This document shows positions 1 to 20,000 of a DNA stretch of 20,000 nt, piece by piece. The notes beneath the pieces are model-generated. The model did no database searches and was not told the origin of the DNA. It saw only the letters and a list, made by a program, of their open reading frames with translations. How positions within the stretch are numbered: position 1 is the first letter of the stretch; each line of letters begins with the position of its first letter. The stretch is from the IMG/VR virus record IMGVR_UViG_2061766007_000748; one strand, written 5' to 3'. Position numbers and translations under genes: made by a program. This stretch comes from an uncultured virus (IMG/VR IMGVR_UViG_2061766007_000748). Its lineage: Duplodnaviria > Heunggongvirae > Uroviricota > Caudoviricetes.

Positions 1-184
1 TAATNNNNNNNNNNNNNNNNNNNNNNNNNNNNNNNTTAATTGCATGATTAAACTGTTTTTCTGAAATCTCATAAGCCGCACAGGCACTCATTGTATCTTT
101 GAATACTTCAGCTGTTTTTGATTTAAGGTTATTAATTTCGTTAGGGTTATCTTCGTCAAGGTAAATTGTAATTTTAATTTTCAT
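1..184 (-). CDS. Small hypothetical phage protein; 3' end lies in the N-gap 5-36 or beyond the window
   Basis: ATG at 184 with GGAG RBS at 190-193, directly after the primase stop. Reads MKIKITIYLDEDNPNEINNLKSKTAEVFKDTMSACAAYEISEKTVLIMQL into the gap. Not in the ORF track. Confidence 0.7.
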   Translation of the reverse strand, partial: MKIKITIYLDEDNPNEINNLKSKTAEVFKDTMSACAAYEISEKQFNHAIXXXXXXXXXXXI

Positions 185-193
185 AATTTCTCC

Positions 194-1108
194 TTATTGA
201 ATATTTAATTCTTTTTTTATCATATCAACCTCTTCATAAGTTAATTCTCCCGGATCATTCTTTCCAAATGGTTCACAGATGTTTACTACTTCTACTTCCA
301 TTCCGGTTGAGGATAAATTCATTCCAAGATGTTTAGCTTTCTCCTGAGCCTCATATTCATTATCAAAACAGATAAATATCTTTTTGTATCTTTCTTTTAA
401 GAATAATTCTTGTTCGTGGGTTACGGTAGTACCAAGTGAACAGATACAGTTATTTCCAACGCGAATGACATCAAATGCACCCTCAACCAACATAACGTAA
501 TCTTGTGTACTGTTATCAAGATTAAAAAAAATATCTTTTGCTGCAATTACAGACTGTTCAATAGACAAGTTTTTGTATCGTGGAATATTAAGTCTTTTAA
601 TCTCTTCTTTACTTAAAATAGAACGACCAGTCCAACTTACCAAAACCTTTTTGTAATAAATTGGAATAAGGATTCTGTAAGACCAATCACCGGCAATTCC
701 ACCACCTCTGATATGAAACTTATCTTGAAGATAATTTACATCATAACCTCTATTTATTAAATACTGTTTTTCCTGTTCATTTAAGTGATAACCGGGTAAA
801 TCAAGATATTGAGCTTTTGCTGTTCTTTTTGTTTCTTTTTCAGGTGCAATATATTTATAGTCTTGTATAAATTTAGAAACTTGATTAAACGGAATATTTA
901 AGATTTTCTCAAGTGCGTCATACCAGCTGTGACCACCACATCTCCAACAACTGNNNNNNNNNNNNNNNNNNNNNNNNNNNNNNNNATTAAAATGAGTATC
1001 TGGTGGGTCAGAACAGAACGGACAATTTACATTAACCCAAAATTTATTTACATCTGTTCTAACAGGAATATGAGCATTATCAAATATGCGTTTGAAATCA
1101 ATTGCCAT
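194..1108 (-). CDS. dnaG: Phage DNA primase (Cys4 zinc finger plus TOPRIM domain), DnaG-like
   Basis: N-terminal WVNVNCPFC...SCWRCGG zinc finger, RILIPI...SWTGRSI and PRYKN primase motifs, TOPRIM motifs LVEGAFDV, CFDNE and NDPGEL. Start placed at MAIDFKRIF (1108). The track's extension to 1210 crosses an N-gap and probably belongs to the upstream gene. Confidence 0.92.
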   Translation of the reverse strand: MAIDFKRIFDNAHIPVRTDVNKFWVNVNCPFCSDPPDTHFNXXXXXXXXXXXSCWRCGGHSWYDALEKILNIPFNQVSKFIQDYKYIAPEKETKRTAKAQYLDLPGYHLNEQEKQYLINRGYDVNYLQDKFHIRGGGIAGDWSYRILIPIYYKKVLVSWTGRSILSKEEIKRLNIPRYKNLSIEQSVIAAKDIFFNLDNSTQDYVMLVEGAFDVIRVGNNCICSLGTTVTHEQELFLKERYKKIFICFDNEYEAQEKAKHLGMNLSSTGMEVEVVNICEPFGKNDPGELTYEEVDMIKKELNIQ

Positions 1109-1165
1109 ATTTACANNNNNNNNNNNNNNNNNNNNNNNNNNNNNNNNNNNNNNNNNNNNNNNNNN

Positions 1166-1286
1166 AAGTTCTTCATCAAAATATGCTCTTACAATAGCTT
1201 CAAGTATCATTTTATCAGCTATATTGTCTTCAATATCTTTATAACAAGAATCTACACCATAATGACCACCTGAAATAAAACCAATT
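1166..1286 (-). CDS. Visible middle of a small hypothetical protein; start and stop hidden in the flanking N-gaps
   Basis: Open frame IGFISGGHYGVDSCYKDIEDNIADKMILEAIVRAYFDEEL between gaps 1287-1323 and 1116-1165. Confidence 0.55.
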
Positions 1287-1309
1287 NNNNNNNNNNNNNN
1301 NNNNNNNNN

Positions 1310-1653
1310 NNNNNNNNNNNNNNTTCCTCATGATTTAATTCATAAATAATAATCGGAACAATATCCTGGTTTTCGTAAGGCATGGCTCTGATTGTATTGT
1401 AATCAAGCCATTCAAAAGCGTCATTGTAAAAGTCAGGCTCACATCCAGGACTATCACAATCGTTATGTTCTTTATCGTTCCATTCTTTTTCGTAATCTTC
1501 TGCAAGTGCCGCAGCAAGTGTATAATAACCATAAATAATATGTTTTTTATCTTCACTTACTCCAAGAATACCTTTATTGAAAACTTCTTCTGGTTCTAAA
1601 AACAATACTGGTTCTTCAATTCCAAACCGTTCACAGATTTCCTGTTTTGTCAT
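1310..1653 (-). CDS. Conserved phage hypothetical protein (about 110 aa); stop probably in N-gap 1287-1323, so the left coordinate is approximate
   Basis: GGAGG RBS and ATGA overlap with the upstream stop. Pattern LFLEP..FNKGILGV...IIY...AFEWLDYNTIRAMPY....PIII resembles a widespread small phage protein family (from recall, not searched). Confidence 0.75.
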
Positions 1654-2123
1654 ATATTACCTCCTATAATTTTAAGAACTTTCTGTCTCTGTTCTTCTAT
1701 TTGTTCAGGTGTTGCAAGTTTACCACCTGGTATCATAACGTCAAGAAAATCACCAATATCAAATATTTCACCTTCTGATAAAACATTCAAAGCATAAGCA
1801 TTATTTAATGTAAAATTGATAATTTGATTAATATCCTTCTGATTTAATTCTGATTTAGTTTTATCATATGTATCTTCTACTAATTCACNNNNNNNNNNNN
1901 NNNNNNNNNNNNAAAATTGTTTTTGGACTGTATCTGCATGATTTATCTGAAACTTAATCCTTTTACCATGTCCACCTTTAAGATATTCTTTACCTTCATC
2001 TACCCATATATTTACAGGTAATCCACTTCTTTTCTTACGAATATTTGCCATAGAATAAATCCATGAACATTCTTCAGTAACATTATCTATTTCATTATCT
2101 ATTTCATTATCAATAAGTTCCAT
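1650..2123 (-). CDS. Hypothetical protein, possibly DUF4160-like
   Basis: Strong AAGGAGG RBS, 157 aa ORF. Core MANIRKKRSGLPVNIWVDE...HGKRIKFQ and a C-terminal helix LNQKDINQIINFTLNNAYAL loosely parallel the DUF4160 layout. The gene is solid and the family call is tentative. Confidence 0.7.
   Translation of the reverse strand: MELIDNEIDNEIDNVTEECSWIYSMANIRKKRSGLPVNIWVDEGKEYLKGGHGKRIKFQINHADTVQKQFXXXXXXXXXELVEDTYDKTKSELNQKDINQIINFTLNNAYALNVLSEGEIFDIGDFLDVMIPGGKLATPEQIEEQRQKVLKIIGGNI
2079..2114 (-). repeat. 12-bp in-frame tandem repeat, about 3 copies, encoding IDNE-IDNE-IDNV
   Basis: Minus strand reads ATTGATAATGAA ATAGATAATGAA ATAGATAATGTT. Confidence 0.9.
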
Positions 2124-2136
2124 AATCTAATTCCTC

Positions 2137-2283
2137 CTTAAAATAAAAACCCCTTTATGAAAGTGTCTGGTGGTTTGCCAAGATTGTCCAATGCGAATAA
2201 AACAATCATAAACACTTTCACAAAAGGGTTTTAATTATCTCTCGCATTGTCTATCTTATCCACAGTCACCAACTAAGGACAAT
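2137..2283 (-). ncRNA. Putative structured 5' leader / cis-regulatory RNA with a terminator-like 3' end
   Basis: 22-bp stem 2232-2211 with 2167-2146, fully paired only on the - strand (three G-U pairs). Inner 8-bp stem 2207-2200 with 2189-2182 (two G-U pairs). 5' hairpin 2283-2246. U-tract UUUUUAUUUU just before the RBS. Lies directly downstream of a sigma70 promoter. Confidence 0.7.
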
Positions 2284-2286
2284 TAG

Positions 2287-2315
2287 ATTATAATATAACC
2301 ACTTCTGTTTGTAAA
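2287..2315 (-). promoter_or_regulatory. Sigma70-type promoter
   Basis: TTTACA (2315-2310), 17-nt spacer, perfect TATAAT (2292-2287), intergenic. Predicted start site near 2280. Confidence 0.85.
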
Positions 2316-2322
2316 GTATAAT

Positions 2323-2754
2323 TTATTCTTCCTTCTCAGATAAAAACTTAAACAGTTCTTCAGCTTCCCATTTTACTTCACCGGGAAGTCCTTTACTTCT
2401 TTGAGTAAGTTCGTCACCATAGTGCATATAATCATCACCAATTTTAATGCTGTCACCATTATTCTTAACATAAGTAATACCACAGTGCGTTCTAAAAGGA
2501 AAGTTATTCATAGCACCGTCATAATCGTCGTCTGTAAGATGGCACAGGTTCTTATAAAGTGGATGGTTTTTATAAATTATGGCATAAACATTCCAACACT
2601 CATTACCCATAAACCCACATAATTCATTAGCCTTCTCTTCATCATCTATCATATGCCAATGAACGATTTCTACTTCAAAATTATTCCCTTTGTTTACACA
2701 ATTCTCAAGAAAAATATTCCTTGGGTTTTCTTTTAGTTTCATTTCAAAATTCAT
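2323..2754 (-). CDS. Conserved phage hypothetical protein, 143 aa
   Basis: AGGAGGTGA RBS, uninterrupted ORF. Motif string WNVY..HP...HCGITY...IGDDYMHYGD resembles the W.GY..HP..HGG.TY..GFD..H..D phage family (from recall). Confidence 0.8.
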   Translation of the reverse strand: MNFEMKLKENPRNIFLENCVNKGNNFEVEIVHWHMIDDEEKANELCGFMGNECWNVYAIIYKNHPLYKNLCHLTDDDYDGAMNNFPFRTHCGITYVKNNGDSIKIGDDYMHYGDELTQRSKGLPGEVKWEAEELFKFLSEKEE

Positions 2755-2764
2755 TTATCACCTC

Positions 2765-3042
2765 CTAAAATAAAGGGTTCATTGCAACCGTAGTATACAT
2801 TTCGTCTACCTTTACATCCAAGTTTTCTTCTGTTCTAATTTTAGGTGCTTCCTTGTTCACTTCCCTTAAAGTATCAATAATAACCTTGTCCGGTTCCTGT
2901 ATAAGTTCAATTGTAAACTTGTTATTCAGATAACCCCAGCATACATTCCATAATGACTGGCTGTCATTTTTAATGCCGCACTTTTNNNNNNNNNNNNNNN
3001 NNNNNNNNNNNNNNNNNNNNNNNNNNNTCCACTCATTCTCAT
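2765..3042 (-). CDS. Hypothetical protein, about 92 aa, spanning an N-gap
   Basis: AAGGAG RBS and ATG at 3042 (MRMSG). After gap 2985-3027 it reads KCGIKNDSQSLWNVCWGYLNNKFTIELIQEPDKVIIDTLREVNKEAPKIRTEENLDVKVDEMYTTVAMNPLF-TAG. Missed by the ORF track because the gap length breaks the frame. Confidence 0.75.
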
Positions 3043-3097
3043 ATGATTTTACTCCTTATACCTTAATAATAGAATTACTATGATTTTCACAGATTTA

Positions 3098-3110
3098 TTA
3101 TATATTTTTT
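3098..3110 (+). promoter_or_regulatory. Candidate phage late-promoter motif, copy 1
   Basis: TTATATATTTTTT immediately upstream of the first structural gene. Same motif at 4115 and 9234. Confidence 0.5.
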
Positions 3111-3113
3111 AGT

Positions 3114-3784
3114 ATGAATGGAACTGTGAATAATAAAATAGAATCTACTCTAGCCAAATNNNNNNNNNNNNNNNNNNNNNNNNNNNNNNNNNNNNNNNTA
3201 AATTAGTTCCTGTAATAAAACCTCATTGTAGACAAAATTCTGTAGAAGATATTTACCAGCATCTTTTTCTTTGTCCTGCTAATTTATCCAAGAAAAGAAA
3301 CTTTCAACTTCAAGGTGTATTAAGTCCATTTATTTGTCTATGGAGAACTTCACCTATTAACTGGAATAAAGAATGGTATGGAAGAAGCGTTTTGAATAGA
3401 GATTTTTATTACACGGATAAAGAAGGTATAACACAATGTGAACAGGGATTTTTGTACGATGTAGAAATTGAATTTGAACTGTTTTCGTCTTCATACTATA
3501 AATCATTCCGGGATAGAGTAAACCAAAATCTTATTGATATGGATAGGCTGAGGTATTTTGATGTTTCCGTTACAGAATTATTAACCAACTGTTCCGATAT
3601 GAAAACCAGAGCAGAATTTATGCTTACAGGAATGCAGGCTACAGATAATCTGGATAATGAACAGAATAATAGAAGTTTTGACCTTAATGCTAAATATAAG
3701 GTAAAGATGTCTATTCCTTACTGTAGAAGCTTTGATTATATTGAAAATGTTCAAATATATCTTAATGATAATAAAATATACGAA
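3114..3784 (+). CDS. Tail completion/terminator protein (T4 gp15-like); stop probably within or just after N-gap 3785-4068
   Basis: ATG at 3114 (MNGTVNNKIESTLAK). After the gap, frame KLVPVIKPHC...SPFICLWRTSP is continuous with the 3392 ORF. PFICLWR, YDVEIEFELFS..RDRVNQNLI and RSFDLNAKYKVKMSIPY fit the gp15/terminator layout, and the gene lies upstream of the sheath. Confidence 0.65.
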
Positions 3785-4114
3785 ANNNNNNNNNNNNNNN
3801 NNNNNNNNNNNNNNNNNNNNNNNNNNNNNNNNNNNNNNNNNNNNNNNNNNNNNNNNNNNNNNNNNNNNNNNNNNNNNNNNNNNNNNNNNNNNNNNNNNNN
3901 NNNNNNNNNNNNNNNNNNNNNNNNNNNNNNNNNNNNNNNNNNNNNNNNNNNNNNNNNNNNNNNNNNNNNNNNNNNNNNNNNNNNNNNNNNNNNNNNNNNN
4001 NNNNNNNNNNNNNNNNNNNNNNNNNNNNNNNNNNNNNNNNNNNNNNNNNNNNNNNNNNNNNNNNNNNNAGGATAGAATATTAAATCTGTTACCAAGGAAA
4101 TATTCTAACTAGAT

Positions 4115-4127
4115 TTATATATTTTTT
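4115..4127 (+). promoter_or_regulatory. Candidate phage late-promoter motif, copy 2
   Basis: TTATATATTTTTT followed directly by AAGGAG RBS and ATG at 4139. Confidence 0.5.
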
Positions 4128-4138
4128 AAGGAGAAAAT

Positions 4139-5147
4139 ATGTCCGTTTACAATTATGGCGACCAAAAGATAGGATGGNNNNNNNNNNNNNNNNNNNNNNN
4201 NNNNNNNNNNNNNNNNNNNNNGATTTAGTCAGCCAGGACTTGTTACAAGACCGGCTATGATTATAACTACAACTGAAACAGGTGCTAATGTAACGATACG
4301 CCCGTTTTCTCTTTTAATTCAACCTTCTGATATGAAAACAGATGTTACAGATGAAAACGGCAATAATATCATTGTCAGACTTGCTAAGGTAACAACAGAA
4401 AGTAATGTAACCGTTCCAATTGACGAAAATACCCGTGCTATTGGATTCAGGTATATGTTTAAGCAAGCCTCACAAGCGACAGGACAATCAGAATGGTATG
4501 GTGATTTCGTAGCCTTAGACACTGATACTATCAGAGGGTCTAATCCTTTTGAAGGTATCATTATTGCAACCTGTATGTGTAATATAAACAATGATACTTC
4601 CGATAAATATTTTTCTGTAACCACAAGTGGAGCTGATATAAGTGATTTACTTCTTAAAGAAGAAGGATGGAATCCTAATTGCTGGGTAAGTCTTGTTTCA
4701 CCAAGACGGGCAGCATTATCAAATGATAAGATAGCTTATACTAAATTAGAATTAAGAAACCATAACAGTTCATTTGCATCTTATATAAACAGTACATCAG
4801 GTGTTACTTATATATATGCTCCTACCTATACATTTATGAATAACGGAGATGTTACGGGTATTTATGAAAGTGGTGTTATATATCATACAGTAAGTGATAC
4901 TAAAACACCATTTATTCAGAATGGGATCTGTTTCAATAGTAATGGCTTAACCTGTACTGATTATGGTAACAGTATACCATTATCTAATACACAGGGTGGA
5001 ATATTAGCAATAGCAGAAAGTGTTCACAGTGGTTCAACCTGTACTGATACACTTGCAGAATCATTTGCTAACCGGATTAAATTGTATCCTTGTATCAAAG
5101 AACAATTAAACATATATGTATCAGATAATACATTATATATCAAATAA
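4139..5147 (+). CDS. Unknown virion structural protein, about 335 aa, beta-rich
   Basis: AAGGAG RBS and ATG at 4139 (MSVYNYGDQKIGW). After the gap, FSQPGLVTRPA runs into the 4257 ORF. Rich in T, S, N, G and located between terminator and sheath. Confidence 0.65.
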
Positions 5148-5158
5148 GGAGTATTCAT

Positions 5159-6944
5159 ATGGATAAAGAAAGTGGAGTATACATTGAAATAAATGATAAT
5201 ACGTTTGAAACACCTGGCGTATCAAGTATGAAGGTACTAGTACCAATGTGTACAACCAAAGGTGAACTTGGACTAAATCTTGTTGACGCAAATAATTTCA
5301 AAGACATTCTTGGTTATGATTTGGACTATAACTCTAATTATTATGGTTTGAATCTAATGCTTGAGAATTTGTCTTATGCTTATGTATGGCGATTGAATCA
5401 GGACGCTAAACTTGCTAATGCTTATTTCACAAACACTTCTACAGCTAAAGGTAGTAATGCTAATGCAACAACATTCAGTGATATTACAGGTTCTACACCA
5501 AAACTTGCAGTGGCATTAAAAAACCCAGGAAACCCTCAGACAATTGCTGTTAAGTTTGAACCAACTTATATTGTTACTACAGAACCAAATAATAATCCAA
5601 CCACTACTACAACACAAGAAATTGTATTAACAAACGTTTCTTCTAGTGAAAGTAAAACATTTAATGGTGAAACAATTAAAGGTGGTTGTATATTCTATGA
5701 TGCTTTAGGTACAAGTGTTGTAGGTATTATTAAAGCTAATGCCGCTAGTGCATTAAAGGTATATCGAGTTGTAGATAATATAATTATTGATGACGTATCT
5801 GAAGGTACAACCGTTGTTACAGATAATTCTTGTGGAAGTGCTTCTTGGAGTTCAAATACACTTACCGTTACTCTTACTGCACCTCTTTCTAAAGAATCAT
5901 ATTATACTGTAAAAACAATTCCACCTACTATTACAGAATGGACTTTAATTTGTGCTTCTTATGACGGAAATACTCATAGTGAGATGAGTAGAAATAATTT
6001 TAGTACGAACTCATTCTCAGATATTTATTGGAAAAATGTTGCTTTTAAGAACATTGATTTGTACCTTAAAACTGAAAGTGGAACAGGAACAGAAAACATA
6101 CCTAGTAACTGGACTGCTATTCGCGATTATTTCCAACTTGAAAATGGTTCAAATGGTGTTGCTGTAGATTCTATTATTGCTGCAAACATCGATACCACAC
6201 CAATCGATAAAGCTCATTGTAATGTAATTGCAATGAATGGTATTACTGATTCTGCTGTGATTAATAGAATTGCTCAGAAAGCAGAAAAATCATTCACTCA
6301 CACTTTTGCTGATGCACCTGCAGAATCATCATATACGAATATTTATAACTGGAGGGAAAATCTTTACAGTAGTGAATATTTAGCCATTGGTGCAAGACCA
6401 GATCAGGTTAAAATATCAGCAACCAAATCTATCTATGTATATCCTTCTGTAAACTATGTCTTGATTCTTTCAAGAATGCAAGACCAGTATCACTCACTTA
6501 ATTATCCGCCAGCCGGTTTTACATACGGNNNNNNNNNNNNNNNNNNNNNNNNNNNNNNNNNNNNNNNNNNNNNNNNNNNNNNNNNNNNNNNNNNNNNNNN
6601 NNNNNNNNNNNNNNNNNNNNNNNNNNNNNNNNNNNNNNNNNNNNNNNNNNNNNNNNNNNNNNNCTCCTGTATTTATTATGGACGGACTTCGTGAACAGTT
6701 ACAGAGTTTTGAGGAACAGTTCAATTTCCGATATATGTCGCCAACAGACCTTCTTAATCAGGAATCAGGAATCAAATCTATTCTTGATAGTTATGTTACA
6801 CAAGGTTTTATTTTCAGATATGAACTTAATGTTCCAACTTATTCAGAAGCACAGGAAGCAGGTCGTACACTGGTTATCACAATTGGTGTTTCTATTGCTA
6901 AAGATAGTGAGGTTATCTATATCAATATTAATTTGAATAACTAA
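5159..6944 (+). CDS. Contractile tail sheath protein (about 595 aa); track ORFs 5159-6694 and 6678-6944 are one gene
   Basis: N-terminal SGVYIEIND, VYVYPS and YPPAGFTYG sheath motifs. Typical C-terminal domain LREQLQSFEEQFNF...IKSILDSYVTQGFI...GRTLVITIGVSIAKDSEVIYININL. The frame change falls inside N-gap 6529-6663. Confidence 0.92.
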
Positions 6945-6947
6945 GAG

Positions 6948-7673
6948 NNNNNNNNNNNNNNNNNNNNNNNNNNNNNNNNNNNNNNNNNNNNNNNNNNNNN
7001 NNNNNNNNNNNNNNNNNNNNNNNNNNNNNNNNNNNNNNNNNNNNNNNNNNNNNNNNNNNNNNNNNNNNNNNNNNNNNNNNNNNNNNNNNNNNNNNNNNNN
7101 NNNNNNNNNNNNNNNNNNNNNNNNNNNNNNNNNNNNNNNNNNNNNNNNNNNNNNNNNNNNNNNNNNNNNNNNNNNNNNNNNNNNNNNNNNNNNNNNNNNN
7201 NNNNNNNNNNNNNNNNNNNNNNNNNNNNNNNNNNNNNNNNNNNNNNNNNNNNNNNNNNNNNNNNNNNNNNNNNNNNNNNNNNNNNNNNNNNNNNNNNNNN
7301 NNNNNNNNNNNNNNNNNNNNNNNNNNNNNNNNNNNNNNNNNNNNNNNNNNNNNNNNNNNNNNNNNNNNNNNNNNNNNNNNNNGAACCTATGTGGTGTTAT
7401 GATTTCTTTATGGCACTTAAAGACCTTACAGGAAATGAAGAAAATCAGGCATCTGTATATGGTGTTCAGTCTAAATTCAATATAGGTATTGCAAAGATTT
7501 CTGTAGATAAGAAAACGATTACCGCATACAGACGTCTTGTTGGATGTCGTGTTTATGATGTAGTACCAGGTGACGGATTAGAAAAAGAAGGGGAAGGAAC
7601 TTCTTCTGTTAAGGTTAATATGGGTTGGGATAGAAACGTAGAAGATAAGACTATGCGTGGTAAAGAAGTCTAA
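6948..7673 (+). CDS. Tail tube protein (gp19-like); N-terminal part hidden in the 435-nt N-gap, so the start is approximate
   Basis: Directly follows the sheath. Visible C-terminal half FNIGIAKISVDKKTITAYRRLVGCRVYDVVPGDGLEKEGEGTSSVKVNMGWD fits the tube-fold strand pattern. Confidence 0.72.
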   Translation, partial: XXXXXXXXXXXXXXXXXXXXXXXXXXXXXXXXXXXXXXXXXXXXXXXXXXXXXXXXXXXXXXXXXXXXXXXXXXXXXXXXXXXXXXXXXXXXXXXXXXXXXXXXXXXXXXXXXXXXXXXXXXXXXXXXXXXXXXXXXXXXXXXXXEPMWCYDFFMALKDLTGNEENQASVYGVQSKFNIGIAKISVDKKTITAYRRLVGCRVYDVVPGDGLEKEGEGTSSVKVNMGWDRNVEDKTMRGKEV

Positions 7674-7686
7674 GGAGCGTTGATGT

Positions 7687-8408
7687 ATGCGTCCTGAGAC
7701 TTTACCTTTAATTTCTGACTACAAGAAAGAATACAAGTTTCTCTGGTTAATTGAGATTAACGAAACCCGTGACAGCCAAGTTATGGATAGAGTTGGCATA
7801 GACGGTATGAAATTCTTTAACAATGTGGTTTCAGATANNNNNNNNNNNNNNNNNNNNNNNCTGAAACTGTAAATCCTCCTGATGATGAATTTGAAATTGA
7901 AACCATTCCTCAAGGTCCTGTAGATTATCAAATGCCTAAGAAAGTAAAGTTAGATGATATATCTGTTACTTATCTTGAGGACACCTTAGAATCAGTATAC
8001 AATTTTCATAAGGCTTGGTATCAGGCTATACGATGTGGAAAGACCGTAGGTATTAACAGTCCTTATTTATTTTCAGCGTCTGCCAGATACATTCCTTTTG
8101 ATGATACAATGCTTGCAACAGAATATATAGCATTCAAGAATCAATTTGTTCAGAATTTTAATTCTGCCGTTTCAAGTAACAGATTAATGCCTAGTTTACC
8201 ATTAGGAGCAAAGGCGACATCAATTATCACTTATCCTAGAATCTATCCTAAAAAGATACACCGTTCAGCTGCTAATCATGGTGGTGAATCAGTTGCTACA
8301 GTAGATGTTACCTATGCCCGTATTCCTGAATTTAAGAAAAAGAATACCGCTTTACAGATGTGGGACGGTTATACCTGGCATAATACTTCTAACGGTAAAA
8401 TGGTATAA
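7687..8408 (+). CDS. Tube-fold baseplate protein / tube initiator (T4 gp54-like); track ORFs 7687 and 7932 are one gene
   Basis: AAGGAG RBS. After gap 7838-7860, ETVNPPDDEFEIETIPQGPVDYQMPKKVKLDDISVTYLEDTLESVYNFHKAWYQAI matches the gp19/gp54 pattern. Ends with IYPKKI...VDVTYAR. Confidence 0.72.
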
Positions 8409-8453
8409 ATCTTAATATCTTTATTCTAACATTATATTAAGAGGTACCCGTTT

Positions 8454-9034
8454 ATGAGAAAGAATATTAAATTACCTGCTCCTCAATTATCACAACTTAA
8501 AGAAGTAAATCTTGATTTGGATATGACAGGAAGACACTATTCTTTATTGGCTTNNNNNNNNNNNNNNNNNNNNNNNNNNNNNNNTCAATTCTTAAAGACT
8601 TGATGGAAGAAGATGCTAATAAACTTACATTGGCAGAACTCAGGTATTTATTTATGTTAGTTAAAATCAACAGTCTTGAGAATGAGTATATTGTAAACGT
8701 TACTTGCTCCCATAAAAATAAGAATGGTGAAGAATGTGGTCACGTTAATGAAGTTAAGATATTCCTCTCAGATGCAGATCTTAATCCAACACCATCAAAT
8801 TATACACCACCAAAAATAAAATTCAGAACAAAAGATACGGAAAAAGAATATACTGTTATGCCGTCTACAATGAATAAAGAAAGTCAGTTATACAATTATT
8901 TCCTTGTAGAACGTGGTGAAAATCNNNNNNNNNNTTCTTTCGGCGTTCAAAATAAAGTATATGAAATTGAATGTAAGGAGTGTGGTGGAAGAATTATCTT
9001 CCAGTTACCCTTACTCAATGGACTTGTTGATTGA
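8454..9034 (+). CDS. Baseplate hub / tail assembly chaperone (T4 gp26-like)
   Basis: GAGG RBS and ATG at 8454 (MRKNIKLPAP). KLTLAELRYLFMLVKINS, Cys pair C(x9)C followed by GH, and C-terminal CKECG are typical of gp26-like proteins. The 11-N gap at 8925 may hide more sequence. Confidence 0.75.
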
Positions 9035-9227
9035 CAGGAAAAACCGTTCATTAGAAAACTTCTATAAGGATGTCTTAATACCTTTATCATTTTATAATCT
9101 CGGTTCTGTTAATGATTTACTTAATATGAAACAGTACGAACTCAAACAGTTACGGTCTTGTCTTAAAGATAAATCAATCATAAAATTACATTATGACATC
9201 ATAGGTATACCGCTTAAACAGGACTAA
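9018..9227 (+). CDS. Baseplate hub assembly catalyst (T4 gp51-like), 69 aa
   Basis: SLENFYK...SVNDLLNMKQYELKQL resembles the gp51-like pattern. Overlaps the end of the gp26-like gene and precedes the tape measure. No clear RBS. Confidence 0.6.
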   Translation: MDLLIDRKNRSLENFYKDVLIPLSFYNLGSVNDLLNMKQYELKQLRSCLKDKSIIKLHYDIIGIPLKQD

Positions 9228-9233
9228 ACTGTT

Positions 9234-9245
9234 TTATATATTTTT
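9234..9245 (+). promoter_or_regulatory. Candidate phage late-promoter motif, copy 3
   Basis: TTATATATTTTT in the short intergenic space before GAGG RBS and ATG at 9260. Confidence 0.5.
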
Positions 9246-9259
9246 AATAGAGGTTACAG

Positions 9260-10638
9260 ATGGCTACATACTCTCGTTCAGATTCAAGTTCTCAAACGGC
9301 AACAGCAACTCAGGTTTTACCAAGTAAAGATTTAAGTTCTGTTATTGTTAAATCATTGGAAAATATCGTAAAAGAAAACAATGATGGTAAGAATGAACAG
9401 GAAACCATTACAGATGCTATTAACAATTCTAATCTTAACAGTTTACTTGAAAAGAAAGAAAAAGATACTAATACGAAACAACTTGAGAATCTTCTTGTAA
9501 AATCACCTTCTGTAAATAAAATGCTTACCCAAACATTAAGTCAGAATATTGGTAAAGTANNNNNNNNNNNNNNNNNNNNNNNNNNNNNNNNNNNNNNNNN
9601 NNNAGTGGTGCTATAGGTGGATTACAGAAAGCTGTTCATACACCACTTAAAACAATCGTTACGAAACTGGCATTAGGTGCAGCAATTGGAAGTCAAATAT
9701 TTGTATTTCTGGAAGGAGCTTTAGCTAAGTTTCTTAGCGAAAAAGATTTACGGACAATTAATNNNNNNNNNNNNNNNNNNNNNNNNNNNNNNNNNNNNNN
9801 NNNNNNNNNNNNNNNNNNTGAACAAGTTCTTTCTAAAGTAACCATCATGGGAAAACCTATCTATGGTTCTTTAACTAATGAAGAAAAAGACCAATTAAAA
9901 GAACTTGAAAAAGATAAGAATGTTCTTGCCTATAAAGCCGCTACCTATTACACGAAACAAACAGATAAAGAAATATTCAGGGAAGGTCAAAGGGTTGGTA
10001 TTCACAATAAGGATGATTATGATCTTAATACTGAAGAAGGAAGATTAAAATTCAGATATGATTATCTTGAAAAAATATCAAATATGTATTCGGGTGAAGA
10101 ACGTGATAATATGATTTATTCTGAAGCCAGAAGAATAGACCAGTTGTACGAACAAAGAAAAAAAGAAGAACAGGAAGGAAGAATAAGACTAGAACAAAGA
10201 TTAGCTAGTGGAGAAATTGATAAAGATGTCGTTGATACTTATTTTGGATTAAAAGCGAGAAGTACAGAAAAAATAACACCAGAATATTTTGATGAAAAAT
10301 TAGAAAATCTCGACTCTAAAGAATCACAGTATGCCTCAGATTATGTGCAAANNNNNNNNNNNNNNNNNNNNNNNNNNNCTGCGGCAGAAGCAAAAAAAGC
10401 AGTAAAAAAATACGGATGGAGTTCAGAACTTGAGGCTGCTAAAATAGCTTATCAAGGGCAATACGGTGATTATAATTATGCCCCAGCTACCGGAGCAGAA
10501 CAATTCCTCGATAACCAGTATCAAAAATGGATAGATTCTTGGACTAAACTGTTCAGGGATTTTACTTCACAGATGGGAATTGTAATACAGCAGAAGAGTG
10601 AAGTTCCAAATACCACAAGAACCATAGGAGCAAAATAA
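9260..10638 (+). CDS. Tail tape measure protein (gp29-like), about 460 aa; track ORFs 9260 and 9847 joined
   Basis: Between gaps, 9604-9762 reads open as SGAIGGLQKAVHTPLKTIVTKLALGAAIGSQIFVFLEGALAKFLSEKDL (hydrophobic segment), then EQVLSKVTI runs into the 9847 ORF. Helical, charged composition. Located after the chaperone pair and before the gp48-like gene. Confidence 0.65.
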
Positions 10639-10639
10639 T

Positions 10640-11674
10640 ATGCCTATTGCAAATGTACTTCAATCTATAGATATACCCACTTTCGGAAAACCAAATTACA
10701 GGACTGAAGATGAATTCATTCCTAACAGTTATGCTATGTATAATGCACCTGGTGGAAACGGATATGAAACATCAGTTCCTCAGGAAATTATGATAGCCTG
10801 TAAAGGAAAAAGAAGACGTGTTGTTGGTTATCTGTCTGAAGGTGTGAAATTAAATGGTGTTTCAAATTGGGAACCTATTGTAAATACAACAGGTATTTCT
10901 CAATTAAATACAGGATTAACAAAAGCTAATACACTTGGTCAGTTAGGTTTTGGTGGTCAAACAACTTCAGGTGGATATTCAACGGGAACTGGTATCTTAC
11001 AGCCTTGGCTCAACCGTCAGTTCTGGAAAGGTAGTGACCCGTTTACACTTGAATTTAATTTTAATCTTGTAGCAGAAACTTCAGCAAGAGATGACGTATA
11101 TCTTCCTGCAATTGCTTTATTATCGTTCTGTTATCCAAGATTAATAGATAATGTTGAAATAGTTGAGAAAACAAAAAATACAGTAGATAATACTTTTGCA
11201 ACAGATATGGGTGACGGTAGTGGTAGAAGTACTGTTATAGGTGCTTTATCCAAATCAGTATTAAATACTTTTGCTACACCAGGTCCTTCACTTATGTATG
11301 GGGCTAAAGGAAATAAAGAAGGTGAAAATGATAATGGCGACGCTGTTACCATTGTGGTTGGAAATACTTATGCTTTTGGAGCTTGTTATCTAACCAAAGT
11401 AAGTCTTGAAGAATCGCCTAATAGAGATTACACCGGATATCCTACCTGGTGTAAATGTTCTGTAAGTGCTAGGGCAATGGATTCTAATTTCTGTAGTCCT
11501 GATGGTGATTTTATGGTAAGCCAATGGGGTGATTCTGCAAGTGATATGTCTGACTTAGTTGAGGCTCTTACAGTAACCACAGAAACATTAATAAAAAATG
11601 CAGCTAATATTGCTAAAGCAACTTGGAATTCTATAACAGCGTTTGGAAGTATATTTGAATCAAATAAGGAGTAA
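10640..11674 (+). CDS. Baseplate tail-tube cap protein (T4 gp48-like), 344 aa
   Basis: QFWKGSDPFTLEFNFNLVAE...LLSFCYP and GACYLTKVSLE...GYPTWCKCSVSARAM match the gp48/tube-cap fold pattern. Follows the tape measure. Confidence 0.7.
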   Translation: MPIANVLQSIDIPTFGKPNYRTEDEFIPNSYAMYNAPGGNGYETSVPQEIMIACKGKRRRVVGYLSEGVKLNGVSNWEPIVNTTGISQLNTGLTKANTLGQLGFGGQTTSGGYSTGTGILQPWLNRQFWKGSDPFTLEFNFNLVAETSARDDVYLPAIALLSFCYPRLIDNVEIVEKTKNTVDNTFATDMGDGSGRSTVIGALSKSVLNTFATPGPSLMYGAKGNKEGENDNGDAVTIVVGNTYAFGACYLTKVSLEESPNRDYTGYPTWCKCSVSARAMDSNFCSPDGDFMVSQWGDSASDMSDLVEALTVTTETLIKNAANIAKATWNSITAFGSIFESNKE

Positions 11675-11678
11675 TGAA

Positions 11679-11927
11679 ATGTTAAAACCATTAAAATTTC
11701 CTAGAGGTGTTTTGAATCTGTTTACTATCAATAACAGCTCTAAAATTACAATTACTCAAGACTATGAACATAGACCGGATAAAATATTTGCCAAAATAAA
11801 TAAACCGTCAATGAGAGATGAACTTGTTGATAATTATATATCAAACACATCACCTATTTCTTTAAGTAAAGGTGATAGTTATGTAGTTACAGATACATTA
11901 TTCAAAGGATATTTCGCTAATGTATGA
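11679..11927 (+). CDS. Small LysM-like baseplate wedge protein (gp53 / P2 gpX-like), 82 aa
   Basis: AAGGAG RBS before ATG 11679. YEHRPDKI...N..P.SLSKGDSYVV is a degenerate LysM/gp53 pattern, and gene order agrees. Confidence 0.65.
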   Translation: MLKPLKFPRGVLNLFTINNSSKITITQDYEHRPDKIFAKINKPSMRDELVDNYISNTSPISLSKGDSYVVTDTLFKGYFANV

Positions 11928-12743
11928 TAAAGATGCTGGACAACAGATAAACCTAGATGTAGGACAGGCTCGTATACTGGAAGGATATATTGAGGATGAT
12001 ATATTTGCAATATCTTCATATCTTCATATCAAGTTTGAATCTCCGGTTAAACTGTTATTAGGTGCTGATAATAAATATTATTTCACATATATGGGAATAG
12101 ATTGGGTTCCAATGACATTAGATGAATGTAGGGGAATTCAAGACCCTTGGCAGTATGAAGTTAATTGCTGCCCTAAATGTATTTATACATACATTCAAAA
12201 ACCATATTCAAATACAGCAGAACTTGCAAGAAATATGGGTCTCAAGTTAAATGGTGTAAGTGCAAACCTTAAACTTCCTTGTCCTATAATAAATCAGTAT
12301 GCCGCTAACATCGTTCAGGATAACAGATTCTATTCATTAGAAAAAGGTATGGTAGAAGGAAATATAGGTAAGGGAATTTATATCTATGTGAACAGTAATG
12401 AAATGTATAGTAACACCTGGAGGAATATGGTTTCTCAAACTGCTACAACATTTGAATTNNNNNNNNNNNTGTTACTTATGAAGATTATCAGTTCTACAAT
12501 TTGTTTGCTGCAGCTAATGGTCCTGATGTATGGAGACAAAATGATTATATAAGACGAATGATAGGACCACAGTTTAAGATTGAAACTACGCTAGCCGCAG
12601 CCCCGTTTAATGTTTATACAATCAAACTTGAAGATACACCTGAATTTGATACCGGACTTCCTTTTCTTTGTATTTATTCAAGAAAAGATATTAATGAGTT
12701 TAGTGGGTTTACACATTATTTTGCAGCTATTAATTATGTTTAG
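11920..12743 (+). CDS. Baseplate hub protein (gp27 / P2 gpD-like, by position), about 274 aa; track ORFs 11920 and 12501 joined
   Basis: After the 11-N gap the frame VTYEDYQFYNLFAAANGPDVW... runs to TAG 12743. N-terminal YIEDDIFAISSYLHIKF resembles hub proteins. Sits between the LysM-like gene and the spike. Confidence 0.55.
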
Positions 12744-12752
12744 GAGAAGATA

Positions 12753-13469
12753 ATGGCAAAACAATTTATTGGAACTGAAGCAACAGGTGTATATGTTGGA
12801 ACACTTGTTGAAGATATGATAACAACGGTAGCAAGGGAAAAGAAATTATACTGTAATGTTCATATTCCAGAATTCTTTGCTAAAGATACAGATTATCCTT
12901 TAACCTATGTTCCATTATGGGCTATGAGTTTACCACTTAAAGAAGGTGATAAGGTTCTTGTTGAATTTCATCAGGATAACCTTATGTATCCTGTTCTGTA
13001 TAAAAATCCTAATGAAATTGATAAAGGGTTTTATGAACAATTTAATGTTAATAAAACTACTGATCTTCCTAATAATCAAGACACAGAAGGAGCATTTAGA
13101 TTAGGTAATGACAGTTATATCATAAAAACCAAAAATTATACAATCATTCATCAAAACAATGGATTTTTATTATTAGATGATTCTGGTAAAGTTTATGTAT
13201 ATGGTAGTGCAATTAAAATGATTTCTAGTGGAAAAACATTAATAAAAGCAAATGATAATACAATCGGTAATGATATATTGGTACCAATCTGTGAGATGGT
13301 TTCAAATCTTATTGAATATATTAGAAGTATAACAACATTAACAGAAGCTGTTCCATTAGAACCACTTGTTGCACTTACTGGGGAATGGTTAGGAACTCAT
13401 GCAGAAGATATACTTAAATATAATCTNNNNNNNNNNNNNNNNNNNNNNNNNNNNNNNNNNNATGATTGA
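12753..13469 (+). CDS. Baseplate central spike (gp5 / gpV-like, OB-fold); exact stop uncertain because of N-gap 13427-13461
   Basis: AGGAG RBS. YVGTLVED...CNVHIPEF...LPLKEGDKVLVEFHQDNLMYPVL OB-fold signature, followed by beta-strand repeats (IIHQNNGFLLLDDSGKVYVYG). Confidence 0.85.
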   Translation: MAKQFIGTEATGVYVGTLVEDMITTVAREKKLYCNVHIPEFFAKDTDYPLTYVPLWAMSLPLKEGDKVLVEFHQDNLMYPVLYKNPNEIDKGFYEQFNVNKTTDLPNNQDTEGAFRLGNDSYIIKTKNYTIIHQNNGFLLLDDSGKVYVYGSAIKMISSGKTLIKANDNTIGNDILVPICEMVSNLIEYIRSITTLTEAVPLEPLVALTGEWLGTHAEDILKYNXXXXXXXXXXXXXD

Positions 13470-13728
13470 ATTTGACGAATCTTTATCTAAAAAATATTAC
13501 GGTAAAGAAGCAATAATAAGGCGTATTCAAACTAGAATCAAACATACAACTTTTGATATTCCTTATTATGAACGTGGACTGGATGTTTCGGAATTTCTCT
13601 ATGGCAGTCAGGTTGCTGCAATTAAACTTGCATTCAAAGATTTTGGTCCTCAACTGAATTACAACTCAATAAATTCTAGAATTCAATATTATGATGTAAA
13701 TATTGACGTATCTATAGGAGAAGAATAA
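13462..13728 (+). CDS. Baseplate wedge / sheath initiator (gp25 / gpW-like), 88 aa
   Basis: GKEAIIRRIQTRIKHTTFDIPYYERGLDVSEFLY matches the gp25 pattern. Lies between spike and gp6-like gene, with a TAATG overlap downstream. Confidence 0.72.
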   Translation: MIEFDESLSKKYYGKEAIIRRIQTRIKHTTFDIPYYERGLDVSEFLYGSQVAAIKLAFKDFGPQLNYNSINSRIQYYDVNIDVSIGEE

Positions 13729-15709
13729 TGGCATTTCTTAATCAGTTTGCAACTTATTTTGATTCTCAGGAACGACAGACTGAATTATACAACTTATGGT
13801 CAGCAATTGGTGTAAATACGGAAAAATCCATTCTTGAAGAACAAAATCATATCAATGCAGAATTTACAGATATTAATAATTTTTCAGAAGACACGTTAAG
13901 GTCTTGGTTAGCGTTCTTTCTTCAAAAAATACCTTATAGAATAACAGCTACCACTCAGGTTACTGTAAGTCTTAAATCAACTCAACAGAATCCTAATCCG
14001 AAACAGACACAGATTCCAAAATACAGTCAACTTGCTTCTAAAAACGGTATTATATATACATTGTATGATGATGTTACACTTGTTATGGGTGATGAACGTA
14101 CTGTTACGGCAGTTCAAGGAAGACGTGTTGTTGAAACCGGAACCTATAACTCCGTTATTAAAGTTCAGGCAACAAATCCTGACCTTAATTATCTTGAAGT
14201 AAAGATAAATGGTGTTGATATACCACAGGTTAGTTTTGAAACATCTTACGACCAGTTATCTTTTCCTGGTAGTTGGAAACCTCAGAATGAGGATGGACAT
14301 AATTGGGGTGGTACTCCTTTTTTACAAAATGGTTATGGTGTAAAAGGAACCGCTTTTACTGTAATAGCAGACGGTTCAGCTAAGTTTGGTGAAGAGGCTA
14401 TTCCTATTGAATTTAGACAAGGCGACTTAGTTGTATATGACGGTAAGAGTTGGCAGCGTTCCGCCTATACTAACCAATTGCAACCAATCCAATTTGCAAG
14501 TACCTATGCAATTCCAAGAAACGGATATTTTGCATATTATTATAATGATTATCTTTACATCAAAATATTTATGGGTTCTGATGTTTCTGATCCTAACGGT
14601 TGCCAGTATGAAGTATCTTACATCNNNNNNNNNNNNNNNNNNNNNNNNNNNNNNNNNNNNNNNNNNNNNNNNNNNNNNNNNNNNNNNNNNNNNNNNNNNN
14701 NNNNNNNNNNNNNNNNNNNNNNNNNNNNNNNNNNNNNNNNNNNNNNNNNNNNNNNNNNNNNNNNNNNNNNNNNCAAAGGTTATACACGGGAATCAGTATT
14801 TCTTCTGTTCCTGAATATACAGCCTGGTTTAAGGCTCAACCTGAAATTGGAGATACCCTTGTATTATCTGATTGGGAACGATATATTCGTAACGGTAATG
14901 AAATAGACAGGGTTTCACAGGGTATAGTTGAAATATATGCAATTGGTTATGACGGAGCACAACTTTCTAAAGAAATGCAGACAAAACTTCTTGAACGTAT
15001 AGCCCCATATAAAGATATTGCTGTTTTAAGGTTTAGTGATTTTAAGGAAATTCAAAATTATCTTATGTTTGAATATACATCATCTAATAACAATGATGCG
15101 TTTGAACAGTATCTTAAAACGGTTGCTTCACAGTTCTATAACATAGATTATATCCATTCAACTAAATCTTCATTGTTTACGTCGCTTGATTTGGCTGCCG
15201 TTATGAAAACTATTCAGGAAGGTTCACCTTACGAATCTACAGGTTTAATTCTCAAAGGTTATCATTATTATGACAGTAGAACAAATGAGATGGAAGTGAC
15301 ACCGGATATAATCAATTTTGAATCATATGCCGGTGAAAAACCAGGTACAGGCTGGTATAAACTTCATTATTGTACAGGCACATCTCCTGATGATTTAACA
15401 GAACATACGGTAGAATTTATAGAACAGGAACAGATTACTAATCCTGGTACAGCAAGTATATATCCTAAAAACTCATTGACACCTAACCCTGTTGCTGTAG
15501 GTTATCATGATGGAACTCACGTTAACTTAAACTTAACTTCATACGGTCCTTTCTATAGTGCAGTAGGAGATACTGAACATAATGCGTATATAGAATGCTG
15601 GTGGGGTATGGAAAATGAAGGTATACTTGATATAGGTGCTAATAACGGTCTTAGAAAACTCTATAAAATTCACGTTCCTGGTGATGATGAGGATAATAAT
15701 AATGGTTAA
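13728..15709 (+). CDS. Baseplate wedge protein (T4 gp6 / P2 gpJ-like), about 660 aa; track ORFs 13728 and 14975 joined
   Basis: ATTQVTV, QIPKYSQL, IIYTLYDDVTL and VTAVQG baseplate-J motifs. After gap 14625-14773 the frame QRLYTGISISSVPEYTAWFKAQPEI...GIVEIYAI...LSKEMQTKLLERIAPYK is continuous with the 14975 ORF. Confidence 0.8.
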
Positions 15710-16742
15710 TGAATCAACTATACAAACTTATGCTCAAAAGAATACCTCGCCTCAAATGCCTATAGAAGCTAAATATGTAAATGCTTTTGTCAATTCAATA
15801 TTAAATTCAACTTCCGTTCAGACCGCATATAACATTTTAGCTGAAGAAATGCAGAATGGTGAATCCTTTCTAATTTTTAATTCATTTTGGGAAACCGCAG
15901 CGGAAATCAACATGGAACCATATCGTTCAATTGTAGCATATGCTATGGTTAAGAAAGATTTCCGATTGTTTGAATTAATTTCTGCAAGTTTATTCACAGG
16001 AACCGTTTCAGAATATCATGGTGAAGATTTGTATACAGAAGTTGTAGAGAATACAGACATACCGGCAAATATGTATACTGATATGGGTCTTTATACTGAT
16101 ATGAGTCCCGGTTCTATTTTTATAGGATTTACAAATATTTATTGTGATAATCCGTTACCTGATGGAACAGGAAGTGAATTTCAAACTTATGAACAAATGA
16201 TGGCTGGTTATGAGATTTTTAAGAAACTTATAACAATGACTAAACCTGCAAGAGTAGGTGTATTTGTATTCTTTGAACCTTACTGTTTTATCGGTGGAAA
16301 TAATACCGAACTCAGAACCTGTGGAATTGATACAAATAATCCTGATTTTATATCTCCTTTTGGTACAGATGGTAATGGAAGTTATGCTACAATTATGGGT
16401 ATGTCAGATAACGACTTAATGAACTGTTACCGTATCGTTTCAATGTTTGACAACAATAATCCTATAAACATTGAAAGTGAAAGAACAGTTACTGAAGTTG
16501 CCAGAACAGAACATGATGATGACCCTGTTGAAGTAAAACGGTATCTGATGTTTACATACAAGCTTAGATGTGTACCTCAGGAAGGTGCAAGTTCTATATG
16601 GGGTAATATCTTAATATTGTCAAATCTATTAGGTATTTCAAATCTGAATAATATTGTATTTACTCCTGATAATGCACATAAACAAAATCTTAATAATCAT
16701 TATTTTATTCGTTTAGATGTGAAGTTCCCTAGACCGGATTAA
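15702..16742 (+). CDS. Baseplate wedge protein (gp7 / P2 gpI-like), 346 aa
   Basis: ATG 15702 overlaps the gp6-like stop, with GAGGA upstream. KKLITMTKPARVGVFV matches the conserved motif of gpI/gp7-like proteins, and gene order agrees. Confidence 0.62.
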   Translation: MVNESTIQTYAQKNTSPQMPIEAKYVNAFVNSILNSTSVQTAYNILAEEMQNGESFLIFNSFWETAAEINMEPYRSIVAYAMVKKDFRLFELISASLFTGTVSEYHGEDLYTEVVENTDIPANMYTDMGLYTDMSPGSIFIGFTNIYCDNPLPDGTGSEFQTYEQMMAGYEIFKKLITMTKPARVGVFVFFEPYCFIGGNNTELRTCGIDTNNPDFISPFGTDGNGSYATIMGMSDNDLMNCYRIVSMFDNNNPINIESERTVTEVARTEHDDDPVEVKRYLMFTYKLRCVPQEGASSIWGNILILSNLLGISNLNNIVFTPDNAHKQNLNNHYFIRLDVKFPRPD

Positions 16743-18485
16743 TTATTCATATTCAATTTGTACTGTTTCTTTATTTTTCATAAGACGTCTTGATTTTACT
16801 TTCGCTATCATACTTTCATTAATGTCTACAAAAGACGCACTAGTATCGCCATTCATTACGGCCTGTATATCTGTATAATGTTTAGTAAGAGTATCAAGTG
16901 GTGCTTCATCAACAGTATCTTTTACCAATAAATAATAAATAAGACATCTATCTGCTTCTTGTCCAATTCTATGAATACGATCACACGCCTGTTCCATCTG
17001 TGCACAGGTTTGGCCAAATTCTGTAAATATAACAGTATGCGAAGCGGTAAGTGTAATTCCTGTAGAAGCTGCTTGAACTTGTCCAACAAATAGTTTTATC
17101 TTAGATTCATTTTGAAACTTATTTACAGCTTCTTGTCTTTTGAAGTTAGCAACATTTCCGTTTATTCCGACAGCAATTCCTTCAAATGTTGTCATTATAG
17201 ATTCATACATCGCAGTATGATAAGTGAATACAACTAGTTTATCTTCAACCTCCATCATATCTTTAATAAACTGTATAACCGCTTCAAGTTTAATTTCCAT
17301 TAATGCTTCTTTCATTTTGGCAAGATATGTAAACTGATGTAGACCTTCTTCTTGTGCCAACAATTCTTCTTCCATCTTATCATATTCAAGACGAGATTTT
17401 TTATCCATATCAAAATAAATTGGAATCTTCTGTTTAGGTGGTAATTGTGAAAGTACATCTTCTTTCTTTCGTCGTATCATAAAACATGCAAGTTTTCGTC
17501 TTAATTCATCAAGATTTGAAACTCCTTTATACTGCCATCCGAATCCATTATAATATGGGTCACAATATCTTTGCTTAAAATCCCATTCTTTTGGAAACAA
17601 TTCAGGAGCAAGTAAATGACAAGTAGTATAAAATTGTGATACTCTTGTTTCGAAAGGAGTACCAGATAAGAACAGTTTAAGGATTCCTGGTTCACTTGCA
17701 ATTTGTGTAATCGCTCTTGTTCGTACTGCTTTACCAGATTCAATATACTGACATTCATCACATATAATAGCATGTGGTTTAATAACATCATTTATAATAT
17801 CAACCCAACCACTTACAGGAATAAATGCTTTACGATATTTCCAACCATTTTCTTTTGCTATCTTAATTCTTTCTTTTTCTTTCTTTTGTGCTTCTTTATC
17901 ATCAACACCAAGTATGTCATAATTTATAATTACAACATCTGCTTGTTTTGCTTTTTCTACAACATAAGATTCTTGATAACTGTTACGACCTTCAATAATA
18001 AAAGTTTTTACATCTGGTGTCCATTTATGAATTTCCATCTCCCAATTTAATTTAAGAGAAGCNNNNNNNNNNNNNNNNNNNNNNNNNNNNNNNNNTTTAG
18101 ATAAAGCGACAATAGAAATACAGCTCTTGCCACAACCCATTTCCTCAGCAAGTAAAGCATTATGTTCCCATTTTACAATCTGAGCAACATCTTCTTTTTG
18201 AAAAGGATACATTTCTTGTGGTAAATTAAGACTATCTATAAATTCATTTTTTAATTTATTTGATTTGTTTACTTTATTAAGAAGTTCTTCGAAAGTTGGG
18301 TCTAATACTGTTTGGGTAAGAGTTGATAAATCTTTAATACATTGAACACTTCTTGGAAAAGCATATCCATTTACTGCAGGCAAAGTTTCTGCATTATATT
18401 TTTCTGCAAAAGAAGTGAGTTGTTCAATATTTGCGGTGTTAGCAGTTGCTACAATTTTTTCACCGTCATAAAATATTCTTGCCAT
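16743..18485 (-). CDS. SNF2-family (SF2) helicase/ATPase, SMARCAL1/HARP-like, 580 aa
   Basis: YPFQ Q-motif, LAEEMGCGKS Walker A, ASLKLNW, INYD, ICDECQYI Walker B, LSGTP, RRKKEDVLSQLPPK, KLVVFT, ASTGITLTAS, QACDRIHRIGQ. Confidence 0.95.
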   Translation of the reverse strand: MARIFYDGEKIVATANTANIEQLTSFAEKYNAETLPAVNGYAFPRSVQCIKDLSTLTQTVLDPTFEELLNKVNKSNKLKNEFIDSLNLPQEMYPFQKEDVAQIVKWEHNALLAEEMGCGKSCISIVALSKXXXXXXXXXXXASLKLNWEMEIHKWTPDVKTFIIEGRNSYQESYVVEKAKQADVVIINYDILGVDDKEAQKKEKERIKIAKENGWKYRKAFIPVSGWVDIINDVIKPHAIICDECQYIESGKAVRTRAITQIASEPGILKLFLSGTPFETRVSQFYTTCHLLAPELFPKEWDFKQRYCDPYYNGFGWQYKGVSNLDELRRKLACFMIRRKKEDVLSQLPPKQKIPIYFDMDKKSRLEYDKMEEELLAQEEGLHQFTYLAKMKEALMEIKLEAVIQFIKDMMEVEDKLVVFTYHTAMYESIMTTFEGIAVGINGNVANFKRQEAVNKFQNESKIKLFVGQVQAASTGITLTASHTVIFTEFGQTCAQMEQACDRIHRIGQEADRCLIYYLLVKDTVDEAPLDTLTKHYTDIQAVMNGDTSASFVDINESMIAKVKSRRLMKNKETVQIEYE

Positions 18486-18495
18486 ACTGTAAATA

Positions 18496-18672
18496 CTAGA
18501 ATAGAGTTTCCATTTTTTCCTTCTTTTCTTTTGGTTTTATATCATTTATATCAATTGTGAGTTCTACAGTATCAACAGAAGTTTCTTTAATCACGGTGAT
18601 ATTTGGACCGTGAATCTCAGGATTGTCATAATCCTCATCAAAAATCGGAAATCCATATTTATCAACATTCAT
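18496..18672 (-). CDS. Small acidic hypothetical protein, 58 aa
   Basis: GGAG at 18685-18682 fits ATG 18672 (MNVDKYGFPIF). Overlaps the helicase stop and fills the space before the SNF2 gene. Confidence 0.65.
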   Translation of the reverse strand: MNVDKYGFPIFDEDYDNPEIHGPNITVIKETSVDTVELTIDINDIKPKEKKEKMETLF

Positions 18673-20000
18673 TATCATCATCTCCTGTATTTCTAATAAA
18701 GTCTCTTGTTGAANNNNNNNNNNNNNNNNNNNNNNNNNNNNNNNNNNNNCCTAAACATTGTGGGAATATACAAGCGTCTTCAACTTCACCGTTTCGTATT
18801 GCAATATTTCGTACTCTCATTAAATGCTCTTCTTTCATCTTTCTTGTTTGTTCAAGTGAAACCATTGAAGTAATATGAGCAATTTTCTTAAAGTTTTCAC
18901 CAATACTTTCAGCTTCTACAGAACTTGACGACATACCACCTCTATTTGTTTGTGACGCTGTAATTACTGCACAATGCATTTTAGTCGCGTATCCGCCAAG
19001 ATATTTCCATATTTCATCTATCTGGTTTCGTAACTCACTTCCACCACCTATTGGTGTTGTAATGTCTGCATAATCAATAATTANNNNNNNNNNNNNNNNN
19101 NNNNNNNNNNNNNNNNNNNNNNNNNNNNTTTGTTTTACTGACGCACTAAATCTCGGATAAGCAATTATTCTAATGTCACCAGTGTATGCATTATTAGTTC
19201 GTAATCTTTTCTGAAGAGACTGAACTGATTTTGCTTTATTCTTTACATTTACATCAACTAGTTCTGAACGATATTTTCCCTCTTCAGATGTATCTTCANN
19301 NNNNNNNNNNNNNNNACCGTCTTTTATTAAACCTGATTCACTTCCCCATAATGCCTTCCACATACGCTGAATGACTTCTTCACGAGTCATTTCCATACTG
19401 ACAAAAATAACATTTAATCTTTGTTTAAGAGCTTGAATTGCAAGGTACTGTAAAGCAAACGATTTTCCCCTCTTTGGTGGTGCAAGAATAGCGATAAAAT
19501 CATTCCTGTGAATATTACCAACTACTTTATTAAGTGCTTCGGGTAAGGTAAACAGTATTTCTTCTTCTTGTGTTAAAGCATTTTCAATAATTGTTTTATC
19601 TGATAATGAAAGTAAACTAACTTCATTTAATTCTACAGTATTTATCTTTTTATATTCCTGTTGAACTTTTCTTGCCTTATCCATTGAACGTGTTTCAAGA
19701 CAAGCATTCAATTCTTGTGTATAGATTTTTAGTGCTTTATAATCAATAAAGTCTTTTCCTTTATCAACAAGATAATCTTCATTATTAATTTGAATTTCAT
19801 TCTTGCCAAGTTCTTGAATATAATTAAGAATAAGTTCTTTTAATGCTTCGTCCTGTATTTCATCACATCTTGTACGATAAATAGATGTTATGTTATCTTT
19901 AGGTGCTTGTTTGAATTTTTTATAATAATCTAAAACCCAAGATATAACTGTTCGTGCATAATCTACATCAAAATAAATTAACTTAATATAAGGTATAAGA
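18662..20000 (-). CDS. dnaB: Replicative DNA helicase, DnaB / T4 gp41-like (SF4); starts beyond the window
   Basis: Walker A ILAPPKRGKS, VIFVSMEM, IIDYAD, ITASQTNR. The frame stays open from 19711 to 19999 (LIPYIKLIYFDVDYARTVISWVLDYYKKFKQAP...), resembling the gp41 N-terminal domain. Confidence 0.93.
   Translation of the reverse strand, partial: LIPYIKLIYFDVDYARTVISWVLDYYKKFKQAPKDNITSIYRTRCDEIQDEALKELILNYIQELGKNEIQINNEDYLVDKGKDFIDYKALKIYTQELNACLETRSMDKARKVQQEYKKINTVELNEVSLLSLSDKTIIENALTQEEEILFTLPEALNKVVGNIHRNDFIAILAPPKRGKSFALQYLAIQALKQRLNVIFVSMEMTREEVIQRMWKALWGSESGLIKDGXXXXXXEDTSEEGKYRSELVDVNVKNKAKSVQSLQKRLRTNNAYTGDIRIIAYPRFSASVKQXXXXXXXXXXXXXXXXIIDYADITTPIGGGSELRNQIDEIWKYLGGYATKMHCAVITASQTNRGGMSSSSVEAESIGENFKKIAHITSMVSLEQTRKMKEEHLMRVRNIAIRNGEVEDACIFPQCLXXXXXXXXXXXXXSTRDFIRNTGDDDNEC

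Follow-up and report, generated by a model that had tools for sequence, protein, structure and literature searches.

Judged from its sequence, the minus strand of the window analysed here, a 20 000 nt stretch of DNA from an uncultured virus of the Caudoviricetes (IMG/VR record IMGVR_UViG_2061766007_000748), encodes a structured, promoter-proximal RNA of about 135–140 nt. The element is best read as a new branch of the C4/CI-type phage regulatory RNAs acting as a terminating leader, a reading to which we assign a probability of about 0.55. The loop of a 5′ hairpin would present one pairing strand (a1), a second strand (b1) would follow single-stranded, and a long closing stem would enclose the b′ loop and the a′ junction, with a1:a′ and b1:b′ forming two nested long-range helices. 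Since a U-tract abuts the ribosome-binding site of the next gene (gene B), transcripts from the promoter or from further upstream would either stop here, giving a small and stable RNA, or continue into gene B and the primase. As a leader of the C4/CI/IsrK type, the element would gate replication genes, and elsewhere antirepressor genes, by termination, and its two variable pairings would set the fold of the gate and probably its specificity. The features of the window on which this reading draws are as follows.

2287..2315 (−): sigma-70-type promoter, −35 TTTACA 2315-2310, 17 nt spacer, −10 TATAAT 2292-2287
2256..2282 (−): 5′ hairpin, stem 2282-2277 with 2261-2256; 15 nt loop 2276-2262 holding the a1-like UGGUG 2271-2267
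2242..2249 (−): b1-like linker strand CAAUGCGA, 8 bp complement of the H1-loop strand UCGCAUUG 2196-2189
2146..2232 (−): closing stem P1 and enclosed parts, 22 bp, 2232-2211 with 2167-2146, three G-U pairs; inverted repeat I7
2182..2207 (−): inner hairpin H1, 8 bp stem 2207-2200 with 2189-2182, two G-U pairs; loop 2199-2190
2168..2181 (−): H2/junction region UUGGCAAACCACCA, 14 nt, carrying the a′-like strand CACCA 2172-2168
2140..2149 (−): U-tract UUUUUAUUUU, adjoining the G+C-rich P1 base on its 3′ side
2121..2139 (−): Shine-Dalgarno sequence AAGGAGG 2139-2133 and ATG 2123-2121, start of gene B
1650..2123 (−): gene B, 157 aa, function not assigned
1252..1653 (−): orf133
194..1210 (−): Toprim DNA primase (PHROGs phrog_47 DNA primase, E = 9e-37; Pfam Toprim_2)

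Promoter, fold and predicted terminator

The promoter TTTACA-17-TATAAT named in a preliminary description of this DNA is present and was the top-scoring promoter-like site of the window (11/12 in a promoter scan), with a transcript start predicted near G2280. The distance from the promoter to the 5′ hairpin is the same in the relatives L016 (TTTACA-17-AATAAT), L024 (TTGACA-17-TATTAT) and L053 (TTGACA-17-TAAGAT) and in a freshwater subgroup, which has a TATACT box.

The minimum free energy fold of 2285..2120 reached −47.4 kcal/mol (z = −4.15), and none of 200 shuffles folded as well. The 22 bp stem and the inner 8 bp stem with two G-U pairs were borne out as originally described; all three non-Watson–Crick positions of the former are G-U pairs on the minus strand, and the H1 loop reads UAUUCGCAUU. 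The 5′ hairpin also exists, but not in the register GUC..GAC first given to it, since that register uses C2249 twice. The fold UUGUCC(2282-2277)/GGAUAA(2261-2256) was preferred on the basis of the energy minimum, a near-identical hairpin in L053 and a variant in a contig from the public run X6, in which G2280A converts a G-U pair of this hairpin to A-U. The region of the small UGG-CAAA-CCA hairpin was upheld, while its exact register is ambiguous (UGG/CCA or UUGG/CCAG). In most members this second inner hairpin gives way to a bare 7 nt bulge.

The base of P1 (CCC/GGG(G)) is followed by UUUUUAUUUU and the core folds at −35.7 kcal/mol. A stable stem whose G+C-rich base runs straight into a U-tract is the mark of an intrinsic terminator, and the closing stem is predicted to double as one. 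P1 was absent from a simple terminator scan because that scan accepts loops of 3–8 bases only. The U-tract lies directly before the AAGGAGG ribosome-binding site, as had been claimed, and it likewise follows P1 in L016 and L024; it is one U longer in the X6 contig. The abutment of U-tract, Shine-Dalgarno sequence and start codon is identical in L016, ahead of a gene B homologue, and in L053 the start codon lies 20 nt beyond the element, with a Shine-Dalgarno-like motif. As there is no space for another promoter between the U-tract and the Shine-Dalgarno sequence and ATG, expression of gene B would depend on read-through. The DNA comes from a rumen phage of low G+C content whose Shine-Dalgarno sites are strong.

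Both long-range pairings proposed in the preliminary description were found, and relatives keep them through compensatory changes. In the window alone, the pairing of CAAUGCGA (2249-2242) with UCGCAUUG (2196-2189) gave p = 0.012 over 5000 loop shuffles. The b′-like UCGCAUUG occupies the 3′ part of the H1 loop, as its counterparts do in relatives, 0–1 nt before the stem, where the same helix is written in different letters. The pairing of UGGUG (2271-2267) with CACCA (2172-2168), of only 5 bp, was not significant in the window alone (p = 0.27, 5000 loop shuffles), so support for a1:a′ comes from the relatives. L053 has the identical UGGUG/CACCA pair, with CACACCA sitting in a hairpin loop (read by eye), and the pairing strand lies in the loop of the homologous 5′ hairpins of L016, L053, L117 and the 65-sequence alignment described below. 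A generic and noisy test of the two best helices gave p < 0.05 in 8 of 15 diverse members.

Two further candidates were tried and rejected. Leader-peptide attenuation was dropped because the 9-codon ORF that the window has from AUG 2246 is missing from the corresponding position of L016 (by eye). Prefix folds of the window and L016 contained an alternative nested fold built from the same two long-range pairings; an antiterminator conformer was not retained as a separate claim, since the helix lengths of relatives are also compatible with all helices coexisting.

Relatives and covariation

No Rfam 15 family matched, either across the whole window at the gathering score or in 2050-2400 at E ≤ 10. 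The C4 models to which the preliminary description had pointed were among these, and the covariance-model search with C4, c4-a1b1 and isrK gave no match to the window. Positions 1650-2760 had no DNA match in the GenBank phage collection, and no exact 22-mer of the P1 stem was found in IMG/VR.

Relatives were scored with two covariance models, R1 from the window alone and R2 from 65 sequences of the freshwater subgroup with the window left out. R1 matched L016, a locus reached through the gene B protein, over its full length (37.8 bits, E = 9e-6 in 112 kb), and gave further full-length matches to L024, reached through a pattern scan (35.7 bits), L117 (48 bits), L053 (35.5 bits) and L111 (35.3 bits). 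At E ≤ 0.01 it matched 34 of 120 viral pattern-hit loci versus 2 of 80 genome pattern-hit loci. In the reverse direction, R2 recovered 2141-2267(−) of the window (31.1 bits, E = 5.3e-5 in 103 kb), while the match that came after it in the window was on the opposite strand at E = 0.3. When five records were searched with R1, not even the L016 copy already identified was recovered, so that this search is uninformative. Most members, including the R2 sequences, were retrieved by a DNA pattern taken from the P1 base of the window and L016, so that the conservation seen at this base is built in, as are the model scores in part.

The element was also found near-unchanged in contigs from four public runs of four studies, with an identical sequence in X4 and X5, no listed change in X3 and three changes in X6; variation on this scale does not suffice to test covariation. 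No RNA data set was listed among the public runs that carry the element. Further relatives came from dozens of IMG/VR loci, on phage contigs of other environments. As far as sequence comparison reaches, the family is large, carried by many phages and so far unnamed. No description of this double-pseudoknot leader family was found in the literature on C4/CI/IsrK and c4-a1b1 RNAs. A catalogue of over 8000 unnamed candidate RNAs from IMG/VR (PMC10690425) may already list it.

The test of homologues from viral metagenomes favoured the original proposal, as the loop pairings covary. Across the 65 distinct freshwater sequences, 94.4 % of cells were paired compared to 83.1 % in shuffles, none of 500 shuffles reaching 94.4 %, and sliding the partners reduced pairing to 36–58 %. 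The a1:a′ helix, between the 5′-hairpin loop and a 7 nt 3′ bulge that stands in place of H2 in this subgroup, showed changes on both sides in six of seven pairs and was 96.5 % paired. The b1:b′ helix, between linker and apical loop, showed them in all seven pairs and was 74 % paired in a rough alignment. Both sides had changed at 9 of the 13 H1 pairs, and compensatory changes are present in the P1-homologous stems of L016, L024 and others. The conserved G-U pairs argue that the structure is strand-specific and acts as RNA.

This covariation contradicts the view that the element is an ordinary terminator of the upstream gene, standing by chance behind an ordinary promoter. A G+C-rich stem base with a U-tract would fit such a terminator, and AT-rich phage DNA yields promoter-like sites by chance; as a class, these were not enriched in the window (100 versus 92 ± 11 in shuffles). 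However, very different sequences keep the whole layout, with the 5′ hairpin, the two long-range helices and the spacing from the promoter. Gene A, the upstream gene, has 40 relatives, and at the three distinct loci inspected among these (four locus identifiers, L002 and L005 being one contig) other genes follow directly and the element is absent, from which it follows that the element is not the terminator of gene A. The probability that we attach to an ordinary terminator is close to negligible.

Conservation within the family is concentrated in the stems, many of whose columns are invariant. Mean pairwise identity among the 65 sequences was 0.84 for the stems, 0.57 for a1 and a′ combined and 0.44 for the H1 loop, and loops, linker and junction (0.29–0.57) are the least conserved parts. 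The same sequences contain 17 distinct a′ strands and 32 distinct H1 loops. This distribution bears on the riboswitch-like reading of the preliminary description, by which a three-way junction and two pseudoknots would form the aptamer of a small-molecule off switch. The fold has an aptamer-like complexity and its closing stem is tied to a terminator, but riboswitch pockets consist of conserved unpaired nucleotides, and here it is the unpaired positions that vary most. Moreover, most members have the 7 nt bulge in place of the second inner hairpin, and the downstream genes, concerned with replication or antirepression, have no metabolic theme. We consider the small-molecule version highly improbable.

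Genomic context and the search for targets

In the window, gene B and orf133 precede the Toprim primase, which places a replication gene two genes downstream, as in C4/CI/IsrK-type contexts; in L016, gene B is adjoined by a DnaB-like helicase, followed by an SNF2 helicase. Scanning 18 downstream proteins gave nine with a named product, of which five were for replication, two were antirepressors, one was a homing nuclease and one had an LPD29 domain. The replication products encoded by first downstream genes are a Prim-Pol primase (L053), a VapE/DUF5906 primase-helicase (L099), a replisome organizer (L111), a replication initiator (L041) and, as a weak match, a DnaD-like loader (L068); the others are the ANT (L024) and Rha (L110) antirepressors and a GIY-YIG nuclease (L127). 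Gene B has 13 relatives, none of them named. Its protein had no match in the GenBank phage collection or in GTDB genomes, and its matches in the ESM Atlas were unnamed viral clusters only. At 10 of 11 IMG/VR gene B loci (32–37 % identity) the element leader had no counterpart.

The functional hallmark of C4 is a second complementary pair (a2/b2), which lies downstream where ribosomes bind the mRNA of the controlled gene, and no such pair was found in searches of the window and the members. Duplex energies of own and foreign partners were equal (−7.76 versus −7.74 and −6.70 versus −6.61). A cross-member control on duplex energies was blurred by the pairing strands that members have in common. 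Exact 7-mer complements of the two strands occurred downstream in 7 and 5 of 48 members, estimated to be about chance level, and upstream in 27 and 24 of 48. The window has no second copy, and CAAUGCGA has no other exact copy there. Among five whole phage records, a second site matching a1b1 in quality was found in one, G008; this a/b-type site sits within a different gene, on the other strand and at a distance of about 5 kb.

These results can be set against the proposal that the element is a stand-alone small RNA gene, whose compact, nuclease-resistant product of 135 nt would serve as a decoy, sponge or regulator elsewhere, with incidental read-through. It has its own strong predicted promoter and terminator, the freshwater elements of L052, L071, L104, L116 and L140 are followed by the RNA motif RF02932 and not by a gene, and the G008 site could be a target of this kind. 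Against this, the Shine-Dalgarno sequence and start codon lie a few bases past the U-tract in the window and L016, and the start codon lies at 20 nt in L053. In addition, four of the five whole records have no other target, and both loops of the mature RNA would already be paired in cis. On balance we find this explanation unlikely.

A protein-dependent attenuator, in which an RNA-binding or antitermination protein of phage or host would read the P1/H1 rod and the pseudoknots would do no more than shape the surface bound, would account for stem identity in excess of what pairing requires, and promoter, terminator and gene stand in the classic attenuator order. However, the stem conservation partly reflects the method of retrieval, and the flanking genes differ among members, without a conserved neighbouring candidate protein. 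We hold this to be slightly more doubtful than a small RNA gene.

Relation to C4, CI and other antisense systems

The reading as a terminating leader of C4/CI type draws on a shared layout. The c4 RNA of phage P1 with its a1/b1 sites (RF01695 C4, RF03163 c4-a1b1, clan CL00128) has the same nested order as the leader family: behind a promoter, a hairpin loop exposes a1, the single-stranded b1 comes next on the 3′ side, and a long closing stem then encloses a second hairpin, whose loop holds b′, and a 3′ junction of 7 nt that carries a′; the a1:a′ helix is the outer one and b1:b′ the inner. A closing stem, an H1 with b′ and a 3′ a′ were found in the phage P1 fold, the Rfam consensus, the freshwater subgroup and the window. 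Upstream a1/b1 strands are evident in the covariation of both helices in the family and in the 8 bp and 5 bp pairings of the window. Both c4 and some members of the leader family (L024, L110) precede an antirepressor gene. The variable parts are the pairing strands, as in C4, where those of P1 and P7 reportedly differ.

There are also clear differences. The a1/b1 strands lie 0–9 nt before the closing stem in the family, whereas in phage P1 a gap of 66 nt separates the end of b1 from c4. The closing stem and U-tract form a predicted intrinsic terminator in the leader family, which is absent from P1 c4, whose ends arise from processing by RNase P. The extra UUCG hairpin of C4 is missing from the leader family, and no counterpart was found there to the downstream a2/b2 target of P1. 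The C4, c4-a1b1 and isrK models gave no score in 31 member loci (16 searched at the gathering score and 15 at E ≤ 1), while the same Rfam library, run on P1 as a positive control, gave 68.8 bits for C4, 51 bits for c4-a1b1 and 35 bits for isrK. R1 reached only 4.3 bits on P1 c4, and with no score from the Rfam models the likeness to C4 could be convergence. The analogy to C4 and CI drawn in the preliminary description is supported in layout, a1/b1 order and replication context, but extends neither to Rfam membership nor to a second downstream target.

The immunity system of satellite phage P4 (seqA/seqB/seqC) also has a downstream target, seqC, where termination needs blocked translation and Rho; in the leader family, the RNA contains its own predicted terminator, and the search for a downstream target found none. 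In P4, the CI RNA makes transcription stop early, before the replication genes are reached (PMC4825925). Judged by its description, CI likewise is a leader-derived small RNA with upstream complementary segments in the same transcript and a constitutive promoter, and termination falls before a primase-helicase, while members of the leader family precede primases or a replisome organizer. According to the same source, IsrK of Gifsy-1 (RF01394) is a unit of promoter, small RNA and intrinsic terminator with partial read-through into downstream genes (orf45-anrP, an antirepressor), and the short transcript targets the longer, read-through one in trans (PMC4825925). By this account the order of promoter, small RNA and terminator is the same as in the leader family, although IsrK affects how a downstream ORF is translated, by way of sites carried on the read-through mRNA, and no such sites were seen in the family.

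In countertranscript-driven attenuation of plasmid rep genes (pT181/pIP501 type), loop-mediated RNA–RNA recognition decides a terminator just before the rep ribosome-binding site, the loops define specificity groups and the regulator comes from the opposite strand. In the leader family, by contrast, the two pairing partners come from one strand and covary, and of the 60 promoter-like sites listed out of 100, none was an antisense promoter in the stretch of the element.

A self-recognising immunity switch is a tentative proposal, which we regard as possible at odds well short of even. The hypervariable a1:a′ and b1:b′ would serve as an address, and the target would be the regulator's own leader. 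RNA of the same address from a resident or earlier phage would pair with the 5′ loop and linker while the leader is still being transcribed and its cis partners are not yet made, terminator formation would be altered and the operon would be shut or opened. If true, this would be an RNA-only, terminator-coupled immunity and incompatibility system across phages of very different hosts. To our knowledge, RNA immunity of the C4/CI/IsrK type is known from a handful of enterobacterial phages.

In summary, a C4-like design is now seen in a low-G+C rumen phage, fused to a predicted terminator before replication or antirepressor genes, and it belongs to a strongly covarying RNA family outside the coverage of Rfam. 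The reading as a terminating leader proposes a function for the a1/b1 sites of phage P1, which are annotated only as 'putative' targets in the P1 record, and provides a testable model of RNA-only gating of replication. The natural address variants carried on one scaffold are ready material for tests of specificity.

Layout of the leader element

The window has a G+C content of 32.7 % and numerous masked N runs; two of the latter account for the longest 'inverted repeat' reported (18063-18123 / 18685-18745), which was rejected as an artefact. Public runs with the window's sequence carry bovine and sheep gut metagenome labels. The gap between gene A and gene B contains no ORF of ≥40 aa on either strand.

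Features of the window
194..1210, minus: Toprim primase, phage gene
1650..2123, minus: gene B
2323..2754, minus: gene A
16743..19999, minus: SNF2-type helicase and DnaB-like helicase, phage genes
Between the primase and the two helicases, plus: baseplate and head-morphogenesis genes, phage genes
2315..2287, minus: promoter TTTACA-17-TATAAT, the window's top promoter-like site (11/12)
Gene A–gene B gap, 3' of the promoter, minus: 5' hairpin, from sequence reading
2232-2211 with 2167-2146, minus: 22-bp closing stem, all three non-Watson-Crick positions G-U
Within the 22-bp stem, minus: 8-bp hairpin (H1, 10-nt loop) plus a second, small hairpin, from the fold
3' end of the element, minus: UUUUUAUUUU, then AAGGAGG, then ATG at 2123, from sequence reading

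The preliminary description had reported a promoter, a 22-bp stem with G-U pairs, inner hairpins and a Shine–Dalgarno (SD) sequence here, and was accurate except for the register of the 5' hairpin, since the features of the gap read as described and the fold scored z = -4.15 against shuffles. On the minus strand, AUUGUCC in the 5' strand of the 5' hairpin (2283-2277) is fully complementary to GGACAAU in the 3' strand of H1 (2188-2182), and 5'-prefix folds of the window gave a long alternative hairpin ahead of synthesis of the terminator 3' arm. This alternative hairpin could be a kinetic intermediate. A nine-codon ORF (MREIIKTLL and stop, 2246-2217, minus) starts within the linker strand, b1, and its stop falls in the closing stem's 5' arm; there is neither a good SD for this ORF nor a counterpart in the related locus L016.

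Homologues and extent of the family

The element had been presented as a candidate new one, and this stood against Rfam 15: no family reached its threshold in the window, so that no strong match there removes the novelty, and the matches at E ≤ 10 were dismissed as chance microRNA-like matches to the long hairpin. Neither similar DNA nor a relative of gene B was found in the GenBank phage collection. For gene A (143 aa, no family), 40 relatives share 58-86 % identity with it, and His, Asp and some further residues are invariant; unrelated genes lie directly downstream in the three distinct loci fetched, and the neighbourhoods of gene A in other contigs are unrelated, like those of a mobile accessory gene.

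The protein collection contains 13 relatives of gene B, and IMG/VR 11 gene B loci. In ten of these loci (32-37 % identity) the intergenic regions are ordinary. In the closest one, L016 (46 %), the element layout recurs in different letters (fold z = -6.5), running from TTTACA-17-AATAAT through a 5' hairpin, a 22-23-bp stem with two hairpins inside, a U-tract and an SD to the start codon. R1, a covariance model built from the window alone, matched L016 at full length (37.8 bits, E = 9e-6 in 112 kb searched, E-values of R1 and of R2 below being rough), with no further match elsewhere in the window or in the other gene B loci. In L016 the linker UUCGUCUA pairs with the loop UAGACGAG (p = 0.001) and the 5' loop UCACUA with the second loop UAGUGA (p = 0.005), each placed as in the window, and crossed control combinations of the strands were not significant. 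Both long-range pairings of the preliminary description recur there with other sequences. L016 also carries a perfect 20-bp inverted repeat in the 5' part of its SNF2-helicase ORF (4996-5046; weak model match, 22.7 bits) and an IS605-type OrfB/TnpB-like gene (507-1832) about 1 kb upstream of the element copy.

A DNA pattern of stem base plus SD yielded a third member, L024, and a looser pattern without the SD at least 120 loci in IMG/VR and at least 120 in GTDB genomes. R1 was run on 200 of these, L025-L224.

R1 matches among pattern loci (among the matches listed)
Viral, L025-L124: 54/100 at E ≤ 1, 26/100 at E ≤ 0.01
Viral, L125-L144: 12/20 at E ≤ 1, 8/20 at E ≤ 0.01
Genome, L145-L224: 7/80 at E ≤ 1, 2/80 at E ≤ 0.01

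These rates indicate that the pattern alone is insufficient for an R1 match and that the family is concentrated in phage contigs. Retrieval of most members relied on a pattern derived from the window and L016, which in itself fixes the base of the closing stem and inflates the model scores. L016 was the one member reached independently, via a protein. The only two genome matches listed with E < 0.01, L150 (28.3 bits) and L151 (30.7 bits), lie on GTDB MAG contigs titled as Flavobacteriales and Saprospiraceae. They may represent the family in Bacteroidota, as copies in prophages or in misbinned phages.

Removal of duplicates and weak folds left 59 representative cores among the matches listed, about 11 of them false. 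These split into a diverse group (the window, L016, L024, L053, L117, L111, L088, L078, L127, L032, L110 and others) and a large, more uniform 'freshwater' subgroup, a label guessed from an adjacent RF02932 motif, in which a 7-nt bulge on the 3' side replaces the second inner hairpin. R2, built from 65 'freshwater' sequences without the window, matched the window at 2141-2267 on the minus strand (31.1 bits, E = 5e-5).

Covariation and geometry of the pairings

Pairs were counted over a MAFFT alignment of the 65 distinct 'freshwater' sequences, with a structure including both pseudoknots. Paired cells amounted to 94.4 %, compared to 83.1 % in shuffles (0/500 as high, counts that are not probabilities in an alignment of related sequences) and 36-58 % with slid partners.

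Pairs with both sides changed, and cells paired
5'-hairpin loop × 3' bulge (a1 × a'): 6/7, 96.5 %
Linker × H1 loop (b1 × b'): 7/7, 74 % (linker poorly aligned)
H1: 9/13, 96.7 %
Closing stem: 6/24, 98.1 %

One column pair of the a1 × a' helix occurs as GC 26, CG 17, AU 16 and UA 1 times. Pairing at the level of sequence is strongly supported by the slid controls and by the variety of pair types in each column, and the loop pairings first put forward for the window are borne out by their both-side changes in relatives. Several invariant G-U pairs fix the strand, which argues for RNA rather than DNA structure.

Linker × H1-loop helices of 7-14 bp were found by script in 10 of 15 diverse members, or 11/15 with the window's 8-bp helix. 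Outer helices measure 7-14 bp in L016, L127, L032, L040 and L108 and, by eye, 5-6 bp in L024, L053, L117, L088, L078 and L110. In the window, L016 and L024 the linker pairs with the 3' part of the H1 loop; the pairing strand there begins 0-1 nt away from the H1 stem and leaves 3-4 nucleotides free on its 5' side. H1 (13 bp) and the linker helix (7-10 bp) together approximate the closing stem (24 bp) in the 'freshwater' subgroup, where 0-3 nt separate the linker strand from the stem base; in the window they are shorter (8 bp and 8 bp, stem 22 bp), with a linker longer by 9 nt. We infer a compact fold, in which H1 and the linker helix would lie alongside the closing stem and all helices would coexist. 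In prefix folds the same two pairings can form ahead of the 3' arm of the closing stem, and folding order could, as a conjecture, therefore matter for termination.

Across the 65 sequences, mean identity is 84 % in stems, 57 % in a1/a' columns, 44 % in the H1 loop and 29 % in b1 columns; the a' strands number 17, the H1 loops 32 and the combinations 39. Strands that vary freely but always match, on a conserved scaffold, look like specificity determinants, and the same variability could reflect neutral drift of helices under a pairing constraint only.

Genomic context and comparison with phage P1 c4

Among 18 first downstream proteins scanned, nine had a named product or domain, seven had no match, and for the other two the sole matches were PHROGs families of unknown function.

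Named first downstream products
L053: Prim-Pol + PriCT_1 primase
L099: VapE/DUF5906 primase-helicase
L111: replisome organizer
L041: replication initiation protein
L068: DnaD-like loader (weak)
L024: ANT antirepressor
L110: Rha-type antirepressor
L127: GIY-YIG homing nuclease
L060: LPD29 domain

In the window the element is followed by gene B (unknown function), orf133 and the primase; the genes that come after gene B in L016 encode a DnaB-like helicase and an SNF2 helicase. Antirepressor genes are the class under C4 control in phages P1 and P7. PMC4825925 places replication genes under P4 CI RNA and antirepressor genes under Gifsy-1 IsrK. In five 'freshwater' loci (L052, L071, L104, L116 and L140), RF02932 (Betaproteobacteria-1 RNA) lies at most about 10 nt 3' of the element at 101-107 bits (for example L052:1066-1187, minus strand), and other members have a different conserved stretch in its place; the element and RF02932 may be one unit.

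The annotated phage P1 record runs from promoter P1c4 through a1 (TTGACAG), b1 (GTTAGTGC), the 77-nt C4 RNA, and a2 and b2 to icd and ant. Its C4 RNA folds with a 17-bp closing stem around a UUCG hairpin, a hairpin with the b' loop and, as a', a 7-nt 3' junction; in the Rfam c4-a1b1 model, a1 occupies a hairpin loop. The family shares this order and nesting: its 5' hairpin loop contains a1, its linker b1, its H1 loop b', and either the 3' bulge or the second loop contains a'. The Rfam C4, c4-a1b1 and isrK models gave no score on the window or the 31 member loci tested, R1 scored only 4.3 bits on P1 c4, and R2 had no match on phage P1 at E ≤ 1. The likeness could be due to either distant common descent or convergence.

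Unlike that of C4, the closing stem of the family has a G+C-rich base with a U-tract at its end; as the SD lies within a few bases of the U-tract in the window and L016, downstream genes would be reachable only by read-through. A second difference is that a2/b2 targets were not found in the family. Loop duplex energies with a member's own 200 nt downstream equalled those with foreign downstream regions, and exact 7-mer complements occurred downstream (≤900 nt) in 7/48 and 5/48 members, versus 27/48 and 24/48 in the 90 nt upstream. The window lacks a second CAATGCGA, and a non-self site as good as a1/b1 was found in one of five whole phage records (G008, that of L028). This site, ATGGAAT-N15-ACCCTAGTAG (minus strand, plus-strand coordinates ~19894-19927), matches the phage's own a'/b' as well as a1/b1 do. 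It lies on the strand opposite the element, 40-70 nt into an ORF with calcineurin-like phosphoesterase motifs, and may be a trans target.

Riboswitch, plain terminator and leader peptide readings are disfavoured. The comparisons show an RNA that is conserved, strand-specific and folded with two pseudoknots. It lies downstream of a promoter and ahead of the first gene of a replication or antirepressor module, and it combines a C4-like architecture with a 3' end resembling a terminator. Most transcripts would end at the element, giving a small RNA, and downstream genes would be fed by read-through, with the a1:a' and b1:b' pairings controlling or tuning the balance of termination and read-through. 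We conjecture that RNA made earlier would act in trans on a1/b1 of nascent leaders, which would confer an address-specific immunity.
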